Positions 1-64,000 of a stretch of DNA of 64,000 nucleotides are shown here, one piece after another. The translations under genes were made by a program, and so were the position numbers. Under the pieces are notes generated by a model that was not told where the DNA came from, ran no database searches, and saw nothing but the letters and a program-made list of their open reading frames with translations. Positions within the stretch are counted from its first letter, which is position 1; the number at the start of each line of letters is the position of its first letter. Source of the DNA: Archaeoglobaceae archaeon (GTDB taxonomy: Archaea > Halobacteriota > Archaeoglobi > Archaeoglobales > Archaeoglobaceae); NCBI GenBank assembly GCA_026986375.1, contig JALSOQ010000010.1, positions 26,998 to 90,997 of the forward strand, in the 5' to 3' direction.

Positions 1-674
1 CGGGGCACTTCTGGATGGACGTGGACACTCCCGAGGAGCTCAAGAAGGCGAACAGGCTGATAGTCAGAATGAGTGTTAAGGGATCTGGAGACGGTTTCGT
101 TTCGAGGTATTTGAACAGAAAGATCTCCCTCCTAATTTCGGAAAAGCTCGTGAACCACATAACCCCCAATCAGGCGACGATTCTGAGCTTCCTTGTCGGA
201 GTTCTCTCCGCCCTCCTAAACTTCGTGAGCGTCCCTCTCGCCGGAGTGATGTATCAGATCAGTTCGATTCTCGACGGGATAGACGGGGAGATAGCGAGAG
301 CATCTATGAGAACCTCCAAGTTCGGAGGCTGGCTCGATTCGATTCTGGACAGATACGTCGACTTCATGTTTCTGCTCTGCTTGGCTATAGTGAGCGGACT
401 CGACATGTTGGGCTGGGCGATCGCTTGCGTTGCGATGTTCGGATCGTTCATGGTGAGCTATTCCACTGAGAGATATAAGGGAGCGTTCTTCAGCGACTTC
501 TACGAGGACTTCGAGTTCAAGTTCCCGGGCAAGAGGGACGAGAGGATCTTTCTGACAATGCTGTTCTGCTTGGCGGGATTGATTTTTGAGCTTTTCGTTC
601 TACTCGCAGTATTGACGAACATGAGAGTGGCTTTAACGGTCTACGCGGTGGCGAAGTTTAAGAGATGCGAATGA
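1..674 (+). CDS. CDP-alcohol phosphatidyltransferase domain protein, 5'-truncated by the window edge. Probably the C-terminal half of a bifunctional CTP:inositol-1-phosphate cytidylyltransferase/di-myo-inositol-phosphate-phosphate synthase.
   Basis: The frame is open from nt 3 ([13 protein letters not shown], a typical nucleotidyltransferase domain end). It is followed by the CDP-OH-P transferase motif [30 protein letters not shown] and several TM helices. Confidence 0.6.
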
Positions 675-687
675 TTAATTCTAACAC

Positions 688-1698
688 ATGGGGAAGTTCA
701 GGAGGATAGAAGCGGGAAGCTACTACAGCTATCTGAGCGAGGGATGCAGGCTTTGCAGGAGAGGGGCCAAGCTCGTCCTTTTCATTACGGGTCTTTGTCC
801 GAATAAGTGTTTCTACTGTCCGATTTCGGGGGAGAAACGTGGGAAGGATGTGATATACGCGAACGAGCGAGAGGTAAAATCTATCGATGACGTTAAGGCC
901 GAAGCTGAACTCATGGACGCTTTGGGAGTGGCGATAACCGGGGGAGAGCCCTTGGTAAAGCTCGAAAGGGTTTTGGATTTCATGGAGCGATTCAAAGATC
1001 TTCACATCCACCTATACACGAGTATCCCGGCAAAAAAGTCCGTTCTCGAAAAACTCGCCAAATCGGGACTCGATGAAATTAGGTTTCATCCGGTGGAGTT
1101 GAGGGACGTTAAAGCGTTCGATGAGCCTGTTCGCATCGCGAAGAAGCTCGGATTGGAGGTGGGTATAGAGATTCCCGCTCTGAGATTCAGCGAGGAGATT
1201 GCGGAGTTCGTCAACAAGCACGACATATTTCTGAACCTCAACGAGCTCGAATTTTCATCCACAAATTACGAAGAACTGATCAAGAGGGGTTACGAGCCGA
1301 ACGAGCATTACGGAGCTAAGGGAAGCGATGAAATAGCAAAGAAGTTCGCGGAAGTCGTGGATAAGTTCCACTACTGCACGGCGAAGTTCAAGGACAGAGC
1401 GCAGATGAGGAGGAGGTTCATAAGGATGGCAATGAACCATCCCGAGTTCTATCAGATTACAAGAGATGGAACGCTTATATGTGGATTTATAGAGGGTGAT
1501 AAAGAAAAAATTGAAAAGGCGAAAATGCTTTTGAGATCGAAGGGGCAGGATTTCGTCGAGGTGGAGGGGGGTATAGAGACCTCGGTAGAGTTCGTCGAGA
1601 GGTGGAGTGAAACTTTAAAAGCAGAGGGTCTTAAAGTGAGCATTATAGAGAGATACCCGACTTCCAAGAGGATAGTGGTCGAAGTCCTTCCGCTGTGA
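688..1698 (+). CDS. radical SAM domain protein
   Basis: CPNKCFYCP CxxxCxxC motif near the N-terminus; 336 aa; start is tightly spaced after the upstream gene. Confidence 0.75.
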   Translation: MGKFRRIEAGSYYSYLSEGCRLCRRGAKLVLFITGLCPNKCFYCPISGEKRGKDVIYANEREVKSIDDVKAEAELMDALGVAITGGEPLVKLERVLDFMERFKDLHIHLYTSIPAKKSVLEKLAKSGLDEIRFHPVELRDVKAFDEPVRIAKKLGLEVGIEIPALRFSEEIAEFVNKHDIFLNLNELEFSSTNYEELIKRGYEPNEHYGAKGSDEIAKKFAEVVDKFHYCTAKFKDRAQMRRRFIRMAMNHPEFYQITRDGTLICGFIEGDKEKIEKAKMLLRSKGQDFVEVEGGIETSVEFVERWSETLKAEGLKVSIIERYPTSKRIVVEVLPL

Positions 1699-1707
1699 GG
1701 TGTTCTT

Positions 1708-2013
1708 GTGAAAAGGGAGGAGATAGAGGCGAGGCTGAGGAAGTATTTGGAAAGGGACAGGAAGGGCGTTCGTAAGGAGTTACTCAAGTTGCTCTTGGAC
1801 GGAAGGAAATATACGACGACGGAGATATACGAGAAGCTGAGAGAGAAGGGATTCGACTTAAACATCAGAGGAGTTTCGGCTATGGTAGGATTGATGAGTG
1901 CTCGCTTGGGAATTCTAAAGATGGAGCTCGGAGATAAGAACAGATACTTCATAAAGCCCGAATACGTAGACTTGGTTAAGGCTATTCTTCGGGAATTTGA
2001 TCGTATATGTTGA
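1708..2013 (+). CDS. small conserved hypothetical protein, possibly winged-helix like
   Basis: 101-aa ORF with a GTG start, 9 nt after the upstream stop, overlapping the uppS start. Basic and helical in composition. Confidence 0.4.
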   Translation: MKREEIEARLRKYLERDRKGVRKELLKLLLDGRKYTTTEIYEKLREKGFDLNIRGVSAMVGLMSARLGILKMELGDKNRYFIKPEYVDLVKAILREFDRIC

Positions 2014-2768
2014 GTAAAATTATTTATAAAATTTACGAAATTAAGCTTTTGAAGGAGGTTAAGGCCAAGCCTCTTCCGAATCACGTAGCGATAATAATGG
2101 ATGGAAATAGGAGGTTTGCCAGAAAAAGGGGTTTGCCATCTTACGTTGGGCACGTTTTCGGTTCCCGTAAAGCCGAGCAGGTTTTGGAGTGGTGCTTCGA
2201 GTTGGGAATTAAAACCCTCACAACGTACGCTTTCTCTACGGAAAATTTCAGGAGAAGTGAGGAAGAAAAACGCCACCTCTTTCGCCTGATTGAGGATAGG
2301 CTTAGAAAGCTCGCTAAGGATAGGAGGATACACAAGAACAGGGTTAGAGTTAGGATAGTTGGCAGGAAGGATCTGCTCCCGGAAAACGTCCTGAGTGCGG
2401 TGGAGGAAGTTGAAAGGGCGACGAGGCGTTACGACAACTACAAGCTTAACATAGCGATCGCATACGGAGGAAGGCAGGAGTTGATGGACGCGATAAGGGA
2501 GATTCTGCGAAAGGTAAAGGCCGGAATTCTTAAAGTAGAGGAAATAACGCCGGAGGTTATAGAGGAGCACCTCTACGCGAACGGAGATTACGTCAAGGTG
2601 GATCTGCTGATAAGGACGGGAGGAGAGCAGAGGCTTTCGAACTTCCTACCTTGGCAGTCCGCAAACTGCGTCGCATACTTCTGCGACGTTTACTGGCCCG
2701 AATTCAGGAAGATAGATCTGCTCAGAGCCATAAGGGCGTGGCAGATCAGGAGTCAAAAATATAAATAG
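2007..2768 (+). CDS. uppS: cis-prenyltransferase (undecaprenyl/di-trans,poly-cis-polyprenyl diphosphate synthase)
   Basis: HVAIIMDGNRRFA, TTYAFSTENF.R and IRTGGEQRLSNFLPWQ signatures of the UPP synthase family. Confidence 0.85.
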   Translation: MLSKIIYKIYEIKLLKEVKAKPLPNHVAIIMDGNRRFARKRGLPSYVGHVFGSRKAEQVLEWCFELGIKTLTTYAFSTENFRRSEEEKRHLFRLIEDRLRKLAKDRRIHKNRVRVRIVGRKDLLPENVLSAVEEVERATRRYDNYKLNIAIAYGGRQELMDAIREILRKVKAGILKVEEITPEVIEEHLYANGDYVKVDLLIRTGGEQRLSNFLPWQSANCVAYFCDVYWPEFRKIDLLRAIRAWQIRSQKYK

Positions 2769-2789
2769 CGTATCAGAAATCCGATTTCT

Positions 2790-4001
2790 ATGACGTCGAA
2801 GGTGATGTATGAGTTCAAGAGAAAGCTTGAGGAGTTGGAGAGGTATAAGGGAAGGGGGACAGAACTCATCACGCTTTACATTCCTCCCGGTAAGAACATT
2901 GCGGATGTGGCCAATCAGCTTAGGAGCGAGCTTAGTCAGGCCGAAAACATAAAGTCGAAGCAGACGAGGGTTCACGTTAAAGCGGGATTGGAGGCCATAC
3001 TCCAGAGGCTCAAGATGTTCAAAAAACCTCCCGAGCATGGAATGGTGATAGTGAGCGGTGTCGTGGAGATAGACGGAAAGGAGAAGCACATAACCGAAAT
3101 AATAATTCCTCCGGAGCCCGTTCCTCTATACAAATACCACTGCGACTCCAAGTTCTACCTCGATCCCCTCAAGGAGATGCTAAAGGACAAGAAGCTTTAC
3201 GGTCTAATAGTTTTGGACAGAAGGGAAGCGACGATAGGACTGCTAAGGGGGAAGAGGATAGAGGTATTAGCCTACACGACTTCGATGGTTCCGGGTAAGC
3301 ACAGGCAGGGAGGACAGAGTAGCGTCAGGTTCGAGAGGTTGAGGCAGATAGCGATCCACGAGTTCTACAAGAAGGTGGGGGAGAAGGCGAGCGAAGCCTT
3401 TCTGCAGTATAAGGACGAGTTGCTCGGAATTCTAATCGGAGGGCCTTCCCCGACTAAGGAGGAGTTCTACAAGGGAGAATACCTCCACCACGAACTCCAG
3501 AGAAAGGTAATAGGGCTTTTCGACGTCGGATACACTGATGAAAGCGGGCTTTACGAGCTGGTGGAGAAGGCCGAGGACGCTCTGCAGGAGCTCGACCTGA
3601 TAAGGGAGAAGAAGCTGATGAACAGGTTTCTGAAGGAGGTCGTTAAGGACGGACTTGCAGCTTACGGGGAAGAGGAGGTGAGGAGATACCTTACTCTCGG
3701 GGCGGTGGATATTCTATTGCTCAGCGAAGATCTGAGGCTCGAAAGGGTTCGCTATAGGTGTCCGGCTTGCGGGAAGGAGAAGGAGGAGACTGTCAGAGAT
3801 GGAGCGGGGAGTAAAGTCGTGTGTGAGTGTGGTGTGGAGATGGAGGAAGTAGAAAGGAAGGACGTAGTTTTAGAGCTTTCCGAATTGGCAGAGCAGAGCG
3901 GTGCGAAGGTTGAGATACTATCGACGGAATCTGAAGAGGGGGCAATGCTTCTGAACGCCTTCGGAGGAATTGCGGCTATACTGAGGTTCAAGCCGAAATG
4001 A
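2790..4001 (+). CDS. prf1: peptide chain release factor aRF1
   Basis: GGQS motif (KHRQGGQSSVRFERLR), NIKS motif (ENIKSKQTR), and about 400 aa, typical for aRF1. Confidence 0.9.
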   Translation: MTSKVMYEFKRKLEELERYKGRGTELITLYIPPGKNIADVANQLRSELSQAENIKSKQTRVHVKAGLEAILQRLKMFKKPPEHGMVIVSGVVEIDGKEKHITEIIIPPEPVPLYKYHCDSKFYLDPLKEMLKDKKLYGLIVLDRREATIGLLRGKRIEVLAYTTSMVPGKHRQGGQSSVRFERLRQIAIHEFYKKVGEKASEAFLQYKDELLGILIGGPSPTKEEFYKGEYLHHELQRKVIGLFDVGYTDESGLYELVEKAEDALQELDLIREKKLMNRFLKEVVKDGLAAYGEEEVRRYLTLGAVDILLLSEDLRLERVRYRCPACGKEKEETVRDGAGSKVVCECGVEMEEVERKDVVLELSELAEQSGAKVEILSTESEEGAMLLNAFGGIAAILRFKPK

Positions 4002-4342
4002 AGGGGTGCTACCTTTTATTCCTAAAGCTGTCGAGCGACAAGTTGATAGAAGTGGGTAGCTTGGGCGAGATAGATTTTAAAGCTGGTTACTACGTTTACG
4101 TTGGAAGTGGGATGAACAACGTGCTTAAGAGGGTTGAGAGGCACTTCAGTATGGAGAAGAGATTGAGGTGGCACATAGATTATCTCACTATCCAAGCGGA
4201 TGAGATGCACGCCTTAATAATTCCGACTGACGTTAAGATCGAGTGCGAACTCGCGAAGTTCTTCGCAACCAACTTCGATTACGTGAGAGGTTTCGGATGT
4301 TCTGATTGCGACTGCGAGAGCCATCTTTTCTACTTGGAATAG
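3998..4342 (+). CDS. GIY-YIG-like / DUF123-type small protein
   Basis: YYVYVGSGMNNVLKRVERH and RWHIDYL resemble the DUF123 (GIY-YIG superfamily) pattern. ATGA overlap with prf1. Confidence 0.55.
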   Translation: MKGCYLLFLKLSSDKLIEVGSLGEIDFKAGYYVYVGSGMNNVLKRVERHFSMEKRLRWHIDYLTIQADEMHALIIPTDVKIECELAKFFATNFDYVRGFGCSDCDCESHLFYLE

Positions 4343-4377
4343 AAAGCGATTTATTACTTCGGAATTCCCGAAGAACG

Positions 4378-5820
4378 ATGCTGTCGCCGTTCGAGGTTAA
4401 GTTGCTGAAGTCACTCGAAGTGGGAAAGAGGTATTCAGTGAATGAAGCTTCCAAAATTGTAGGAATAAGCAAGGATGCGGTTTTCAGAGCCTCCCAATCA
4501 CTGCAGAGTAAGGGTTACGCGGAGGTGCTGGAGGAGGTCAGAAAGGAATACAGGTTAACGGAGGAAGGGAGAGAGTACTTGGAGAAAGGACTTCCAGAAG
4601 AAAGGCTGTTCAGGATTTTGAAGGAAAAGAGAGAGGTAGATTTAAAGGACTTGGAGGAGGAGTTCGGAAAATCGCTTTTGGGCATAGCCTTGGGATGGCT
4701 GAAAAGGAAGGGAGCGGTGGAAGTGGAAAAGGGAAAGATTAGACTCGTCAAGGACGTCGATTTTAAGGAAAGGGAAGCTTTGAGGCTCGTTGCTGAGGGT
4801 AGGTGGGAGGAAGTTCCCAACGAAATTCTGAAAGTCCTGCTCAAGAGGAAGCTCGTCGAGGAAGAGGAGGAGAAGGAGATATACGTTAGAATATTGAAGA
4901 AGCCCGAGGTCGAGCTTAAGGAATACGTAACCGATCTAACGCCGGAACTCATAATTTCGGGGAAGTGGAGGGAGAAGGAGTTCCTCAAATACGACGTAAA
5001 AATTCCTTCTAAAGAGATATTCGTCGGGAAGACCCATCCTTACGAGAGGATAATAAGGGAGTGCAGGAAGATATTCTTGGAGATGGGGTTCACGGAGATA
5101 AAGGGTCACTATGTTCAGCCCTCCTTCTGGAACTTCGACGCCCTCTTCCAGCCTCAGGATCATCCGGCGAGGGAGATGCAGGACACGTTCTACCTCGACA
5201 AGCACGTCGAAATTCCTGAGGATTTGGCCGAGAAGGTAAGGCGGACACACGAAAACGGATGGATAACCGGCTCCACGGGCTGGGGTGGGAAGTGGGACGT
5301 GAAAAAGGCGAAACAACTCGTCCTTAGAACGCACACCACTGCCATAACGATACACTACCTCGCAAAACATCCAAAGCCCCCGGTTAAGGCGTTCTGCATA
5401 GATAGGGTTTACAGGAGGGAGGCGATAGACCCGACACATCTACCGGAGTTCGATCAGCTTGAGGGAGTAGTGTTGGATGAGAACGTAGGATTCAAAGACC
5501 TCTTGGGATTGCTCAGGGAATTCTTCCTCAAGATGGGTTTCGAGGATGTCAGGTTCAGACCGGGTTACTTCCCTTATACCGAGCCGAGCGTGGAGCCTGA
5601 AGTTTATGTCGAAGGTTTGGGATGGGTTGAACTCGGGGGAGCGGGAATTTTCAGGAAGGAGGTAACCGAGCCCCTGGGAATAAAGGGAAGGGTCTTGGCG
5701 TGGGGTCTGGGGATAGGAAGACTGGCGATGCTTCGATTGGGTATGAAAGATCTCAGGAAGCTCTACCAGCCGGACTTAGGCTGGCTTAGGAATTGTCCGG
5801 TTATTAAAACCCTTTTATAA
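4378..5820 (+). CDS. pheS: phenylalanine--tRNA ligase alpha subunit
   Basis: Class II aaRS motifs ([27 protein letters not shown]). The ATG at 4378 ([10 protein letters not shown]) is preferred over the track start at 4306, which overlaps the previous gene. Confidence 0.9.
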
Positions 5821-5840
5821 CGATAAGGCCAACTCGAATC

Positions 5841-6773
5841 GTGCTTCCGGACATTCAATTTTTAAGACCCGAAGTTCCGGTAAGGATCAACAGAGTGGGT
5901 GCAGTGGGAGTTAAGAAGCTCGTAGAGGTCGAGAGAACGGGTAAGAGACCGATAATACTGATATCGAAGTTCGACGTTTTCGTCGATCTTCCGGAGGAGA
6001 TGAAAGGTGCAAACTTGAGCAGAAATTTCGAGGCAATAGATGAGGTTTTAGAAGCTCTGACGGAGAGGCCCGTTAAGAAGATAGAAGATCTCTGTCTAAA
6101 GATCGCGGAAACTCTCCTCAACAGGCACGAATACGCAACCAAGGCGGAAGTCAAAATGGACTCCGAGCTTATACTCAAGAAGAGGACGCCCGTAACTGCA
6201 AGAAAAACTCAGGAGGTTGTGAAAATAATCGGAGAGGCGGTCGTTTGGAGAAACGGCGGTAGGAGGGTTTTTGTCGGTGCAGAAGTCGTTGGAGTTACAG
6301 CATGTCCGTGCGCTCAGGAGATGGTCAAGGCGAGGGTGAGGGAAAAACTGAGGAAAATGGGATTTGGAGACGAGGATATCGATAAGATCTTAAATGCGAT
6401 ACCTTTAGCGAGCCACAACCAGAGGGGAAGGGCGCTGATAAAGATCGAAGTTAGGGATTTCACACCCAACATAGACAAGCTTATCGAAATAGCAAAGAAG
6501 GCGATGAGCGGAGAGATATACGAGGTTCTGAAGAGGGAGGACGAGCTCGAAGTCGTATGGAGAGCCCACCTAAATCCGAGGTTCGTCGAGGACTGCGTTA
6601 GATTGATGGCAAAGATGGTAATCGAGGAGTTTCCCGACGCTCCGGATGATGTGATCGTTTTTTTCAGGCAGGAGAACGAGGAGAGCATTCATCAGCACAA
6701 CGTCATTGCGGAAAAGATTGCGACCATGGGTGAACTCAGAAGGGAGTTATCTTCTTATGAGCGAAAAGTATAG
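5841..6773 (+). CDS. mptA: GTP cyclohydrolase MptA/FolE2 family (GTP cyclohydrolase IV)
   Basis: The N-terminal PDIQ...[14 protein letters not shown] pattern, ACPCAQE and 310 aa fit the FolE2/MptA family. Confidence 0.75.
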
Positions 6774-7571
6774 GTCTTCGAGCCTCTTGGTTTCGATATC
6801 TATTCCGACGATCTTTCCCCTCGGAACTACCTCTCTAAGGAATTCGTTCAGATCCTCGATGTCATTCGTGACGAACGTTCTCTCAACCCCATCGAGCTTG
6901 TAACGGACGACGTAGGTCTGCATTCCCTTCAGCTCCTCGATGTCACCGTAGAACAGAATTCTGCCCTCCTTCATTATCGCGACCTTGTCGCACACGAACT
7001 CGACGTAGTATAGGTTGTGGGCGGAGAAGAGTATCGCCTTGTCCTTCAAGTTTTTCATGAACTCGGCTATGAATAGAGACGTGGAAGGATCGAGCCCGCC
7101 GATAGGCTCGTCGTATATAAGGTAATCGGGATCGTGCATTAAGGATCTCGCTATGGAAAGCTTTCTCTTCATTCCTTTCGAAAACTCCGCTATCGTTTTG
7201 TTCGGAATTCTCAGGGATTCCATCAATTCTTCAGCCCTCCTCTTAGCAACGTCTCCTTTCACCCCGTAGAGGGATGCGAAGAAAGTGAGGTATTCGAGGG
7301 CGTTCATGTCCTCGTAGAGCGAATCGACTTCCGGAACGTAACCTATTCTCTTCCTGAGCTTACCGCGATTTTCTAAGAAGTCCAAACCGTCGTATTCAAC
7401 TCTTCCGGAATCCGGCTTGAGCAAGCCTACGAGGATCTTTATCGTCGTTGACTTTCCCGCTCCGTTTTCTCCTATAAGACCCAAGATCTCCCCCTTCCTT
7501 ATTTCGAAGCTGACACCCTTCAACGCCAAAAACTTACCGTATCTCTTAACCAAGCCCTCGACCTTTAGCAT
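6747..7571 (-). CDS. ABC transporter ATP-binding protein
   Basis: Walker [10 protein letters not shown], signature [12 protein letters not shown], Walker [12 protein letters not shown]. Confidence 0.85.
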
Positions 7572-7611
7572 CCTTATCGACGGACGATAGAATTATATAT
7601 ATCTCTTTCTC

Positions 7612-9165
7612 ATGCTCATTATAATGTTTAAAATAGCTCTGATGGAGCTCAAAAGGAAGAGGTGGGACAGGAGGTTCTTTTCAATTCTGATATTACTGGC
7701 CATTGTTTCCGTTGCCCTCTCAATTCATTCTATTTCGGAGGGAGTAAAGATAGATAGGGAAATATACACGATAAACGTCCGCGTGGATGATCCGAAGTTC
7801 GTAGTGACGAAAAATCCAGATGTAGTTGTATCGGACGGGAACGTTTTCGTTAAAGGTGATCTGAAATCTTTATCCGCCTTCGACGAGCTCAGAAATTACC
7901 TCAGAAGGCTGTATGACGAGTGGATCTACGAGAAGTTCGACGATTCTGCTTTCCCCGTTTTACTCAGGGTCGTAAGGATACCCACAAAAGCTGAAACGTT
8001 CCTTCCGAAACCTAAAAAGGTCGTCGTCAAAGAGAAAAGTGTAAGGGGGGTCTTAAAGAAGACGGAACGGGAGAAAATCGTAAAGACTACTCCAAAGATG
8101 TTTGCCGGAAATTTCAGTAAGAGCAATGTGAGTTTGAATTTCCTTACACCAGAGCAACTCAGACCTCCAAGCCTACTGGAGAAGATAATATACGCTTTCG
8201 CTTTCGTAATTCCGGTATACTTCGTAGTTCAGGTTTACTCATCCTCAGCCGTAGAGGACAAGATAAAGAGGAGACTGGATCTTCTGTTCGTTGCGAAAGA
8301 TGAGTGGAAGGTCTTCGCCGGAAAGATAATACCTTATTTTGTGCTTTCATCACTGTTAGCGATCGTAATTCTAACTGTTTTCGGAAAACCCCTCGGAGTA
8401 CCTCTCCTCCTTCCCGTAATTATCTTCATGTTCGCCTTGAGCACATTCACCGCGATGATTTCGAGGAGCTACAGGGAAATGACCTTTTTAACCATAATCC
8501 TGTCGATTCTCGTAACCATATATCTCTTCATTCCGGCCGTATTCAACGTAATGCAGTTCAGCAAGATCTCGCCCATAACACTCCTACTCGAAGATAAATA
8601 CGGACTCAAGGAATACCTGATCGCGACCCTTCAATTTTACGTTATGTCTGCGGTTCTTTTCCACCTATCCATAAATTCGATCGAAATCATGCACTCGAAG
8701 TCCAATCCTATCGATAAAGTCGTTCAAATTTCCGTGAGGACGGTAAATCGCTACGAACTCGTCCTAATCGCATCTCTTCTATCCATTCCTTTCGTCTTCT
8801 TCATCGAGTTCTTCACCCTCTCCCTCATATTCGCTTTCAAATACGCTCTGATTGTGGTAATACTGTTGATAGGCGTTATCGAGGAGTTCTTCAAATCCGT
8901 TCTGATATATTCGGGGATTAGGAACGGTCTGAACCCATATGCGTGTGCTTTTCTGTCAGCGATCGGTTTCTTCTTGGGGGAGAAGGGCGTTCTATTTTCG
9001 ATGGTTTCCCTCAAATACGTTAAGTTCACACTAATCCCCCTGATGGCTCATCTCTTAGCTTCTATAATCTTCGTCTTAACGCTTAGATTCGGATTTAAGA
9101 GAGCGTTGATCATGGCTTCCTCGTTTCACGCGATCTACGACTGGGTGGTTCTATGCTTAGCGTAG
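7612..9165 (+). CDS. polytopic membrane protein with a C-terminal PrsW-like intramembrane protease module
   Basis: Many TM helices. The C-terminal region carries IEEFFK (EExxK), GFFLGEKG and FHAIYDW (HxxxD), resembling PrsW family motifs. Divergent from the ABC ATPase gene. Confidence 0.5.
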   Translation: MLIIMFKIALMELKRKRWDRRFFSILILLAIVSVALSIHSISEGVKIDREIYTINVRVDDPKFVVTKNPDVVVSDGNVFVKGDLKSLSAFDELRNYLRRLYDEWIYEKFDDSAFPVLLRVVRIPTKAETFLPKPKKVVVKEKSVRGVLKKTEREKIVKTTPKMFAGNFSKSNVSLNFLTPEQLRPPSLLEKIIYAFAFVIPVYFVVQVYSSSAVEDKIKRRLDLLFVAKDEWKVFAGKIIPYFVLSSLLAIVILTVFGKPLGVPLLLPVIIFMFALSTFTAMISRSYREMTFLTIILSILVTIYLFIPAVFNVMQFSKISPITLLLEDKYGLKEYLIATLQFYVMSAVLFHLSINSIEIMHSKSNPIDKVVQISVRTVNRYELVLIASLLSIPFVFFIEFFTLSLIFAFKYALIVVILLIGVIEEFFKSVLIYSGIRNGLNPYACAFLSAIGFFLGEKGVLFSMVSLKYVKFTLIPLMAHLLASIIFVLTLRFGFKRALIMASSFHAIYDWVVLCLA

Positions 9166-10178
9166 CCCTCAAAGATCTGAAGAGCGTGAGGAGGGAGAAA
9201 ACGATACTTCTGGTAATAGCTCTGCTTTTCTTCGTAGCGTCCTTCTCATCGCTCGTAGTGTTCGGGTTAACCGTTCTCTATTCTCCCTCCGGCTACACGA
9301 ACGCGGTAGTCGGATTGGTAGGTAAGGCTCCGATATTCTCGTCGATAGTCCATCCGATTCAATACGATTCGCTCGATAAGGCTTTATCGGACTTGAGAAA
9401 CGGAAAAATAGACGCAGTAGTAGTTTTCAACGAGAACGTCACCGGAAAGAACTTCATTACGATATACGTTCCGAAGGAAGACCTTAAGGCCATTAAAGCT
9501 ACGCTCTACCTGAGGAAGAAGCTCATGGAGTATCAGGATGTTCTAAGGAGAATGAGAGGCATTCCGACGCTCAACTTAAAGGTTTACGAGGACGGGAGGG
9601 AGATAGATGTGCCGGAGGGGTATTCCATACACTTCAGATTCGTGTACGTCATGTTGATACCCCTACTGGCGGTGACCACCGCTGTAATATCGGCGGCTTT
9701 CTTGATAGATTCGATATGCGAGGAGGTGGAAACGAAAACGATCGAAGTCCTGCTGACAGCCCTTGATTCGGGAGAAATCGTCTCGGGAAAGGTCTTAGCT
9801 TCCCTCGTTCTGTCCATCGTTCTGACGGCATTCTGGATGGTCATGCTATCGATCAACGGGTTTAAAATTTCGAATCCGGCGATAGCCTTCCTGATCTGCA
9901 TGGCGATATGCGCTCTATTTACTTCTTTAGCCCTAATAGTTTCCTCCCTAACGATGACGAGGGAGAAGGCTCAACTCGTCTTTTCAATTTTAGTAATTTC
10001 GGCGATAATGCTCATGTTCTCCGATTCAAGCACTCCCGTAGGTTTGCTCGTAAGGGTTTCCGCAAACTCTCCGTTTAAAATCGAATCCGTCATAGCCTAC
10101 TTTATCCTTTCTACCCTCGCCATGCTGATAGCAATACTCTTTGCGGATAGGAGGATTTCCAAAAACAGTAATAGCTGA
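9153..10178 (+). CDS. ABC-2 type transporter permease
   Basis: N-terminal TM helix, large loop, then 5 C-terminal TM helices, the typical ABC-2 layout. Overlaps the upstream membrane gene by 13 nt. Confidence 0.6.
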   Translation: MLSVALKDLKSVRREKTILLVIALLFFVASFSSLVVFGLTVLYSPSGYTNAVVGLVGKAPIFSSIVHPIQYDSLDKALSDLRNGKIDAVVVFNENVTGKNFITIYVPKEDLKAIKATLYLRKKLMEYQDVLRRMRGIPTLNLKVYEDGREIDVPEGYSIHFRFVYVMLIPLLAVTTAVISAAFLIDSICEEVETKTIEVLLTALDSGEIVSGKVLASLVLSIVLTAFWMVMLSINGFKISNPAIAFLICMAICALFTSLALIVSSLTMTREKAQLVFSILVISAIMLMFSDSSTPVGLLVRVSANSPFKIESVIAYFILSTLAMLIAILFADRRISKNSNS

Positions 10179-10195
10179 ACGGTCGATCTTCTGGC

Positions 10196-10723
10196 ATGGA
10201 GGTGGAGATCAAGTTCAGAGCGGACGAGAGCGTCGAGGATAGGATTAGAAGCGTTGCGGAGTTCATTTGCGAGAAGGTGGAGGAGGACGTTTACTTCAAC
10301 TCTCAGGTGAGAGATTTCAGGGAGAGCGATGAAGCTCTCAGAGTGAGGAGGGATGAGGAGGAGGTGAGGCTGACATACAAGGGGCCGAAGGTCGATCCGG
10401 AAACCAAGACGAGGGAGGAGATGGAGGTAGTGGTGAACGACTATCGGAAGGCTTTGGAAATTCTCAGCAGGTTGGGTTTCAGAGTCATAAGAAAAGTCGT
10501 AAAGAGGAGGAGGATTTACAGATACGGAGAAGTTACGATTTGCTTCGACGACGTGGAGGGTTTGGGAAAGTTCGTCGAAATAGAGGTTAATTCCGACGAC
10601 GTAGATTCTGCAAAGCGCAAGGTATTCGAGGTGGCGGAGTTGCTCGGACTCGATCCTTCGAATTCGATAAGGGAATCCTACTTGGAGATGCTCATGAGAG
10701 ATACCTCGACTTCAGAAGCCTGA
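10196..10723 (+). CDS. CYTH domain protein (class IV adenylate cyclase / triphosphate tunnel metalloenzyme)
   Basis: N-terminal EVEIKFR (ExExK) motif and 175 aa, typical of CYTH/CyaB. Confidence 0.75.
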   Translation: MEVEIKFRADESVEDRIRSVAEFICEKVEEDVYFNSQVRDFRESDEALRVRRDEEEVRLTYKGPKVDPETKTREEMEVVVNDYRKALEILSRLGFRVIRKVVKRRRIYRYGEVTICFDDVEGLGKFVEIEVNSDDVDSAKRKVFEVAELLGLDPSNSIRESYLEMLMRDTSTSEA

Positions 10724-11699
10724 CGTTAACGAAGAAACCGACTATAATGTTCGTGTAATACGTTACGAACCTCCAGAGGGCAACTAAAATTCCCAAGACT
10801 TCCTGAGGAACGAATTTAGAATAAAGGTAAACCATGCCCGCCTCCGCTATCCCGCTACTCCCCGGTGTAAGCGGAATCAGAGATATTATTACGAGTATAA
10901 ACTGGGCGGTAATCGAAAATAGAAAAGCAGGATCCTGATTCAAAGCGAGCAGAATGGCCGAAGGAACGAGGAACTCGGAAAACCAGATCAGGGACGTGTA
11001 GAGGAGGGAGAGAAAGACCTTTTCCAAAGGATTTTTTAGCATGTTCACCAGAGCCTCGCGGAACATCAGAGTTTCCTCTCTAAACCTTTTTGCGATCCTA
11101 ACCGCCCTTTCCTCTCCAAATCTTCCGAGCTTGATCTGAATCCAGTTGGAGAACCTGTCTATGTTTCTCTCGTCCTTAACGATTGAGTAAAGGAAAACCA
11201 TGAATCCCATCAGACATACCGCAAATACCGCACCCACCTCGAACCCGAACTTCGTCGCGAAGCCCGATAGGGTGACGAACACGGCGAGAGCTACGACGAA
11301 GAATATGGCATCAAGAATTCTCTCCGCCAGAACCACCGCAGTTGCGGATCCGAGGGGAATCTTTTCCGACAGCATCTTTATCCTCAAGGGCTCCCCTCCG
11401 GCGGAGGAGGGTGTTATGGCGGCCAAGAAGGTGCTCGCTATCGATATCTCCAGCGAGTATTTCAGAGGTATGTCCGCGTTCAGCATGGAAGTTAACTGCT
11501 TGAGTCTGACCCCCCAGAAGAACCAGAACAGGGTGTGGAGGAGTAAAGCGAGAGCCAGAAACCTCCAGTCCGCCTTCAGTATAACCTTCCAAGTTACCCT
11601 CGTCTCGGTAAGCTTGAATATGACGATGATTGTTATCAGGCTGACCGCGAGCCCTATCAGCATCGGTTTTGTCGTAGATCTCTTTTCATCGGACTCCAT
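10692..11699 (-). CDS. flippase-like membrane protein (lysylphosphatidylglycerol synthase TM region / UPF0104 family)
   Basis: Multi-TM protein with TPSSAGGEPLR and LTPGSSGIAEAG motifs. Start uncertain: 11699 (MESDEK) or 11663 (MLIG). Lies downstream of and overlaps the GT2 gene. Confidence 0.65.
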   Translation of the reverse strand: MESDEKRSTTKPMLIGLAVSLITIIVIFKLTETRVTWKVILKADWRFLALALLLHTLFWFFWGVRLKQLTSMLNADIPLKYSLEISIASTFLAAITPSSAGGEPLRIKMLSEKIPLGSATAVVLAERILDAIFFVVALAVFVTLSGFATKFGFEVGAVFAVCLMGFMVFLYSIVKDERNIDRFSNWIQIKLGRFGEERAVRIAKRFREETLMFREALVNMLKNPLEKVFLSLLYTSLIWFSEFLVPSAILLALNQDPAFLFSITAQFILVIISLIPLTPGSSGIAEAGMVYLYSKFVPQEVLGILVALWRFVTYYTNIIVGFFVNVRLLKSRYLS

Positions 11700-12637
11700 T
11701 CGACTCCTCTCCCCCTGACGAACTTGACAATCGCACACAGAGCGGAGTATTGCAATAAGATTGTATGAACGAGCAGACCGAACGTTACTAAAACCTTTCT
11801 AAAGCTTCTGAACTCGATGAGCAGTAGAAGTGGGGCGAGCGATAGGAGGGGCAGGAGGATAGCTATGCAGTAAGTTAAAGTTAACGCGGAAAGCCAAGAA
11901 ATTTTAAAGCTAAGGTTTTTCGATGAGAAAACGCAATTCATATACCTCCAGAGTTGAAGTCCGCCGTAATACCACCTCTTCCTTTGAGAGATCAAATCCC
12001 TCCAGCTAATGGGTGCCTGCTCGTAAACCTTCGTGCTTTCTACGAATACGGCTTTGTATCCCATGCAGTGCATCCTCGTCGCGAAGTCCGCATCTTCCGT
12101 AATCGCGTCCTCGTTCAGCCTGTGCTTCATCAGAAGATCCGCCCTAAGAACGCCTATCAGACCGTTGAACTGCTTGAACCCCGACCTCTTCAGCAGGAAG
12201 TTTATCAGACGGTATTCAACCTCGACGGTCTCCGAAACCAAGTTCGTGGGATTCGAGATGAACCTCGGCGAGGATGCTATGTATGCGTTTCGATCTTCTT
12301 TCAAAGCCTCGACGCACTTTACGATGAAATCCCTTTCGGGACGGGAATCCACGTCGAATATCGCTATGTAATCGGGATCGAATTTCCTTAGGTAATCCAG
12401 AGCATCGTTTATAGCCCCAGCCCTCTTCCCCCTCGTGTCTCTCCTTTCCAAAACATCTACTCCCAACTCCCTAAGCTTTAAACCTCTGAGATCGTTCGAA
12501 TCTTTCCTATCGACGACGAATACTATCTTAAAATCGAATCCGTCGTAGTTCAGGGATAGAAGGTGTTTGGCGCAATCTACAACGATTTCCTCGGGTTCGA
12601 ACGGAGATACTGGAACTATTACCGCAACCTTACTCAT
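11657..12637 (-). CDS. glycosyltransferase family 2
   Basis: The VAVIVPV...E N-terminus, DVDSRPE (DxD-like), QRKRW motif and C-terminal TM helices fit GT2. Confidence 0.8.
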   Translation of the reverse strand: MSKVAVIVPVSPFEPEEIVVDCAKHLLSLNYDGFDFKIVFVVDRKDSNDLRGLKLRELGVDVLERRDTRGKRAGAINDALDYLRKFDPDYIAIFDVDSRPERDFIVKCVEALKEDRNAYIASSPRFISNPTNLVSETVEVEYRLINFLLKRSGFKQFNGLIGVLRADLLMKHRLNEDAITEDADFATRMHCMGYKAVFVESTKVYEQAPISWRDLISQRKRWYYGGLQLWRYMNCVFSSKNLSFKISWLSALTLTYCIAILLPLLSLAPLLLLIEFRSFRKVLVTFGLLVHTILLQYSALCAIVKFVRGRGVEWSPMKRDLRQNRC

Positions 12638-12857
12638 AGATCTCCCTTTTAATTTCCTCCATGACCTTCAGAAGGGTCTTCTCGAAATCGGTGGCGCGTT
12701 CGAGCAAATTTCTAAGCCCGAACTCCTCCATCTCCTCCCTCATCTCGGGATGGGACTTCACGAATTCCTCCAAACTCGTCGTTATCGCTCTCACATCCCC
12801 ATAGATCTCGTTCAGCAACGCGAGCATAAGCATGAGCTTGGCCTTTCTGTCGAACAT
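12630..12857 (-). CDS. small helical hypothetical protein
   Basis: 75-aa ORF packed between cbf5 and the GT2 gene. Overlaps the GT2 start by 8 nt. Confidence 0.35.
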   Translation of the reverse strand: MFDRKAKLMLMLALLNEIYGDVRAITTSLEEFVKSHPEMREEMEEFGLRNLLERATDFEKTLLKVMEEIKREIYE

Positions 12858-12859
12858 GG

Positions 12860-13861
12860 CTATCCCTTCTTCCAGAAGGAAGGATACGTTCCCCTCTCCA
12901 TTATAACCCTCGTAACGTCCACCACGACTCCGCCCCTAACCTTCAGCATGTCTTCGGCGTCCATCAGAGCCTTTCCCAAGGCTACGAGTTCGTTCTTAAG
13001 CGTGAATATCGCAACGAGCTCTCCCTTCTTGACCGTCTTTTCTATGTATAGAATACCCTTGGCGGTTAAATCCGCTCCGTGGCAGATAGCATCCACTGCC
13101 GTATCCTTTATCACTATCTTCGGAACGTTTACCACGGCGAGCTCCATCGGCTTTATTATCTCCCTAAGATACTTCTCCTCCCCTCCCTCCTTCCAGAAGA
13201 CGTAAGCGTCGAGGAGATCGTGGAGTGTGTAGCACATGCTCTCGTCGAATATTCCCGTTCTGGTTCTCCTCAACTCCTGCATGTGCGCTCCGCATCCCAA
13301 AACCTCTCCTATGTCCGTGCAGAGCTTTCTTATGTAAGTTCCGGCTTCGGTCGTGACCTTGAAAAGGACGTCCCTACCCTCTATTTCGAGAACCTCTATT
13401 TTGTATATCGTCCTAACCCTGAGCCTCTTTTTAACTGCGGACTTCAACGGAGGACGCTGGTATATCTTCCCCTCGAACAGCTTGAGAACCCTCCTTATCT
13501 CCTCCTCCCTAACGTCCCCGTGCAACCTCATGAGGCACACGTATTCCTTCTCTGAACCCTGCAGAATCCTGACGAGCTTGGTCGCGTCCTCTATCATGAT
13601 GGGCAAAACTCCCGTAACCCTCGGATCAAGAGTTCCGGTGTGCCCGGTCTTCTGGACGTTCAGAATTCTCCTGACCCATACCACGACCTCGTGACTGCTC
13701 GGGCCCATGGGTTTGTCTATCACGACGAAACCCTTGCGGATGTATTCCTCGATCGGACGGTTGAAGGGGTAACAGCCGTAGCTCTCGTCGGTGCTTCCCT
13801 CCTCCTTTACGTAAAACCTCTCCTCGAAGTTCTTCTCCTTGGTAATCTCCTTTGCGAGCAT
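12860..13861 (-). CDS. cbf5: H/ACA RNP pseudouridine synthase Cbf5 (TruB family)
   Basis: GHTGTLDP catalytic Asp motif and a C-terminal PUA-like region. The start at MLAKEITKE (13861) is preferred over 13906. Confidence 0.85.
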   Translation of the reverse strand: MLAKEITKEKNFEERFYVKEEGSTDESYGCYPFNRPIEEYIRKGFVVIDKPMGPSSHEVVVWVRRILNVQKTGHTGTLDPRVTGVLPIMIEDATKLVRILQGSEKEYVCLMRLHGDVREEEIRRVLKLFEGKIYQRPPLKSAVKKRLRVRTIYKIEVLEIEGRDVLFKVTTEAGTYIRKLCTDIGEVLGCGAHMQELRRTRTGIFDESMCYTLHDLLDAYVFWKEGGEEKYLREIIKPMELAVVNVPKIVIKDTAVDAICHGADLTAKGILYIEKTVKKGELVAIFTLKNELVALGKALMDAEDMLKVRGGVVVDVTRVIMERGTYPSFWKKG

Positions 13862-13902
13862 GCTTGAAAAAAATCGGAGCGGAGATATATAAGTTGTTCG
13901 AC

Positions 13903-14967
13903 TCAAGCCACTCCAGTCTTTCTCAAAACAAGTTCGAATTCGTCCTTACTCGGATTTACGTCCTCTAAAATCGTGTATCTCTTTTTTCGGATGTTCTTGG
14001 CGAACACCAAAGCCTCCAAAACCTGCTCCTTCGTTAGCCCTATCTCCTTCGCCATCGTCGGAGCCTGAACCCTTTCAAGGGATTCCTTAACGAGAACCCA
14101 GTCCCCCTCGCCGTAGTGCTTTTCGTGCAAATATTCCATTATGATCGTTCCTAAAGCGACTTGCTCGCCGTGAGTTCCGTTTCCGTAGCCGAGGATGTCC
14201 AAAGCGTGGCTGAACTTGTGCTCCGAACCGCTCGCAGGCCTACTACTCCCAGCGATGGCTATCGCGACCCCGCTCAGTATGAGCCCCCTTACGAGCATCT
14301 CCAAATTTTCCCTCAAACTTTTATCGCTCGCGAGCATTAGGTTTGCCGGCATTATAGCCATGCTCGCGGCGACTTCGTTGAAGTCCTCACCAACCTTATC
14401 CTTCGCGAGTTTCCAATCCTTAACCGCAACCACGTTCGAAATCAGATCCCCGTAGCCTGAGCGTAGCAACCTTATGGGGCTGTGCCTCAGTATCGTCAAA
14501 TCGGCTAAAACAGCCGTTGGAGGATCTACCAAAATCGAAACTGCCTTCCCGTTCTCTCTAAAGCTTGCAACCGGAGAAGCGATTCCGTCGTGCGAAGGGG
14601 CGGTGGGAACGCTTACGAACGGAACCTTAAGCTCCGAAGCTACAACCTTCGCTACATCCAAAACCTTACCTCCTCCAACACCCACGACGCCGTCCACGTC
14701 GGAATAGCCTATGGACACTATCACGTTCTTCGCAACGTCGATCTTAGATTCTTCAACGAAAAACTTGTCCGATACGAAATCGGATATCTTCTCCTCTATC
14801 TTCTTTCCGGCTACCTCGTAGGACCTTCTTCCGGTGATCATTATAGCCGACGAAACTTTCAGCTTTTCCAGCACGTCTCCAACCTTCTTCCTCGCGTTCT
14901 CGCTTATCTCGACTATCAGAGGTATCTCGACGCTTTTGGCCATAGCAGTGCTTAAGAGGGAGATCAT
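13903..14967 (-). CDS. egsA: NAD(P)-dependent sn-glycerol-1-phosphate dehydrogenase
   Basis: Fe-ADH/DHQS-like fold signatures (GVGGGKVLDVAK, SGSEHKFSHAL) and about 350 aa. The alternative start is at 14943. Confidence 0.85.
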   Translation of the reverse strand: MISLLSTAMAKSVEIPLIVEISENARKKVGDVLEKLKVSSAIMITGRRSYEVAGKKIEEKISDFVSDKFFVEESKIDVAKNVIVSIGYSDVDGVVGVGGGKVLDVAKVVASELKVPFVSVPTAPSHDGIASPVASFRENGKAVSILVDPPTAVLADLTILRHSPIRLLRSGYGDLISNVVAVKDWKLAKDKVGEDFNEVAASMAIMPANLMLASDKSLRENLEMLVRGLILSGVAIAIAGSSRPASGSEHKFSHALDILGYGNGTHGEQVALGTIIMEYLHEKHYGEGDWVLVKESLERVQAPTMAKEIGLTKEQVLEALVFAKNIRKKRYTILEDVNPSKDEFELVLRKTGVA

Positions 14968-14985
14968 TTTAAGGCTACCGAAATG

Positions 14986-15016
14986 TTTATATATTTTATT
15001 ATTAACCTAAGGTTAG
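14986..15016 (+). promoter_or_regulatory. TATA-like box (TTTATATA, 14986-14993) followed by an imperfect palindrome TTAAC-CTAAG-GTTAG (15002-15016). Candidate HSR1 operator.
   Basis: Read directly in the sequence, 30 nt upstream of the ATG at 15046. Matches the CTAAC-N5-GTTAG form I recall for the A. fulgidus HSR1 site, with one mismatch. Confidence 0.5.
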
Positions 15017-15045
15017 TAACAAACATACAGCGATGAGGTGGTGCC

Positions 15046-15708
15046 ATGGACATCGACGAGATACTCGAAGTGCTCGGAAACGAGAGCAGAAGGAGGATTC
15101 TATCGCTGTTAGCCAAGAAACCCTGCTACGTCAGCGAGATCTCTTATTCACTAAAGATGGCTCCAAAAGTCGTGCTCGAACACTTGGAAAAGCTCGAAAA
15201 GGTTGGATTGGTCAGAAGCTTCGAGGAAGGTAGGAGGAGATACTACTACATAGACAAGAGCGTCAGGTTGGAGATATCCATAACCCCTCACAGATTCCAT
15301 GCGGAAATATCTACGGGAAACAACTTAGAAATAAACTCGGAGCTCGAAAAGATTTCAGAAATGGTCAAAAGTTTCGACTTCGGGGCGAAGGGCATTTCCG
15401 ATCTCAACAGAGTTCTGTGTAAGGTGGAGGAACTTCAGAGGATGTTTTCGAGACTTCAGAGTGCTATAAATTCGAAGATAAACGATCTGTTCGAGGAAAT
15501 GGTTGAAGAAATTGAGAGAGTTTCGGAAAACGTGTCGGAGAGGTTGGTTCTGCTCGGCCTTGCGAAGGGTCTAAGCAGGGTCTCCCAACTCGCCGAGGAG
15601 TTAGGTCTGTCTTATAGAGATGTTGAGAGAACTCTTGAGAATTTGGAGAAAAGGGGTTTGGTTGAGAGGGTTGTTGTGGGTGGAGACGTAATTTGGAGGA
15701 TAAGGTGA
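15046..15708 (+). CDS. ArsR/winged-helix transcription regulator, HSR1-like heat shock regulator
   Basis: N-terminal wHTH (LGNESRRRILSLLAKKPCYVSEISYSLKMAPKVVLEHLEKLEKVGLV) plus a second C-terminal wHTH-like segment. First gene of the regulator-cdc48-hsp20 arrangement. Confidence 0.65.
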   Translation: MDIDEILEVLGNESRRRILSLLAKKPCYVSEISYSLKMAPKVVLEHLEKLEKVGLVRSFEEGRRRYYYIDKSVRLEISITPHRFHAEISTGNNLEINSELEKISEMVKSFDFGAKGISDLNRVLCKVEELQRMFSRLQSAINSKINDLFEEMVEEIERVSENVSERLVLLGLAKGLSRVSQLAEELGLSYRDVERTLENLEKRGLVERVVVGGDVIWRIR

Positions 15709-15760
15709 CGCGATGGTTTTATATATTGGAATTATCATAATAATGGTGAGGTGATGTCTT

Positions 15761-18700
15761 GTGGCGAAGGGTGAGAAGAAGGAGGCGGTGCTTAGGGTCG
15801 CTGAGGCTTACTACAGGGATGTCGGAAGGAGCATAGCGAGGGTAGATCCGGAGGTAATGGAGGAATTGGGTCTGCAAAGCGGTGACATAATCGAAATAAT
15901 AGGTAAGGAATCGGTTCCGGCGATAGTCTGGCCCGGTTATCCTGAAGACAGAGGAAAGAAGATCATCAGGATAGACGGTAGTCTCAGGAGCAACGCCGGA
16001 GTCGGAATAGACGACAAGGTCAGAATCAGGAAAGTTGAAGCTAAGCCGGCGGAGAAGATAGTCATAGCTCCTACCGAGCCGGTAAGGATAATGGGAGGAG
16101 AGGCTTACCTCTTAAGACTTCTCGAAGGAAGGCCGGTGAAGAGGGGACAGAAGATCAGGGTGGAGGTATTTGGACACGTCCTGACGTTCGTAATAGTTTC
16201 CACGAAGCCTTCCGGGGTCGTAATAGTGAACAGAAACACCGTGATCGATCTGAAGGAGAAGCCGGTCGAGGAGGTAAGGAGGAACGTTCCGAACGTTACC
16301 TACGAGGACATCGGAGGGCTGAAGAGGGAGCTCAGGCTCGTTAGGGAGATGATAGAACTACCGCTGAAGCATCCGGAACTCTTCCAGCGCTTGGGCATAG
16401 AACCTCCTAAAGGTGTGCTTCTATACGGTCCACCCGGAACCGGAAAGACGCTCATAGCTAAAGCCGTTGCGAACGAGGTCGATGCTCACTTCATAAGCAT
16501 AAGCGGGCCGGAGATAATGAGCAAGTATTACGGTGAGTCGGAGCAGAGGTTGAGGGAGATTTTCGAGGAGGCGAAGGAGAACGCACCTTCGATAATATTC
16601 ATCGACGAAATAGATGCCATAGCTCCGAAGAGGGAGGAGGTTACTGGAGAAGTTGAGAGGAGAGTAGTTGCACAACTTCTAACGCTGATGGACGGGTTGG
16701 AGGCGAGGGGAGATGTCATAGTTATCGGAGCTACCAACAGGCCGGATGCCATAGATCCCGCCTTAAGAAGACCGGGAAGGTTCGACAGGGAGATAGAGAT
16801 AGGAGTGCCGGACAGGGAGGGAAGAAAGGAGATCCTCCAGATCCATACGAGGGGAATGCCAATAGAGCCGGATTACAGCAAAACAGACGTGCTTAAGGTT
16901 CTGAGGAAGATGAAGGAGGAAGGAAAAGACGTAGATAAATTCATAGAGAAGGTCGAGAAAGCGACAAGCGAGGAGGAGATAGTCAAGATACTGAAGGAGG
17001 ACGAGGAGATATTCAACGAGGTCAAGAACAGGCTGATAGATCTAATGCTTGAGGAGCTTGCGGACTTAACGGTGGGATTCGTAGGAGCGGATCTTGCTGC
17101 TTTGGCGAAGGAGGCTGCGATGCACGCTTTGAGGAAGAGGATAGAGAGGGGAGAGATAGACATCGAAGCAGAGGAGATTCCGGAGGAGGTTCTTGAGAAC
17201 TTGAAGGTTACTAAGGAGGACTTCATGGAGGCTTTGAAGCTCATAGAGCCTTCTGCGATGAGGGAAGTCTTAGTGGAGGTTCCGAAGGCAACTTGGGATG
17301 ATGTGGGTGGCTTAGAGCATGCGAAGCAGGAGCTGAGGGAGGCGATAGAGTGGCCTCTCAAGTATCCAGACATCTACAGAGCAACGGGAATAAAGCCTCC
17401 TAAGGGAATACTTCTCTACGGTCCACCGGGAACTGGAAAAACTCTGCTTGCGAAGGCTGTGGCGAACGAGGCGAACGCGAACTTCATAAGCGTCAAGGGG
17501 CCTGAATTGCTCAGCAAGTGGGTTGGTGAGTCGATAACTGGAGATGAACTCGTGCTTGCGAAGATCAACGGTAAGCTCAAGGTTCTGACGGCCGAGGAGC
17601 TCTATGAGAGATGGATGGAAGGTGACGATATAGAGATACCGTGTGTAAGGTTTGATGAGAAGAGAGTAGTCTTTTCAAAGCTTGAGAGGGTTTCGAGGCA
17701 TAAGAGGAGAAGCGAGATATACGAGATAAGGACGAAGAGTGGCAGAACTGTAAAGGTTACAGCGGATCATTCCGTGTTCACGGTTAGAAACGGGAAAATC
17801 GCTGTCGTTCCCACTTCCGAACTTAGAAGGGGAGACTGGGTGATAGTTCCGCAGAGGATTCCCGATCTCGACTGCAACGAGATCGAGGGTGTTAAGATCA
17901 ACGAGGATCTAGCACTATTGATCGGTCTCTACATAGCCGAAGGTTCGATGAACAAAGATAGAGTTAGAATTCACACGAGGGATGAGGAGGTGATAGAGAA
18001 GCTTAACGAGATATGCGAGAGGCTGGGCCTTGAGGGTAGATACTACGAGGACGGAAGCTATCACATAAAGGGACTTACGTTCTTCGAACACTTCGGAGTT
18101 GGAGCGAAGAACAAGAGGCTCGGAGATGCGCTATCGCTTAGAAAGGATCTTCTGGCAAAGGTTCTGATGGGATACTTCAGCGGGGACGGATCGTTCTATC
18201 TGAAAGATCACGGAAGATCGGCTTTCATAGAGGCCATAACGGTCAGTAGAGAGTTGGCGAACGAGTTACTTGTTGCCCTTCAGAGGTTCGGAATAGTTGC
18301 AAACATCAAGGTTAGGAGGAACAGAAAGGGTAACGTGGAGTACAGAATAATGATCGGAAGAACCGAGTTCATTAGGGCGTTTGCGGAGCACATAGGGTTC
18401 ATACAGAAGAGGAAGATGGTTAAGCTGAACGAATTCCTGCTCAGCAGAAAGTGGACGAGAGGTAAGACCGACGTTCCGGCTGAAATCGTTGGTTCCAGCC
18501 ATGTCGTCTGCGACAGAACGGCATTAAAGTTGGGATACATCGTAGGAGAGCTGTTCTTCGATAAGATAGTTTCGATAAGAAAGCTTAACAGAAACGATGA
18601 GTACGTTTACGACTTGGTTGAGGTTGTAGAGGGACAGAACTTCATAGCCGGAGGGATAGTCGTCCACAACAGCGAAAAGCACGTCAGAGATATGTTCAGA

Positions 18701-19390
18701 AAGGCGAAGCAAGTGGCTCCGTGCATACTGTTCTTCGATGAAATCGACGCTTTGGCTCCGAGGAGGGGAATGGGAGGAGATACGCACGTTACGGAGAGGG
18801 TTGTAAGCCAGCTATTGACGGAGTTGGACGGAATAGAGGAGCTTAAGGATGTCTTCGTTATAGCGGCTACGAACAGACCCGACATGATAGATCCGGCTCT
18901 GCTCAGGCCGGGTAGGATAGAGAGGCACATCTACATACCTCCTCCGGACAAGGAGGGAAGGAAGGAGATATTCAAGATCCACCTGAGGGGTAAGCCTTTA
19001 GCATACGACGACGAGGATGTGAGGAAGGCTGCCGAAAGGCTCGGAATGGACGTCAAGAGCGTCGAGGAGATGAAGAAGCTCAGCGAGGAGGAAAGGAGAA
19101 AGCTTGAGGAGGCAATAAGGGATGTTATATGCGAGTGGCTTGCAGAGAGGACCGAGAGATACACCGGTGCGGACATAGAGGCGGTTTGTAGGGAGGCAGG
19201 AATGCTCGCGATAAGGGAGGCGGTAAAGCCGGGGATGACTAAGGAGGAAGCCAAGGAAATAGCTAACAGAATAAGGATTACGAAGGACCATCTTAAGAAG
19301 GCGATCGAAAGGATTAAGCCGAGTTTGACCGAAGATGATCTTAAGAGGTATGAGAAGATTGCGGAAGACTTCAGGAGGATGTACGCTTAA
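15761..19390 (+). CDS. cdc48: CDC48/VCP-type double AAA+ ATPase, intein-containing precursor
   Basis: N-domain, D1 ([26 protein letters not shown]) and D2 ([26 protein letters not shown]). D2 is interrupted by a 380-aa insertion. Confidence 0.9.
17531..18670 (+). mobile_element. intein with a LAGLIDADG homing endonuclease domain, inserted in Cdc48 D2 between WVGE and SEKHVR
   Basis: Begins SITGDELVL (Ser1). Contains TADH (block B) and two LAGLIDADG motifs ([24 protein letters not shown]). Ends GGIVVHN, followed by Ser+1. Removing it restores ...[15 protein letters not shown]..., parallel to D1 [15 protein letters not shown]. Confidence 0.85.
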
Positions 19391-19404
19391 CGGAGGTGAG
19401 TCGT

Positions 19405-19932
19405 ATGGTTTGGAGGAGGAGAAAGAGGGATTGGGAGGACATATTCGAGGAGTTCTTCGGTAGGGAGTTCGAAATATTCGACGACATATTCGAGAGGATG
19501 ATGAGGGACATCGAGGAGATGCTGAGGCTCGCGGAGAGAGGGGAGATCAAGCCGATAGTCAGGGGATTCTCCATAAGAATAGGACCGGACGGAAAGCCCG
19601 AAATAAAGGAGTTCGGAACCAAGCCGGAGGCGCTCGTGAGGGAGGGAGTTGAGGAGAGAAGACCGCTGATAGACGTCATAGAGACGGACGATGAGGTTCA
19701 GGTTATAGCGGAGATGCCCGGAGTTAGGAAGGAGGACATAGATCTGAACGCTACCGAGAGGACGCTCGAAATAAAGGCTGAGGGAGAGAACAGGAGGTAT
19801 CACGAGATAGTGGAACTGCCGTGTGAAGTAATCCCAGACTCGGCGAAGGCGAGATACAATAACGGAGTTCTCGAAGTGGTGTTCAAGAAGAAGCACCCGG
19901 AGAGGAAGGGCAAAAAGATTAAGGTCGAGTGA
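19405..19932 (+). CDS. hsp20: Hsp20/alpha-crystallin family small heat shock protein
   Basis: Alpha-crystallin domain (DVIETDDEVQVIAEMPGVRKEDIDL ... ARYNNGVLEV). GGAGGTGA lies 5 nt upstream of the ATG at 19405; the track GTG at 19396 is less likely. Confidence 0.9.
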   Translation: MVWRRRKRDWEDIFEEFFGREFEIFDDIFERMMRDIEEMLRLAERGEIKPIVRGFSIRIGPDGKPEIKEFGTKPEALVREGVEERRPLIDVIETDDEVQVIAEMPGVRKEDIDLNATERTLEIKAEGENRRYHEIVELPCEVIPDSAKARYNNGVLEVVFKKKHPERKGKKIKVE

Positions 19933-20124
19933 TCAGTGCGGCGTGCTCAGAAACATCAGCAACAGAAATCCGAAGAGCATTAGGAACATGAATATCGTGA
20001 AGTTCCTCTGCCTTTTTCTTTCTTTATTCCAGGCCTCTTCACATTCGTCGCTACAGAACGTTTTGTCCGGTTCTATAGCCTTCCCGCAAACTATACAGTG
20101 CCTGTGAGGAACTATTCCGGGCAT
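19933..20124 (-). CDS. small zinc-ribbon protein with a C-terminal TM helix (DUF2116-like)
   Basis: HCIVCGKAI...FCSDECEE Cys pattern plus a hydrophobic tail; 63 aa. Confidence 0.5.
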   Translation of the reverse strand: MPGIVPHRHCIVCGKAIEPDKTFCSDECEEAWNKERKRQRNFTIFMFLMLFGFLLLMFLSTPH

Positions 20125-20166
20125 AAGTTCAGTAGTGTGAATGCCAATTTAAGCTTTCTGTTAAAA

Positions 20167-20250
20167 CGCCGGGGGTGGGATTCGAACCCACGCGTCCCTT
20201 ACGGGACACGGGCTCTCCAGGCCCGCGCCTTACCACTCGGCAACCCCGGC
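20167..20250 (-). tRNA. tRNA-Ser (anticodon GGA)
   Basis: Reverse complement folds as GCCGGGG/CCCCGGC acceptor, anticodon stem CGGGC/GCCCG with loop CUGGAGA, a long variable arm, and T arm GTGGG-TTCGAAT-CCCAC. No encoded CCA. Confidence 0.9.
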
Positions 20251-20302
20251 TCAAATTAAGTTTAACTGCAGAGTTTTTAAACCCTTCCCTCATGCTTCGA
20301 GA

Positions 20303-21217
20303 GTGGACAAGGTTCTTACGCTTTTAATCGCCGTTGGTTTGGATTTAATCTTCGGAGAACCTCCCGAAATAATCCATCCGACCGTCTGGTTCGGGAAGAT
20401 CGTCGAGATCTTCGATAGGTCATACGAGAGACGTTCGTGTTTGGCCGATGTTCTCTTCGGATTTTTCCTTACCCTTCTGCTAATCATAATCGCGGTCGGA
20501 ATAACTTTCGTCTTCGAACTCTTCCACTTGGGATTTTACCTTCTTTTCACTTCGATCTCCATAAGGAGCATGGTGGAACATGCGATTAGAACGGTGGAAA
20601 ACGGCAGGATTCTGAGAGATAGAGTTGGAATGATAGTCAGTAGAGATGTTTCCAAGCTTGGAGAGGTAGAACTAACGTCCGCCGTAATAGAATCCGTGGC
20701 CGAAAACTTCGTGGACGGTGTGTTTGCTCCGCTCTTCTACTACACTCTCTTTGGCGTATACGGGGCGATGGTTTACAGGGCGATCAATACCTGCGATGCT
20801 ATGGTTGGATACCGTAAAAGGGAATACGAGTGCTTTGGAAAGATATGCGCTAAAACTGACGACATCTTGAACTACATTCCAGCAAGGCTTTCCGTTCTAC
20901 TTTTTCTTATCCTAAATCCGAAGGCTTTTGAGGTGGTCAGGAAATACAAGGGGATAAAGCTGAACGGAGGGTATCCGATTTCCGCCATGGCGGGAGTTTT
21001 GGGTGTAAACCTGATGAAACCCGGATACTACTACGTTAGGGCGGGAAGGGATCCCGAAGTGGGAGATATATATAGGGCGGTTCGTATTTACGTAACGCTA
21101 AGTTCGATGGCCATAATCCTCTACACCCTCATGAACCTGCCCGTGGAGTCTATCACGTATCTACCGAACCTCGGCTTTACTTCGGGGATAGCACTCTGCT
21201 CGACTCCTATTAGATAA
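20303..21217 (+). CDS. cbiB: adenosylcobinamide-phosphate synthase CbiB
   Basis: The N-terminal LLIAVGLDLIFGEPPEIIHPTVWFGK pattern and a membrane protein of about 300 aa fit CbiB/CobD. Confidence 0.8.
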   Translation: MDKVLTLLIAVGLDLIFGEPPEIIHPTVWFGKIVEIFDRSYERRSCLADVLFGFFLTLLLIIIAVGITFVFELFHLGFYLLFTSISIRSMVEHAIRTVENGRILRDRVGMIVSRDVSKLGEVELTSAVIESVAENFVDGVFAPLFYYTLFGVYGAMVYRAINTCDAMVGYRKREYECFGKICAKTDDILNYIPARLSVLLFLILNPKAFEVVRKYKGIKLNGGYPISAMAGVLGVNLMKPGYYYVRAGRDPEVGDIYRAVRIYVTLSSMAIILYTLMNLPVESITYLPNLGFTSGIALCSTPIR

Positions 21218-21807
21218 GCGTCCCTTCCGAATCTGAACAGTTCGTCCTCCTTTTTTATCCTGATGATTACGTCGTAGAACATTCTAACTATAATTTCCAA
21301 ATTCTTGTCGTATATGTGTTCAGGACATGTGCTGAGGAGAGTTATATCCTTCGGAATCGCGTCGTATAGCTCCATCAACCCTCTTAGTATTTCCTTCCCG
21401 TATATGACGGGAATCAGATGCATTCCGAAGAACAGGAGCAAGTCGTTCCCCTTCATCTTTCTAAATATCTGCTCCATTCTGACGAACCCTTCTTCTATAT
21501 CGTCGTAAGATATGAACTCGTGCAGTTCTCCGAAAGGAACTTCGTAGCTCTTACCTATTTTAATAACCTTCACGTTGTCTAAAACTTCAGCGATGTCCCT
21601 GTTTCGGGAAACAGATCTGTAAATCTTATCGAGACTTCTACTTACGGTTTCAGAGAATATTAAAACGTATTTGTCTTTGAATCCGAATTTGGGGATGAAG
21701 TGATAGAATATGAACGTGACCGTAGGATACTGTGAATCGTAAACTATTCTCGTTCTCAGATTTTCTAACTTCAATACGAGTTCGTCGATGCTCTCTGTGA
21801 CATCCAT
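21121..21807 (-). CDS. hypothetical protein
   Basis: 228-aa ORF with protein-like composition and no motif I recognise. Its 3' end overlaps the cbiB 3' end by 97 nt (convergent). Confidence 0.4.
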   Translation of the reverse strand: MDVTESIDELVLKLENLRTRIVYDSQYPTVTFIFYHFIPKFGFKDKYVLIFSETVSRSLDKIYRSVSRNRDIAEVLDNVKVIKIGKSYEVPFGELHEFISYDDIEEGFVRMEQIFRKMKGNDLLLFFGMHLIPVIYGKEILRGLMELYDAIPKDITLLSTCPEHIYDKNLEIIVRMFYDVIIRIKKEDELFRFGRDAYLIGVEQSAIPEVKPRFGRYVIDSTGRFMRV

Positions 21808-21891
21808 GATGAGAAGTTGTCAGCATAACAATATAAGTGTTGTGAACTATGCTCGACAATTTTAAAAAAGATGCACACCAAATCGGGCAGG

Positions 21892-22743
21892 ATGATTAGA
21901 ATAGTTAAGATGCACGGCAACGGAAACGACTTCGTTATCATCGACGAGTTTAAAGGAGAATTAGTCCCCGAAAAACTAAAGCCTGACTTCGTTAGAGCGG
22001 TATGTCATAGGAGGTTCGGAGTGGGCGGAGATGGAGTTATATTCGTCCAAAAATCCTCGATAGCGGACGCCAAGTTCAGATACTTCAACAGCGACGGAAG
22101 CGAGGCGGAGATGTGCGGAAACGGGATAAGGTGCTTTTGCAGATATATAGTCGAGGAGGGCTACGCTGGGGAGGGAGTGGTTAGGGTTGAAACTCTCGTC
22201 GGAATTAAAGAGCTCGAAGTTTGGTTCGATGGGGAGTGGTGGATAAAGGTGAACATGGGTAAGCCGAAGTTCGGGAAGGACGTGCCAGCGAGGGAGGAGG
22301 TGTGGGGGAAGATATTCAGCATCGACGGAATGAATTTCGAAGTTTATGCCGTGAACACCGGAGTTCCGCACGCTGTAATCTTCGTGGACGACTTCAACTT
22401 CGATATCGTAGGCGTGGCTCGTAGGATTAGGTATCACGAAGTGTTTCCCGAAGGAACGAATGTGAACTTCGCCAAAGTGGAGTCCCGAAACAGGGTTTTC
22501 GTGAGGACTTATGAGAGGGGCGTTGAGGACGAAACTCTCAGCTGTGGAACCGGAAGCTGTGCTGTCGTAGTTGTTGGAAAGACGATCGGAAAGCTCGGGG
22601 ATGCCGTGGAGGTTATTACGAGGGGAGGAATTCTGAAGATAGAGGTGAACGATGAAATATACATGACTGGAACTGCCAACAGGGTTTTCGAAGGAAATTT
22701 GAATTTAAGAGAACTTAGGGGCTATACTTTTCCGATGAGTTGA
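21892..22743 (+). CDS. dapF: diaminopimelate epimerase
   Basis: KMHGNGNDFVIID, the two catalytic Cys contexts (EMCGNGIRC and LSCGTGSCA). The start at MIRIVKMHG is preferred. Confidence 0.85.
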   Translation: MIRIVKMHGNGNDFVIIDEFKGELVPEKLKPDFVRAVCHRRFGVGGDGVIFVQKSSIADAKFRYFNSDGSEAEMCGNGIRCFCRYIVEEGYAGEGVVRVETLVGIKELEVWFDGEWWIKVNMGKPKFGKDVPAREEVWGKIFSIDGMNFEVYAVNTGVPHAVIFVDDFNFDIVGVARRIRYHEVFPEGTNVNFAKVESRNRVFVRTYERGVEDETLSCGTGSCAVVVVGKTIGKLGDAVEVITRGGILKIEVNDEIYMTGTANRVFEGNLNLRELRGYTFPMS

Positions 22744-23233
22744 CGGTGAAGTTCGTCCCAAAGCTCACGTGTAGGATGAATTTGTAGTTTTCTATGTCCG
22801 GTGATCCGGTCTTGAAAGCGTCTCCGTAAGTTACTTCCACTATCTCCCCAATGTAGAACACGTGATCTCCGGTTTCCACGGATTTAACTACTTTGCACTC
22901 CAAGTTCGCCTGACACTCCTTTATGGACGGAGTCTTTACCTTCTTGGAAGGAACGAACGTCAGACTTATTTTTTCCCTCTTATCCACATCTCTCCCGCTC
23001 ACCGTTCCGGCTATCCATACGTCCTTAAGCAGTTCTATCGTCGGAACCGCTATCACGAACTCCTTGTGCTCGTCTATGAGCTCTTTAGTGAACCTTCTGT
23101 GCCCGACCGCAACCCCGCACATCGGAGGGTTGAAGGAGAGCGGAACGACCCAGTCCGCGGTCATAACGTTCGGCATTTCCATCGTTCCCGAAACTATCAG
23201 ATACGTCCGAAGTGGATACAGATACTCGAGCAT
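22715..23233 (-). CDS. flavin reductase-like FMN-binding domain protein
   Basis: PLRTYLIVSG...NVMTADWVVPLSFNPPM pattern of the flavin reductase domain. The start at MLEYLYPL is preferred. Confidence 0.7.
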   Translation of the reverse strand: MLEYLYPLRTYLIVSGTMEMPNVMTADWVVPLSFNPPMCGVAVGHRRFTKELIDEHKEFVIAVPTIELLKDVWIAGTVSGRDVDKREKISLTFVPSKKVKTPSIKECQANLECKVVKSVETGDHVFYIGEIVEVTYGDAFKTGSPDIENYKFILHVSFGTNFTVNSSEKYSP

Positions 23234-23304
23234 GTTCGGTTTTTGGTTGTAGGAGATATAACTTTGCCGATATGAATTTTTACCCCCTCTCAAGACTTTC
23301 AATC

Positions 23305-24435
23305 ATGATTACGGAAAAGGTAAGGAGGATGGTGGAGGACTACAAGGACGTAACGATCGGCATATTCGGGTCGCATTCCGCTAAAGAAATAGGAATGTCC
23401 GCAAAGGCTTGGGGATTCAGGACTGTAATAGTAGTGCAGAGGGGAAGGGACAAGCTCTACACGAAATACAACCGCCACCTATACGACGAAATAATCGTGC
23501 TCGATAGGTTTAAGGACATGCTGAACGAGGACGTTCAGGAAAGACTTAGGGAGCTTAACACCATATTCATTCCAAACAGGAGCTTTGCAGTCTATGTGGG
23601 CTACGACGGGATCGAAAGGGAATTCGAAGTTCCGATTTACGGTAATAGGTATCTCCTTAGGGCCGAGGAGAGGGACTACGAGAGGGGTCAGTATTACCTC
23701 CTGAAGAAGGCGGGGATAAGGATTCCGAAGGAGTTCAAGTCGCCGGAAGAGATAGACAGGCTCGTAGTAGTAAAGGTTCAGCAGGCTAAGAATCCTCTTG
23801 AGAGGGCTTTCTTCTACGCGAAGTCGCCGGAAGATTACTACGAGCAGGCTGAGAGGTTGATAAGGGAGGGCGTGATAAACGAGGAGGGTTTGAAGAAGGC
23901 GAGGATAGAGGAATACGTTTTAGGGGCAAGGTTTAATGCGAACTTCCACAGCTACGCTTTGAAGGATATCTTCGGCGACTTCGACTTCGTGGGGTTCAGC
24001 GACAGGAGGCAGGTTAACCTGCAGGGATTCCTGAACCTCCCGGCGAGGGATCAGCTGAAGATAGACGTTCCGGTTAAGAACGAAGAGATCGGGCACTTCG
24101 GAGTTACGATGAGGGAGAGCAAGCAGGAGATGGTTTACGAAACCGCCGAGAAGTTTCTCAGGGTGTGTGAGGAGGAGTATCCTCCGGGGATGATTGGCCT
24201 GTTCGGATTGCAAGGAGCGGTGGCATATTCGCCCGAGAACGATACGAAGCTTGAGTTCGTCGTTTTCGACGTCTCGATGAGGGTTCCCGGGGATCCCTGC
24301 ATAGGGCCGACGTCTCCGGAGATGAGAAACCTCAGCCTTAAACACGGAGTGAGAATAGAGGATCCTCTCGACCTGAGCATGATGGAGATAAAAGAGGCTC
24401 TGAGGTCGGAGAGGTTGCCGGAAATAGTCACCTAA
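23305..24435 (+). CDS. purP: 5-formaminoimidazole-4-carboxamide ribonucleotide (FAICAR) synthetase PurP
   Basis: IGIFGSHSAKEI N-terminal signature and an ATP-grasp-like body. The ATG at 23305 is preferred over 23212. Confidence 0.8.
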   Translation: MITEKVRRMVEDYKDVTIGIFGSHSAKEIGMSAKAWGFRTVIVVQRGRDKLYTKYNRHLYDEIIVLDRFKDMLNEDVQERLRELNTIFIPNRSFAVYVGYDGIEREFEVPIYGNRYLLRAEERDYERGQYYLLKKAGIRIPKEFKSPEEIDRLVVVKVQQAKNPLERAFFYAKSPEDYYEQAERLIREGVINEEGLKKARIEEYVLGARFNANFHSYALKDIFGDFDFVGFSDRRQVNLQGFLNLPARDQLKIDVPVKNEEIGHFGVTMRESKQEMVYETAEKFLRVCEEEYPPGMIGLFGLQGAVAYSPENDTKLEFVVFDVSMRVPGDPCIGPTSPEMRNLSLKHGVRIEDPLDLSMMEIKEALRSERLPEIVT

Positions 24436-24802
24436 AGCACCTGCACTTTCTTTCGATGTGTTCTACCCAATCACCACATTCCAAACGTTCGCATCCCTCC
24501 AAATCCCCCTTCCACTCGTATAGCCAAGCTTCCAGTTTTTTATCCTCCATATCTACCACCACCTTTACCCGCTCGTATCCCGACTCGTAGAAGTCGATGA
24601 GAGGAACTTTTTCGTTGGGAACATCGTAAACCTCTACGACTATGCTGTCGTTGGGACTTCCTTTAACCGCAAATGGGATTCTCGACGCGTATAGTTTGTA
24701 ACCCCTAACAATCCCCTCACCGACGAATTCCGCTCCAACGAGCCTGAGCATTACGTTGGCTCCTCCTTTCCTTCTGAGAGTTCCGTAAACTGCCAATAAC
24801 AT
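24428..24802 (-). CDS. gamma-glutamylcyclotransferase (AIG2/GGACT-like) family protein
   Basis: The N-terminal AVYGTLRRKG motif is typical of the family; 124 aa. Confidence 0.65.
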   Translation of the reverse strand: MLLAVYGTLRRKGGANVMLRLVGAEFVGEGIVRGYKLYASRIPFAVKGSPNDSIVVEVYDVPNEKVPLIDFYESGYERVKVVVDMEDKKLEAWLYEWKGDLEGCERLECGDWVEHIERKCRCFR

Positions 24803-24804
24803 CC

Positions 24805-25533
24805 TCAGTCCTCCTCTATCAATCCCCTAAGAATTTTTAAGACGACCTCCCCTTCCTCCTTATTTCTGGCGGTGGTTACGATGTGTATCTCCTGAACGCT
24901 CGATCCGTCGATTAGTAAGGCTCTTATGTTTCCCCTGTCGTCGCACCTCGTGAGCTTGAACCTTACACCACCTCCTACAGCGGTCCCCTTCGCCTCTATC
25001 ACTCCCGGAATGACCTTTTTCACGAACTCCGATCTCGCTATCCTATGCAGAAACTTCATACCCTCCCTCCCGCCGATTACCGTCGAATGAGCCCCGTGAA
25101 TCTTGTCTTCGGGCTTTATGTCAACCCTCTTCAGTTCCCTAACGGTTCTGAGATGTCTTTTTAGGTGATCGAAGAACTCTTTAGGAGATTCGAAGGGCTC
25201 TGTAATGCATATCGACAGAGGAGTCAAAGCGACCCTCTTCAGCATTTCCGAGGCTGTATCGATTAACTCCTCGCTTTTTCCGGAAATATATACTTCATCC
25301 AACCTCTTCTCGTGTATTCTCTCCGCTATTACCTCGAAAACGTTCCTTACAGATTCCTCTTCCTCGTAAACTCTGAATGCAACGCTTTCCTCCCTACTCC
25401 TTCCAACGAAAAATAGGTGGATTCTGGTTTCTTCTACGAACAGACCCCCTCCCAAAGCGTTCCTGTGCCCGCAGTTCAGACAGTATGAAGTAGGAGACCT
25501 AAGCTCCGCAAAGCACCTCTCGCACCTCATCAC
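24805..25533 (-). CDS. conserved archaeal hypothetical protein with an N-terminal zinc ribbon
   Basis: CERC...CLNCGH ribbon followed by a domain of about 200 aa. In an operon-like stack with the ACT and GGCT-like genes. Confidence 0.45.
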   Translation of the reverse strand: MMRCERCFAELRSPTSYCLNCGHRNALGGGLFVEETRIHLFFVGRSREESVAFRVYEEEESVRNVFEVIAERIHEKRLDEVYISGKSEELIDTASEMLKRVALTPLSICITEPFESPKEFFDHLKRHLRTVRELKRVDIKPEDKIHGAHSTVIGGREGMKFLHRIARSEFVKKVIPGVIEAKGTAVGGGVRFKLTRCDDRGNIRALLIDGSSVQEIHIVTTARNKEEGEVVLKILRGLIEED

Positions 25534-25949
25534 GGAATCTCGCCCTTGAAAAGCACTCCTTCCCTCTCCAAAACTTCTATCGCCTTATCCACATCGTCCA
25601 CTCTCAAAATTATCAGGGCCTTTTCCCCTCCGAAGGTGAAGGCGTAAACGTACTCTATGTTCACGTTTTCATCTCCCAAAGTCTTGGCTATTCTGTAAAG
25701 ACTCCCGGGCTCGTCCTTAACCTCTACACCTATGACGTCGTTTATCGCCACCGTAAATCCGGCATCCTTCAAAGCCCTGTAAGCATCCTCCGGCCTGTCG
25801 ACGATCATCCTGATTATTCCGAAATCACCAGCCTCGGCTATCGCGAAGGCTCTGAGGTTTATTCCGGCCTTGAACAGAACTTCCGTAACGCTCGCGAGTC
25901 TTCCCGGCTTGTTCTCGACGAAAACCGAAACCTGCTTCATCGTAACCAT
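25530..25949 (-). CDS. ACT domain-containing protein (two ACT repeats)
   Basis: Two repeats of the V.V.D.PG.L pattern (VFVENKPGRLASV; VEVKDEPGSLYRI). Confidence 0.7.
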   Translation of the reverse strand: MVTMKQVSVFVENKPGRLASVTEVLFKAGINLRAFAIAEAGDFGIIRMIVDRPEDAYRALKDAGFTVAINDVIGVEVKDEPGSLYRIAKTLGDENVNIEYVYAFTFGGEKALIILRVDDVDKAIEVLEREGVLFKGEIP

Positions 25950-25985
25950 GGCAATAGTTATAACCAGAACGATAAAAACGTTTTT

Positions 25986-26064
25986 GAGAATGATGAGACC
26001 GGCTGAGCACTGAGTCGTGATGATAATCGGGATTCTGACCGATGATGACAGCTCGCCGGTCTGA
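25986..26064 (+). ncRNA. C/D box sRNA array with three tandem C-guide-D modules
   Basis: Module 1: ATGATGA 25990-25996, 13 nt, CTGA 26010-26013. Module 2: GTGATGA 26017-26023, 11 nt, CTGA 26035-26038. Module 3: ATGATGA 26042-26048, 12 nt, CTGA 26061-26064, then CTTTTAT. Linkers are 3-4 nt. Confidence 0.7.
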
Positions 26065-26100
26065 AACTTTTATAAGTTCGGCATCCAAACGATCTTAAGC

Positions 26101-26153
26101 CGATGATGAGCTAATCCGCACCTGAGCCGTGATGAGGCCTGTACGGACTGAGG
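26101..26153 (+). ncRNA. C/D box sRNA
   Basis: C ATGATGA 26103-26109, 12-nt guide, D' CTGA 26122-26125, 4-nt loop, C' TGATGA 26130-26135, 12-nt guide, D CTGA 26148-26151. Confidence 0.8.
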
Positions 26154-27211
26154 TCTATGACATCTATTTTCTTAAACTTGCAGAAGTCCTTAAGATCCCT
26201 CCTGTAGTCCCCGTATGCTAAAACGATGTGGTTTCCCAAGCTGTTCTCGACGAATTCATCGACGTCGAAGAAGGGTCTAACTTCCACCTGAGTTCTGCAG
26301 AGTCCTTTTTCGCTTAAGTTCCTCGTTATCTCTCCAAGAGCGATCAGCATTCTCTTTTTTCCGTATCTCGCCAACGTGACGACCTCCCTCCTCATTTTTC
26401 CCCTCACAGCCTTTCCTTTTCCCGATTCCGCATGGATGGTCATTTCGTATGATTCTACCATTGAAAGCGGGACGGTGCAGTGCGCAAGGACTATTCCGTC
26501 TATTCTGCAAACGTTGGCCATCCAGCAAGGTTTCCCCGTTATAGCCCTCAGAATCATCATCGTCAGTATGGCTCCGATGTCCCCTTCGCATCCGGCCGGA
26601 ATCTCTTCGTTAAGCTTTGCCATTGCCAGACAGGCGGTTTTACCGAATTCGAGCAGATCGAAGCACCTTACGGTTACTGCGGACAGTCTGTATTTCCTCA
26701 CGATATCCTTCAAAGCTTCGTAGATGTCTTTTCCGATCAGTTCGTCCATTCCTATCTCCACCACTTCCACGCCCAGATCATAGGCATCTTCATAGTCCGA
26801 GCTGAGCAACCACTCCGAAATACCCCCAACGACCCCGAGTCTTTGCTTCGAATTCAGAAAGTTGCAGATTCCGATGAACCTCGAAACGTGATCGAGGATC
26901 TCACTTCCTATCGGCGAATAGACGAGCTTTACCCTATCCCTGTAAACCGAATAAACCTCCAACGCGGAAGGGAGGGAGTTGTGATTTGGAAGAGCCCATA
27001 TCATTACGGGCTTTTCGGTGGACTCTATAACGTTCGCGATGATTTTCTCGGTTCCTCCGGTGGCCGGGACTATTATAACGCCATCCTCCACCTTTACTTC
27101 CTCGAATTCAGTCAGAAGGAGTGTTTTCATTCCCAGCAGAGATTCCACCCTCTCCTTGACCCCTCTTCCTATCTCAGCCTGCAGTTTCGACGAGACGACC
27201 AAGCAGAGCAT
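26111..27211 (-). CDS. hypothetical protein, possibly sugar (fucose/arabinose) isomerase-like
   Basis: 366-aa ORF with normal composition; the family assignment is only a weak impression. Its last 14 or so codons are antisense to the C/D sRNA at 26101-26153. Confidence 0.35.
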   Translation of the reverse strand: MLCLVVSSKLQAEIGRGVKERVESLLGMKTLLLTEFEEVKVEDGVIIVPATGGTEKIIANVIESTEKPVMIWALPNHNSLPSALEVYSVYRDRVKLVYSPIGSEILDHVSRFIGICNFLNSKQRLGVVGGISEWLLSSDYEDAYDLGVEVVEIGMDELIGKDIYEALKDIVRKYRLSAVTVRCFDLLEFGKTACLAMAKLNEEIPAGCEGDIGAILTMMILRAITGKPCWMANVCRIDGIVLAHCTVPLSMVESYEMTIHAESGKGKAVRGKMRREVVTLARYGKKRMLIALGEITRNLSEKGLCRTQVEVRPFFDVDEFVENSLGNHIVLAYGDYRRDLKDFCKFKKIDVIDLSPYRPHHGSGAD

Positions 27212-27245
27212 AAACGATAATAGACCTGACTACAAAAAACGTTCG

Positions 27246-27298
27246 AGATGATGAGTCGGTTCTCGACTGAGAAGTGATGATAGCCTTAGGCTCTGATC
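27246..27298 (+). ncRNA. C/D box sRNA
   Basis: C ATGATGA 27248-27254, 12-nt guide, D' CTGA 27267-27270, loop GAAG, C' TGATGA 27275-27280, 12-nt guide, D CTGA 27293-27296. Confidence 0.85.
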
Positions 27299-27353
27299 AG
27301 TGAGTACGGCCGTCTTCATCGCTTCCGCTCAGATCCTGCCTGAATCATCATTC
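27295..27353 (-). ncRNA. C/D box sRNA with a degenerate C' box, convergent with the sRNA at 27246-27298
   Basis: On the minus strand: C ATGATGA (27351-27345), 12 nt, D' CTGA (27332-27329), 8-nt loop, C' GATGAAGA (27320-27313), 12 nt, D CTGA (27300-27297). Confidence 0.65.
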
Positions 27354-27412
27354 CAAGAAGTTCGGAAATATTTGAATAAAAGCGTTGCCCTTATATTTCG
27401 AAGTGGATAAAT

Positions 27413-27622
27413 TTGTTCGTGAGACCCATACTCGTGGGAATAGCGTTGTTCTTCGTAGGAATGATCGGTTGGGTCGTCTTCAAGATTCTATCGAACATAA
27501 AAATTGGAATAGTTTACTTCGACTTCGAATACCTCACGCTGATGTTTCAGTTCATAGCCATCCTGAGCATACCCATAGCTTTGGCGTTCGAAATACTGCT
27601 GGCGGTAACGAAAAAAGAGTGA
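27413..27622 (+). CDS. small membrane protein (hypothetical)
   Basis: 69-aa ORF with a TTG start and two predicted TM helices. Coding status uncertain. Confidence 0.3.
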   Translation: MFVRPILVGIALFFVGMIGWVVFKILSNIKIGIVYFDFEYLTLMFQFIAILSIPIALAFEILLAVTKKE

Positions 27623-28978
27623 TCAGCCCAAGATCTTCTTCACAGCCTGCATTCCCATCTCCAACAGTTCCTGCGCCTTCTTCTTAGTTTTAGCCTCCGC
27701 AAAGATTCTTACTATCGGCTCGGTTCCAGAAGGCCTTATGAGGAGCCATCCGTCCTCGTAGTCTATCCTCGCCCCGTCGGTGAAGTTCGCTTCGGGAAAC
27801 ATCTCCTTAAGACCTTCCAAAAGCTTCAGCTTATCCCTGCAAGGCATCTTTGCCTTTATCATGTGATACTTGGGAATGTCCTTCACCAATTCTGATATCG
27901 GCTTGTTCTCCAAGGCCATAAGTTCGAGAATCCTCGCAAAACTCATCGCTCCGTCCCTCGCGAGCAGATGCTCCGGAAATATCAGCCCTCCGTTTCCTTC
28001 CCCTCCGAAAACGGCGTTAACCTTAAGCATAGTCTCCGCAACGACCGGCGAACCTACGGGGGTGTAGATAACTTCTCCTCCAGCCTCCTTTACAACATCC
28101 TCGACGCATCTCGAAGAGGAAACGGGCGTTACCACCTTCCCTCCTCCGTTCTTCTCCACGTAGTATTTGGCCATCAGAGCCAGAATAACGTCCTCGCTCA
28201 CGAACCTCCCATTCTCATCGACAAATGTTGCTCTGTCCGCATCTCCGTCGTGCGCTATTCCTAAGTCCGCCTTAGCCTCCTTGACAACCTTCTTGAGCAT
28301 GCTGAGGTTTTCCTCAACCGGCTCCGGATTTCTTGCCGGAAATCTTCCGTCCGGATGGGAGTTTATCGATATAATCTCGCAACCGAGTTCCTTGAGGAGT
28401 TGAGGAGAAGTCATGCAAGCGGCTCCATTCCCGCAGTCTATGACCACTCTGAATTTCTTGGCCGATATCGCATCTACGTCGACCTTGCTTAGGATTCCGT
28501 CGAAGTATAGTCTCCTGTATTCGTCGTAATAAACCTGCCCGACCTCTTTCCAGCTTGCGAGCTTGAAAGCCTTGCTCTTGTATAGTCTTTCGCACTCCTC
28601 GTCCATGTCCCTCGTGAACTCCCTTCCGTCCTCCTGAATGAACTTTATTCCGTTGTATTCCCTCGGGTTGTGGCTAGCGGTGACTGCAATTCCTCCGTTC
28701 ACCTCTTTCTTGCATTTGACGTAATATTGCAAAGCTGGGGTTGGAGCAATTCCCAAATCTACGACGTCAGCCCCAACGGATGTCAAGCCGGCTATAACAG
28801 CACTTTTAAGCATGGGACTCGACAAACGGGTGTCCATCGCAACTGCAATCCTTCCGCCCCTGTATGTTCCCATAACTCTGCCCAAATTTAGAGCCATCTC
28901 AACGGTGAGTTCCTCGTTCGCAACACCTCTAACTCCATCGGTTCCAAAGAGCTCACCTACCGCCCCTATTCTCGCCAT
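27623..28978 (-). CDS. glmM: phosphoglucosamine mutase / phosphohexomutase family
   Basis: Active-site TASHNP, metal loop HDGDADR; 451 aa. Confidence 0.8.
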   Translation of the reverse strand: MARIGAVGELFGTDGVRGVANEELTVEMALNLGRVMGTYRGGRIAVAMDTRLSSPMLKSAVIAGLTSVGADVVDLGIAPTPALQYYVKCKKEVNGGIAVTASHNPREYNGIKFIQEDGREFTRDMDEECERLYKSKAFKLASWKEVGQVYYDEYRRLYFDGILSKVDVDAISAKKFRVVIDCGNGAACMTSPQLLKELGCEIISINSHPDGRFPARNPEPVEENLSMLKKVVKEAKADLGIAHDGDADRATFVDENGRFVSEDVILALMAKYYVEKNGGGKVVTPVSSSRCVEDVVKEAGGEVIYTPVGSPVVAETMLKVNAVFGGEGNGGLIFPEHLLARDGAMSFARILELMALENKPISELVKDIPKYHMIKAKMPCRDKLKLLEGLKEMFPEANFTDGARIDYEDGWLLIRPSGTEPIVRIFAEAKTKKKAQELLEMGMQAVKKILG

Positions 28979-29048
28979 ATACCATCCTAATTCATCGGAT
29001 TATTTAACCTTTGAGAAAAAATTTTAACCTTAAGGGATAACGGGTTGC

Positions 29049-29453
29049 ATGGAGAGGCCTATGGGTGTAACGCTGTTGGCGATACTGAACGCCGTTTTCG
29101 GAATGCTGTTCGTATTGGCTGGGCTATCCTTCTTCATGTATAAACCGATTTACGTCGAACTTATAAGGACGAGGATGGCGCACATGCCAATGCCGATTTC
29201 GGAAAAGGAGCTTCTGGCCTTTCTGAACGTATTCGCGATTTCTTCGATAATCGGAGGAATTATCGGAATCTTGGTCGCTTTCGGACTTTGGATGGGTTTC
29301 AGATGGGCTTGGTGGGTTTACATGGTTCTCTTGGGACTAAACTTGATCTCCGCCTTCCTTAGCCTACCTCAGGGGATAATCGGAATAGCGATAGTGCTGA
29401 TCATAATGTTTTATATGACGAGGCCTCACGTGAGGCGATACTTCAACGTGTGA
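29049..29453 (+). CDS. membrane protein (hypothetical)
   Basis: 134 aa with four hydrophobic helices. Confidence 0.4.
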   Translation: MERPMGVTLLAILNAVFGMLFVLAGLSFFMYKPIYVELIRTRMAHMPMPISEKELLAFLNVFAISSIIGGIIGILVAFGLWMGFRWAWWVYMVLLGLNLISAFLSLPQGIIGIAIVLIIMFYMTRPHVRRYFNV

Positions 29454-30274
29454 GAACCGTCGCAACTTTCGGCTTTAAATTCAAATCCCTCCCTGCAGAA
29501 CGCGTAGCTAATTCCCATTTCTTCGCACCTTTCCGCAATCGGCCTTAAGATTTTCAACCTCAGTTCTTTGGGCATGTAGAGGTATGACCCCACTCTTTCG
29601 GTGTAAATTTTCCTATACTTCTCAACGAGTTCGGGAAAAACCTTCGAGAACCTCGCCATTATATCCCTTCTGAGCTTCAGCGTGGAAGTCACGACGTGAT
29701 CTACGAAATCGCACGTCTCCAAAACCTTCATGGCCTCATCTTCGGTCAGAAAGGGAATCACCGGATCCAACCTCAAGATTACCGGGATTCCGGCATCTTT
29801 AAGCCTTTTTAGCGCCTCTATCCTCCTTTCGGGCTTAGGTGCGTTCGGCTCGATTTTCGATGCTATGGAATCGGATAGGCATGTCACGGTTACGCTCACA
29901 GCACACCTCATTTCCGAAAGGATGTCTACGTCCCTCGCAACTATGTCGCTTTTGGTAACGATTAGCAGTCTGACGTCGTAGTCTTTCATGATTTCGAGGC
30001 ATCTCCTCGTCACTTCGAGCGACATCTCGGCTGGAGGATAGGGATCGCTACTGTTCGACATCGAAATAAGAGCGTTCGCCGGTAGCTTCTGCAGATCCTT
30101 CTCAAGCTTTCTGAAAAGATCTTTTTTGAGCCTTAGGCGGTGGAACTTGGGAATGTAGGTTGCGTAACAGTAGATGCAGTCGTGAGCGCAACCGGTGTAG
30201 GGGTTGAACGAGAACTTCGGAGGGCACGTGCAGAGCTTCGACTTCCAAGGGTCGAAGGGTTTGACGTAGTGCAT
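29426..30274 (-). CDS. radical SAM protein (SplB/SPL-like family)
   Basis: GCAHDCIYCYA CxxxCxxC motif; 282 aa. Confidence 0.7.
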   Translation of the reverse strand: MHYVKPFDPWKSKLCTCPPKFSFNPYTGCAHDCIYCYATYIPKFHRLRLKKDLFRKLEKDLQKLPANALISMSNSSDPYPPAEMSLEVTRRCLEIMKDYDVRLLIVTKSDIVARDVDILSEMRCAVSVTVTCLSDSIASKIEPNAPKPERRIEALKRLKDAGIPVILRLDPVIPFLTEDEAMKVLETCDFVDHVVTSTLKLRRDIMARFSKVFPELVEKYRKIYTERVGSYLYMPKELRLKILRPIAERCEEMGISYAFCREGFEFKAESCDGSHTLKYRLT

Positions 30275-30306
30275 GATGTGTGGTATTCGTATCTGGAAAA
30301 ATCGTT

Positions 30307-30645
30307 TCAGGTGGCGAGACCGATAAGCGTCAGGATTATCATCGGAACTGCCGTGAAGAATGTCATGGCGTAGAATATCTGACTTTCGTAGCCCCTCCTC
30401 ATGGTGTGAACCACGGTTGTGAGGTGTATCAGGTATATTACCGTCGCGGCCATGAATAATACTGGCTCGGATTTCAGAAATGATGGTAGGATGCAGTGCA
30501 CGTAGAGAACGGTCGTGAATGCGGGAAGGGGTTTCAAATTTGCTCTATCGTCCCTCTTAATCGGTTTGAGTTTAATCTCCACTCTCTCGCCGCCGTAATA
30601 CCTAATCACACACCATTCGACGCTTTCGCATTTCGGGCACCTCAA
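30307..30645 (-). CDS. small membrane protein with an N-terminal CxxC (hypothetical)
   Basis: MRCPKCES start followed by two TM helices. ATGA-type overlap with the upstream small ORF. Confidence 0.35.
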   Translation of the reverse strand: MRCPKCESVEWCVIRYYGGERVEIKLKPIKRDDRANLKPLPAFTTVLYVHCILPSFLKSEPVLFMAATVIYLIHLTTVVHTMRRGYESQIFYAMTFFTAVPMIILTLIGLAT

Positions 30646-30893
30646 AAGCTTGTAGTACGTTTGGTGAGGTGATAGAACGGAGTCCGAAAAGTTCGGTTTG
30701 AAAGTGTGCCCTGTATTTTACCGTAAATATGTCTTATGAGCACCATCACTACGAATACAACGTAAGCGATGACCAACGGTTTCAGACTTTCTGGAAGCAC
30801 TATTGCCATGAAGATTGTTGGAGGAACTGCGAGGATGAAGGTCAAAAACATGAAGCGTAAAAGTGGATCAGCCATGAATCTGGATCTCATCAA
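30642..30893 (-). CDS. small membrane protein (hypothetical)
   Basis: 83 aa with two TM helices; translationally coupled to 30307-30645. Confidence 0.35.
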   Translation of the reverse strand: MMRSRFMADPLLRFMFLTFILAVPPTIFMAIVLPESLKPLVIAYVVFVVMVLIRHIYGKIQGTLSNRTFRTPFYHLTKRTTSF

Positions 30894-30970
30894 CGATATT
30901 TGAAACTTTCAGATACGCCCATTGCGATTATTAGATCGTGTTAAGTCTAATTTTCCGATTAAATCCTCAG

Positions 30971-31081
30971 CTAATGACAGTAAAATTTAAAACTTCCTGC
31001 TTTGGATTGTATTGCCAAAGAACATCGATTACTTCTTTTGTGTGCGCAAGGAAAAGGATTATCGCATATACACATTTTCAT
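30971..31081 (-). CDS. candidate 36-aa cysteine-rich small protein (MKMCICDNPFPCAHKRSNRCSLAIQSKAGSFKFYCH)
   Basis: Not in the ORF track (<60 aa). ATG at 31081 with GGAGGT 6 nt upstream, the same RBS type as the other island genes; TAG stop at 30971-30973. Confidence 0.25.
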   Translation of the reverse strand: MKMCICDNPFPCAHKRSNRCSLAIQSKAGSFKFYCH

Positions 31082-31128
31082 GCTTTAACCTCCTTAATTA
31101 TTTTTATTTTATAAAAATTTAAAAATAA

Positions 31129-32009
31129 TTATTTAGTTCGTGCATAATCACAGATGTCTCTTAGAGGGCATTCGGGACATTTTGGATCGTGTTCTTCACA
31201 CTACTTTCTTCCGACGTTCCAAAACAGTGTGTCAATTCTTGCGGGGAATTCTGGAAAGATGAATCTCGCAATAAGTTGAATATCCTTGTCTACTTGATCA
31301 GTTTTTCTATATTTCCAATACAGATACCATGGTATCCATCCTATATTTTTGAAAACTCTACTAGCGACTTTTCTAACGTGAACATCGATTGGAATGGGAA
31401 TGTATTCCTTACCTTCATCTGTAACTTTAAAGTTAGGTAGTTTTTCTTTAATTTGATCGAACCATGGGTGTCTCGGCATCAGACCATTTTCCCTGTATAT
31501 AAAATCTCTTACGAGAACGCTTGCATTCTTCTCGCCGATACCAGGTATATTTCTAAACATAAAGTATAGCTCTATGCAACTATATTCTCTGTTCTCAAAC
31601 ATAGTTATTAGGTGTTTGATTTTTGAAATTTTGAAATTAATGCTTTGTTTATATCCCTTGAAACGCCATTTATATAGTCCTCACAGTCTTTTTCAGAGCA
31701 TTTACTGGAAAACTTGTCAGAAAAATACTCCCTCACTAAGCTTTTGATATCTGCTGAAAGTATTTCATTTGGTTCTAAGCTTCCAATTCGTTCAAGAAGC
31801 CAATGTGGAAATTCAAATGCATGATCGGCACTTTTAAGCCCATATCTGTTGCATATGAAACCCAATAGCGGTGCAAAGTCGTAATTGCTTAAAGTTTCAT
31901 AAGCTTCTTTTTTCAAGTCCATCCAAGCTTCTTTACAAAATTCCTTTTCCCACTTTTCGCAGATTTTTCTAATCTCCTCTACCTTCGTCTTAAAATCCTC
32001 AAATTGCAC
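31129..32009 (-). pseudogene. endonuclease III-type HhH-GPD/[4Fe-4S] DNA glycosylase gene in three fragments. Probably a pseudogene; recoding is the alternative.
   Basis: Fragment 1 is 32009-31608 (N-terminal helices). TAA plus 2 nt and a frame change follow. Fragment 2 is 31602-31204 (IPGIGEKNASVL HhH with Lys, PIDVHVRKV Asp motif, ...FWNVGRK). An in-frame TAG (31203-31201) follows. Fragment 3 is CEEHDPKCPECPLRDICDYARTK (31200-31132), a perfect C-x6-C-x2-C-x5-C motif, then TAA. Confidence 0.6.
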
Positions 32010-32080
32010 TTTATCACCTCCACTAATTATTTAATTATTTTAATAAAAAATAAAGGTAAAATTAAAAATTTATATAAAAA

Positions 32081-32671
32081 TTAAATCATTGTTGGCTCCC
32101 AAAATGCAATCCAGACTTTTATCATTTTCTCGATAAGACTTTTTCTTTCAGATAGTAGTGGTCTTTCGGAATATTTCTCACCCAAGTATATCCTTAAACC
32201 TTCTCTACCAGTTTTAAGACTCAATCCTAACTTTCTCGCAATCTCTTCCATTCTTTCTTCTGGAATCTTCATTTTGGATTTGTCGATAATACCCCGAACT
32301 ATTCCGTATTTCTGTTTTACGAATATCTCATTGTTCTCGTCTGCCCATATGTCTTTAGCCTTTCTTGCGTTGAGGTAAGTAGATATGGATTTTGCTCCAC
32401 CTATCCATCCATCAATGTTCTTTTTCCCCCACCACATTTCAAATCTATATAATTTACCGTTTACATCCGCTAAGACATCCAAAACTTCCAAAATATTATC
32501 CAATGCCTGTTTTTTCTCTTCATTCGATAAAACAGCGTATGCCGGTTCTTTTTTCGTTTGCTTAATTTCGAGAATTTTTACATCTAATCTGCTATTACCT
32601 TCAGAAGATTTTTCATCCGTTTGTTGTATTATATAAATCCAAGCACCGCAGTTTGGACACCTTATTTTCAT
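32081..32671 (-). CDS. hypothetical protein with an N-terminal CxxC
   Basis: 196-aa ORF (MKIRCPNCGAW...) with GAGGTGA 7 nt upstream of the ATG. No recognisable domain. Confidence 0.5.
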   Translation of the reverse strand: MKIRCPNCGAWIYIIQQTDEKSSEGNSRLDVKILEIKQTKKEPAYAVLSNEEKKQALDNILEVLDVLADVNGKLYRFEMWWGKKNIDGWIGGAKSISTYLNARKAKDIWADENNEIFVKQKYGIVRGIIDKSKMKIPEERMEEIARKLGLSLKTGREGLRIYLGEKYSERPLLSERKSLIEKMIKVWIAFWEPTMI

Positions 32672-32811
32672 CTTTTTATCACCTCAAAATTACGTTGTAG
32701 AAAGCTAATTTAAATTTTTTGGTAGAAGATGATTAGAAGGTGTTAGTAAGGTAAGAGTAGATAATCTTTATTTAATAAAATCTAAAAATAAATTTAAAAA
32801 ATTTAAAAATT

Positions 32812-33486
32812 TTAAGGATCATTTAGAAGTCTTTTAACTTCTTCTATGAACGTTTTTGGATCGTTTTTAGCCAGATTTCTTAAACGCTCTCCATTTCTTG
32901 CTCTTATTTCGAAAAAGGCATCGATGTATGGGTAATCTTCTAATTTAACTTTAGGCAATAAACTTACTTTGAGCTCTTTTTCCAATTTCTTTAAACAAAC
33001 TTCCTTCGTCGATTTAGGTAGTTCCAAATTTTTGGGTAGTCTTAGCTTCCATAGTCTTACGAAATCGCATCCTACCCACGGTCCTATTTCTGCACCACCG
33101 AATCCGTGAGTTTTTCTTATTGCAGTGTAAAACTCCTCTGGATTTTTAATATGAGTTAAGTCGTCTCTTTGAAGGTTGTATATCTCATCTAATGCCAGTA
33201 TACTCTTCACACCATTGAGAAAACGTTTTCTGTTGAACTTTATCTTTGAAGCCAAGTCTTCCAGTTTGATATCGCTTAAACGCCTCAAATAACTTGGTAT
33301 GTTCCTTTTACTTCCAGCAATCGTTTCAAGTCTTTCAAAACATCTCTTAGCGAATTTATCACCTCTGCCAGTTGTAGTAAATAATGCATATAGCATGCCA
33401 TTGAAGGGAATATCCGAACTTTTCCACTTAAGACATTCATTTTTACCCAACAAAACCATCTTTTCAATAATATCCTTCGCATTCAT
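32812..33486 (-). CDS. hypothetical protein, possibly an HhH-GPD-like (DNA glycosylase superfamily) fold
   Basis: GGAGGTG lies 6 nt upstream of the ATG at 33486. RKTHGFGGAEIGPWVGCDFVR resembles a helix-hairpin-helix GxG loop preceded by a helical N-domain laid out like the neighbouring EndoIII-like gene. No FeS motif. Confidence 0.45.
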   Translation of the reverse strand: MNAKDIIEKMVLLGKNECLKWKSSDIPFNGMLYALFTTTGRGDKFAKRCFERLETIAGSKRNIPSYLRRLSDIKLEDLASKIKFNRKRFLNGVKSILALDEIYNLQRDDLTHIKNPEEFYTAIRKTHGFGGAEIGPWVGCDFVRLWKLRLPKNLELPKSTKEVCLKKLEKELKVSLLPKVKLEDYPYIDAFFEIRARNGERLRNLAKNDPKTFIEEVKRLLNDP

Positions 33487-33532
33487 AACCCCACCTCCCA
33501 ACCAATTTAAAGAAATTTTAAAATTAAAAATT

Positions 33533-34273
33533 TTAAAAATTTACTTCATTGGTAAACTTGGTTTTAGTTTTTATCTGCTCTATCTTTTCCAGAATCAGCG
33601 GAATGGTTAAGTTGATCGTTTTCGTCTCATCGGGCATGATCGTTTCGGTTTTAATCGCTTTTTCGCTATAACCTTGATATTCCGCAGAAACCCTTACAGT
33701 CATTGGATAATCTTCCCGATTAGTAAACTTGAACTCTATGTCTGGAAATCCCTGATGATAGAATGCGTTATAGAAAGCTAACGGATACGGTGTGTAAAAC
33801 ATCGTTTTGACTCCGAGTTTTGCTACACCGTAACCAAGTGGATAAAGAAACACTTCCTGAACCACAGAATCTAAAGTTTTACCGTTCTCTACCAGCTCTA
33901 TAACAACTCTGTACGTTTTAGCTTGATATTCAGGACTAAGAGTTAGATCAGCAGAATATGTTCCTCTCTTGTCAGCCTTCTTTACGCATTGTATTATAAC
34001 TTCATCAGTATCTGGGTCCATTAGTTTAAAGTAAAGTGTAACTGGTCGATCGGTTATGACTTCTACATTAGTTCTTACAGTGTCCTTATTTTTGTCAGCG
34101 TCTTCCGTATCGACAGCTTGGCAGTTGTAATTCTTAATGTGTGGCTTAGTTACTAAAGTCAAAGGTGTTACGGTTGGAGTAGCTATAGGTTTTACTTCTT
34201 CCTTCTCAGCACAGCCTACCAGCAATAAGGAAGTTAGGACTAAAATCAATATTGCTCGACTACCGAAAACCAT
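33533..34273 (-). CDS. putative secreted lipoprotein (hypothetical)
   Basis: Signal peptide plus lipobox-like LLLVGC, a Thr/Pro linker, then a beta-rich body. GAGGTG upstream; the ATG at 34273 is preferred over 34285. Confidence 0.6.
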   Translation of the reverse strand: MVFGSRAILILVLTSLLLVGCAEKEEVKPIATPTVTPLTLVTKPHIKNYNCQAVDTEDADKNKDTVRTNVEVITDRPVTLYFKLMDPDTDEVIIQCVKKADKRGTYSADLTLSPEYQAKTYRVVIELVENGKTLDSVVQEVFLYPLGYGVAKLGVKTMFYTPYPLAFYNAFYHQGFPDIEFKFTNREDYPMTVRVSAEYQGYSEKAIKTETIMPDETKTINLTIPLILEKIEQIKTKTKFTNEVNF

Positions 34274-34384
34274 TCTCTGCATCACCTCTCTAAATTTTTT
34301 TATTTAAATATTTTTATAAAAAAATAAAATAAAAATATTGGCAAAATATTTATGATTTTTGGGTGACTGACACAGTTTTAAAAG

Positions 34385-34665
34385 TTGGTACTGCCACCTT
34401 CTACTCTCACTGATCCTACTGGCATATCTCCCACGTTCGCCCCCGTCCCCGAATACTGCACACCGAAGTCGGGAATTTGGGGGAGTCCCCCATGCCATGA
34501 ACCACCGTGTGGACGGGCGTTGAAACCCGTCCCGATCGAACATTAGGACGGGGACGAACGCCCTTCTGCCCAACCGCCCACCACCCCCGTAAAAATCCCG
34601 GCCCGACTCGGGGGCCCACGTCGGGCCGTTCATCTCATGTTTGTCTTTGCGTATCGATGCATCCC
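34385..34665 (-). ncRNA. unclassified GC-rich structured RNA candidate (boundaries approximate)
   Basis: GC-rich block inside AT-rich DNA with no credible ORF. Helices: 34598-34606/34619-34627 (9 bp), 34510-34516/34525-34531 (7 bp), 34478-34490 hairpin, and long-range 34433-34447/34545-34559 (15 bp). The single non-Watson-Crick pair in the long helix is G:U only on the minus strand. Confidence 0.5.
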
Positions 34666-34822
34666 CACATCCGTTTGCATGTCCGAGTATATATATATTC
34701 ATGACATGATCTGAACATATATATTTATTCATATAAACGCATGCTTGCATTTATAAATGTATTTATTTTCGTCCGTAAATATAAAAAATGATATATATTT
34801 TGATTTAGAGTTCGTAAAAAAA

Positions 34823-35353
34823 CTACCCGAAATATAGCTCCTTATTTATCCAGGGGATCAAGGCCATCGTTACCGCTATCCTCGTAAGCTCTACCCTCGA
34901 AATGACGCCCTTCGTGAGGTAGTGAATGGCACCCATCCTTTCTCCGATGTTATCTATGCCCGTTATCTCCTCCATCACGTCTCCGACTTCCTTCCCCTTC
35001 AAAGCCTCCTTAACGACGCAAGGTGGAAACTCGAATCCCGGGCCGAATCCTATCGTGAACCTCTCGCCGTCGTAAACCACAGCGACTTGGAAGTCCATGT
35101 AGCCCGTCATCGTATTCTCCATACTGAATAATCCAGCTTCAACCCCTACGCTGAAGTCGCAGTCGTCAAAAGCCCTTATGGCTCTATTTATGGCTCCCCT
35201 AACGACGTCATAATCGAAGGGCTGGGGAGGAACTCCGGAATCGACCGATTTAGGTATAACTTCCACTTCACCGAAGAACCGCTCGAATGCGAGTCTTACC
35301 CCTTCAACCTTCGTCGGATTTTTCGAACCGACGACAACCCTCATCATGATCAA
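34823..35353 (-). CDS. non-canonical purine NTP phosphatase (inosine/xanthosine triphosphatase, YjjX/DUF84 family)
   Basis: The VVVGSKNPTKVEGVRLAF N-terminus is typical of the family; 176 aa. Confidence 0.7.
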   Translation of the reverse strand: MIMMRVVVGSKNPTKVEGVRLAFERFFGEVEVIPKSVDSGVPPQPFDYDVVRGAINRAIRAFDDCDFSVGVEAGLFSMENTMTGYMDFQVAVVYDGERFTIGFGPGFEFPPCVVKEALKGKEVGDVMEEITGIDNIGERMGAIHYLTKGVISRVELTRIAVTMALIPWINKELYFG

Positions 35354-36234
35354 TAACCCAACTCCCCCAATCTCTCCTTCAAAACTTCCGCGGATCTCCT
35401 GAGGTATTCAAGCTCCTCATCCGTAAATTCGTATTCTACTATTTCCTCGACGCCGTTCTTTCCTAAGATCGCCGGAACTCCTAATGCGACTCCATCGATT
35501 CCGAACTCCCCCTGCAAAACCACACTCGTAGGAATCTCCTCTCTCGTATCTTCTACTACCGCTCTGACCATCCTGTAAACGCATACTGCGGGGCCGTAAA
35601 ACGTGGCCCCCTTTCTCCTTATGACTTCCGCCGCAATCGACCTCGTATCCTCAACCGCTCTATCCAAATCCACGCTCCCCTCTACCTCCACGACGCTCTT
35701 GGGTAGGAACATCGTATCTCCGTGTTCACCCATCATGAAAACCTTCTTTGGCTTTCCACCCAAAGCGACTATTCTCTCCTTTAGTCTAACCGTGTCCAGC
35801 AAGCTACCCATTCCGAAAACCTCATTCCTCGGCTTTCCTGTTTCTTTCCACATTACGTAGGTCATAACGTCCAGAGGATTCGTAACTACGAGAATCTTGC
35901 TCTCCGGTGAGTTCTGCATTATCTTTTTGGCCACATCTTTAATTATTCCGGCATTCTTTGTAGCTAAATCCAGTCTGCTCATCCCCGGTTTTCTCGCAAT
36001 TCCCGCGGTTACGACTATTATCTCGCTACCTTTAAGCAATCCGAAATCAGAACCTCCGACGATCTTAGGATACTTCTCCAAAGCAGAAGCTGCGTGTGCC
36101 AGATCCATCGCCTCTCCAATGGCCAGATCCTCGACGATGTCTACGAGCGCCATTTCCTCGACGTTTAAGTGTTGAATACACGTGAAGGCTGAAGCCGATC
36201 CTACCCTTCCCGCTCCGACGAAACCTATTTTCAT
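35350..36234 (-). CDS. mdh: malate dehydrogenase (LDH-like MDH family)
   Basis: MKIGFVGAGRVGSA Rossmann motif, TAGIARKPGMSRLDL substrate loop, GEHGD catalytic His. Confidence 0.8.
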   Translation of the reverse strand: MKIGFVGAGRVGSASAFTCIQHLNVEEMALVDIVEDLAIGEAMDLAHAASALEKYPKIVGGSDFGLLKGSEIIVVTAGIARKPGMSRLDLATKNAGIIKDVAKKIMQNSPESKILVVTNPLDVMTYVMWKETGKPRNEVFGMGSLLDTVRLKERIVALGGKPKKVFMMGEHGDTMFLPKSVVEVEGSVDLDRAVEDTRSIAAEVIRRKGATFYGPAVCVYRMVRAVVEDTREEIPTSVVLQGEFGIDGVALGVPAILGKNGVEEIVEYEFTDEELEYLRRSAEVLKERLGELGY

Positions 36235-36261
36235 GGGCCAAAGTCACCTCCAAAAATGTAA

Positions 36262-37932
36262 CTACCAGAACCAGAATGCCAATCCACCTTCCATAACCTT
36301 CACATTTTTGAATCCGTGCCCCTCAAGAATCCTAAGAGCGTCGTAAGCTCTGCTCCCTATCTGACAGACTATGACGATCTCCTTGTCCTTAGGTATCTCG
36401 TCGAATCTATCTCTCAGCTCTTCGAGAGGAATCCTCAATAACCTCGGATCTTCGATCTTCTTGAACTTCCTGAACTCTTCTTCGCTCCTTATGTCGAGCA
36501 GAACGAAGTCCTCTCCTCTGTCGATCTTCTCTCTCACTTCAAAGCTCGAAATAGTCTTGAACAATCCGTCCCTCTTGTTCCTCGCTACATTCGCCGCGTG
36601 GATTAAAGTATCTATTGCGGTGGAGTATGGAGGAGCGTATGCTAAATCGAAGTTCGCCAGATCGTCTATCGTCGCCTTCATCTGTATGGCCGTCGCAACC
36701 ACGTCTATCCTCTTATCGACAACGCCTAAACCGACCATCTGCGCTCCCAAGAGTCTCCCGGTCTTCGCATCTGCTATCAGCTTAATCCTTATCGGCCTCT
36801 GTCCGGGCATGAAGTGCGCTCTGTCTGGCCCGGGGCAGAGTGCGGTGATGACATCGTAGCCCAACTCCTTAGCCTGCCTTTCCGTTAATCCCGTTCTCGC
36901 GACGTTTAGGTCGAAGAGCTTGAATATCGTTGTCCCTATCACACCCGGGAACTTGGATTTTCCTCCGGTCACGTTGTCCCCTATTACCCTTCCGTGCTTG
37001 TTTGCGGTCGAACCGAGGGGAGCGTAAACGGGTTTTCCGGTGATCAAATGGACGTTCTCGACGCAATCCCCTCCGGCGTATATGCTTTCATCGGAAGTCT
37101 GAAGGAACTCGTTCACCTTTATCGCTCCCGTCTCTCCAATTTCGAGCCCGCATTCTTTGGCCAGATCGACGTTCGGCCTAACTCCGACCGCCATCAGAAC
37201 CAGATTCGCCTCGATCTCCTTCGTCCCGTCGACCTTAACTCCCGTCACTCTCCCGTCCTTCGCTATTATCTCCGTAACCCTGCTCCCCGTAAGAACCTTC
37301 ACTCCCTTTTCCGCTAAATGATTCTGAACGAGCATCGCCATCTCCCTGTCGAGCAGAGCCGGAAGGACGTGATCGAGCAGTTCCACTATCGTAACCTCGA
37401 CTTCCAAGTTCGAAAGAGCTTCGGCGGTTTCCATTCCTATGAGTCCTCCACCTATTATTACCGCCTTCTCCAGAATTCCCTCATCCCACATGTCGAGGAT
37501 CTTTTCCGCATCCTCCGGATCGAAGAGAGTTACTACACCTTCAGCATCCGCATTTGGCAAATTGAGCCTTATCGGCTTAGCTCCCGTCGCTAAAACGAGG
37601 TAGTCGTAGGGCAACTCGTCCTCCTTTCCGTTTCTGACAATTTTAACTACTTTCCTATTTCTGTCTATCTCGACAGCCTTCGTTTCCGTCAGCACTTCGA
37701 TGTCCTTCACCTTTTTGAAGTAGTTTACGTCCCTAACGACTCCGGCCAGAGTCCTCCTGAGATCGTCGAGCTCGTTCACTATTCCTCCGACGTAGTATGG
37801 AAGACCGCACCTGCCCAGAGAAGGATACTTACCCGCGTCTATCACAGTAATCTTCGCCTCCGGATCTCTCCTCCTCGCTCTGCATGCAGCCTTGAGACCG
37901 CAGGCACCTCCTCCTATCACGACTATGTCCAT
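36262..37932 (-). CDS. CoA-disulfide reductase/NADH oxidase family flavoprotein with a C-terminal rhodanese domain
   Basis: VVIGGGACG FAD motif, single redox Cys context SLGRCGLPYY, second GGGLIG NAD motif, and a C-terminal rhodanese loop VIVCQIGSRA. Confidence 0.75.
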   Translation of the reverse strand: MDIVVIGGGACGLKAACRARRRDPEAKITVIDAGKYPSLGRCGLPYYVGGIVNELDDLRRTLAGVVRDVNYFKKVKDIEVLTETKAVEIDRNRKVVKIVRNGKEDELPYDYLVLATGAKPIRLNLPNADAEGVVTLFDPEDAEKILDMWDEGILEKAVIIGGGLIGMETAEALSNLEVEVTIVELLDHVLPALLDREMAMLVQNHLAEKGVKVLTGSRVTEIIAKDGRVTGVKVDGTKEIEANLVLMAVGVRPNVDLAKECGLEIGETGAIKVNEFLQTSDESIYAGGDCVENVHLITGKPVYAPLGSTANKHGRVIGDNVTGGKSKFPGVIGTTIFKLFDLNVARTGLTERQAKELGYDVITALCPGPDRAHFMPGQRPIRIKLIADAKTGRLLGAQMVGLGVVDKRIDVVATAIQMKATIDDLANFDLAYAPPYSTAIDTLIHAANVARNKRDGLFKTISSFEVREKIDRGEDFVLLDIRSEEEFRKFKKIEDPRLLRIPLEELRDRFDEIPKDKEIVIVCQIGSRAYDALRILEGHGFKNVKVMEGGLAFWFW

Positions 37933-37992
37933 GAACCCGCGTCAGCGTTTGGCGTAATAAATTTTTCAAATGGTTGATAATATCTAAGGTGT

Positions 37993-38970
37993 ATGAAAAT
38001 CGTCACGTTCTCGAGAAACGTCTTCATACCTTTGACGAACGCGTGCAGAAATAGATGCGCCTATTGCGGGTTCAGAAGTGACAATCACGAACTCATGACG
38101 CCCAACGAAGTTAAATCCCTGCTTTCAAAAGCGAAGAACGCGAGCGAAGCTTTGTTCACTTTTGGCGAGAGACCTGACGTTTACGATGACGTGAAGAGGA
38201 AGCTTAAGGCTATGGGTTATTCGAACTTCTTGGAGTTAGTGAGGGACGTGAACGAGCTGGCAGTTAAAATGGGTTTTCTTCCCCACACGAACGCGGGGGT
38301 TTTGAGTTACGAGGAATTGAAGAAGCTTAAGCCCTACAACGCGAGCATGGGTTTGATGCTCGAACAGGCGGTGGAGTTGGAATGCCACGCTTTGAGTCCA
38401 GGAAAAAAGCCGGAAGTTAGAATAAAAACTATAAAGAACGCCGGAAAACTTCTGATTCCATTCACCACCGGAATACTAATTGGTATCGGGGAAAAGCCTT
38501 ACGACAGAATATATTCGCTCGAAGTAATCGCGGATGTCCATGCAAATTACGGGCACATTCAGGAAGTCATAATCCAGCCCTTCCAGCCCAAGAAAGGAAC
38601 ACCCATGCAGGATTGGAAGCCTCCGAGCGGTGAGGAGTTACTCGAAGTCGTTAGAAAGGCGAGGGAAATTTTGCCCGAAGATATCGCGATACAGATTCCG
38701 CCGAATCTCGTGGGAGACGTTTATCCTTTCCTAAAAGCGGGAGCGAACGATCTCGGAGGCATCTCGGAGGTTACGCCGGATTACATAAATCCCGAGCATC
38801 CTTGGCCTTCCTTAAGTGATCTTAAAGCGATGCTGAGGAACGAGTTTTTGCTCAGGGAGAGGTTGCCGATCTATCCGAAGTTTGTGAGGTTGAGATGGTT
38901 CAGCGACGAAATTGCGGATTTAATTTATAGGCTTGCAGACGAAGAGGGATTAAGATGCTCGACTACCTAA
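37993..38970 (+). CDS. cofG: FO (7,8-didemethyl-8-hydroxy-5-deazariboflavin) synthase subunit CofG
   Basis: Radical SAM CRNRCAYCGF motif, about 325 aa, directly upstream of cofH. Confidence 0.85.
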   Translation: MKIVTFSRNVFIPLTNACRNRCAYCGFRSDNHELMTPNEVKSLLSKAKNASEALFTFGERPDVYDDVKRKLKAMGYSNFLELVRDVNELAVKMGFLPHTNAGVLSYEELKKLKPYNASMGLMLEQAVELECHALSPGKKPEVRIKTIKNAGKLLIPFTTGILIGIGEKPYDRIYSLEVIADVHANYGHIQEVIIQPFQPKKGTPMQDWKPPSGEELLEVVRKAREILPEDIAIQIPPNLVGDVYPFLKAGANDLGGISEVTPDYINPEHPWPSLSDLKAMLRNEFLLRERLPIYPKFVRLRWFSDEIADLIYRLADEEGLRCSTT

Positions 38971-39959
38971 GCTTGCTCGAAGACCCGTTCGAAACTTTCA
39001 GAATTGCCGATGAACTTAGGAGAAAAGCGGTTGGAGATGTGGTTACTTTCGTCGTTAACAGAAACATAAACTTCACCGACATATGCGTGAACAGATGTAA
39101 GTTCTGCGCTTTCAGCAATCGAAAGAAGTTCTTGCTCACGCTCGATCAGATAAAGCAAAAGGTTAGAGAAGCGATAGAATACGGTTGCACGGAAGTTTGC
39201 ATTCAGGGCGGTTTGTTTCCGAACGCGAATTTGAACTTCTACATATCGATAATAGAAGCCGTTAGAGAGGTAAGCGAGGACGTTCACATCCACGCCTTCT
39301 CCCCCATGGAAGTTTACCACATGGCAAGGAACAGCGGTTTGAGCGTTAAAGAAACTCTAAAAGAACTAAAGAAGGCCGGACTGGATTCGATGCCCGGAAC
39401 AGCCGCTGAGATCTTAGACGATGAGATAAGGAGGAAGATATGCCCGGACAAGATTACCACAGCCCAATGGGTCGAAATAGTAACTACGGCGCACAGACTG
39501 GGAATTCCCACCACTGCAACGATGATGTTCGGGCACATAGAGAGTTGGGAGCACAGGATAAGGCACATTCTCTTGATCAAGAAAATTCAGAGGAGAACGG
39601 GAGGTTTCACTGAGTTCATTCCCCTTCCCTTCCAGCCGAAGAACAACGAGCTCGGAAGAATTGCCAAGGGAAGTTCGGGCTTCGAGGATCTTTTAGTCAT
39701 AGCGATATCGAGAATTCTGCTTTATCCAGAGATAAAGAACGTTCAAGCCTCTTGGGTCAAGATGGGAGTTAAGCTCGCACAGGTTGCTTTGCACGTTGGA
39801 GCTAACGACTTGGGAGGAACTCTTATGGAGGAAAACATTTCTAAAGCTGCAGGAGCGATAGGTGGGGAGTTTCTGCCCAAGGAGGAGATGGTAAGGATAA
39901 TAGAAGTGGCAGGGAGAATCCCGAAGCAGAGGGATACGCTGTATAACATAATCGGGTAG
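38955..39959 (+). CDS. cofH: FO synthase subunit CofH
   Basis: Radical SAM CVNRCKFCAF motif; overlaps cofG by 16 nt. Confidence 0.85.
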   Translation: MLDYLSLLEDPFETFRIADELRRKAVGDVVTFVVNRNINFTDICVNRCKFCAFSNRKKFLLTLDQIKQKVREAIEYGCTEVCIQGGLFPNANLNFYISIIEAVREVSEDVHIHAFSPMEVYHMARNSGLSVKETLKELKKAGLDSMPGTAAEILDDEIRRKICPDKITTAQWVEIVTTAHRLGIPTTATMMFGHIESWEHRIRHILLIKKIQRRTGGFTEFIPLPFQPKNNELGRIAKGSSGFEDLLVIAISRILLYPEIKNVQASWVKMGVKLAQVALHVGANDLGGTLMEENISKAAGAIGGEFLPKEEMVRIIEVAGRIPKQRDTLYNIIG

Positions 39960-39964
39960 GGGTT

Positions 39965-40549
39965 ATGGTGGAGTGGGAGGAATTCAGAAGACTCAAACTC
40001 GAGGGATACACTAAGGCTAAGGAGAGAGGAGAGGTGGACGATGATATAATTCCGTTGCTCGACTTAATAAATTCGTTCGAGTGCTTCGTAACTCTCTCGA
40101 GTTGTTCTGGAAGGATCGCGGTGATGGACATGCCCGAATTCGGTAACAAAGTCGAATCGAGGTTTTTGGGAAAGTGGCACCGTTGCGTCGGATTTGGAGA
40201 GGTCCTTGAGGCCGTAAAATCGGGCAGGAAGACGACTTGGCTAATAATGTTTCCACCGATAATCCACGTAGCTTGTAGGGATTTAAGTTCGGCGGAAAAA
40301 CTGATGAAGATCGCCAACGATTCGGGATTGAGGAGGTGCGGTTTGATCTCGCTGAAGCATAACGTGGTCGAGATAAACACCCTCGAAAGGCTCGAAGCTC
40401 CGGTCGCTTTGAACGGAAAAATCGTCGTCGGTGAGGATGGTTTGAAGATCATCGTCGAGTTCGCCAACCGTAAATTGGAGAGAAGCAAGGAAAAGCTCAG
40501 GAAGTTTTATTCCTCTCTTTTAGAGCTTCAAGGATCTCCAGAACTCTGA
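39965..40549 (+). CDS. taw3: tRNA wyosine-derivative methyltransferase Taw3 (TYW3 domain)
   Basis: DDDIIPLLDLINSFECFVTLSSCSGRI matches the TYW3 signature region; 194 aa. Confidence 0.7.
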   Translation: MVEWEEFRRLKLEGYTKAKERGEVDDDIIPLLDLINSFECFVTLSSCSGRIAVMDMPEFGNKVESRFLGKWHRCVGFGEVLEAVKSGRKTTWLIMFPPIIHVACRDLSSAEKLMKIANDSGLRRCGLISLKHNVVEINTLERLEAPVALNGKIVVGEDGLKIIVEFANRKLERSKEKLRKFYSSLLELQGSPEL

Positions 40550-41561
40550 CTATGTCACTTCTCGATACTATTCCCACAAGTTGTCCGTTCTCGACAACGG
40601 GTATCCTTCCTATTCTCCTATCACTCATTACCTTTAAAGCCTTAAAGGCTGTTTCGTCGGGAGAAATCGTGACCAAATCCCTGCTCATAATGTTCTCGAC
40701 AACATCCTCTCCTTTCGCCTTTCTAACGTCTTCGAGCGTGACTATACCCACCAGATCACCGTTTCTGACCACTGGATATCCTATGTGCTTGTGCTTAAGC
40801 ATTAGATCGACGACGTCCTTAACTCTCGTTTCGGGGGTGACGTAGATGGGGTCGGTCGTCATTACATCCCTAACCTTCAACCTCGAAAGGAACCCTTCAA
40901 TCGTAACCATCCTCTCCTCCTCGCTCGCCCCTATGTATATGAACAGGGCTATTAGAATCAGCCACAGACTTACGAACATTCCCACTATCGCCATCAAGAT
41001 TGCCAAGAATTTTCCTACTTCCGCCGAAACCTTTGTCGCTCTGACGAAGCCCATTCTCTGAGCCAGCAGACTTCTAAGAATCCTACCTCCATCCATAGGA
41101 AACGCGGGGATTAAGTTGAACAATCCCAGTATCAAGTTGAAGTATCCGAATAGGAAGAAGAACTGCTTGTGAATTGGAGTGGCGAGGAATCCCAAAAAAG
41201 CTAAGGCAAAGCTCGCCAAAGGACCGGCTAAAGTCATTAGGAACTCCTTCTTTGGCTCCTTGGGTATGTTCTCTATTAGCGCGACCCCTCCGAATATGAA
41301 CAGCACGATCGCCCTTACCTTCGCACCGAACCTCATCGCAACCAAAGAATGACTCAACTCGTGGATGAGAATGCAAACGAACAGAATTACCGCCATTAGA
41401 GCAGATAGGACAATTCTTTCCATGCCTTCGAAGTTCGAAAATCCGAACGGAGGTGGATTAACGTATAGGACGTAGCTGAATAGAGCTAAGATAAAAAGGA
41501 GGCTGAAATGAACCTCAACGTCTATTCCGAAAATTCTCGCCACCTTAAAAGACTGCTTCAT
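40497..41561 (-). CDS. site-2 protease family (M50) zinc metalloprotease with tandem CBS domains
   Basis: HELSHS HExxH in a TM helix, the AFPMDGGR motif, and two C-terminal CBS repeats. Confidence 0.8.
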   Translation of the reverse strand: MKQSFKVARIFGIDVEVHFSLLFILALFSYVLYVNPPPFGFSNFEGMERIVLSALMAVILFVCILIHELSHSLVAMRFGAKVRAIVLFIFGGVALIENIPKEPKKEFLMTLAGPLASFALAFLGFLATPIHKQFFFLFGYFNLILGLFNLIPAFPMDGGRILRSLLAQRMGFVRATKVSAEVGKFLAILMAIVGMFVSLWLILIALFIYIGASEEERMVTIEGFLSRLKVRDVMTTDPIYVTPETRVKDVVDLMLKHKHIGYPVVRNGDLVGIVTLEDVRKAKGEDVVENIMSRDLVTISPDETAFKALKVMSDRRIGRIPVVENGQLVGIVSRSDIVRVLEILEALKERNKTS

Positions 41562-41614
41562 TGTTACGATATTCTCACCAAAAATTTAAACTTGACGACA
41601 TTTGAAAAGATTAG

Positions 41615-41689
41615 CGGACCCGGCGGGATTTGAACCCGCGACCTTGGGCTTAGGAGGCCCACGCCCTATCCAAGCTAGGCTACGGGTCC
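41615..41689 (-). tRNA. tRNA-Arg (anticodon CCU)
   Basis: Reverse complement folds as GGACCCG/CGGGTCC acceptor, anticodon stem TGGGC/GCCCA with loop CUCCUAA, and T arm GCGGG-TTCAAAT-CCCGC. No encoded CCA. Confidence 0.9.
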
Positions 41690-41715
41690 TCGATATGAAT
41701 GGACGTTCATTGAAT

Positions 41716-42348
41716 TTAAACTTTTTCGATGAACTCTTCAAGAGAGCGCTGGCTCAACCTCCCTACCGTCCTCCACCTCTTCCTAACTATTGGCGGAATT
41801 CTGCCCTCCAAAATCCATCTCCTTAGTGCTTTCCTCGTCTTCGGATCGCTTGCGTATCCGCTACCGAAATCGCCGTATTCCTCCTTCAGCATCTCAATTC
41901 TCTCGTCCCTTTCGACCTTGGCAATTATTGAGGCGGCCGAAACGACAACGAACTCTTCATCAGCTTTGTGCTTCGCTATAACTTTCTTCCCCGTTCTGTT
42001 TTCAATGAATTCCTTCAGCCTTTCCGGTTTTACGTCCGGACTGTCCACCACGACCAAATCTGGATCGAGTTTTTCGATTATTTCGACGTAGCAATTTCTC
42101 AGTAGATCGTTTATGTTGTTTCTGTCTATTTCTTCGGGCGTAACTTCAATCAGATGGTATTTGCAGAATTCCTTTATTTTTGTAGCGAGTTCCCTTCTCC
42201 TTTCTGGACTCAGCTTCTTCGAATCTTTTACGCCCAACTCCTCAAGCTTTTTAACTTCCGATTCATCGCACAAAACTCCGCAAACTATCATCGGACCTAT
42301 AACGGGACCCTTTCCTGCCTCGTCTATTCCAGCTATCCTCATCCTCAA
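41716..42348 (-). CDS. rnhB: ribonuclease HII
   Basis: IAGIDEAGKGPVIGPM and DSK motifs; 210 aa. Confidence 0.9.
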   Translation of the reverse strand: MRMRIAGIDEAGKGPVIGPMIVCGVLCDESEVKKLEELGVKDSKKLSPERRRELATKIKEFCKYHLIEVTPEEIDRNNINDLLRNCYVEIIEKLDPDLVVVDSPDVKPERLKEFIENRTGKKVIAKHKADEEFVVVSAASIIAKVERDERIEMLKEEYGDFGSGYASDPKTRKALRRWILEGRIPPIVRKRWRTVGRLSQRSLEEFIEKV

Positions 42349-42420
42349 CCCCTCGGGTTTTCTCGGTTATAAGCCCTTCGAATCGAAACGTCTAAAAGTT
42401 ATAACGCAAAGATTTTATCG

Positions 42421-42804
42421 ATGGACGAGATCGAATGGATAAGGAAAAAAAAGTTGAAGGAGTTGATGGAAAAGATGTCTAAGCCCATAAAGGTTGACGG
42501 TTCGAACTTCGATGATGTAATAAACAGCAACGAGAATGTCGTGGTGGATTTTTGGGCGGAGTGGTGTGGACCTTGCAAGATTCTTGCTCCTATAATAGAC
42601 GAGCTCGCAAAGGAATACGTGGGTAAGGTCGTATTCGCCAAGTTGAACGTCGATGAAGCTAAGGATATAGCTATAAACTTCGGAATCTCCGCGATACCCA
42701 CGCTGATATTCTTCAAGAGGGGCAAGCCCGTGGATGCGTTAGTGGGAGTCCTTCCAAAAGGTGAGATCAAGAGGTGGATAGACAGGATCCTTTCGACTTA
42801 CTAA
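42421..42804 (+). CDS. trxA: thioredoxin
   Basis: WAEWCGPCK active site and a cis-Pro context (IPTLIFF). Confidence 0.85.
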   Translation: MDEIEWIRKKKLKELMEKMSKPIKVDGSNFDDVINSNENVVVDFWAEWCGPCKILAPIIDELAKEYVGKVVFAKLNVDEAKDIAINFGISAIPTLIFFKRGKPVDALVGVLPKGEIKRWIDRILSTY

Positions 42805-43464
42805 CGAAATCTCCACGATTCCCAAGAAGAATTTAACGAATTCAACCATCTTTTCGAACTTCTCCTTAGGAGTCATGTTCGCAAGGGCTATCCTGTATAG
42901 AAATTCGAACAGCTTGAACGCCAAGTCGAAAACCGAAACGTTGAACCTCGAAAAGTGATCGGACTTTTCGATTAGCGAATCAAGAGCGAACTTGACCACT
43001 CTCACGGCCTTTCTTGGAGGAAGGAGTCCGGAAAACAGTTCCACGTAGGGTGGAAGAACCCAATCCTCTATAATATCCTCTATCCTCTTTCTCGCCCTCA
43101 TTACCTTGCGGTATTCCCTTCTAATCCTTCGCAAAAATTTTCTGACCACTTCTGAATCCGCCTTAGCCCTATAGAACAGTTCCTGAACGCTCCACCAGAA
43201 CTCATCTCTTCCCTTCGGATCCCTTACTACCCTGTACGCTTTCGCGCACTCCTTCGCAATCTCCTTTCCGCGCCAGTATCTGATCAGAGTTACGAAGCGC
43301 ATGCAATCGTTCGTATAGGATAGAGGTGGAAGGACGGGAGATTTGAGAACGTTATCCAAATCGGACTCACACTTCTCCCTTATTATTTCGAGAGTCTTCA
43401 CTATCTCTTCTGGATGCTCGAAACCTACGAGCTTCGATATTTCGAATATCGAATCCATGAACAC
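42739..43464 (-). CDS. hypothetical protein
   Basis: 241-aa helical ORF with no recognised motif. Its 3' end overlaps the trxA 3' end by 66 nt (convergent). Confidence 0.4.
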   Translation of the reverse strand: MFMDSIFEISKLVGFEHPEEIVKTLEIIREKCESDLDNVLKSPVLPPLSYTNDCMRFVTLIRYWRGKEIAKECAKAYRVVRDPKGRDEFWWSVQELFYRAKADSEVVRKFLRRIRREYRKVMRARKRIEDIIEDWVLPPYVELFSGLLPPRKAVRVVKFALDSLIEKSDHFSRFNVSVFDLAFKLFEFLYRIALANMTPKEKFEKMVEFVKFFLGIVEISLVSRKDPVYPPLDLTFWKDSH

Positions 43465-43501
43465 GATATAGTTTTAAACCATTTTAGCGTTATCCGTTAA
43501 A

Positions 43502-44203
43502 ATGAGAATACCTCTCTTCATAGAATTCGAAGGAAAGAGGGTGCTTGTAATAGGTGGAGGGGGAGTTGGAACATCGAGGGCCAAGAAGTTCTTGGAAGCG
43601 GGAGCGGAGGTTAAAGTTCTCAGCTTGGAGTTCAGCGAGGAACTCAGGAAGCTCGCGGAAGCGGGTAAAGTTCAACTCGTAAAGGGGAATGCGTTCGATG
43701 AGAAACTGCTCGAAAATCTAATATCAAAAAGCGATTTGGTTGTCGTAGCGATTCCAAACGTTGAGATAAACGATTTGATTTGCAGAATAGCCAAAAAATA
43801 TAAAACGCTCGTAAACCTCGCAAACGATGCGGAAAGGACTGAAGTGGTCGTTCCGTTTGAAGATGAAGTGGAGGGAATAAGGTTCGCGGTGACAACGGAG
43901 GGAAAGAGCGGGATAGTTGCGAGGAAAGTTAAGGAAGCTTTTAAGAAAATGCTCGAGGAAGATGAGGAGACGATATTCTTTTTAAAGGCTATGGAACACC
44001 TCAAGAGATTCATGAAATCGCACAACGTTCCCGTTCAGCTTAGGATGAAACTATATTTCGTAATAAGTGCAGATCCAGAATTCAGAAGACTCGTTAGAGA
44101 GGGAAGAGTCGATGAGGCGAGGAGTCTGGCCGAAAAATTGGTTGAAGATTACGTTTCTGGAAGGAGGAAGATAGACGAGAGTTTGGTTAGGATTAAGTTT
44201 TAG
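43502..44203 (+). CDS. sirC: precorrin-2 dehydrogenase / sirohydrochlorin ferrochelatase (siroheme synthase N-terminal type)
   Basis: VLVIGGGGVGTSRAKKFLEAGAEV Rossmann motif and about 230 aa. Adjacent to the siroheme decarboxylase-like gene. Confidence 0.7.
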   Translation: MRIPLFIEFEGKRVLVIGGGGVGTSRAKKFLEAGAEVKVLSLEFSEELRKLAEAGKVQLVKGNAFDEKLLENLISKSDLVVVAIPNVEINDLICRIAKKYKTLVNLANDAERTEVVVPFEDEVEGIRFAVTTEGKSGIVARKVKEAFKKMLEEDEETIFFLKAMEHLKRFMKSHNVPVQLRMKLYFVISADPEFRRLVREGRVDEARSLAEKLVEDYVSGRRKIDESLVRIKF

Positions 44204-44211
44204 GTGATTTT

Positions 44212-45156
44212 ATGGACGAGAAAATTATTTTGATGAAAGTTCAATACGAATTGCCCCTTTCCGAACAACCCTTCGTCGACTTGGCGGAGGATTTGGGCAT
44301 AAAAACTGAGGAACTGATTCGTAAGCTTAGAGAGTTGAAGGAGAGCGGAGTTATAAAGAGGATAGGAGCGAACCTCAACTACAAGGCGTTCAGAAGGATA
44401 GGAAAGGCCGCTCTGGTCGCTTTCGCGTGCGGAAACGATGTCGATAGAGTTGCCAGAATAATAAACGAGCTCAAAACCCTCAAGCACAACTTCCTCAGAG
44501 ATCATCCCCGCTACAACGTTTGGTTCACCTTCAAAGGGAGAGATGAGGAGGAGCTTAGGAGGGTAGTGGAGGAAATGGCGAGAAGGTGCGGGGTTTCGGA
44601 TTATCTATTCCTTCCGAGCAAGAGGGTCTACAAGATGGACGTCAAATACGACCTTTTCAGGGGTATATCTTGGAGTTACAGAGGGTTGGAGAAGGAGGAT
44701 GTTCCGAAAGTGGACGAGCTCGGAATTTCATCTAAAATGCTCTTTGAGCTCGAAAGGAATTTACGGATAGAGGAGAGACCGTTCAAGAGATTCGCCGAAT
44801 ACGGATACTCGGAAGGGGAGATAGTCGATCTCATATCCGAGTTAATCGATAAAGGAGTTGTGAGGGATTTCAGCGGAGTCCTGAGGGAAAGTAAAATCGG
44901 ATTCGGAGAGAACGGAATGAACCTCGTCAGAACGGAAAATGCGAAGAAATTGGCGTTGAAACTCGTCGAGGACTTTCCGCAGATAACGCACTTGGTCGAA
45001 AGGGAGGTTCCCGAGAACTGGCCCTACCCTCTCTACTTCATGGTTCACGCGGATTCTAGGAAGAAGATAGAGAGGGTTAGGAAGGATGTGGAGGAAAGAT
45101 ACGGAGTCGAAGTCGTTACCATATACAGCATTAGAAACCTTAATCCGAAGCTCTGA
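44212..45156 (+). CDS. siroheme decarboxylase-like protein, fused AhbA/AhbB (NirDL-type, Lrp/AsnC fold)
   Basis: Two tandem Lrp/AsnC-like units (LPLSEQPFVDLAEDLGI...; LRIEERPFKRFAEYGYS...), as in the alternative heme biosynthesis decarboxylases. Confidence 0.7.
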   Translation: MDEKIILMKVQYELPLSEQPFVDLAEDLGIKTEELIRKLRELKESGVIKRIGANLNYKAFRRIGKAALVAFACGNDVDRVARIINELKTLKHNFLRDHPRYNVWFTFKGRDEEELRRVVEEMARRCGVSDYLFLPSKRVYKMDVKYDLFRGISWSYRGLEKEDVPKVDELGISSKMLFELERNLRIEERPFKRFAEYGYSEGEIVDLISELIDKGVVRDFSGVLRESKIGFGENGMNLVRTENAKKLALKLVEDFPQITHLVEREVPENWPYPLYFMVHADSRKKIERVRKDVEERYGVEVVTIYSIRNLNPKL

Positions 45157-45169
45157 TAGATAAAGATCG

Positions 45170-45991
45170 ATGCCGACATACGAGGATGTTGTTGAAACGG
45201 TCGTAGATCTTTTCAGGAAAGCGGAAACTGAATTGAGCGATGATGTTATAATGGCTCTGAGGAGGGCTTATGAGGAAGAAGAAAACGAAATAGCTAAGAT
45301 TAATTTGAAAAACATTCTTAGGAACGTTAAAATTGCTAAAGAAAAGAGAATTCCGATGTGTCAGGACACAGGACTGCCAATAGTTTTTGTGGAGTTGGGT
45401 AGAGAACTTTGCTTGGACTTCGACCTGAAGGAAGCGATAGTGGAAGGCGTTAGGAAAGCGACAAGAGAAGTTCCTTTAAGACCTAACGCAGTCCACCCGA
45501 TTACGAGGGAGAATTCGGGCGATAACGTTGGAATTCGCATGCCGATCGTGGATGTGGAAGTAGTAGAGGGGGACAGGCTCAAACTGACCGTAATGCCTAA
45601 AGGTGCGGGGAGCGAGAACTGCTCAGCTTTGAGGATGATGTTGCCGGGCGAAGTTGATAAGATAAAGAGATTCGTCGTGGAAGTCGTTAAGAAGGCGGGA
45701 GGAAAGCCCTGCCCACCTATATTCGTCGGAGTCGGCATAGGTTCAACGTTCGACGGATGTGCAAAGCTCGCTAAGAAGGCACTGTTGAGAAACGTCAACG
45801 AGATGAACGAACTCGAGCTAGAAATTCTCGACGCTATAAACGAGCTCGGAATTGGGCCGATGGGATTGGGGGGAAAGGTGACTGCTTTAGCCGTTCTGAT
45901 CGAATGCGGGCACTGTCACACCGCATCCCTCCCGGTTGCCGTAAACGTTCAGTGCTGGGCTAACAGGAGGGCTTCGATGGTTCTGAGGTGA
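45170..45991 (+). CDS. class I fumarate hydratase (Fe-S hydro-lyase), alpha/N-terminal subunit
   Basis: The PMCQDTG motif and about 270 aa fit the family. Followed by the beta subunit gene. Confidence 0.8.
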
Positions 45992-45995
45992 TATT

Positions 45996-46559
45996 ATGGA
46001 AGTAATAACTCCAGTTTCCGTCGATATGGTTAGAAAGCTCGAGGTCGGGGATATCGTTTATGTAACCGGAGAATTGATAACCGCAAGAGACAAAGCTCAT
46101 GCGAGAATTTTGGAGTTCATAGAGAGTGGAAGAGACCTACCTTTCCATATAAACGCGATATACCACTGCGGTCCTCTCGTTCGAAAAGACGGGGATACGT
46201 GGGTGGTTTTATCCGCAGGCCCCACGACCTCGGCGAGAATGAACGAGGCAACGAAGGTTCTCTTGAAGCATGTGGATTCGGTAATAATAATAGGAAAGGG
46301 TGGGATGGACGTTAAGGAGGAGTTGAGGGGGAAGGGAGTTTACTTGGCATACACCGGTGGGGCTGGGGCGTTAGCGGCTAACGCAATAAGAAGAGTCAGG
46401 AACGTTTACTGGCTCGACTTGGGAATGCCTGAGGCTGTTTGGGTGCTGGAAGTTAAGAGGTTCGGGCCTTGTGTCGTGGCGATAGACTCTCACGGTAACA
46501 GCATTTACGAGGAAGTGGAAAGGAGGGTCGAAGAGAACTTCAGGAGGATGTTTGGTTAA
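45996..46559 (+). CDS. class I fumarate hydratase, beta/C-terminal subunit
   Basis: [14 protein letters not shown] and GPTTSARM signatures; 187 aa. Confidence 0.8.
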
Positions 46560-46591
46560 ACGTTAAATATTATCCCGACGATACACAATTC

Positions 46592-47278
46592 GTGAAGCAG
46601 AGGTTCGTCTTGGACACGACAGCCATAACCGATGCGGGACTGAGGGCAAAGGAGGGTTACGAGTCTATATGCGAGTCCGCTCAGGAGATTTTGGATCTCA
46701 TAGCCAAGGCGAGGCTCAAGCTGAACATAAGCTGTTACATACCCTATCCGACGGTTTACGCTGAATTGGTTAGTTTCCTAAAGAGGCACAAGTGCAACGA
46801 AGAGGTTTTCATAAAGCTCGACACGTGGCTCGTAAAGAAGACTCCCAACAGATACGAGGTGAAGATTCCGGCGGCGATCTTCTACGAATACGTTTCTACG
46901 ATGAGGCAGAAGATAAACAAGGGAAGGAAGATAGCGGAGGAGTTCATATGGGAGAGCTCCGCGCTCGGGGTGAAGTATTCGGACAACAGGGAAGAGCTCG
47001 AAAGGGAGATAGGGAACCTAATAGGTAAGTTCAGGGACAAGTATAGGATGGCTCTGAGGCAGGGAATTTTGGACAGCGCTCCCGATTTGGACGTTCTACT
47101 CTTGGCCAAGGAGCTCGAAGCCGGGGTAGTGAGTAGCGATTTGGGGATAAGGAAGTGGAGCGAAAGATTGGGTTTGAGGTTCGTCGAGGCGTCGAAGTTC
47201 CCGAGGATGCTCAAGGAATACCTGACTCTGATGGAAGAAGACAGAAGGGCGAGCGAAGAGGAGGAGTTACTGGTCTAA
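46592..47278 (+). CDS. PIN-like domain protein, RNA ligase partner (MJ_0950) family candidate
   Basis: The [10 protein letters not shown]-terminal acidic PIN-like motif and a late [19 protein letters not shown] motif. The family call is from memory. Confidence 0.5.
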
Positions 47279-47719
47279 AACTACCCTTTCAACTTCATCC
47301 AAGAACTTCGAAACGTCCAGCCCCAACTCCTTCGCGACTATCAAAGCCACGACTTCGACGCTGAGAAGGTTTCCGAGCTCTTCCTGCCTCCTATTTATCA
47401 TCGCAACGACCTCTCCGAAACTCTTTCCAGTCTTCTCCGCTATTTCTTCCACAATTCTGTCGAATACGGGTTTTTCCGAAAATATCGATTCGTCCGGCCT
47501 GAAGTCCACCGGAACCTCCACCTCGTCTAAATCGAAAGTGGGCGTGAGTTCTTCGTTTCCCATAAGCAGTCCCTTCTCCAGAGCCAGATCTACGACCCTC
47601 TTCGCCTCCTCGTGCGAAAACCAGCCTAAGTCGAATGTGAGGGTCATGATCAGTTCCGACTTCTTCATCGAACGCTTCCCCTTGCTCTTGAAAGCGGAAG
47701 CGATCGTTTCCTTGAGCAT
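47267..47719 (-). CDS. conserved archaeal hypothetical protein (DUF2240-like)
   Basis: The start at MLKETIAS (47719) is preferred. The region upstream of it overlaps hypD. Confidence 0.45.
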
Positions 47720-47723
47720 CCCC

Positions 47724-48788
47724 TCACCCCCTAACGCCGAACCTCGCCCATATGTTGCACATCCCTTCAACGCTCACCATACACGGGCCGACCGGATTTT
47801 TCGGAGTGCAAGCTTTCATGAAGAGGGGGCAGTCCTTGGGTTCTATCAACCCCCTGAGAAGTTCCCCGCACCTGCAGGCCTTCTTCTTAACATCCTCCTT
47901 CGGAACGAAGTCTTCGAAAACGTCTTCGAAAACTTTTAATGCGTCGAAGTCTTCGAACTCCCTTCTTATCTTAGCCCCCGACTTCGGAACCACTCCAAGT
48001 CCCCTCCACTCCCAATCTTCTCTATCGAAAACGGCATTCATAACCTCCTGAGCTTTAACGTTTCCCTCGTATTTAACTGCCCGGGTGTATTCGTTCCTAA
48101 CACCCCTCTCGCCGTTCTTTATCATTCTTAAGAGCATGAGTATCGCGAGCATGACGTCTTCTGGCTCGAATCCGGCTATGACTTGAGGAAAATCTATGTG
48201 CTCGTAAGCTTTCACCCCCACTATCGTAGAAACGTGTCCGGGATTTATGAACCCGTCTATCTTAACGTCTCCTAATGATAGCAGGTGCTCCATCGCCGGA
48301 ACGAAAAATCTGTGCGCCGAGAAGACGTAGAAATCCTCCACACCTTCCATTATAGCCAGAGCTGTGGAGGGCATAGTAGTTTCGAACCCTATCGCGAAGA
48401 ATACTACGGGTTTTTCGGATTTTTTAGCCATCTCCAAGGCGTCGAATACGCTGTAAACCATTCTCACGTCGTATCCCTTGGCTTTGTAGTAGAAGAGGGA
48501 TTTTCCTTCAAAGGGGACCCTCGCCATGTCTCCAAATGTGGCGAGAGTTACTTTCTTCCTTTCGAGCAGGTGAAACACCCTCTGGAGGTCTCCGTCGGGA
48601 GTTATGCATACCGGACAACCCGGACCGCTTACGAGTTTGACGTTTTCCGGCAGTAAACTCCTGAGGTTGTATCTCGTTACGGTGTCCTCGTGAGTTCCGC
48701 AGAGGTGCATTATCCTAATCCTTCCCAATCCTTCGGATTCCCTCCTTATCGCCTCGGCCAGCTTACGGATTATCTCCTTCCTTTCCAT
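47724..48788 (-). CDS. hypD: [NiFe]-hydrogenase maturation protein HypD
   Basis: MHLCGTHED, GPGCPVCITP and FETT motifs plus the C-terminal CxxC.. pattern. Confidence 0.9.
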   Translation of the reverse strand: MERKEIIRKLAEAIRRESEGLGRIRIMHLCGTHEDTVTRYNLRSLLPENVKLVSGPGCPVCITPDGDLQRVFHLLERKKVTLATFGDMARVPFEGKSLFYYKAKGYDVRMVYSVFDALEMAKKSEKPVVFFAIGFETTMPSTALAIMEGVEDFYVFSAHRFFVPAMEHLLSLGDVKIDGFINPGHVSTIVGVKAYEHIDFPQVIAGFEPEDVMLAILMLLRMIKNGERGVRNEYTRAVKYEGNVKAQEVMNAVFDREDWEWRGLGVVPKSGAKIRREFEDFDALKVFEDVFEDFVPKEDVKKKACRCGELLRGLIEPKDCPLFMKACTPKNPVGPCMVSVEGMCNIWARFGVRG

Positions 48789-50169
48789 GGGTTCGCGTAT
48801 GGCAGTCTTTATTTACCCGTTTCGAATACCCTTTGACGTGTCGGTGACGGTCAGCGACTTCATAATACTGACGGAAGTTCTTAGGAGGTCGGAGGAGATA
48901 AAGCCCACACAGCACGCGAAGAGGATGGTTTTCGAAAAGCACGGGATACTTGGCACGAGCGCAGATAGAAAGCTCACGGCAGTTTACTACAAGCTCATGA
49001 AGAGGCTCGGGATAATAGACAGAATAATAAGGGAAATCGTGGGCGTCCATCAGAACATACTCGACCCTTGGCTGAGAGCCGCTTTGAGAGTTACGGTAGA
49101 GTTCCTCGTCTTCGAAAAGAAGTTCGTTAAGAGGTTGGACTTCGAGAAGACCAGGAAGGCTATGTCCGACTTCCTCTCCAAGAGCACGCATCCCTACGTG
49201 GGAATGTTCTACTTCGAAATCTTCGACAGAATAAAGGACTACGAGCTAAAGCCAAAGGACGAGATAGAGGAGCTCGAACTCAAATACCTCCTACCGGCTT
49301 GGTATATAAGGAAGATGAAGGAGCTTTTGGGCGATGAAGCTGAGGATTTATTCAAAGCCTTGAACGAGGAACCTCCGATAAGCGTCAGAGTGAACACGCT
49401 CAAGGCGAGCGTTGAAGAAGTTATGGAAGAGCTCAGGAGGTTGGGGAAAAGGGTTACGAGGAGCAAAGTTGTTCCGACGGTTCTCAAGTTCAACGGCCCT
49501 TTCGACTTCGACAGATCGAAGCTATACGGAAAGGGCAAGTTCGTTATTCAGGAGGAAGCGGCCGCGCTGGCATCGATACTGCTCGATCCCAAGCCGGGAG
49601 AAACCGTAGTGGACTTGTGTGCCGCTCCCGGCGGGAAGACGATACACATGGCAGAACTCATGGAAAATAAGGGAATAATACACGCGTTCGACGTGGATGA
49701 GCTAAGGATAAGGAGGATGGAGGATCTGATAAGGCGTTGCGGAGTCAGAATAGTCAGGATTTACAAGAGAGATGCGAGGACGGCTCCGAGGGTTTTGGGA
49801 ACGGGCGTGGCCGACAGGGTTATGGTCGATGCCCCGTGCACTTCCGACGGAACGCTCATGAAGAACCCCGAGCTCAGGTGGAGGATCAGGGAGGAGAAGA
49901 TTCCCGACATCGCGGAGTTGCAGTTCCAGCTTCTCAAGACTGCCATAAAGCTCGCGAAGAGGGGAGGAAGGATTTTGTATTGCACGTGCTCGATGTTCAA
50001 GGAGGAGAACGAGGAAGTCGTTAAGAGGGCGTTGGAGGATGGGGAAGTCAAGCTCGTCCCGTTGGAAGGTTACTACTCTGAAGGCTTTCTTAAGGGAACG
50101 ATTAGGGCGTTCCCCCACAGGCACAAGACGATAGGCTTCTTCTACGCTTTGCTCGAGAAGGTGAGCTAA
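48787..50169 (+). CDS. NOL1/NOP2/Sun family RNA cytosine-C5 methyltransferase
   Basis: DLCAAPGGKT SAM motif and catalytic Cys contexts DAPCTSDG and YCTCS. Start uncertain: 48787, 48799 or the GTG at 48838. Confidence 0.8.
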   Translation: MGSRMAVFIYPFRIPFDVSVTVSDFIILTEVLRRSEEIKPTQHAKRMVFEKHGILGTSADRKLTAVYYKLMKRLGIIDRIIREIVGVHQNILDPWLRAALRVTVEFLVFEKKFVKRLDFEKTRKAMSDFLSKSTHPYVGMFYFEIFDRIKDYELKPKDEIEELELKYLLPAWYIRKMKELLGDEAEDLFKALNEEPPISVRVNTLKASVEEVMEELRRLGKRVTRSKVVPTVLKFNGPFDFDRSKLYGKGKFVIQEEAAALASILLDPKPGETVVDLCAAPGGKTIHMAELMENKGIIHAFDVDELRIRRMEDLIRRCGVRIVRIYKRDARTAPRVLGTGVADRVMVDAPCTSDGTLMKNPELRWRIREEKIPDIAELQFQLLKTAIKLAKRGGRILYCTCSMFKEENEEVVKRALEDGEVKLVPLEGYYSEGFLKGTIRAFPHRHKTIGFFYALLEKVS

Positions 50170-50198
50170 TATATATATCAAAGGCTAAATTTCGTTCC

Positions 50199-50870
50199 AT
50201 GAAGGTGGGCGTAATCTCCGATGTCCACGGAAACCTCGTAGCCCTCACGGAGGTTCTTGACAGGCTCAACGACTGCGACGTGATATACTGCGCTGGAGAT
50301 GTAGTCGGATATTATCCGTTCCCTAATGAAGTGATCGAACTGTTTATTAAGGAGGAGATAAAGAGCGTTATGGGAAATCACGATTACGCGGTAGCGAACA
50401 ACGACTTTTCGGGATTCAACCCATACGCAGAGGAGGCGGGGAGATGGACGAGGGAACACTTGGAGAGAGAGTATTTGAAGTGGCTCTCCGAGCTCCCTAT
50501 AAAAATCGAAACGGAGTGGTTCAACATCTACCACGGAGCTCCGGCGGACGACGAGTTGGCTTTTGAAGTATACATCTTTCCCGAGGATCCGATGATAGAG
50601 GAATTCGTAAGAACGCTTAAAGTGAACTTGGTGGTTGGACATACGCACATTCAGTTTTTGAGATATTTCGGCGACCTGTTCTTTCTAAATCCCGGTAGTG
50701 TCGGACAGCCGAGAGATGGTGATTCGAGAGCGGCTTTTGCAATTTTAGACACCGAGGCAAGCAAAGTAATACTTAAGAGGGTGAAATACAACATAGAGGA
50801 GGTATGCGACGCGGTAATGAAGGAAGGACTGCCTGAATTCTTATGTTTCAGACTTTACGAGGGATGGTAA
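50199..50870 (+). CDS. metallophosphoesterase (YfcE/MJ0936-like)
   Basis: VISDVHGN, GDVVGY, GNHD and GHTH motifs. Confidence 0.8.
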   Translation: MKVGVISDVHGNLVALTEVLDRLNDCDVIYCAGDVVGYYPFPNEVIELFIKEEIKSVMGNHDYAVANNDFSGFNPYAEEAGRWTREHLEREYLKWLSELPIKIETEWFNIYHGAPADDELAFEVYIFPEDPMIEEFVRTLKVNLVVGHTHIQFLRYFGDLFFLNPGSVGQPRDGDSRAAFAILDTEASKVILKRVKYNIEEVCDAVMKEGLPEFLCFRLYEGW

Positions 50871-51044
50871 TTGATTTTAATTAAAAAAATTAATTATTTT
50901 TCATGTTATTTACTACCACAGTTGTAAATGATAAATATTACCACCTTACTTGTTTAGAATTATGAAGCAACACGTTTCGCAAAATTTATTATGTTTAATA
51001 TGATCTACCATTGATTAATTGGTAACGCTCTATCGAACTTAGGG

Positions 51045-53141
51045 GTGGTAAAGGTGCCGAAGGTCGGAGTGTATATCTGTCATTGTGGAGAAAACATAGC
51101 CGGAGCGGTAAACATCGAGGAAGTGAAGAAGTTTGCAGAGAAGTTGCCTGACGTCGTTGTCGTGAGGGATTACCTTTTCATGTGTTCCGATCCCGGGCAG
51201 GAGCTTATCAAGGAGGACATTAGGAAGGGTTTGGTTGACAGAGTTGTAGTAGCTGCGTGCACACCGAGGACGCACGAGCCGATTTTCAGGAGGGCGTGCG
51301 AGGAGGCCGGATTGAACAAATACTTCTTCGAGATGGTGAACATCAGGGATCAGTGCTCTTGGGCACACTGGCACGAGAAGGAGAAAGCTACCGAAAAGGC
51401 GAAGCAACTCATAGCCGCCGGAGTGGCGAAGGCGAGGTTGCTCGAACCTTTGGAGGACAGATACGTCGAACTCAACAAGGACGTCCTCGTTATAGGTGGG
51501 GGTATCGCTGGAATCTTCGCATCCCTCGATCTGGCAAACGCTGGATTTAAGGTCTATTTGGTCGAGAAGTCCCCGTCGATCGGAGGAAACATGGCTAAAT
51601 TGGATAAGACTTTCCCCACCAACGACTGCTCCGCATGCATCCTCACACCGTTGATGGTGGAAGTTGCGAACCATCCCAACATAGAGCTGATAACATATGC
51701 GGAAGTCGAATCGGTTGAGGGGACGGTTGGAAACTTCAGGGTTAAGGTGAGGAAGAAGCAGACCTACGTGGACTGGAACAAGTGCACCGGATGTGGTGCT
51801 TGCTTGAACGTCTGTCCGCCGAAGGCGAGGGTGCCGGATGAGTTCAACGAAGGGTTGAGCTTGAGAGGAGCCATATACATCCCGTTCCCGCAGGCTGTGC
51901 CGAAGAAGGCTGTGATAGATCCGGAAGCTTGTGTTAGCTGTAGCGGAAGGTGGTTCGGGGAGGAGCCGAGGAAGACTAAGGACGGAAAACCCATCTTAGC
52001 TCCATGCGAAAGAGTATGTCCGACTGGAGCTTGCAGCAGGGACGAGCCGAGGGATCCGAACGGGGAGTTGATAGAGCTCAACGTCGGTGCGATTATCGTC
52101 GCCACCGGTTACAGAGTGATGGACAAGAAGAACTTCAAGGAGTTCTCTCCGGATTCGCCGAACGTCATAACCGCTTTACAGATGGAGAGGCTTATCTCAG
52201 CCACTGGCCCGACGGAGGGTAAGCTGATAGTTCCTTCCGACATTCCGAAGTATCTTGAGTGGAAGAAGAGGGTTGAGAAGGGACAGGAGGCGGAGTTGGA
52301 CGTTAGGAAGCCGAAAGTGATAACTTTCGTATCCTGCGTCGGTTCGAGGGACGAGAGATACCACACCTACTGTTCCAAGGTCTGCTGTATGTACATGCTG
52401 AAGCAGGCGATGCTGTTGAAGGAGAAGTATCCCGATCTGGACATATACATATTCTTCATAGACGTGAGAACTCCCGGAAAGGACTTCGACGAATACTACA
52501 TGCGTTGCAGGCAGTTGGGTGTGAAGATAATAAAGGGTAAGGTCGGAGGAGTTCAGAGGTTGCCGGACGAGAGGTTGCTCGTTAGGGGATTCGATGCCGA
52601 TTTGGGCAAGCCGGTGGAGGTCGTCTCGGACATAGTAGTTCTCGCCACGGCCATCGAACCGAACTTGGATTTGAGGGATCTGGCGAGGAAGCTCGGCATA
52701 AACATTGGGGCGGAGGGATTCCTCAAGGAGAGGCACACGAAGCTATACCCAGTCGATACGATGACGGAAGGTATATTCATCTGCGGTTGCGCTCAGGGGC
52801 CGAAGGACATTCCAGATTCAGTAGCACAGGCCAAGGCTGCCGCAGCTTCGGCGATGTCGTTGCTCGCTCCGGGCAAAATGAAGGTAGAGCCGTTGATTTC
52901 TGAAGTCAACGAGGAGAAGTGCACCGGCTGTGGTATCTGCGTTCCGCTCTGTCCTTACGGTGCCATAGAATTGGTCGAAAAGAACGGAAGAAGAGTTTCG
53001 CACATAAACGAGGCGAAGTGTAAGGGATGCGGCGTCTGCACCGCAGCTTGCCCGAGCAAGGCGATAACCCTGCACGGCTTCACGTTCGAGCAAGTTCTGG
53101 CGCAAATTAGGACTCTCGCGAAGGGAGGTGTTGTAGAATGA
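51045..53141 (+). CDS. hdrA: heterodisulfide reductase subunit A (HdrA)
   Basis: N-terminal Cys cluster (ICHCGENI), FAD motif VIGGGIAG, several CxxCxxCxxxCP ferredoxin motifs; 698 aa. Confidence 0.9.
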   Translation: MVKVPKVGVYICHCGENIAGAVNIEEVKKFAEKLPDVVVVRDYLFMCSDPGQELIKEDIRKGLVDRVVVAACTPRTHEPIFRRACEEAGLNKYFFEMVNIRDQCSWAHWHEKEKATEKAKQLIAAGVAKARLLEPLEDRYVELNKDVLVIGGGIAGIFASLDLANAGFKVYLVEKSPSIGGNMAKLDKTFPTNDCSACILTPLMVEVANHPNIELITYAEVESVEGTVGNFRVKVRKKQTYVDWNKCTGCGACLNVCPPKARVPDEFNEGLSLRGAIYIPFPQAVPKKAVIDPEACVSCSGRWFGEEPRKTKDGKPILAPCERVCPTGACSRDEPRDPNGELIELNVGAIIVATGYRVMDKKNFKEFSPDSPNVITALQMERLISATGPTEGKLIVPSDIPKYLEWKKRVEKGQEAELDVRKPKVITFVSCVGSRDERYHTYCSKVCCMYMLKQAMLLKEKYPDLDIYIFFIDVRTPGKDFDEYYMRCRQLGVKIIKGKVGGVQRLPDERLLVRGFDADLGKPVEVVSDIVVLATAIEPNLDLRDLARKLGINIGAEGFLKERHTKLYPVDTMTEGIFICGCAQGPKDIPDSVAQAKAAAASAMSLLAPGKMKVEPLISEVNEEKCTGCGICVPLCPYGAIELVEKNGRRVSHINEAKCKGCGVCTAACPSKAITLHGFTFEQVLAQIRTLAKGGVVE

Positions 53142-53695
53142 TAGAGGGCGTCCCTTCGGTTTTAAATTTAACCGAAATAGCTGAAAGAGAAAAGGAGGAG
53201 TTTGGAAAGAGAGTTTACGAAGTGATTAAGGAGCTCGGAGCGGAGAGGATAACGTTCTGCATGCAGTGCGGAGCCTGTGCCTCTATTTGTCCGTTGGCGA
53301 GGGTAGGTTTCGAATGGTTCAACAAGAAGCTGATTAAGGCGCTGTTGTTGGGATTAAAGGAGGAGCTCTTGGACGATCCTACGCCGTGGGCTTGCGTGGC
53401 ATGCAACAGGTGCACCGAGGTGTGTCCGAGGGACGTTTCGCCTTTCGAAGTGATGTTCGCGATGAGGAGGCTGATGGTCGAGGAATTCGCCATTCCTACG
53501 TTAGCGATAGAAGCTCTTAGGAGCCTATACGAGCACGGACATGCGGTTTACATGACCGGAAGGGAGGCGAGGAAGAAGGTAGGCTTGCCAGAAAAACCGC
53601 CTTCGACAGATTCGGACGAAAAGGCCTTGGAGGATTTGAGGAAGATTTTGAAGGAAACGAAGCTGGCGAGTTTAGGATTGATTCCGATGGAGTGA
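53138..53695 (+). CDS. hdrC: heterodisulfide reductase subunit C (HdrC)
   Basis: Two 4Fe-4S motifs (CMQCGACASICP; CVACNRCTEVCP). ATGA overlap with hdrA. Confidence 0.85.
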   Translation: MIEGVPSVLNLTEIAEREKEEFGKRVYEVIKELGAERITFCMQCGACASICPLARVGFEWFNKKLIKALLLGLKEELLDDPTPWACVACNRCTEVCPRDVSPFEVMFAMRRLMVEEFAIPTLAIEALRSLYEHGHAVYMTGREARKKVGLPEKPPSTDSDEKALEDLRKILKETKLASLGLIPME

Positions 53696-53705
53696 GGTGG
53701 TCACG

Positions 53706-54605
53706 ATGAAATACGGGTTATTTTTGGGTTGCAACATTCCGTTCAACAGGCCTGATGTCGAAGTTTCTATGAGGGAGATATTTCCGGCTTTGGGAATAGA
53801 GTTGGACGATCTGAGGGGGCAGTCCTGCTGTCCTACTTGGGGAACATTGCCATCCATAGACGTCGTCGGATGGTGTGCCGTAGCTGCGAGAAACCTCGCG
53901 TTGGGAGAGGAGAGGGGTATTGACTTGATGACCGCATGCAACTCATGTTACGGAAGCCTAAACGAGGCGAGGCACAAGATGCTGACGAATCCGGAGATAA
54001 TGGAAAAGGTGAACGAGATACTCGCAAAGATAGGGAAGAAATACGAAGGAAGGGCGAAGTGCAGGCACGTAGCTTGGGTTCTCTACAAAGACGTGGGCTT
54101 GGAGAAGCTCAGGGAATCCATAAAGTTCTCTCTCGAAGGTTTGACCGTAGCCGTGCAACCGGGGTGTCACTTCCTCTGGCCGTCCAAAGTTTATCCCGAC
54201 AAGGAAGAGGATCCGTTCAACCCCAAAGTGTTGAGGGAGATATGCGAGGCGTTGGGTGCCGATGCGCCTTACTATTCGAGACTCATAGACTGTTGCGGAA
54301 TGGGAGCTCTTAGGAGCACTGATCCGGAGAAGTCTTTCAAGCTCGTCAAGGATAAGCTCGAGTGCATAAAGGAGGAGATAGATGCGGACCTAATAGTTAC
54401 GACGTGCTCCTCCTGTCTGATTCAGTTGGACGATGCGCAGGAACAGCTTAGGAAGAAGGGAGAGATAAACTTCTCGATTCCGGTGTTCCACCTCGTTCAA
54501 ATAGTCGCCATCTGCATGGGTTTCGATCCGAGTAGGGTGGCCGGCATTTGCGTTACTCCGAGGGATGAGGTGATAAAGAAGATTTTGGAGAATGAGGTGA
54601 GGTGA
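53706..54605 (+). CDS. hdrB: heterodisulfide reductase subunit B (HdrB)
   Basis: Two CCG domains (QSCCPTWG...; IDCCGMGA...). The ATG at 53706 (MKYGLFLGC) is preferred over the GTG at 53697. Confidence 0.9.
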   Translation: MKYGLFLGCNIPFNRPDVEVSMREIFPALGIELDDLRGQSCCPTWGTLPSIDVVGWCAVAARNLALGEERGIDLMTACNSCYGSLNEARHKMLTNPEIMEKVNEILAKIGKKYEGRAKCRHVAWVLYKDVGLEKLRESIKFSLEGLTVAVQPGCHFLWPSKVYPDKEEDPFNPKVLREICEALGADAPYYSRLIDCCGMGALRSTDPEKSFKLVKDKLECIKEEIDADLIVTTCSSCLIQLDDAQEQLRKKGEINFSIPVFHLVQIVAICMGFDPSRVAGICVTPRDEVIKKILENEVR

Positions 54606-55016
54606 ATGAGCGATTGGGAGCCGAACATAGTGGTTATAGCGTGCAACTGGTGCACTTATCAGGCTGCGGACTTGGCCGGGAGTTTGAGGTATTCGTATCC
54701 GCCGACCGTTAAGGTCGTAAGGGTTCCGTGCAGTGGAAGAGTCGAACCGGAGTTCGTTCTCGAAGCCTTGCTTAACGGGGCCGATGGGGTTCTGATAGGT
54801 GGGTGCCATCCCGGAGACTGCCACTACAAGGAAGGAAACTACAAAGCCCTTAGAAGGTTCAAGCTCCTCCACAAAGTCCTGACTGAACTCGGAATCGAAC
54901 CGGAGAGGGTAAGGCTGGAGTGGATTGGTGGTTCCGAGGGCTTGAAGTTTGCAGAAGTCATGAAGGAGTTCGACGCCACGATCAGAAAGTTGGGTCCTAA
55001 CCCGTTGAAGAGGTGA
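54606..55016 (+). CDS. mvhD: F420-non-reducing hydrogenase iron-sulfur subunit D (MvhD)
   Basis: IVVIACNWCTY...VPCSGRV pattern typical of MvhD; 136 aa. Confidence 0.85.
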   Translation: MSDWEPNIVVIACNWCTYQAADLAGSLRYSYPPTVKVVRVPCSGRVEPEFVLEALLNGADGVLIGGCHPGDCHYKEGNYKALRRFKLLHKVLTELGIEPERVRLEWIGGSEGLKFAEVMKEFDATIRKLGPNPLKR

Positions 55017-55020
55017 TTTT

Positions 55021-55980
55021 ATGGCGCTGAAGTTCGCCTTCTATTTGGCCGCAGGATGTGCCGGATGCGAGATGGCTCTCGTAGATCTCGCCGACAGGCT
55101 CGTCGACGCTTTGGAGCATTTGGAGGTAGTCTTCTGGGCTCCTACGGTCGCGGACGTTAAGTATAAGGACTTGGAGAAGATGCCGGACAAGTCGATAGAC
55201 GTGGCCTTGGTGGACGGTGCCGTGAGGCTCAGCGAGCAGGAGCACATTCTGAAAATTTTGAGGCAGAAATCGAAGATACTCGTAGCGTTCGGAATATGCG
55301 CGTCGATGGGTGGTATCGCGGGATTGGCCAACGTGCACACGAAGGAGGAGATCTTCGAGACGGTTTACTTCAAAACCTACAGCACCGACAACCCCGAGGG
55401 CGTCGTTCCCCAGACTAAGTGCGTAGTTGACGGAAAATACGAACTGACCCTTCCGGAATTCTTGGAGAAAGTTAAGCCGGTTTGCGAGGTAGTGGAGGTG
55501 GATTACTTCGTCGGCGGTTGTCCTCCACACCACGAGCACGTGGCTAAGATAGTTGAAGCTATAGTCAGCGGAAATCTCCCGCCCAAGGGTTCCTGGATAA
55601 CGGACGGCAAATCGGTATGCGACGTGTGTCCGAGAAATCCCGCTTCGAAGGGAGAGAAGAGGGAATTCGTTCGGGAAGTGAAGAGGACGATAGAAGGTGT
55701 GCCGGATGAGGAGAAGTGCCTCCTACAGCAGGGATACGTTTGCTTCGGGCCGATAACTCAGGGGGACTGCGGGGCGAGCTGTCCTAAGGTGAACATACCG
55801 TGCAGAGGTTGCGGAGGACCGTTGCCGGGAGTTAAGGACTTCGGAGCGAGGGCAATATCTGCGATAGGAAGCGTTCTTAGCGAAGAGGCAGTGGATCAGC
55901 TAATAGAGAAATACGGAAACCTGACGAAGCTGTTCTATAGATACTCCCTTCCTGCATCCCTTCTCGGCGGTAGGAGGTGA
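55021..55980 (+). CDS. mvhG: F420-non-reducing [NiFe]-hydrogenase small subunit (MvhG)
   Basis: The proximal-cluster Cys pattern (GCAGCEMA ...GGCPP) and distal Cys-rich region fit the family. Confidence 0.85.
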   Translation: MALKFAFYLAAGCAGCEMALVDLADRLVDALEHLEVVFWAPTVADVKYKDLEKMPDKSIDVALVDGAVRLSEQEHILKILRQKSKILVAFGICASMGGIAGLANVHTKEEIFETVYFKTYSTDNPEGVVPQTKCVVDGKYELTLPEFLEKVKPVCEVVEVDYFVGGCPPHHEHVAKIVEAIVSGNLPPKGSWITDGKSVCDVCPRNPASKGEKREFVREVKRTIEGVPDEEKCLLQQGYVCFGPITQGDCGASCPKVNIPCRGCGGPLPGVKDFGARAISAIGSVLSEEAVDQLIEKYGNLTKLFYRYSLPASLLGGRR

Positions 55981-57446
55981 TGGTTTTGAAGAAGATAGAG
56001 ATAAACCCTATTACGAGGCTCGAAGGTCACGGTAAGATAGCGATATTTCTGGACGATTCCGGAAACGTTGCGGAAGCTTTCTTCCAAGTTGTGGAGCTCA
56101 GAGGTTTCGAGAGATTTCTCGTGGGAATACCCATAGAGGAGGTTCCGAGGACCGTATCCACGATATGCGGGGTATGTAGAGCGGTCCATCACACTGCCGC
56201 AACCAAAGCTTCGGACGAGATATACGGAGTCGAGCCGACCGAGACCGCTAAAAAGATCAGGGAGCTCTTCATAAACGCCCACTACGTTGAAGATCATGCT
56301 GTGATACTCTACGCCTTGGGACTGCCGGACTTCGTCGTGGGGCCGGAGGCGGATCCGGCTGAGAGAAACATAGTGGGACTCGTTAAGAAGGTCGGAGTCG
56401 ATGTGGCCAAGGAAGTTCTGAGGAGGAGAAGCTACGCGGTGAAGATCCTCGAAATGCTCGGCGGGAAACCGATTCATCCGGTTGCGGGCTTACCGGGCGG
56501 GTGGTCGAAGAGGATTACCGAGGAGGAGAGAGCGGAGATTGAAAAGTTGGCGAAGGAACTCGTAGAGCTTGGAAAGTTCACGGTTCAACTCTTCGAGGAC
56601 GTGATTCTGAAGAACGAGAAATACATGGAGCTGATAACAAGCGACGCTTACAGATCCGTCCTGAACTACATGGGAACCGTCGATGAGAGGGGTCTCGTGA
56701 ACTACTACGACGGAGTTCAGAAGATAATAGACACGAAGGGCAACGAAATAGGAAGGTTCAAGGGCAAGGAATACCTCGAATACATAGCGGAGAGAGTTCT
56801 GCCTTGGAGCTACCTGAAGATGCCGTATTTGAAGAAGATCGGGTGGAAGGGCATAGTCGATGGAGAGGGGACGAGCCTTTACAGCGTAGGTCCTCTGGCG
56901 AGGTTGAACGTTGCTGACGGTATGAACACACCTCTCGCCCAAGAAGCTTACGGGAAGATGTTCGACGTCTTGAAGGAGAGACCTATCCACTACATAATGG
57001 CATACCACTGGGCGAGGGCTATCGAGTTGCTTAACGCCGCTGAGAGAGTTTTGGAGCTCGCGCAGGATCCGGAGATAACGAGTCCGGACGTTAGAGCGGA
57101 GCTGGGTGAGGTTACGGGAGAGGGTGTGGGAATAATCGAGGCCCCGAGGGGAACGCTGATACACCACTACAAGACCGACGACGAGGGAAGGGTGACGGAG
57201 GCGAACCTGATAGTCGCAACGACGCACAACAAGGGACCTATAACGTTGGCGATAAGGAAGGCGGCGAAGCACTTCATAAAGAACGGAAACGTCGATGAGA
57301 GGATATTGAACTACGTCGAGATGGCTTTCAGACCATACGACCTCTGCCTCGCCTGCGCCACCCACATGCTTCCGGGTAGGTTGCCGATAGAGATAGAGAT
57401 ATACGATAGCGAGGGCGAGCTCGTAAAAACTCTCAGAAATTTCTAA
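55977..57446 (+). CDS. mvhA: F420-non-reducing [NiFe]-hydrogenase large subunit (MvhA)
   Basis: N-terminal RLEGHG and ICGVCRAVHH (RxCGxCxxxH-type), and C-terminal DLCLACATH Ni-Fe ligands with a tail of about 26 aa for endopeptidase processing. Confidence 0.9.
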   Translation: MMVLKKIEINPITRLEGHGKIAIFLDDSGNVAEAFFQVVELRGFERFLVGIPIEEVPRTVSTICGVCRAVHHTAATKASDEIYGVEPTETAKKIRELFINAHYVEDHAVILYALGLPDFVVGPEADPAERNIVGLVKKVGVDVAKEVLRRRSYAVKILEMLGGKPIHPVAGLPGGWSKRITEEERAEIEKLAKELVELGKFTVQLFEDVILKNEKYMELITSDAYRSVLNYMGTVDERGLVNYYDGVQKIIDTKGNEIGRFKGKEYLEYIAERVLPWSYLKMPYLKKIGWKGIVDGEGTSLYSVGPLARLNVADGMNTPLAQEAYGKMFDVLKERPIHYIMAYHWARAIELLNAAERVLELAQDPEITSPDVRAELGEVTGEGVGIIEAPRGTLIHHYKTDDEGRVTEANLIVATTHNKGPITLAIRKAAKHFIKNGNVDERILNYVEMAFRPYDLCLACATHMLPGRLPIEIEIYDSEGELVKTLRNF

Positions 57447-57452
57447 CTTTTT

Positions 57453-59108
57453 TTATTCTACTGGTGTTCCTTCCGTTATCTCGCTCAGTTTAAGGTTTAG
57501 AGATGCGAGGGATATTCCGCCCAAAACGACCGTTATCAAGTTCTTTATAGTGTGATCGAGTAAGGATGTTGCGAACGCAACCCCACTACCAACGCCGAAA
57601 GTCGTAAGAATTCCTGTCATTACCGCCTCATAAGTTCCCAGACCTCCGGGGGTTATCGGAATCGCTTTGACGATGTTCGCAACCGATACTGCAAGAATTA
57701 CGACTTCGAAATTCGAAATTCCGAACGCGGAGAGGATGAGGTAGCACACGATAGAGTCTATCAACCATATCGCAAGAGTGGTAATGGCGACCGTTCCGAA
57801 ACCCCTCCTAATTACCGTTCTGGCGTCCCTCGCTATTCTACCCAAAACGTTTTCCATCTTCGCCAATCCGAACAGAACGCCCAAGATTAGGATCAGGAAA
57901 ACCGCCGAATATATGGGAGTAGCTACCAGCCTGTAACTCTCCATCGCGAATACCGCCACGAACGCCAAGATCGTAACGACCATCAGATCGAAAACCCTCT
58001 CCACAGCAAGACCGCTTAAAGATCTTGAAATAGGAACATCCTTCATTTTGAAGACGTAAACCCTCGCAAGATCTCCAACCCTTGCCGGAATAACGACGTT
58101 CGCCATCTGGCTTATGGCGACACCCTCAACGCAGAATCCTAAAGGAACGGAGTGTCCCAGTTTGGATAGAACGTATTCGTATCTGAAGCCCCTAATTACG
58201 AACGACAGAGCGTAAATAACCGACGCCAGAGCTATCAACCTTACGTTTGCCCTTTCGATAATCGAAACGTCGAAACCGCTCCAGAAGGCTAAGAATAGAA
58301 GTATGGCAACTGAAAGCAGTGCGGAAAAAACCATGAACTTCTTTGACCTCTTCGACTCCATCCACATCCTTACTATCTGCGAAAACATGTATAGAACATC
58401 CTTCGTAAACCTAACCTTCGTTTCTCCGCTCTGTCTCCATTTAACCGGTATTTCTTTGACCTTTAAACCTTTCCTCTGAGCCAGAACGAGAATTTCGGTA
58501 TCCCAGAACCAGTGATCGTCTTTAACTTCGTCGAGCAAGCTCAGGATTGAAGATCTCCTGAAAGCCTTAAAACCGCACTGGTGATCTCTAAGCTTCGAAC
58601 CGAGCATCAACCTTACGAGGAAGTTGTATACTTTGGACGCTAAATCCCTCTTAAGAGGTCTCTCTGCACGGCTTTCCTTCATGAGCCTCGATCCAGTAGC
58701 TAAATCGTATCCTTCCTTCGCCACGGCATCTATAAGCTCCTTCAAATGTCTCATGTCCGTTGAAAGGTCTACATCCAAGTAAACCAAAACATCCCCATTG
58801 GAATTCTTGAATGCTCTCGTCAGAGCCCTACCCCTCCCGAGTCTCTTGTCCGAATGAATGTGCTTTACTTTTGGATCCCTTCTTGCAAGCTCCGAAGCTA
58901 TCCTGTCCGTTCCGTCCGTAGAGCCGTCTTCCGCTATCACTATCTCGTAGTCGTATCCGGTTTTGTCCATCCACCTCTTTACTTCTTCAACCGCCTTCTC
59001 TATTCTTTTAGCCTCGTTGAACGCTGGAAGAACCACGGTAACTTTCACAATCCGTTTTGCTGTTCGGAGATATTTAACGATTTGCAAAAGCCTTAACATC
59101 AGGACCAT
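57453..59108 (-). CDS. fusion protein: GT2 glycosyltransferase (dolichyl-phosphate sugar synthase-like) plus a flippase-like UPF0104 membrane domain
   Basis: N-terminal VVLPAFNE...EDGSTDGT...DVDLS GT2 motifs. The C-terminal multi-TM region carries ITPGGLGTYEA, typical of the lysyl-PG synthase TM region family. Confidence 0.75.
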   Translation of the reverse strand: MVLMLRLLQIVKYLRTAKRIVKVTVVLPAFNEAKRIEKAVEEVKRWMDKTGYDYEIVIAEDGSTDGTDRIASELARRDPKVKHIHSDKRLGRGRALTRAFKNSNGDVLVYLDVDLSTDMRHLKELIDAVAKEGYDLATGSRLMKESRAERPLKRDLASKVYNFLVRLMLGSKLRDHQCGFKAFRRSSILSLLDEVKDDHWFWDTEILVLAQRKGLKVKEIPVKWRQSGETKVRFTKDVLYMFSQIVRMWMESKRSKKFMVFSALLSVAILLFLAFWSGFDVSIIERANVRLIALASVIYALSFVIRGFRYEYVLSKLGHSVPLGFCVEGVAISQMANVVIPARVGDLARVYVFKMKDVPISRSLSGLAVERVFDLMVVTILAFVAVFAMESYRLVATPIYSAVFLILILGVLFGLAKMENVLGRIARDARTVIRRGFGTVAITTLAIWLIDSIVCYLILSAFGISNFEVVILAVSVANIVKAIPITPGGLGTYEAVMTGILTTFGVGSGVAFATSLLDHTIKNLITVVLGGISLASLNLKLSEITEGTPVE

Positions 59109-59123
59109 GCAATTTGATAAGAA

Positions 59124-59888
59124 ATGAAGATTGCCATATCCGGAAAGGGAGGGGTCGGAAAGACGACTTTAACGGCCATGCTGGCGTATCTCTTTGCCAA
59201 GGACGGATACAGGGTTACCGCGATAGATTGCGACTCTTCCGTAAATCTACCTTTCGTTTTAGGGATACGGGAGAAGATAACGCCCCTTTCGGAGTTAAGG
59301 GATGAGATTCAGAGGAGGGTCGTAGCCCCAATGGGGATAATAAAGCTTAATCCTAAAGTAGACGACATATTCGAGAAGTATTCCGTGAAGAAGCACGGAA
59401 TAAGAGTTTTGGTTCTGGGAACGATTGAGAAGGGCGGGGAGGGTTGTTTCTGTCCGGAAAACGCTTTTCTTAGGGCAATACTGAGGCACGCTATTTTCAA
59501 GGAGAATGATGTCCTTTTACTCGACATGGATGCCGGTATAGAGCATTTGGGAAGGGGAACCGCCAAGGGTGTCGATTTGTTAATAGCGGTAGTAGAACCG
59601 AGTCTCAGGGCGGTAGAGACTCTAAATCGGATAGAAAAGCTCGCAAGGGATATAGGAATCGATAACATCGCAGTGGTCATCAACAAGTTCTCGGAACGTT
59701 ATAGGAAACTTCTGGACAGAATAGAGCGCCCGATTTTGGGGGTTATACCGTTCGACGAATGTTTTATAAGAGCGGATTTGGAAGGAATACCGCCATTCGA
59801 ATTGGGATGTCAGATGGAAGCGTTTGAGAGGATTAAGGACAGAATAGTTGAGATCATTCGTCGAGCCACCAGTCGTCAACGGCGATGA
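59124..59888 (+). CDS. cooC: CooC-type nickel-insertion ATPase (MinD/ParA superfamily)
   Basis: Deviant Walker A ISGKGGVGKTT and a CxC metal motif (GCFCPEN). Confidence 0.7.
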   Translation: MKIAISGKGGVGKTTLTAMLAYLFAKDGYRVTAIDCDSSVNLPFVLGIREKITPLSELRDEIQRRVVAPMGIIKLNPKVDDIFEKYSVKKHGIRVLVLGTIEKGGEGCFCPENAFLRAILRHAIFKENDVLLLDMDAGIEHLGRGTAKGVDLLIAVVEPSLRAVETLNRIEKLARDIGIDNIAVVINKFSERYRKLLDRIERPILGVIPFDECFIRADLEGIPPFELGCQMEAFERIKDRIVEIIRRATSRQRR

Positions 59889-60036
59889 ACGTCTCGAGTT
59901 CTCTCCATACCTCTTCCTCCATTCTCCTTCTGTCGAACTTGACAACGTTCATGATAATTATTATATACCATCTGAACTTAAACGTTTCGCGCAGTAACGG
60001 TTAAATCGGAGTCCGGAGGAGATCTTTATCACGACC

Positions 60037-60459
60037 ATGCAGGTAAAGATCCGACCATACAAGCCTTCGGACTTCGGAAGACTTAGAGAAATGTATTCGG
60101 ATTCCGAGGAGATTTGCATGGGTATCCCGTCGAGCTACGCCGAAACTTGGATAAGATGTCTATCGGACGGCATTTCGATAATCGCCGAATTAAACGGAAG
60201 GCTCGTGGGTCATGCGGTGGTTACTCCGTTGAACGGAAAGGAGGTTTCCCTTTGCGTTCACGTTAGAAGGGGATTCAGGAGGAGGGGGATAGGTTCTAAG
60301 ATGTTAAGGTATCTGGTGGACGTTTGCAGGAAGTGGGGATACGAAAGGATAAGGATAGTTACGGACGAAAAGGCGGTAGGATTCTTCAAAAAAATGGGAT
60401 TCAAAATAGTGAGGGTCGGATACGGTTACGAAATGGTTTTAGATCTGACAAGACTTTAG
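60037..60459 (+). CDS. GNAT family N-acetyltransferase
   Basis: [14 protein letters not shown] acetyl-CoA binding motif; 140 aa. Confidence 0.75.
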
Positions 60460-61044
60460 GTCGACCTCGACCACCTCTCCCCTCGGCCTAACTTCCTTGA
60501 AAATCTGCCCTTCAAATCTGTAAACTTCCGTTCCTTCCATCAGCCAGCAGTCGGGAGGCAGTCCCGCTTTCATGCACGTCTGGCTTAGGAATTCTTCCGC
60601 ATCGAATCCGAACTCCACCGCAACCTGAGGAAGGAGAAGACCGGAGTAAAATCCCCTCTTAACCATTAAGCCGTGCCTTCCGATTTCAACGTGTTTTGGA
60701 AGTTCTGTCGGCTTTACATTCAGCTTCTCTGGAGGTGTTAGAACTGTAACCTCCACGATTATTTCGTCCATCTCATCCAAAGAGACTGGGGGGAACCTCG
60801 GATCTTCCGTTGCCGCCGCTATTGCGGATTCTATTATGGCTTCGTCCAGCCTCTTTATCGGATACGGAAAGCCTATACAACCTCTCAACTCCCCGTGCTT
60901 GGTTAGGGTGGTAAAAACACCCCTCTTCTGCTCGAAAACTCCGGTAAGTCTGTCCTGAATTACTTTCCCTTCCGCCAAATACATCTCTATCGCCTTCCTC
61001 GCAAGTCTAACGGCAATCGTCCCTTCTTCGAGAGTCAGCAACAT
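60439..61044 (-). CDS. AMMECR1 domain protein
   Basis: LRGCIG motif and DPRFPP motif. The start at MLLTLEEG is preferred. Confidence 0.75.
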
Positions 61045-61095
61045 ATAATCACAATCGAACGAAACATACAAAACTTTATCCTTCGAACGTGCATC

Positions 61096-61374
61096 GTGCT
61101 CAGGGCGTTGGTGTTCGTAAGCGAGAGGTGTCCATACTGCATTTACTTCAAAAAGGTAATCGAGAAACTGAAGCGGAGATTGCCCGACATAGCTTTCGAG
61201 TTCATCGATGTTGGGAAAAATCCAGAACTTGCAAGGAGATTTGAGGTGGAGATGCTTCCTACTACGATTCTCTTGAAAGGGGATGAGGTAATTGGAGGAA
61301 TTATGGGATACGTTGATGAAAAAACTGCATTGAAGAGTATAACGAAGCAGATCGAAAAATTTAAAATGTCATGA
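61096..61374 (+). CDS. glutaredoxin/thioredoxin-like small redox protein
   Basis: CPYC active site near the N-terminus, PT (cis-Pro) context, 92 aa, GTG start. Confidence 0.7.
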
Positions 61375-61480
61375 TGATGATTGATAGAAGAGGTGGGATC
61401 GAAAAAGTCCACATTATTGTTATTATAATGAGTAAAATTTAAATACAATGTGAGTGCTAATTATCATTAGGTGATTAGGG

Positions 61481-61675
61481 ATGACTAAAATCGTTCACGC
61501 GCAGACTGTCCTTCCAGAGGAAGTTTTGAAGGAATTGAAAAAGAAAACCGGCGAAAGCGCCACCAAGGACGCGTTGGCAAAGGCTGTAGAGCATTACTTA
61601 AAGTGTCCGTATACACACGAAGAACCGCTTGAAAAGAAGCTTGAGGAGGTTTTGAAGAAGAAAAAGAAGACTTAA
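61481..61675 (+). CDS. small ribbon-helix-helix-like protein (hypothetical)
   Basis: 64 aa. Strand-helix-helix pattern (TVLPEEVLKELKKKTGESATKDALAKAVEHYLK) with a Lys-rich tail. Confidence 0.5.
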   Translation: MTKIVHAQTVLPEEVLKELKKKTGESATKDALAKAVEHYLKCPYTHEEPLEKKLEEVLKKKKKT

Positions 61676-61683
61676 CACCTTAA

Positions 61684-61723
61684 TTTTATTTTTTTAATTT
61701 TTATTTTTCGTGAATTTTTTTTT
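61684..61723 (+). terminator. oligo-T tracts, a likely archaeal intrinsic termination region
   Basis: TTTTATTTTTTTAATTTTTATTTTT...TTTTTTTTT runs immediately after the stop at 61675. Confidence 0.4.
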
Positions 61724-61799
61724 AAAAATATTACAGTTAGTAATTTCTAAAAGCCTAAAAATTAGCAATGCTTATATCCCTTACACCTGACGATGGGCC

Positions 61800-63281
61800 A
61801 TGAAAAAAACGATCGAAGAGATCAACCGAAAGATCACCGAAGGATCAGTCTGCGTCGTGACTGCTGAAGAGATGAAGGAGATCGTGGAAGAGCTCGGAGT
61901 TGAGAGAGCGGCGAAGGAGGTGGATGTTGTAACGACCGGAACATTCGGAGCTATGTGTTCTTCCGGCGTTTTCATGAACTTCGGTCATTCGGATCCTCCG
62001 ATAAAGATGCAGAGGGTCTGGCTGAACGACGTCGAAGCTTACACCGGCATAGCGGCGGTTGACGCTTACTTAGGTGTGACCCAGCTTTCCGAAAGCAGGG
62101 GAATGGAATACGGAGGGGCTCACGTCATAGAAGATCTGGTCAGGGGGAAGGATGTAGAGTTGAGGGCGATCTCATACGGAACGGACTGCTATCCGAGGAA
62201 GAAGATAGTCACCGAAATAGCCTTGGAGGACTTGAATCAGGCGGTAATGGTAAATCCCAGAAACGCCTACCAGCGTTACAAAGCTGCGACGAATTCTTCG
62301 GATCGAATACTGAGAACATACATGGGAACACTCCTACCCAACTACGGAAACGTCACCTTCGCCGGATGCGGAGAGATTTCTCCTTTGAACAACGATCCCG
62401 AATACAGGACGATAGGAGTCGGAACGAGGATATTCCTCTGCGGGGCCAAGGGATACGTAATAGGAGAGGGAACCCAGCACGCTCCTCCGTTCGGAACTCT
62501 GATGGTTAAAGGGAACCTCAAGGAGATGAAACCGGAGTTCATGAAGGCCATAGTTATGCCCGGTTACGGAGTAACGATGATGCTCGGCATAGGAATCCCT
62601 ATTCCGATATTAGACGAGGAGATGGCGAAAGCTACCGCTATAAGGGACGAACAGATTATTACGGAGATCATAGACTTCGGAGTTCCGAAGAGGGACAGGC
62701 CGGTCGTTAAAAGGATCAGCTATGCCGAGTTGAAGAGCGGGAGAGTGGAGATAAACGGGGAGGAAGTTAGGGTTTCTCCTCTTTCGAGCTACTACATGGC
62801 GAGGAAGGTTATGGAAGAGTTAAAGAAGATGATAGAGAGGGGAGAGTTCTTCCTAACGATGCCGGTGGAGAGGATTCCTACATCTGGAGTGCTGAAGCCG
62901 ATGAGGCAGAGGGAAGTCAAGTTGGTTAAGAGCGTGATGACCAAAGCTGTCACGATCTCTCCAGAAACGAGCGTGGTTGAAGCTTCAAAGATAATCATCG
63001 AGAAGAACGTGAACCACCTGCCGGTGGTCGATGAGAAGGGTGTTCTGATAGGGATAGTGACATCGTGGGACATAGCGAAGGCGGTAGCCACCGGAAGAAT
63101 CGGGAAGGTGGCGGAGGTCATGACGAGGAAGGTAATAACGGCCATGCCGGATGAGCCGATAGAATCGGCCGCGAGGAAGATGGAGAAGTTCAACATCTCC
63201 GCTCTGCCGGTAGTGGATTCGAGGAGGAGAGTTTTGGGGATGGTCACGAGCGAGGATCTCAGCAGGCTTTTGGCGAGGTGA
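61800..63281 (+). CDS. homocysteine biosynthesis protein (DUF39 domain plus two CBS domains; MA1821-type L-aspartate semialdehyde sulfurtransferase)
   Basis: Large N-terminal DUF39-like domain (VVTTGTFG...), C-terminal tandem CBS, and a NIL-ferredoxin partner gene directly downstream. Confidence 0.8.
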   Translation: MKKTIEEINRKITEGSVCVVTAEEMKEIVEELGVERAAKEVDVVTTGTFGAMCSSGVFMNFGHSDPPIKMQRVWLNDVEAYTGIAAVDAYLGVTQLSESRGMEYGGAHVIEDLVRGKDVELRAISYGTDCYPRKKIVTEIALEDLNQAVMVNPRNAYQRYKAATNSSDRILRTYMGTLLPNYGNVTFAGCGEISPLNNDPEYRTIGVGTRIFLCGAKGYVIGEGTQHAPPFGTLMVKGNLKEMKPEFMKAIVMPGYGVTMMLGIGIPIPILDEEMAKATAIRDEQIITEIIDFGVPKRDRPVVKRISYAELKSGRVEINGEEVRVSPLSSYYMARKVMEELKKMIERGEFFLTMPVERIPTSGVLKPMRQREVKLVKSVMTKAVTISPETSVVEASKIIIEKNVNHLPVVDEKGVLIGIVTSWDIAKAVATGRIGKVAEVMTRKVITAMPDEPIESAARKMEKFNISALPVVDSRRRVLGMVTSEDLSRLLAR

Positions 63282-63709
63282 TTTGGATGTTGCTCCTCCT
63301 CAAGTTCGATTCGAAAACCATCAGAAAGCCGATAATATCCAAAGCTACTCTCGAAACGAACGCTCTAATAAACATACTCAGAGCAAACGTCGGGGCGAGG
63401 AAAGGGGAGATGGTCGTTGAGGTGGACGATTCCAAGGCGAGGGATGTGGAAGAAGTCTTTAGGAGGTTCGGCGTAGAAGTAGTGGAGCTTAGGGAAGGGA
63501 TAGTTAAGGATGAAGGAAGATGCGTTCACTGCGGTCTGTGCACAAGCATATGCCCCGTTGAAGTCTTCGAATTCGACGAAAACTGGAGGGTGGTCGTTAG
63601 GGAAGAGAGGTGCGTTCACTGCGGTGTATGCATCGGTGTTTGCCCCTGCAACGCCCTAAGCCTGCCCGTTAATTCTATCAACAAAGACCTCAAATTTCAC
63701 ACAATATGA
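63278..63709 (+). CDS. NIL domain / 2x[4Fe-4S] ferredoxin protein (MA1822-type partner)
   Basis: N-terminal NIL-like region followed by CVHCGLCTSICP and CVHCGVCIGVCP. Confidence 0.75.
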   Translation: MIWMLLLLKFDSKTIRKPIISKATLETNALINILRANVGARKGEMVVEVDDSKARDVEEVFRRFGVEVVELREGIVKDEGRCVHCGLCTSICPVEVFEFDENWRVVVREERCVHCGVCIGVCPCNALSLPVNSINKDLKFHTI

Positions 63710-64000
63710 GGAGGTTCATCTACTGCGATACGTGTAAGGACGAGACGGTGCACGAGCCGATTAGGGAAGATAAAGGGCTATACAGATGCACGGAATGCGG
63801 AACGGTAACCCAATATCTGCCGGAAAAGGAGGTTACGATCAAGGCGGTGATAAGCACCGGAGGAGTTTCGAGGGTGGGTAGGATTGTTTTGAAGGAAACG
63901 GACAGCGTAGAGGTTGGAGACGAGCTCGTGGTTGAGACGGAAGAGGGATACAGGGTCGGGGAGGTTACCGCCATAGACCTCAAGAGCGGAAAGAGGACGG
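63706..64000 (+). CDS. zinc-ribbon protein, 3'-truncated by the window edge
   Basis: Absent from the track because no stop is reached. The ATG at 63706 makes an ATGA overlap with the previous gene. Translation: MRRFIYCDTCKDETVHEPIREDKGLYRCTECGTVTQYLPEKEVTIKAVIS... Confidence 0.5.
   Translation, partial: MRRFIYCDTCKDETVHEPIREDKGLYRCTECGTVTQYLPEKEVTIKAVISTGGVSRVGRIVLKETDSVEVGDELVVETEEGYRVGEVTAIDLKSGKRT

Follow-up and report, generated by a model that had tools for sequence, protein, structure and literature searches.

A probably acquired and decaying AT-rich accessory cassette at a recurrent NTPase/radical-SAM insertion site in an Archaeoglobaceae genome

The stretch of DNA analyzed here (the window) comprises 64,000 nucleotides of an Archaeoglobaceae genome (GCA_026986375.1, JALSOQ010000010.1:26998-90997). 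GC content falls from approximately 0.49 to 0.30-0.39 across 30.8-34.4 kb, with a single 400-nt window down to 0.28, and the ORFs in this AT-rich block are on the minus strand throughout (Table 1). The original prediction described five individually punctuated genes on this strand, separated by A/T spacers and mostly preceded by GGAGGTG-type Shine-Dalgarno sequences, and the spacers were located where it had placed them. Spacers consisting only of A and T are found at 31090-31127, 32027-32071, 32759-32803, 33504-33533, and 34300-34337, and the starts at 34273/34282, 33486, 32671, 32009, and 31081 have a Shine-Dalgarno sequence of the GGAGGTGAT type 3-8 nt upstream. The motif GAGGTG occurs five times on the coding strand, in four of the five cases immediately before a start, and is absent from the other strand. 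Two of the genes appear to be decayed, the glycosylase gene being broken and the lipoprotein gene truncated. A Pfam search with the 36-codon Cys-rich ORF returned no matches.

Table 1. Features of the AT-rich block and its flanks, with positions counted from the first nucleotide of the window
Feature	Position	Strand	Basis or remark
AT-rich accessory cassette proper	30913..34827	-	Segment differing from closest relative L188; GC 0.30-0.39
NTPase (PF01931), left flank, conserved core gene	34823..35353	-	Pfam E 1.5e-53
A/T-rich leader, NTPase stop to GC-rich element	34641..34822	-	TATA-like runs; motif ATTTACGGACGAAAAT
GC-rich structured RNA candidate	34419..34640	-	GC 0.65; fold energy; L040 homologue
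Lipoprotein gene, apparently truncated	33533..34285	-	87% identity to L034/L040; lipobox LLVGC
HhH-229, predicted HhH-GPD fold, 224 aa, intact	32812..33486	-	AlphaFold2 and Foldseek
MJ0042-type CxxC zinc-finger protein, 196 aa	32081..32671	-	9 homologues; TIGR02098 score
EndoIII-like Fe-S glycosylase, apparent pseudogene	31129..32009	-	DNA alignment to intact L034:2623-3513
Cys-rich ORF, 36 codons	30971..31081	-	AGGAGGT Shine-Dalgarno
Two overlapping small ORFs, normal GC	30307..30893	-	Older insertion, common to closest relative L188
Radical-SAM gene, right flank	29426..30274	-	Directly follows NTPase gene in empty-site congeners

We compared the composition of the block with that of its host genome, a 1.46-Mb metagenome assembly of 30 contigs. 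The 3.5-kb window at the block has the lowest GC content genome-wide (0.347; genome mean 0.480, SD 0.028; approximately -4.8 SD), and the block ranks third of 790 windows in tetranucleotide distance. GC3 is 0.32-0.35 in the island genes and 0.55-0.64 in the flank genes. The description of the block as compositionally foreign is borne out by these data, which place it outside normal genome variance. After normalization for GC content, the tetranucleotide signature of the cassette proved closer to the host's other AT-rich islands (0.71) and to L040/L034, sequences of a congener from a vent metagenome (0.75), than to M. jannaschii (0.53), although Methanococcales are the closest named relatives for two cassette genes. 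The fragmentation of the assembly could be taken to suggest that the block is an assembly chimera, or else its composition a normal variant, but we regard this as highly improbable given the size of the deviation. In addition, homology of the flanks to the close relative L188 runs into the spacer on both sides, database records place the HhH and CxxC proteins on two contigs, of which the longer measures 168 kb, and a syntenic relative of the module is present in independent samples.

We also examined the site of the block in related genomes. The NTPase gene was found in 24 of 31 relatives. In four congeners (G002, G003, G004, and G007) the site is empty, with only 10-50 bp between the NTPase and radical-SAM genes, and in three others a different insert is found. 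The alternative occupants include a PIN plus RHH pair (VapBC) in G001 and G005, and a 953-aa helicase with a 143-aa gene in L188 and L189, the closest relatives; the L188 helicase, which is Mokosh MkoA-like, matches MkoA in PADLOC at 1.8e-78. Because congeners show empty, VapBC, or MkoA-like helicase states, the site represents a cassette-replacement hotspot, and the NTPase/radical-SAM junction is a multi-state site of insertion and replacement in the genus. The DNA of L188 is homologous to the window at 29000-30912 and 34828-36500 (85-87% identity), with no homology between. The breaks at 30912/30913 and 34827/34828 lie no more than 20 nt from the limits originally proposed for the island, 30895-34820; when more distant congeners are used for comparison, however, the inserted DNA extends over 30275-34822 and takes in the two small membrane ORFs.

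These two ORFs encode an 83-aa membrane protein and a 112-aa protein with a zinc ribbon and a membrane region. The pair is missing from the site in G001-G007 and in L189 and is patchy among relatives, but is present in L188 at 68-85% amino acid identity. In L188 the insertion point of the segment is nt 32 of the radical-SAM gene, and the 5' end of that gene is duplicated over 32 bp at the limits of the segment, a duplication found only there. The membrane-ORF pair is a separate, older insertion common to the closest relative.

The att-like character of this 32-bp direct duplication could be viewed as a trace of viral or plasmid integration, with the cassette as a remnant from which the genes for integrase and replication have since been deleted. 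A ParA gene adjoins an MJ0042 homologue in another genome (L170), and fragments of Mutator-type and IS240-type transposases are found near homologues in L033 and L183. The cassette itself, however, lacks a flanking repeat. In agreement with the original prediction, a search of the window found no direct repeats flanking the cassette, no ORF or Pfam match for an integrase, transposase, or recombinase in 30275-34822, and no tRNA within 41.6 kb. Nor are there capsid or replication genes in the cassette. Searches of its proteins yielded weak noise only in PHROGs, no match among 50,697 phage records of INPHARED by tblastn, no relatives in IMG/VR, and nothing in a plasmid search. The earlier suggestion of a virus-related module was not upheld by these searches, and we consider an origin as a viral or plasmid remnant improbable.

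The same core module is found in L040/L034 at a different chromosomal site, where the RNA is accompanied by genes for a lipoprotein of 501 aa and an HhH protein of 225 aa, by a 115-aa gene, and by a glycosylase gene that is intact (296 aa). The module adjoins an epimerase gene that is 86% identical to one in the host of the cassette (C28:9184-9921). Comparison with this module served to characterize the lesions in the window. The lipoprotein, which probably starts at 34273 or 34282, was correctly called from its signal peptide and lipobox Cys, read from the sequence as MVFGSRAILILVLTSLLLVGC with LLVGC; L040 has LILAGC. Residues 47-245 are 87% identical to L034/L040, but the window protein stops at residue 250, approximately 250 aa short of its 501-aa counterpart. 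The C-terminal half of the L040 protein is transglutaminase-like, with weak matches to Transglut_core and DUF553 and a ProA-like region. From its sequence, then, the window lipoprotein appears to be truncated to its N-terminal half, with the transglutaminase-like core lost.

The fragmented EndoIII-like glycosylase of the original prediction has an intact 296-aa orthologue in L034:2623-3513, to which its three pieces (31608-32009, 31201-31602, and 31132-31200) align with 78% DNA identity. As read from the assembly, indels of +4 and -5 nt at 31636-31612 produce a net -1 frameshift relative to L034, and a TAG at 31203-31201 aligns to a TGG (Trp) codon. This alignment indicates that the window copy, its frame not intact, is in all likelihood a pseudogene of an EndoIII-like Fe-S glycosylase. 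Its read-through still retains IPGIGEKNA, IPIDVHV, and C-X6-C-X2-C-X5-C, and across 13 members of the family G162, K164, D212, and C274/281/284/290 are invariant. When the PDB was searched with a profile of the family, EndoIII structures matched at E 4.7e-10. Like EndoIII and MutY of the Nth family, the intact relatives contain a GIGxKKA hairpin Lys, a VPIDVHV Asp, and a C-X6-C-X2-C-X5-C loop. They differ in having an N-terminal extension of approximately 45 residues and, separating the HhH from the Asp, an insert of approximately 35, and in falling below Pfam and NCBIfam thresholds: in Pfam the Fe-S loop alone is detected, at 16.4 against a gathering threshold of 20.5, and the NCBIfam mutY/nth models score far under their cutoffs. 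The family is a tiny hyperthermophilic-archaeal clade (Methanomethylicia, Acidilobaceae, Ignisphaera, Desulfurococcaceae, and Geocrenenecus); a search of 1.84 billion proteins at E<1e-10 gave approximately 20 representatives.

The call of an HhH-like protein was supported by structure prediction. An AlphaFold2 model of HhH-229 (pLDDT 92.4, pTM 0.87) was matched by Foldseek to the MutY N-domain and 2h56 (TM 0.52-0.53), a 3mA glycosylase (TM 0.52), and EndoIII (TM 0.47); the top matches in BFVD were two viral glycosylases, a 3mA glycosylase-like protein and an EndoIII, at probabilities of 0.98-1.00, with no Foldseek E-value at or below 1e-3. On the basis of the model, HhH-229 is predicted to have a two-domain helical HhH-GPD (DNA glycosylase) fold with no Fe-S cluster. 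It shares the two-lobed all-helical fold (TM 0.45-0.53) and G-h-G hairpin of the Ogg/AlkA/MagIII/MBD4 non-Fe-S glycosylases, but differs from them in having no detectable sequence similarity and, apparently, no conservation where the canonical catalytic Asp would be expected. That column, approximately 20 residues past the hairpin, contains E, G, or R in six homologues, and the invariant Asp, D189, lies away from it in PYxD. HhH-229 may be non-catalytic or rely on another residue. Its homologues form only three clusters among 5.8 billion proteins, and of 96 genomes from the class, 5 have HhH-229.

The CxxC protein, as called, is a relative of the MJ0042 family. It has nine homologues and is 50% identical over its full length to a chromosomal gene product of M. 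jannaschii encoded beside Pus10; its N-terminal CxxC zinc ribbon scores 17.5 bits against TIGR02098, below the cutoff of 20.9. The genes differ in context, the M. jannaschii gene lying among translation genes and those of the cassette and vent contigs in mobile or defence-type surroundings. Relatives have a 115-aa CxxC gene in this slot, and the middle genes of L034 and L033 are unrelated to the MJ0042-type gene.

Three elements were recognized in the GC-rich RNA candidate: a hairpin at the 5' end, the G-rich stretch GGGGGUGGUGGGCGGUUGGGCA, and a helix of 17 bp that closes a domain of approximately 95 nt. Its predicted folding energy is -123.9 kcal/mol for the minus strand and -93.7 for the plus strand. 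A single-sequence covariance model detected L040:3323-3487 at E 3e-4 to 1e-3, the sole known homologue. In helix 2 (17 bp), 9 of the 17 pairs are altered on both sides relative to L040 with pairing kept in all, a compensated helix that strengthens the case for the candidate. The leader motif, at 34778-34756, has a near-copy, AAATTACGGACGACGAAAAT, upstream of the homologous element in L040, and a genome search found no further copies of it. The candidate is similar to the Hgc RNAs of Rfam, which belong to AT-rich hyperthermophiles, in being a GC-rich, helix-dense, ORF-free block in AT-rich surroundings, with A/T-rich promoter-like and oligo-T flanks of its own. Unlike these, it is island-borne rather than core, is known from a single homologue, and matches no Rfam family: neither it nor the L040 element scored at gathering thresholds, and only noise was seen at E<=5.

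Two readings of the function of these genes were weighed. The cassette could be laterally spread DNA-repair cargo, supplying thermophiles with base-excision enzymes for heat-induced damage and having no role in viral conflict. This would suit a family that retains the catalytic Lys and Asp of EndoIII as well as the Fe-S cluster ligands and is restricted to hyperthermophilic archaea, and a UDG-superfamily gene adjoins the glycosylase in L162. The very sparse and patchy distribution of both the glycosylase and HhH-229, the location in an AT-rich island, and the ready pseudogenization are better suited to dispensable conflict genes, and we consider the repair reading possible but on the unlikely side.

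The cassette could instead be a present or recent anti-virus defence module, its two HhH-GPD-fold proteins acting on modified bases of invaders, possibly with the RNA, at a hotspot that is a defence island. Relatives carry catalogued defence genes at this very site (the MkoA-like helicase of L188 and the PIN plus RHH pair). In all three long contexts the glycosylase family has defence-type neighbours, among them CRISPR-accessory, SNF2-helicase, and methyltransferase genes: L161 has Csx1/CARF and an MkoA-like helicase, L162 a DrmD/BrxH-like helicase, and L166 a type II methyltransferase. The MJ0042 homologue of L170 is flanked by ThsB-like TIR and type IIG RM-like genes. Over a region of 300 aa, the full-length lipoprotein matches the NCBIfam family 'anti-phage ProA' (E 2.7e-27). 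These arguments, however, amount to guilt by association and come from a few loci, and PADLOC assigned no family to any cassette protein or to the intact L034/L040 versions. Furthermore, the window glycosylase is broken, the window lipoprotein lacks the ProA-like region, no HhH-229 partner is found beside distant glycosylase homologues, and a native 346-aa paralogue of the lipoprotein (C9:27409-28449) belongs to the same widespread family. The case for the defence-type module of the original prediction is accordingly circumstantial, and such a role, present or recent, is doubtful.

The analysis showed that the block is foreign in composition, is missing from this site in relatives, where several alternative occupants are found, is homologous to the vent-metagenome island, and carries gene lesions. 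We conclude, with a probability of roughly 0.8, that the block is an acquired accessory cassette in a recurrent NTPase/radical-SAM hotspot, with a core module that circulates among vent archaea and is decaying here. The cassette would have arrived by horizontal acquisition, probably entering and being exchanged by recombination from an AT-rich flexible gene pool with no resident integrase. Its core (RNA, lipoprotein, HhH-GPD-fold protein, and EndoIII-like glycosylase) would move among hydrothermal-vent archaea; in this genome the middle gene would have been swapped for the MJ0042-type gene, the glycosylase reduced to a pseudogene, and the lipoprotein truncated. The locus is similar to the defence-island and integration hotspots of bacterial pangenomes in having a fixed housekeeping junction, AT-rich cassettes that differ by strain, no integrase in the cassette, and several site states, the present cassette being one. 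It differs in its archaeal host and in a cargo that has no catalogued defence match and is partly decayed. The cassette is a hotspot islet of an already known kind, made up of uncharacterized gene families. The ancestral module may have acted on DNA bases, excising or recognizing those that were damaged or modified, and most plausibly would have been part of the defence-island gene pool.

We compared the composition of the island with that of all 30 contigs of the assembly (1,459,177 bp, the window being C10:26998-90997). G+C content drops from about 0.49 to 0.30–0.39 within approximately 30.8–34.4 kb of the window, and the island is the lowest-GC 3.5-kb window of the assembly (0.347, versus a mean of 0.480 and an SD of 0.028). 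It ranks third of 790 windows of the genome in tetranucleotide distance, and its genes have a GC3 of 0.32–0.35, versus 0.55–0.64 for the flanking genes. The compositional drop seen in the original prediction is thus borne out against the genome by all three figures. The two most deviant tetranucleotide windows, ranked above the island, are on contig C16; other low-GC islands (0.355–0.378) are present on C5, and their GC-normalised tetranucleotide signature resembles that of the cassette (r 0.62–0.71). Every island ORF is carried by the minus strand, with A/T-only spacers between ORFs at the predicted coordinates. A GGAGGTGAT-type ribosome-binding site, as read from the sequence, precedes each ORF; of the five GAGGTG copies on the coding strand, four lie just before a start, and the opposite strand has none. 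A tRNA, an integrase, an Rfam family and a flanking repeat were looked for at the island and none was found, which agrees with the lack of an integrase, tRNA target and flanking repeat reported initially. An Rfam/ARAGORN scan of the window placed two tRNAs and a C/D box sRNA away from the island.

Coordinates of features in the window and at related loci
Feature	Location	Strand	Remark
tRNA-Ser(GGA)	window 20167-20250		Rfam/ARAGORN
Paralogue of L040 256-aa protein	window about 21235-21789 (C10:48232-48786)		
C/D box sRNA snoPyro_CD	window 26099-26154		Rfam/ARAGORN, 47.5 bits
Radical-SAM gene	window 29426-30274		
Radical-SAM first 32 nt, duplicated in L188	L188:7277-7308 and 8001-8032 (= window 30243-30274)		around membrane-ORF pair
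Two small membrane ORFs	window 30307-30893		normal GC
EndoIII-like glycosylase	window 31129-32009	minus	indels 31636-31612; TAG 31203-31201
MJ0042-type CxxC gene	window 32081-32671	minus	
HhH-229	window 32812-33486	minus	
GC-rich block	window 34419-34640	minus	222 nt, structured RNA candidate
NTPase gene	window 34823-35353		
tRNA-Arg(CCT)	window 41614-41689		Rfam/ARAGORN
Deviant tetranucleotide windows	C16:85.7-91 kb		own genome
Low-GC islands	C5:16.5-36 kb; C5:85-87.5 kb		own genome
Epimerase	C28:9184-9921		own genome
Hotspot helicase	L188:3834-6695		953 aa
Helicase near EndoIII-like gene	L161:9867-11915		Methanomethylicia
Possible glycosylase partner	L161:8982-9452; L162:3944-4453		156-169 aa
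Second GC-rich block	L040:3800-3900		
HhH-229 homologue	L181 (G004:C60) 147-902		GC 0.35

To survey the junction, the NTPase gene was sought in 30 relatives and the surrounding DNA was compared. The NTPase–radical-SAM junction has at least four alternative occupants, the AT-rich cassette being one. It is empty in four genomes of the same genus (G002, G003, G004 and G007), where 10–50 bp separate the NTPase stop from the radical-SAM start, and in G001 and G005 it holds VapBC, an AT-rich insert of about 800 bp (GC 0.37) encoding a PIN-domain protein and an RHH protein. L188 and L189, the closest relatives, have radical-SAM proteins at least 90% identical to that of the window. The L188 junction contains a 953-aa SF1 helicase, which matches the PADLOC Mokosh MkoA model at E 1.8e-78, and a 143-aa gene; in L189 the same 143-aa gene immediately precedes the radical-SAM gene and the contig ends there, so that any helicase would lie beyond it. 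The synteny comparison thus showed the flanking genes to be adjacent or differently filled in relatives. Homology between the window and L188 DNA covers 29000-30912 and 34828-36500 with none in between, and the AT-rich cassette proper is therefore 30913-34827, the breaks falling within 20 nt of the predicted limits (30895-34820). We conclude, with a probability of roughly 0.8, that the block is a cassette that was acquired, can be replaced and has partly decayed, and that it sits in a hotspot. The L188 helicase is also 41–45% identical to a helicase next to the EndoIII-like gene in a Methanomethylicia genome (locus L161), and both match MkoA at E about 1e-76 to 1e-78.

The pair of small membrane ORFs next to the radical-SAM gene is a separate insertion, older than the AT-rich cassette. 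The pair is present in L188 and absent from G001–G007 and L189. In L188 it follows the former upstream region of the radical-SAM gene and a 32-bp repeat of that gene's first codons, so that these 32 nt are duplicated around the pair; in L189 the arrangement at the 5' end of the gene is uninterrupted. This duplication, which falls at nt 32 of that gene, resembles an att-type site lying within the 5' end of a protein gene. The window no longer has the duplicated copy, which was presumably lost on arrival of the AT-rich cassette.

Within its own genome the cassette was found once, the exception being a native lipoprotein paralogue on C9, and among 5.8 billion proteins the HhH-like protein has three homologue clusters only, all on short hydrothermal-vent contigs. 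One of these contigs, L034 of a congener, is syntenic with the window. Its lipoprotein is 87% identical to ours and its 225-aa HhH protein 54%; also present are a 115-aa CxxC gene and, uninterrupted, a 296-aa EndoIII-like gene that appears in the window as three fragments (72%, 83% and 78% identity). Contig L040 overlaps the organism of L034 and reaches further upstream: the complete 501-aa lipoprotein is followed in that direction by a GC-rich block, a phosphatase, two genes of unknown function and, at the contig end, an epimerase. This epimerase is 86% identical to one on contig C28 of our genome, and the core module therefore occupies a different chromosomal site in the congener, which is direct evidence that the module moves. 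A solitary AT-rich HhH-229 homologue (47% identity) abutting normal-GC ABC-permease genes in the congener G004 is another sign of a gene moving as a small unit. Our genome has four paralogues (24–43% identity) of an uncharacterised 256-aa protein encoded in the L040 island, one of them inside the window and others on C13, C18 and C12. For the MJ0042-type gene and the lipoprotein alike, the closest named relatives belong to Methanococcales. The GC-normalised tetranucleotide signature of the cassette is nevertheless closer to L040/L034 (r 0.75) and to the host AT-rich islands on C5 (0.71) than to M. jannaschii (0.53), and gives no support to a recent direct transfer from Methanocaldococcus. Pfam, PHROGs and PADLOC returned sub-threshold noise only for the cassette proteins; neither a tblastn search of phages and plasmids with the intact glycosylase nor IMG/VR scans with the glycosylase and HhH families gave a match.

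Decay of the window copy is apparent from comparison of its genes with these relatives. Relative to L034, the glycosylase gene carries +4 and −5 nt indels, the net frameshift leading to a TAA stop, and a TGG>TAG change just ahead of the Fe-S loop. Because relatives encode Trp or Tyr where the window has TAG, and because of the additional frameshift, a reading of TAG as a sense codon (Pyl) was rejected. If the assembly is correct, the gene is a pseudogene. The lipoprotein ends at residue 250, about 250 residues short of its relatives, in which the missing half carries a transglutaminase-like domain and matches the N-terminal 300 positions of the NCBIfam 'anti-phage ProA' model (E 2.7e-27); a literature search for 'ProA anti-phage' found no relevant publication. 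The middle gene encodes a 196-aa MJ0042-like protein in the window and an unrelated 115-aa protein in L034, with the breakpoints between copies in A/T spacers.

The HhH gene is intact. AlphaFold2 modelled HhH-229 with a pLDDT of 58.6 from four sequences and with a pLDDT of 92.4 (pTM 0.87) after inclusion of three distant homologues (G004, G057 and G071). Foldseek aligned the model with the MutY N-domain and 3-methyladenine glycosylase (TM 0.52–0.53) and with EndoIII (TM 0.47–0.49), no E-value reaching 1e-3, and the best two matches in a viral library were a 3mA glycosylase-like protein and EndoIII (probability 0.98–1.00). HhH-229 is accordingly predicted to have an HhH-GPD fold; a profile-profile comparison with the glycosylase family was not significant. 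Catalysis by HhH-229 is putative only, because the usual catalytic Asp column varies among homologues.

Upstream of the lipoprotein, the GC-rich block folds at −123.9 kcal/mol on the minus strand versus −93.7 on the plus strand, the z-score being modest (−1.8). Its homologue in L040 occupies the equivalent position; the AT-rich leader ahead of it and that of the window have the motif TTACGGACGA(CG)AAAAT in common. When only the window sequence was used to build a covariance model, the model detected the L040 block at E 3e-4 to 1e-3. In a 17-bp closing helix, 9 pairs are changed on both sides and 17/17 are still paired, versus 0–2 double-changed pairs in slid controls, although the alignment was fitted to the covariance model, which favours structure. 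No homologue was found by BLAST against 96 genomes of the class or with covariance model R1 in 400 genomes of the phylum, and Rfam at gathering and relaxed thresholds assigned no family to the window or L040. Two marginal matches from the genome searches, in larger genomes (E 0.01–0.03), were taken as chance. The loose pattern GGGGNGGTGGGYGGTN{0,1}GGGCA gave 120 unrelated G-rich matches in metagenomes, and a tighter pattern none in IMG/VR. The block is a credible candidate for a new structured RNA, though thinly sampled with its one homologue in L040. L040 has a further, smaller GC-rich block located between its RNA homologue and its lipoprotein gene, with no Rfam match and no counterpart in the window.

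At E<1e-10, about 20 of 1.84 billion proteins represent the 296-aa glycosylase family. Invariant in the family are the HhH Gly and Lys, the Asp of VPIDVHV and four Cys; its profile matches Endonuclease III structures at E 4.7e-10, and Pfam and NCBIfam return sub-threshold pieces only. Species-representative genomes of Methanomethylicia, Acidilobaceae, Ignisphaera, Desulfurococcaceae and Geocrenenecus carry the family, and in these the HhH-229 partner is absent beside it. Family members adjoin Csx1/CARF genes and an MkoA-like helicase (L161), a UDG and a DrmD/BrxH-like SNF2 helicase with a NOV_C domain (L162), and a type II methyltransferase (L166). At L170 a type IIG RM-like gene and a ParA gene flank an MJ0042 homologue, and a ThsB-like TIR gene is close by. 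Although this evidence covers few contexts per protein family, the neighbours, together with the other occupants of the hotspot, make a defence-island gene pool the most plausible setting of the cassette. In L161 and L162, which belong to two distant Thermoproteota, a conserved 156–169-aa protein (43% identity) is encoded convergently and immediately downstream of the glycosylase gene; it has no Pfam match and a weak NCBIfam match (PRK00809, 8.5e-4), and may be a functional partner.

From this setting a defence role for the cassette itself would be possible, though we regard it as rather unlikely. Accessory repair of heat-damaged bases is equally compatible with the enzymology, and we consider it similarly doubtful. 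More specifically, the core (the RNA, an HhH-GPD protein without the canonical Asp and a divergent Fe-S EndoIII-like enzyme) might constitute a new mobile system in which base-flipping enzymes, possibly with the RNA, would attack or re-modify an invader's modified DNA. This would be a glycosylase-based or base-exchange-based defence, or a DNA-hypermodification module, of hyperthermophilic archaea, of which the window would hold a decayed copy; we think it improbable.

Mapping of insertion hotspots of this type is well advanced in bacteria and lags far behind in archaea, and the locus documents a clean multi-state hotspot in an archaeal genus, with empty, VapBC, Mokosh-like helicase and cassette states. 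It also reveals two tiny uncharacterised clades with a predicted DNA-glycosylase fold and a candidate unclassified structured RNA travelling with them among vent archaea. If the intact L034/L040 module does act on modified DNA, a glycosylase-type mechanism would be added to archaeal defence. Even without such an activity, the locus illustrates the entry and decay of AT-rich flexible genes in the streamlined genome of a thermophile.

Follow-up and report, generated by a model that had tools for sequence, protein, structure and literature searches.

A twice-disrupted endonuclease III-like gene on a genomic island of an Archaeoglobaceae archaeon is very probably a pseudogene and not a recoded gene

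On the minus strand of the 64,000-nucleotide stretch of Archaeoglobaceae DNA analyzed here (the window), what appears to be a DNA glycosylase gene lies in three pieces: an N-terminal open reading frame (ORF1) closed by a TAA, a second frame (ORF2) that takes up the protein in another register, and a short cysteine-rich tail set apart from ORF2 by an in-frame TAG. This arrangement raises the question of whether the gene is decaying or whether its product is still made, either by recoding or as separate fragments. A sequence-only reading took the locus to be one Nth-like gene that is decaying as a pseudogene after two lesions, while allowing for stop-codon readthrough or recoding, for errors of assembly, or for a very recent inactivation. 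The observations described below make it highly probable that the gene is a genuine pseudogene, disabled by two independent ordinary mutations.

The order of the pieces, their motifs and the cysteine spacing are as that reading described them (Table 1). ORF1 starts with GTG, nine bases downstream of GGAGGTGA, and its product ends ISKFQKSNT-TAA-TAA, the second in-frame TAA (31607-31605) directly following the first. Judging by its elements, the spacer upstream probably served the once intact gene as promoter and RBS. ORF2 lies in the -1 frame relative to ORF1, opens with MFENREY and closes with WNVGRK-TAG; its ATG had been placed two nucleotides after the ORF1 stop, which is correct when counted from the second TAA, while 5 nt separate it from the first. 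Within ORF2 are found the HhH motif IPGIGEKNASVL (31548-31513, Lys codon 31530-31528), the Asp motif PIPIDVHVRKV (core PIDVHV, Asp codon 31386-31384) and a family-specific insert with an invariant WFDQIK. Reading past the TAG in the same frame yields CEEHDPKCPECPLRDICDYARTK-TAA, whose C-x6-C-x2-C-x5-C loop is a predicted [4Fe-4S] cluster site. A GGAGG-like or other Shine-Dalgarno-like motif was sought upstream of the ORF2 ATG and none is present there, in agreement with the earlier remark that the middle fragment has no such sequence of its own.

Table 1. Positions of the pseudogene, its parts and the surrounding island within the window.
Feature	Coordinates	Strand	Basis or content
Fragment 1 (ORF1), N-terminal helical part	31608..32009	-	133 codons + TAA; profile 8-135, E=1.3e-30
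Upstream spacer, AT-rich, with RBS GGAGGTGA and TATA-like TTTATATA	32010..32080	-	read from sequence
Frame junction, net one-base loss	31603..31613	-	alignment, sequence, profile gap 136-140
Fragment 2 (ORF2), catalytic core	31204..31602 (to 31201 with TAG)	-	profile 141-267, E=1.4e-53
Premature TAG	31201..31203	-	homolog column Tyr/Trp/Phe; profile position 268 skipped
Orphaned tail, predicted [4Fe-4S] loop	31129..31200	-	23 codons + TAA; profile 269-290, E=8.8e-09; weak Pfam EndIII_4Fe-2S match
Strain-specific low-GC insertion, ~4.56 kb, with pseudogene and orphan ORFs	30276..34832	.	GC, flank comparison
NTPase gene, flank	34823-35353
SPL-like (SPL/DUF1848-type) radical-SAM gene, flank	29426-30274	-

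Comparison with a collection of 5.8 billion sequences returned 19 metagenomic homologs of the read-through translation (E 5e-65 to 1e-45), which are 266-327 aa long, share 36-45% identity with it and extend over 86-100% of the concatenated query. All 19 align as one uninterrupted ORF spanning both break points; the window copy has no such uninterrupted reading frame over the domains that the homologs encode, since the frame changes after codon 133 and the TAG precedes the loop. An HMM was made from the 19 homologs, the window sequence being left out to avoid circularity, and the three pieces were scored separately. They fall on the profile in colinear order and without overlap, and the only positions left uncovered between them are 136-140, at the junction, and 268, at the TAG. 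By this comparison ORF1, ORF2 and the tail are segments of one gene, with a match far beyond chance, and the reading of the locus as a single Nth-like gene with two lesions is borne out by their colinearity with intact single-ORF homologs.

Both lesions can be described at the level of single codons. At the junction, frame 0 of the window reads K-S-N-T-stop and the -1 frame reads L-I-T-M-F-E-N-R-E-Y, where the homologs have K-N-T-(T/D)-P-I-x-(I/M)-F-E-N-R-E-Y; the C at 31611 is common to ACC and CTA. As the total length equals that of the homologs, the junction lesion corresponds to a net deletion of a single nucleotide in the interval 31603-31613. The alignment further identifies the apparent start codon of ORF2 as the ancestral internal Met/Ile of a conserved (T/K)(M/I)FENR motif. 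At the second lesion, the homolog column is always aromatic (GRKYC, GREYC, GREWC, GVNFC). TAG is one substitution away from Tyr codons and likewise from Trp codons, so the lesion is most simply explained as an ordinary nonsense mutation.

One alternative is that the gene has been split without being lost, such that ORF1 and ORF2 are both translated and give a cluster-less glycosylase or a DNA-binding protein. The ORF2 ATG lies 5 nt past the ORF1 stop, a distance at which ORF2 could be made by termination-reinitiation, and two strains have both fragments in identical form. However, with 3 SNPs in 8.4 kb as the only differences between these strains, their identity is uninformative on selection, and the ATG is the ancestral residue of the (T/K)(M/I)FENR motif as opposed to a newly evolved start. 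None of the homologs is split at the junction, and the split protein would lack the Cys loop, although this is family-invariant and structurally integral in EndoIII/MutY. A functional split is thus very improbable, while ORF2 might still be produced by coupled reinitiation.

It could also be that the gene is intact in the organism and that both lesions are artefacts of sequencing or assembly, given that the genome is a draft of 30 contigs and that a short CC run stands beside the frameshift. Exact look-up found the products of ORF1 and ORF2 both recorded in NCBI, ENA and Logan, and in JGI/IMG with ORF2 identical and ORF1 entered with V instead of the initial M; the public records of the fragment products come from contigs of 168 kb, 137 kb and 21 kb, but the NCBI, JGI and ENA records may represent one assembly deposited repeatedly, and only the Logan contig is clearly separate. 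This contig, from run SRR33214772, matches the window along 8402 bases without a gap and with 3 mismatches (99.964% identity), and because of these three SNPs it represents a separate consensus. It carries the identical frameshift and the identical TAG, which makes random assembly error unlikely and speaks against the assembly-error explanation that had been entertained earlier. In addition, a TAG-creating substitution is atypical of assembly error, and two errors within 400 nt would be improbable in an otherwise clean 8.4-kb stretch. Taken together, these observations leave an artefact very improbable, the form that it might still take being a systematic error common to assemblies of related data.

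The last alternative is that a full-length enzyme is still produced, by a -1 frameshift at the junction combined with UAG readthrough or pyrrolysine insertion. This idea draws on the Fe-S loop beyond the TAG, which is perfectly kept and in frame, and on the sequence that follows the junction, where the 107 nt downstream contain a predicted hairpin of -23.5 kcal/mol at 37 C that starts just past it. For decoding of the TAG, the 1.46-Mb assembly (30 contigs, rated 99.94% complete) was searched for the required components. PylS was not found in this genome, the best PylS_Cterm score being 20.3 bits against a cut-off of 178 and the top matches being other class II synthetase-like frames, and none of the 44 tRNAs predicted by ARAGORN in the whole assembly has a CUA anticodon. 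TAG closes 280 of the 1361 stop-to-stop ORFs of at least 200 codons (~21%) and is therefore a normal stop in this genome. Pyrrolysine or suppressor decoding is rejected on these three grounds, and the suggestion of readthrough or recoding made from the sequence finds no support. For the frameshift, no X-XXY-YYZ slippery heptamer is in register at the junction (CAA AAA TCA AAC ACC TAA TAA), and re-pairing from ACC to CAC would be poor. The hairpin is AU-rich in a host that is apparently a thermophile and is only 1.8 standard deviations below shuffled sequences (z=-1.78), 10 of 200 shuffles folding as well. With no slippery site, and with a weak hairpin as the candidate for the stable stimulatory structure expected 5-9 nt downstream, a programmed -1 frameshift is rejected too. 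No structure was detected after the TAG (z=-0.5), and an Rfam scan of 30000-35000 at E<=1 yielded nothing besides two miRNA matches that are spurious and do not fall in the gene. In the homologs both sites are free of stops and shifts, and the stops of other disrupted copies sit elsewhere. To our knowledge, it would be without precedent for one accessory gene to depend on two distinct recoding events, and recoding is extremely improbable.

The family to which this pseudogene belongs is not captured by the curated models of its superfamily. Pfam PF00730 (HhH-GPD) gives no match and EndIII_4Fe-2S reaches 14.4 bits against a cut-off of 20.5, while the NCBIfam models remain far below their cut-offs (MutY 18.7 vs 286.5, Nth 12.1 vs 405, and TIGR03252 likewise). 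This indicates a divergent branch of the superfamily, which is neither Nth nor MutY proper. Its relationship to these enzymes is nevertheless recognizable, as the family profile matches the solved EndoIII structure 9nzc with E=1.7e-5. In this alignment, the profile segment ipGiGpKkA corresponds to LPGIGRKSANVV of 9nzc, placing the Lys at the Schiff-base Lys, PiDvHV corresponds to PVDTHV with the Asp at the catalytic Asp, and the Cys loop is aligned as well. In the HhH-GPD superfamily a Gly/Pro-rich stretch and a catalytic Asp come after the helix-hairpin-helix, and a Lys in the HhH is the mark of bifunctional enzymes; the family has the hallmarks of a bifunctional glycosylase/AP lyase. The four Cys columns of the cluster loop are invariant in 20 of 20 sequences; in the window they stand behind the TAG.

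At the level of structure, an AlphaFold (AF2) model of the intact homolog P0003 (pLDDT 91.4, pTM 0.87) has E. coli EndoIII (2abk) as its top Foldseek match, with a target-normalized TM of 0.74, and its 40 best PDB matches are EndoIII, MutY, MUTYH, NTHL1 and Mig, all at probability 1.00 and 13-17% identity. As modeled on P0003, and not on the window copy itself, the family is a divergent [4Fe-4S] HhH-GPD branch with a two-domain helical fold. This predicted fold is shared with the Nth/MutY/Mig.MthI group (2abk; 1kea, the M. thermautotrophicus thymine-DNA glycosylase). EndoIII and the family are alike in G-I-G-x-K, in P-I-D-V-H / V-D-T-H and in the Cys loop after G-R-x-aromatic-C. They differ in the N-terminus, which is longer in the family, and in about 30 extra residues, including the invariant WFDQIK, between Lys and Asp (a spacing of ~48 residues in the window vs ~18 in EndoIII). 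The description of the gene as endonuclease III-type thus holds for fold and motifs, but the gene belongs to a divergent accessory subfamily and is not the housekeeping Nth. In contrast to Nth, the family is accessory and island-borne, and the window copy is broken.

The pseudogene lies in a stretch with a GC content of 0.34-0.40 vs about 0.49, between an NTPase gene and a radical-SAM gene that are adjacent in 4 of 7 genus relatives (gaps of ~10 bp in L027, L028 and L030 and of ~50 bp in L025). The two genes also abut in L029, where the fetched locus ends within the NTPase gene, and two further relatives (L024, 671-1500; L026) have an unrelated insert of ~820 bp between them. Nucleotide homology of the relatives to the window breaks at ~30275 and resumes at ~34833; together with the adjacency of the flanking genes, this identifies the 4.56 kb as a strain-specific insertion at a variable site. 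The only direct repeats flanking it are AT-rich low-complexity matches, and no integrase was seen at the NTPase/radical-SAM intergenic site. Across 40 related genomes no ortholog of the glycosylase was found, the only hits being weak C-terminal matches to canonical Nth/MutY. A canonical HhH-GPD (Nth-type) gene is intact on contig C26 of the same genome (232-codon open frame, 99.8 bits), and the island copy is therefore dispensable.

The island carries other ORFs besides the pseudogene. A 250-aa lipoprotein-like ORF (33533-34285, minus strand) shares 56% identity over its C-terminal 95 residues with positions 27475-27759 of contig C9, and the remaining island sequence has no match within the same genome. 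The 196-aa ORF at 32081-32671 (minus strand) begins with an MJ0042-type CxxC zinc ribbon that scores below the cut-off; neither it nor the ORF at 32812-33501 (minus strand) matched a Pfam, NCBIfam or PADLOC family. The 229-aa product of the latter was considered as a second HhH-GPD relative and rejected, as it had no Pfam or NCBIfam match and an hhalign probability of 0.6% against the family. A homolog of the flanking radical-SAM gene (50% identity) is found at 7493-8350 of locus L015, 3 kb from a glycosylase copy and on the opposite strand. A functional link between the two genes was discarded, because the radical-SAM gene lies on the other strand in L015 and is native in relatives that have no island, and the proximity in L015 is probably a coincidence.

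As to how the locus reached its present state, an accessory EndoIII/MutY-fold DNA glycosylase gene came in on the 4.56-kb foreign island, encoding a protein of bifunctional type with the HhH Lys, the catalytic Asp and a [4Fe-4S] loop, whose activity was presumably base excision with AP-lyase chemistry. The loss of one net base at 31603-31613 then shifted the frame after codon 133, and an aromatic codon (Tyr or Trp in relatives) became TAG at 31203-31201. The original start and RBS would now yield no more than an N-terminal fragment of 133 residues, since the catalytic core has no RBS of its own and the Fe-S loop is cut off. With a housekeeping Nth intact elsewhere in the genome, the inactivation would have been tolerated or favored.

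The inactivation is fairly recent but not brand-new, so the earlier suggestion of a very recent event stands in part. The HhH, catalytic and cluster residues are all intact in the window copy and the tail is still open, which indicates that the inactivation is not old. However, in a leave-one-out comparison, each member being set against the columns that do not vary among the rest, the window copy deviates at 8 of 54 columns, one of the eight being a junction placeholder and another possibly an alignment shift; D to N, K to N, S to E and F to A are the four non-conservative changes among them. For each of the 19 homologs the number of such deviations lies in the range 0-6, and P0005, with six, shows conservative changes only. 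Deviation of this extent is compatible either with a divergent lineage or with constraint that was relaxed for some time. Of the three strain SNPs, that at 31145 falls in the 69-nt dead tail, where it turns a Tyr into a Ser; this hints slightly at a tail that is no longer under constraint.

Beyond this genome, copies of the gene occur in MAGs of Hadarchaeales, Acidilobaceae, Desulfurococcales, Nitrososphaerota, Aenigmatarchaeota and Ca. Geocrenenecus, and the subfamily moves horizontally among thermophilic archaea of several phyla; no relatives of the glycosylase were found among IMG/VR viral contigs. Disruption is frequent, affecting 4 of the 7 genomic copies examined (the window included), each in a different way. 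In L015, a TAA replaces an invariant Glu in a copy that sits in a 41%-GC islet of a 59-69%-GC genome, the L019 copy has several frame changes, and an internal deletion in the L020 copy removes the segment that separates the HhH from the Cys loop. The copies in L016 and L017 are intact, and that in L018 is cut by the contig end. Two of the disrupted copies, from MAGs of different phyla, are close to homolog P0004: that of L015 (3845-4687; Hadarchaeales, 'JZ' 2017 bin) is 99% identical to it over the full length, and that of L019 (2075-2913; Aenigmatarchaeota, 'JZ' 2017 bin) matches it at 97% identity in the final 63 residues and at 63% in the frameshifted rest. Such closeness suggests that the gene was transferred very recently, that the two share a mobile element, or that cross-binning has occurred.

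The neighborhoods of the family are variable, though most include defense or DNA-modification genes, and no constant partner gene is found across the loci examined. Neighbors include a Type II methyltransferase and a 1280-aa helicase (L017), a short pAgo and BrxA (L019), a short pAgo with an EVE domain, Hjc and a 1074-aa protein (L031), Mrr_cat (L035), a 1012-aa protein with a faint N6_Mtase match (L036), and a UDG-superfamily gene with a helicase bearing NOV_C (L016). L031 (762-3313) and L019 (4212-6795) have a short-pAgo pair in common within a few kb of the glycosylase, in which a Piwi protein of ~430 aa precedes a partner of 424 aa. In PADLOC-DB 2.0, no model matches P0003 or the island proteins, and matches are confined to neighboring genes in other loci.

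Glycosylases and EndoIII-like domains are already known in defense, as in Brig1 and the END nucleases (PMC12191111), and genes for the toxic PabI-family restriction glycosylases are often inactivated in Helicobacter (PMC10273834). PabI, Brig1 and END proteins are likewise set among defense and DNA-modification genes, and the frequent inactivation of the PabI family resembles that of the island family. There are also clear differences. PabI and CcoLI have an unrelated HALFPIPE fold, unlike the island family, and R.CcoLI, which was considered as a precedent for an HhH-GPD restriction glycosylase, was set aside for belonging to the PabI/HALFPIPE family (PMC10273834). The EndoIII domains of END nucleases are inactivated, having no catalytic residues, and are joined to a PLD nuclease, whereas the island family keeps the Lys and Asp and stands alone (PMC12191111). 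By analogy with these systems, the family may have a role in defense, restriction or epigenetic repair. A more specific proposal, which is possible but unlikely on present evidence, is that these proteins are uncharacterized stand-alone EndoIII-fold glycosylases/lyases of archaeal defense islands that become toxic or costly once orphaned, in which case the window copy would reflect selection against the gene and not neutral decay. Their substrates might then be modified or foreign bases, or deaminated methyl-cytosines beside methyltransferases. If the gene is indeed costly or toxic once orphaned, this would explain the independent lesions in four of the seven copies.

For the annotation of this genome, the three pieces belong together as one pseudogene and are neither two hypothetical proteins nor a recoded gene, which also removes one candidate for archaeal stop-codon reassignment. 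As a finding, the pseudogene of the window is ordinary, and the residual interest, which is modest, lies in an uncharacterized, mobile and often-broken EndoIII-like family. The analysis delineates this divergent EndoIII/MutY-fold subfamily, which no curated model covers. Ultimately, the biochemistry of an intact member would tell whether HhH-GPD glycosylases are mobile defense or epigenetic-repair modules in archaea.

Follow-up and report, generated by a model that had tools for sequence, protein, structure and literature searches.

Several kinds of described RNAs share features with a block of DNA at positions 34385-34665 of the window, i.e., of the whole 64-kb stretch that was analyzed. Klein, Misulovin and Eddy (cited in PMC3150283) are said to have found stable, G+C-rich RNA genes, the Hgc RNAs, in 2002 with composition screens in hyperthermophiles. 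Like the Hgc RNAs, the block, which is intergenic, non-coding and strongly folding, forms a local G+C peak in the A+T-rich DNA of a hyperthermophile and is accompanied by archaeal promoter-like and oligo-T signals. Unlike them, it matched neither HgcC, HgcE, HgcF or HgcG nor any other Rfam model, no homologs were found in the searches described below, and it lies in strain-specific foreign DNA and not in conserved chromosome. Archaeal RNase P RNA is comparable in length (about 240-290 nt), in G+C content (0.60-0.63) and in fold z-score, and the GGGGGACUCCCCC of the block loosely recalls the CR-I region. However, the block lacks the GGAAAGUCC motif and was not matched by any RNase P model.

Structured non-coding RNAs of 150-300 nt at one end of an insertion are also known from mobile elements, i.e., the omega RNA of TnpB/IscB or HEARO, the bridge RNA of IS110, and the msr-msd RNA of retrons. 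In contrast to these systems, no TnpB, IscB, IS110 recombinase or reverse transcriptase was recognized in the island that contains the block, no HEARO or other Rfam model matched, and the 5' end of the proposed RNA would lie about 140 nt inside the junction of the insertion. Small trans-acting RNAs can start with an unstructured seed, which is followed by a terminal hairpin and a U-tail. The first 77 nt of the proposed RNA (34667-34591) would have the same order of elements, namely an open leader (37 nt), a hairpin (13 bp) and a U5 tract. However, the complementarity to the translation-start regions of the island was not outlying, and such an RNA would not account for the large core domain farther downstream. 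To our knowledge, very few structured RNAs have been described from archaeal mobile or variable regions.

The host belongs to the Archaeoglobaceae and has not been cultured, and the block of about 280 nt, which is G+C-rich, non-coding and strongly folding, lies at one end of a strain-specific piece of foreign DNA in its genome. A scan with 150-nt windows gave a mean G+C content of 0.48 for the 64 kb (standard deviation 0.058), and 34385-34665 was the only place at which at least 0.62 was reached, with a peak of 0.66. With 200-nt windows the values were up to 0.60 in the block versus 0.26-0.40 in the flanks. The block has 62-66% G+C versus about 33% in its surroundings, the DNA on both sides consists of 80-90% A+T, and (TA)n tracts adjoin it. 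The original prediction had described a G+C-rich block of about 270 nt within A+T-rich DNA, and the scan verified this description.

The prediction had also taken the local G+C enrichment as the signature of a structural RNA. In agreement with this, when the related Archaeoglobaceae loci with an overall G+C content of at most 0.50 (those before L039-L043) were screened, a single further 150-nt block reached 0.62 G+C, and this was the gene of an RNase P RNA (L015, 5477-5719, minus strand). This gene scored 199 bits, adjoins a tRNA in a related MAG, and was used as positive control. The loci L039-L043 contained no G+C-rich window at a cut-off of 0.60, except for one window of 0.61 in L040. The RNase P control and the screens attributed to Klein, Misulovin and Eddy (2002) are the reasons for assuming that, in the A+T-rich DNA of hyperthermophiles, a high G+C content is kept only where an RNA must stay folded.

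The codon-phase G+C content of the block was flat (0.63/0.61/0.58), and that of the adjacent NTPase gene was 0.53/0.37/0.62. The three ORFs that cross the block (34304-34750, 34416-34619 and 34507-34704) had been regarded as nonsense, and a further ORF is present on the plus strand (34385-34546). The ORF at 34304-34750 comprises 148 aa, was annotated by gene callers in the near-identical public assemblies L001 and L002, and encodes a product rich in G, R and P. It matched only itself among 5.8 billion proteins, and only itself and a tandem-repeat artefact of 1033 aa (P0144) among 1.84 billion representative proteins that were scored exhaustively. Searches of Pfam, PHROG and PADLOC gave no match. 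The block is non-coding, and with its flat codon-phase G+C content and a 148-aa ORF devoid of genuine homologs the earlier verdict on the ORFs was upheld.

The folding energy was compared with that of dinucleotide shuffles at 37 °C and at 75 °C, the latter being nearer to the growth temperature expected for Archaeoglobaceae. At 37 °C the z-scores of the whole block were marginal (-1.6 to -1.8 for the minus strand, -0.5 for the plus strand). At 75 °C they were -3.0 and -2.5, respectively, i.e., the energy was below that of the shuffles, which is the general criterion for a structured non-coding RNA. For a core of 138 nt the values at 75 °C were -4.0 (minus) and -2.9 (plus), the minus-strand core reached -3.7 at 37 °C, and not one of 150 shuffles of its minus strand was equally stable. 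The RNase P RNA control from the related archaeon had a z-score of -3.3 at 75 °C, and the two coding controls had z-scores of -0.2 and -0.8, the second of them with 60% G+C. The block is significantly structured, on a par with a genuine RNase P RNA at 75 °C.

All helices of the original prediction were found by direct reading of the sequence, but each of their coordinates was one base too low. The features are described here in the direction of the minus strand, to which all of them are assigned. The body of the proposed RNA would comprise about 285 nt (34385-34667), as suggested by composition, the lack of codon periodicity, the fold z-score at 75 °C and the lack of an Rfam match. Its start is placed near 34667. 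The TATA-like stretch that had been seen at about 34687-34697 is present as TATATATATA at 34688-34697, about 25 nt upstream of the G+C-rich part, and is a putative TATA box. The leader, from about 34667 onward, comprises about 37 nt and is predicted to be open. It is followed by hairpin 1 (34599-34628), in which CGGCCCGAC (34599-34607) pairs with GTCGGGCCG (34620-34628) in nine Watson-Crick base pairs, extended by a G/A mismatch and three more base pairs, one of them U-G, below a GCCC loop. Three nucleotides past the hairpin, after GGA, a terminator-like U5 tract follows (34591-34595). Oligo-T acts as a terminator of archaeal transcription, and hairpin 1 together with the U5 tract could stop transcription within the proposed RNA after about 75 nt. 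Between hairpin 1 and the core lies a run of G-tracts, GGGGGUGGUGGGCGGUUGGGCAGAAGGG (34562-34589), which fits the G-quadruplex motif and might be a G-quadruplex or a single-stranded linker.

The core domain, delimited by fold prediction and the shuffle test, comprises 129 nt (34433-34561) with a 17-bp closing helix around three small hairpins. On the level of the plus strand, 34434-34448 pairs with 34546-34560 except for one C:A mismatch, at which the minus strand has G:U. With two further G-U pairs at its ends, the minus-strand helix extends to 17 uninterrupted base pairs (34545-34561 with 34433-34449), 14 of which are Watson-Crick and three G-U pairs. This length was attained in one of 300 dinucleotide shuffles, in contrast to 12 bp on the plus strand, which were equalled in 40 of 300. 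In the minimum-energy structure hairpin 2 (34510-34533) is formed by GGACGGGU and GCCCGUCC with a 6-nt loop and corresponds to GGACGGG (34511-34517) and CCCGTCC (34526-34532) on the plus strand. Hairpin 3 (34478-34492) reads UGGGGG-ACU-CCCCCA and corresponds to GGGGG-AGT-CCCCC (34479-34491) on the plus strand. The last hairpin, CCG-ACUU-CGG (34463-34472), is weak. The core is followed by a tail of about 50 nt and by the first T-tract past the block, a T4 (34383-34380), at which the 3' end is tentatively placed; farther on, at about 34315-34335, there are longer tracts, a T5 and a T7. The 7-mer GGACGGG/CCCGTCC occurs eleven times in the whole window, and four of these copies lie in the block within a stretch of 110 bp. 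Due to the four copies, hairpin 2 and the long helix can swap their partners (1:2/3:4 versus 2:3/1:4), and the arrangement would suit a conformational switch, a hairpin duplicated in tandem, or sites that act on the level of DNA.

The original prediction had assigned the transcript to the minus strand, and this assignment was supported in part. The C:A versus G:U asymmetry was seen again, the folding energy was -115 kcal/mol for the minus strand versus -90 kcal/mol for the plus strand, five helix positions pair solely as G-U on the minus strand, and the z-scores of this strand were slightly better. However, significant structure was found on the plus strand as well, and the composition of a G-rich strand is by itself enough to yield additional G-U pairs, and, thus, the strand assignment is weak. 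Because of the structure on the plus strand (-2.5 and -2.9), a DNA-level element or an RNA from the opposite strand also have to be considered.

Known RNA classes were searched with Rfam 15 (4227 families). At the gathering score nothing was found in the block, although the models for RNase P, SRP, tRNA, introns and ribozymes were included, and the same scan of the whole window recovered two tRNAs and one C/D box RNA elsewhere. A permissive scan (E up to 10) of 34250-34800, and also of the island, gave only matches at chance level, the best being BjrC80 with 20 bits versus a threshold of 80 bits, and mir-466/297 on a (TA)n tract. Archaeal RNase P RNA (RF00373, clan CL00002) was not matched at E up to 10, and the same tool scored the control in L015 as given above. 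The covariance model of archaeal SRP RNA (RF01857) did not match either. ARAGORN and RF00005 placed the only tRNAs of the window at 20167-20250 and 41614-41689, and a tRNA or a tRNA-derived att fragment was rejected. The same applies to C/D and H/ACA guide RNAs, for which no Rfam match was obtained in the block; hairpin 2 is followed by ACA, but an internal pocket or a K-turn was not seen by eye. Self-cleaving ribozymes, group I/II introns, HEARO/omega RNA and riboswitches gave only chance-level matches with all Rfam 15 models. The earlier failure to fit the block to RNase P, SRP, tRNA, C/D or H/ACA architectures was, thus, corroborated by the Rfam scans and by ARAGORN, and none of the known families accounts for the block. 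The C/D box guide RNA of the window is a snoPyro_CD (47.5 bits) at 26099-26154 on the plus strand.

Further candidates were rejected on other grounds. A MITE or IS element would fit the inverted repeat of 15-17 bp, but a flanking duplication was not found, and nhmmer detected no second copy of the block in the 64-kb window or in 43 related loci. A covariance model of the core found only itself in 31 of these sources (463 kb). The window contains no CRISPR array with which an RNA mimic of a CRISPR repeat could be compared. Antisense pairing of the leader, the tail or the G-tract with the starts of island genes was not outstanding, as the island genes were no outliers among 68 genes, and a complementarity of 18 nt to 32731-32748 is at chance level by our own estimate. 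A syntenic host RNA was rejected because the entire segment is absent from the sibling strains.

The original prediction had suggested that homologs of the block be collected from Archaeoglobi genomes, plasmids and viruses. No homolog was found with nhmmer, blastn and tblastx in 43 loci of Archaeoglobaceae and others, or with blastn in phages and plasmids. Six back-translated patterns of the open frame of the block found no homolog in IMG/VR and the JGI metagenome contigs, and two DNA patterns retrieved only chance matches in G+C-rich contigs from IMG/VR. The near-identical assemblies L001 and L002 (ENA, Logan) have zero substitutions in the block and are uninformative on its conservation.

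The extent of the foreign DNA was delimited by comparison with the loci L039, L040, L027, L031 and L038. The window has its sequence in common with L039 up to TAGTTTTTTTACGAACTCT, which ends at 34807 and directly precedes the right junction, and the sequence shared with L040 resumes at about 30912-30950 and continues downward. Therefore, the region of about 30950-34806 (minus strand) is a strain-specific, A+T-rich insertion of about 3.9 kb with about 33% G+C, which includes the block at its NTPase-proximal end and contains ORFs of 246, 224, 196, 133, 133 and 36 aa. The placement of the block within an A+T-rich island was, thus, confirmed, and synteny shows that it was acquired horizontally, together with the insertion.

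The insertion occupies a hypervariable hot spot of the Archaeoglobaceae between an NTPase_I-T gene and a radical-SAM (DUF1848-like) gene (window 30275-34822; loci L027-L043). The two genes abut and the site is empty in L031, L032 and L038, whose NTPase is about 80% identical to that of the window. In L027-L030 (91% identity) the site holds a PIN toxin and its antitoxin (VapBC-type), and in L034-L035 (81% identity) an antitoxin-sized ORF. In L040-L043, whose NTPase is very close by eye, a gene for a 953-aa SF1 helicase is present, beside which a 143-aa ORF was seen in L040, the sole contig long enough to show it. In L039, with an NTPase that differs at three residues by eye, the site holds a small membrane ORF.

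The proteins of the island are orphans. No homologs were found in Pfam, PHROGs, PADLOC and NCBIfam, in IMG/VR, in plasmids and phages (tblastn), or in the JGI metagenomes, which were searched with a concatenated query and six patterns, two of them on junctions. Apart from the near-identical strain, they are singletons in clustering at 90% identity. Single-sequence AlphaFold models of the 224-aa and the 196-aa protein had pLDDT values of 45 and 47 and were too poor for fold searches. In the 224-aa ORF (32812-33486) a similar helix-hairpin-helix-like GFGG motif was noticed by eye, but the ORF had no database match. The two adjoining 133-aa ORFs (31201-32009, minus strand) resemble one split gene for an HhH-GPD (Ogg-type) DNA glycosylase-like protein, with faint matches to TIGR03252 (E 0.006), PRK01229 (E 0.13) and, across the junction, the PDB entry 3fhf (E 0.06). 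Two ORFs of 83 and 100 aa (30307-30893, minus strand) together are a copy, disrupted by a frameshift, of a 195-aa gene that is intact in L040 (12055-12642) and encodes a zinc-ribbon membrane protein; the DNA identity across this region is 86%. The split HhH-GPD-like gene and the frameshifted 195-aa gene are signs of island decay.

The explanation that we prefer, albeit tentatively and with slightly less than even confidence, is that the block is an independently transcribed, heat-stable minus-strand RNA that is carried by the island and belongs to no known family. From the sequence we infer its transcription, its strand, both of its ends and any role it may have. The RNA gene would be a stand-alone unit with the TATA-type promoter TATATATATA and a start near 34667, and the RNA would end at the T-tracts from 34383 downwards. 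It would consist of the unstructured leader, the very stable 13-bp hairpin, the G-rich linker and the 129-nt domain with its 17-bp closing helix. The gene would have arrived as cargo of the 3.9-kb A+T-rich insertion at the hypervariable site downstream of the NTPase gene, and its high G+C content within A+T-rich DNA of a hyperthermophile would be required for the RNA to remain folded. This explanation is weakened by hairpin 1 with its U5 tract in the interior of the proposed RNA, by the structure of both strands, by the marginal z-scores of the whole block at 37 °C, and by the repeated 7-mer, which could be the relic of a duplication. As for its role, a partner or regulator of the orphan proteins of the island could be envisaged rather than a housekeeping RNA of the host.

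If the block is transcribed, it would represent a new RNA family without a relative in Rfam, and an uncultured, hyperthermophilic archaeon would carry it on a mobile accessory island. It would be of a known general kind, i.e., an orphan G+C-rich stable RNA of hyperthermophiles, at an unusual address, i.e., on a mobile hot-spot island. Elsewhere this hot spot holds toxin-antitoxin or helicase modules, and a structured RNA in it would suggest an accessory function that is based on RNA. A bolder version, which we consider improbable, sees in the block the first representative of a new, heat-stable family of structured RNAs. These RNAs would be cargo of archaeal variable or defence-type hot spots and would be partners of the orphan HhH-GPD-like and zinc-ribbon proteins of the island in an RNA-protein accessory system. 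We know of no described counterpart of such a system. For the time being the block is an orphan of a single lineage and a candidate, the value of which is that its coordinates, its proposed strand and its predicted ends are clearly delimited.

The first alternative is that the block is an inert remnant, i.e., a foreign G+C-rich fragment, derived, e.g., from a decayed structural RNA or from other donor DNA, that came along with the insertion and has no present function. This alternative is unlikely, but it deserves to be taken seriously. It would agree with the orphan status of the block in every search, with an island made entirely of orphan ORFs, and with the decay of the island seen in the split and the frameshifted gene. 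On the other hand, at 75 °C the folding of the block reaches the significance seen for a real RNase P RNA, and TATA-like and T-rich signals frame the block cleanly. In addition, an unselected stretch with 62-66% G+C would be expected to erode in DNA with 33% G+C.

The inverted repeats could also act on the level of DNA, as protein-binding or cruciform sites of a former plasmid or virus, with a role in its replication, recombination or transfer; we consider this quite unlikely. Four of the eleven 7-mer copies of the window within 110 bp, the significant folding on both strands, the location of the block at the very end of the insertion, and the adjoining (TA)n tracts, which are suited to unwinding, would all be in line with such a cis element. 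However, no recognizable Rep, Orc, integrase or relaxase is encoded in the island, and direct repeats or an att-like duplication were not found at its flanks. The symmetry of DNA also does not predict the asymmetry that was observed, i.e., that five G-U-only positions make the helices of the minus strand longer. Furthermore, as described above, the nhmmer search of the window and the 43 loci gave no second copy, and the covariance model found only the block itself.

A cis-acting function in transcription is somewhat less likely still. The block could be a long, structured 5' leader of the lipoprotein mRNA (gene at 33533-34273), or an insulator in which the hairpin and the U5 tract terminate read-through from the mdh-NTPase operon into the island. 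The block and the lipoprotein gene have the same orientation and are 100 nt apart, with the block upstream, and the hairpin with the U5 tract is terminator-like. However, downstream of the block the lipoprotein gene possesses an A+T-rich promoter-type motif and a Shine-Dalgarno sequence of its own, which argues that the block is a separate unit and not the leader of this gene. This motif and the T5 and T7 tracts lie between the block and the start codon of the lipoprotein gene, a T7 tract already ends the NTPase gene, and the 129-nt core domain is not explained by a simple terminator. Finally, that the 148-aa ORF (34304-34750) is a real gene is highly improbable, because its call as a gene in L001 and L002 and the one frame that is open across the entire block are outweighed by the lack of a codon-position G+C periodicity, the G/R/P-rich product, the lack of Pfam, PHROG and PADLOC matches and, the repeat artefact aside, of homologs among the 5.8 billion and 1.84 billion proteins, and by a chance of about one in three, by our own estimate, that some frame is open over 93 codons at the G+C content of the block.

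Several minor observations were made on the island and its surroundings. An A+T-rich motif of 30-37 nt recurs in intergenic positions at 31102-31134, 32035-32071, 32767-32803, 33501-33533 and 34303-34339. It is found upstream of the genes for the lipoprotein, the 224-aa, the 196-aa and the first 133-aa protein as well as upstream of the 36-aa ORF, but not upstream of the second 133-aa ORF. Each copy precedes a strong ribosome-binding site of the GGAGGTGA type, and the motif probably reflects promoters of a common design in the foreign DNA. The 36-aa ORF is located at the far end of the insertion (30971-31081, minus strand), is cysteine-rich, begins with MKMCICDNPFPCAHKRSNRC, and has the ribosome-binding site AAGGAGGT.

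In L040 a duplicate of the first approximately 45 nt of the radical-SAM gene adjoins the cargo (11930-11985), and it may be a footprint of the entry of the cargo into the hot spot. The NTPase gene follows the malate dehydrogenase gene (mdh) here and in the closest relatives, with the junction at window position 35350. In more distant Archaeoglobaceae the NTPase gene follows the adenylosuccinate synthetase gene, and unrelated genes follow mdh. This difference marks a rearrangement breakpoint directly at the hot spot.
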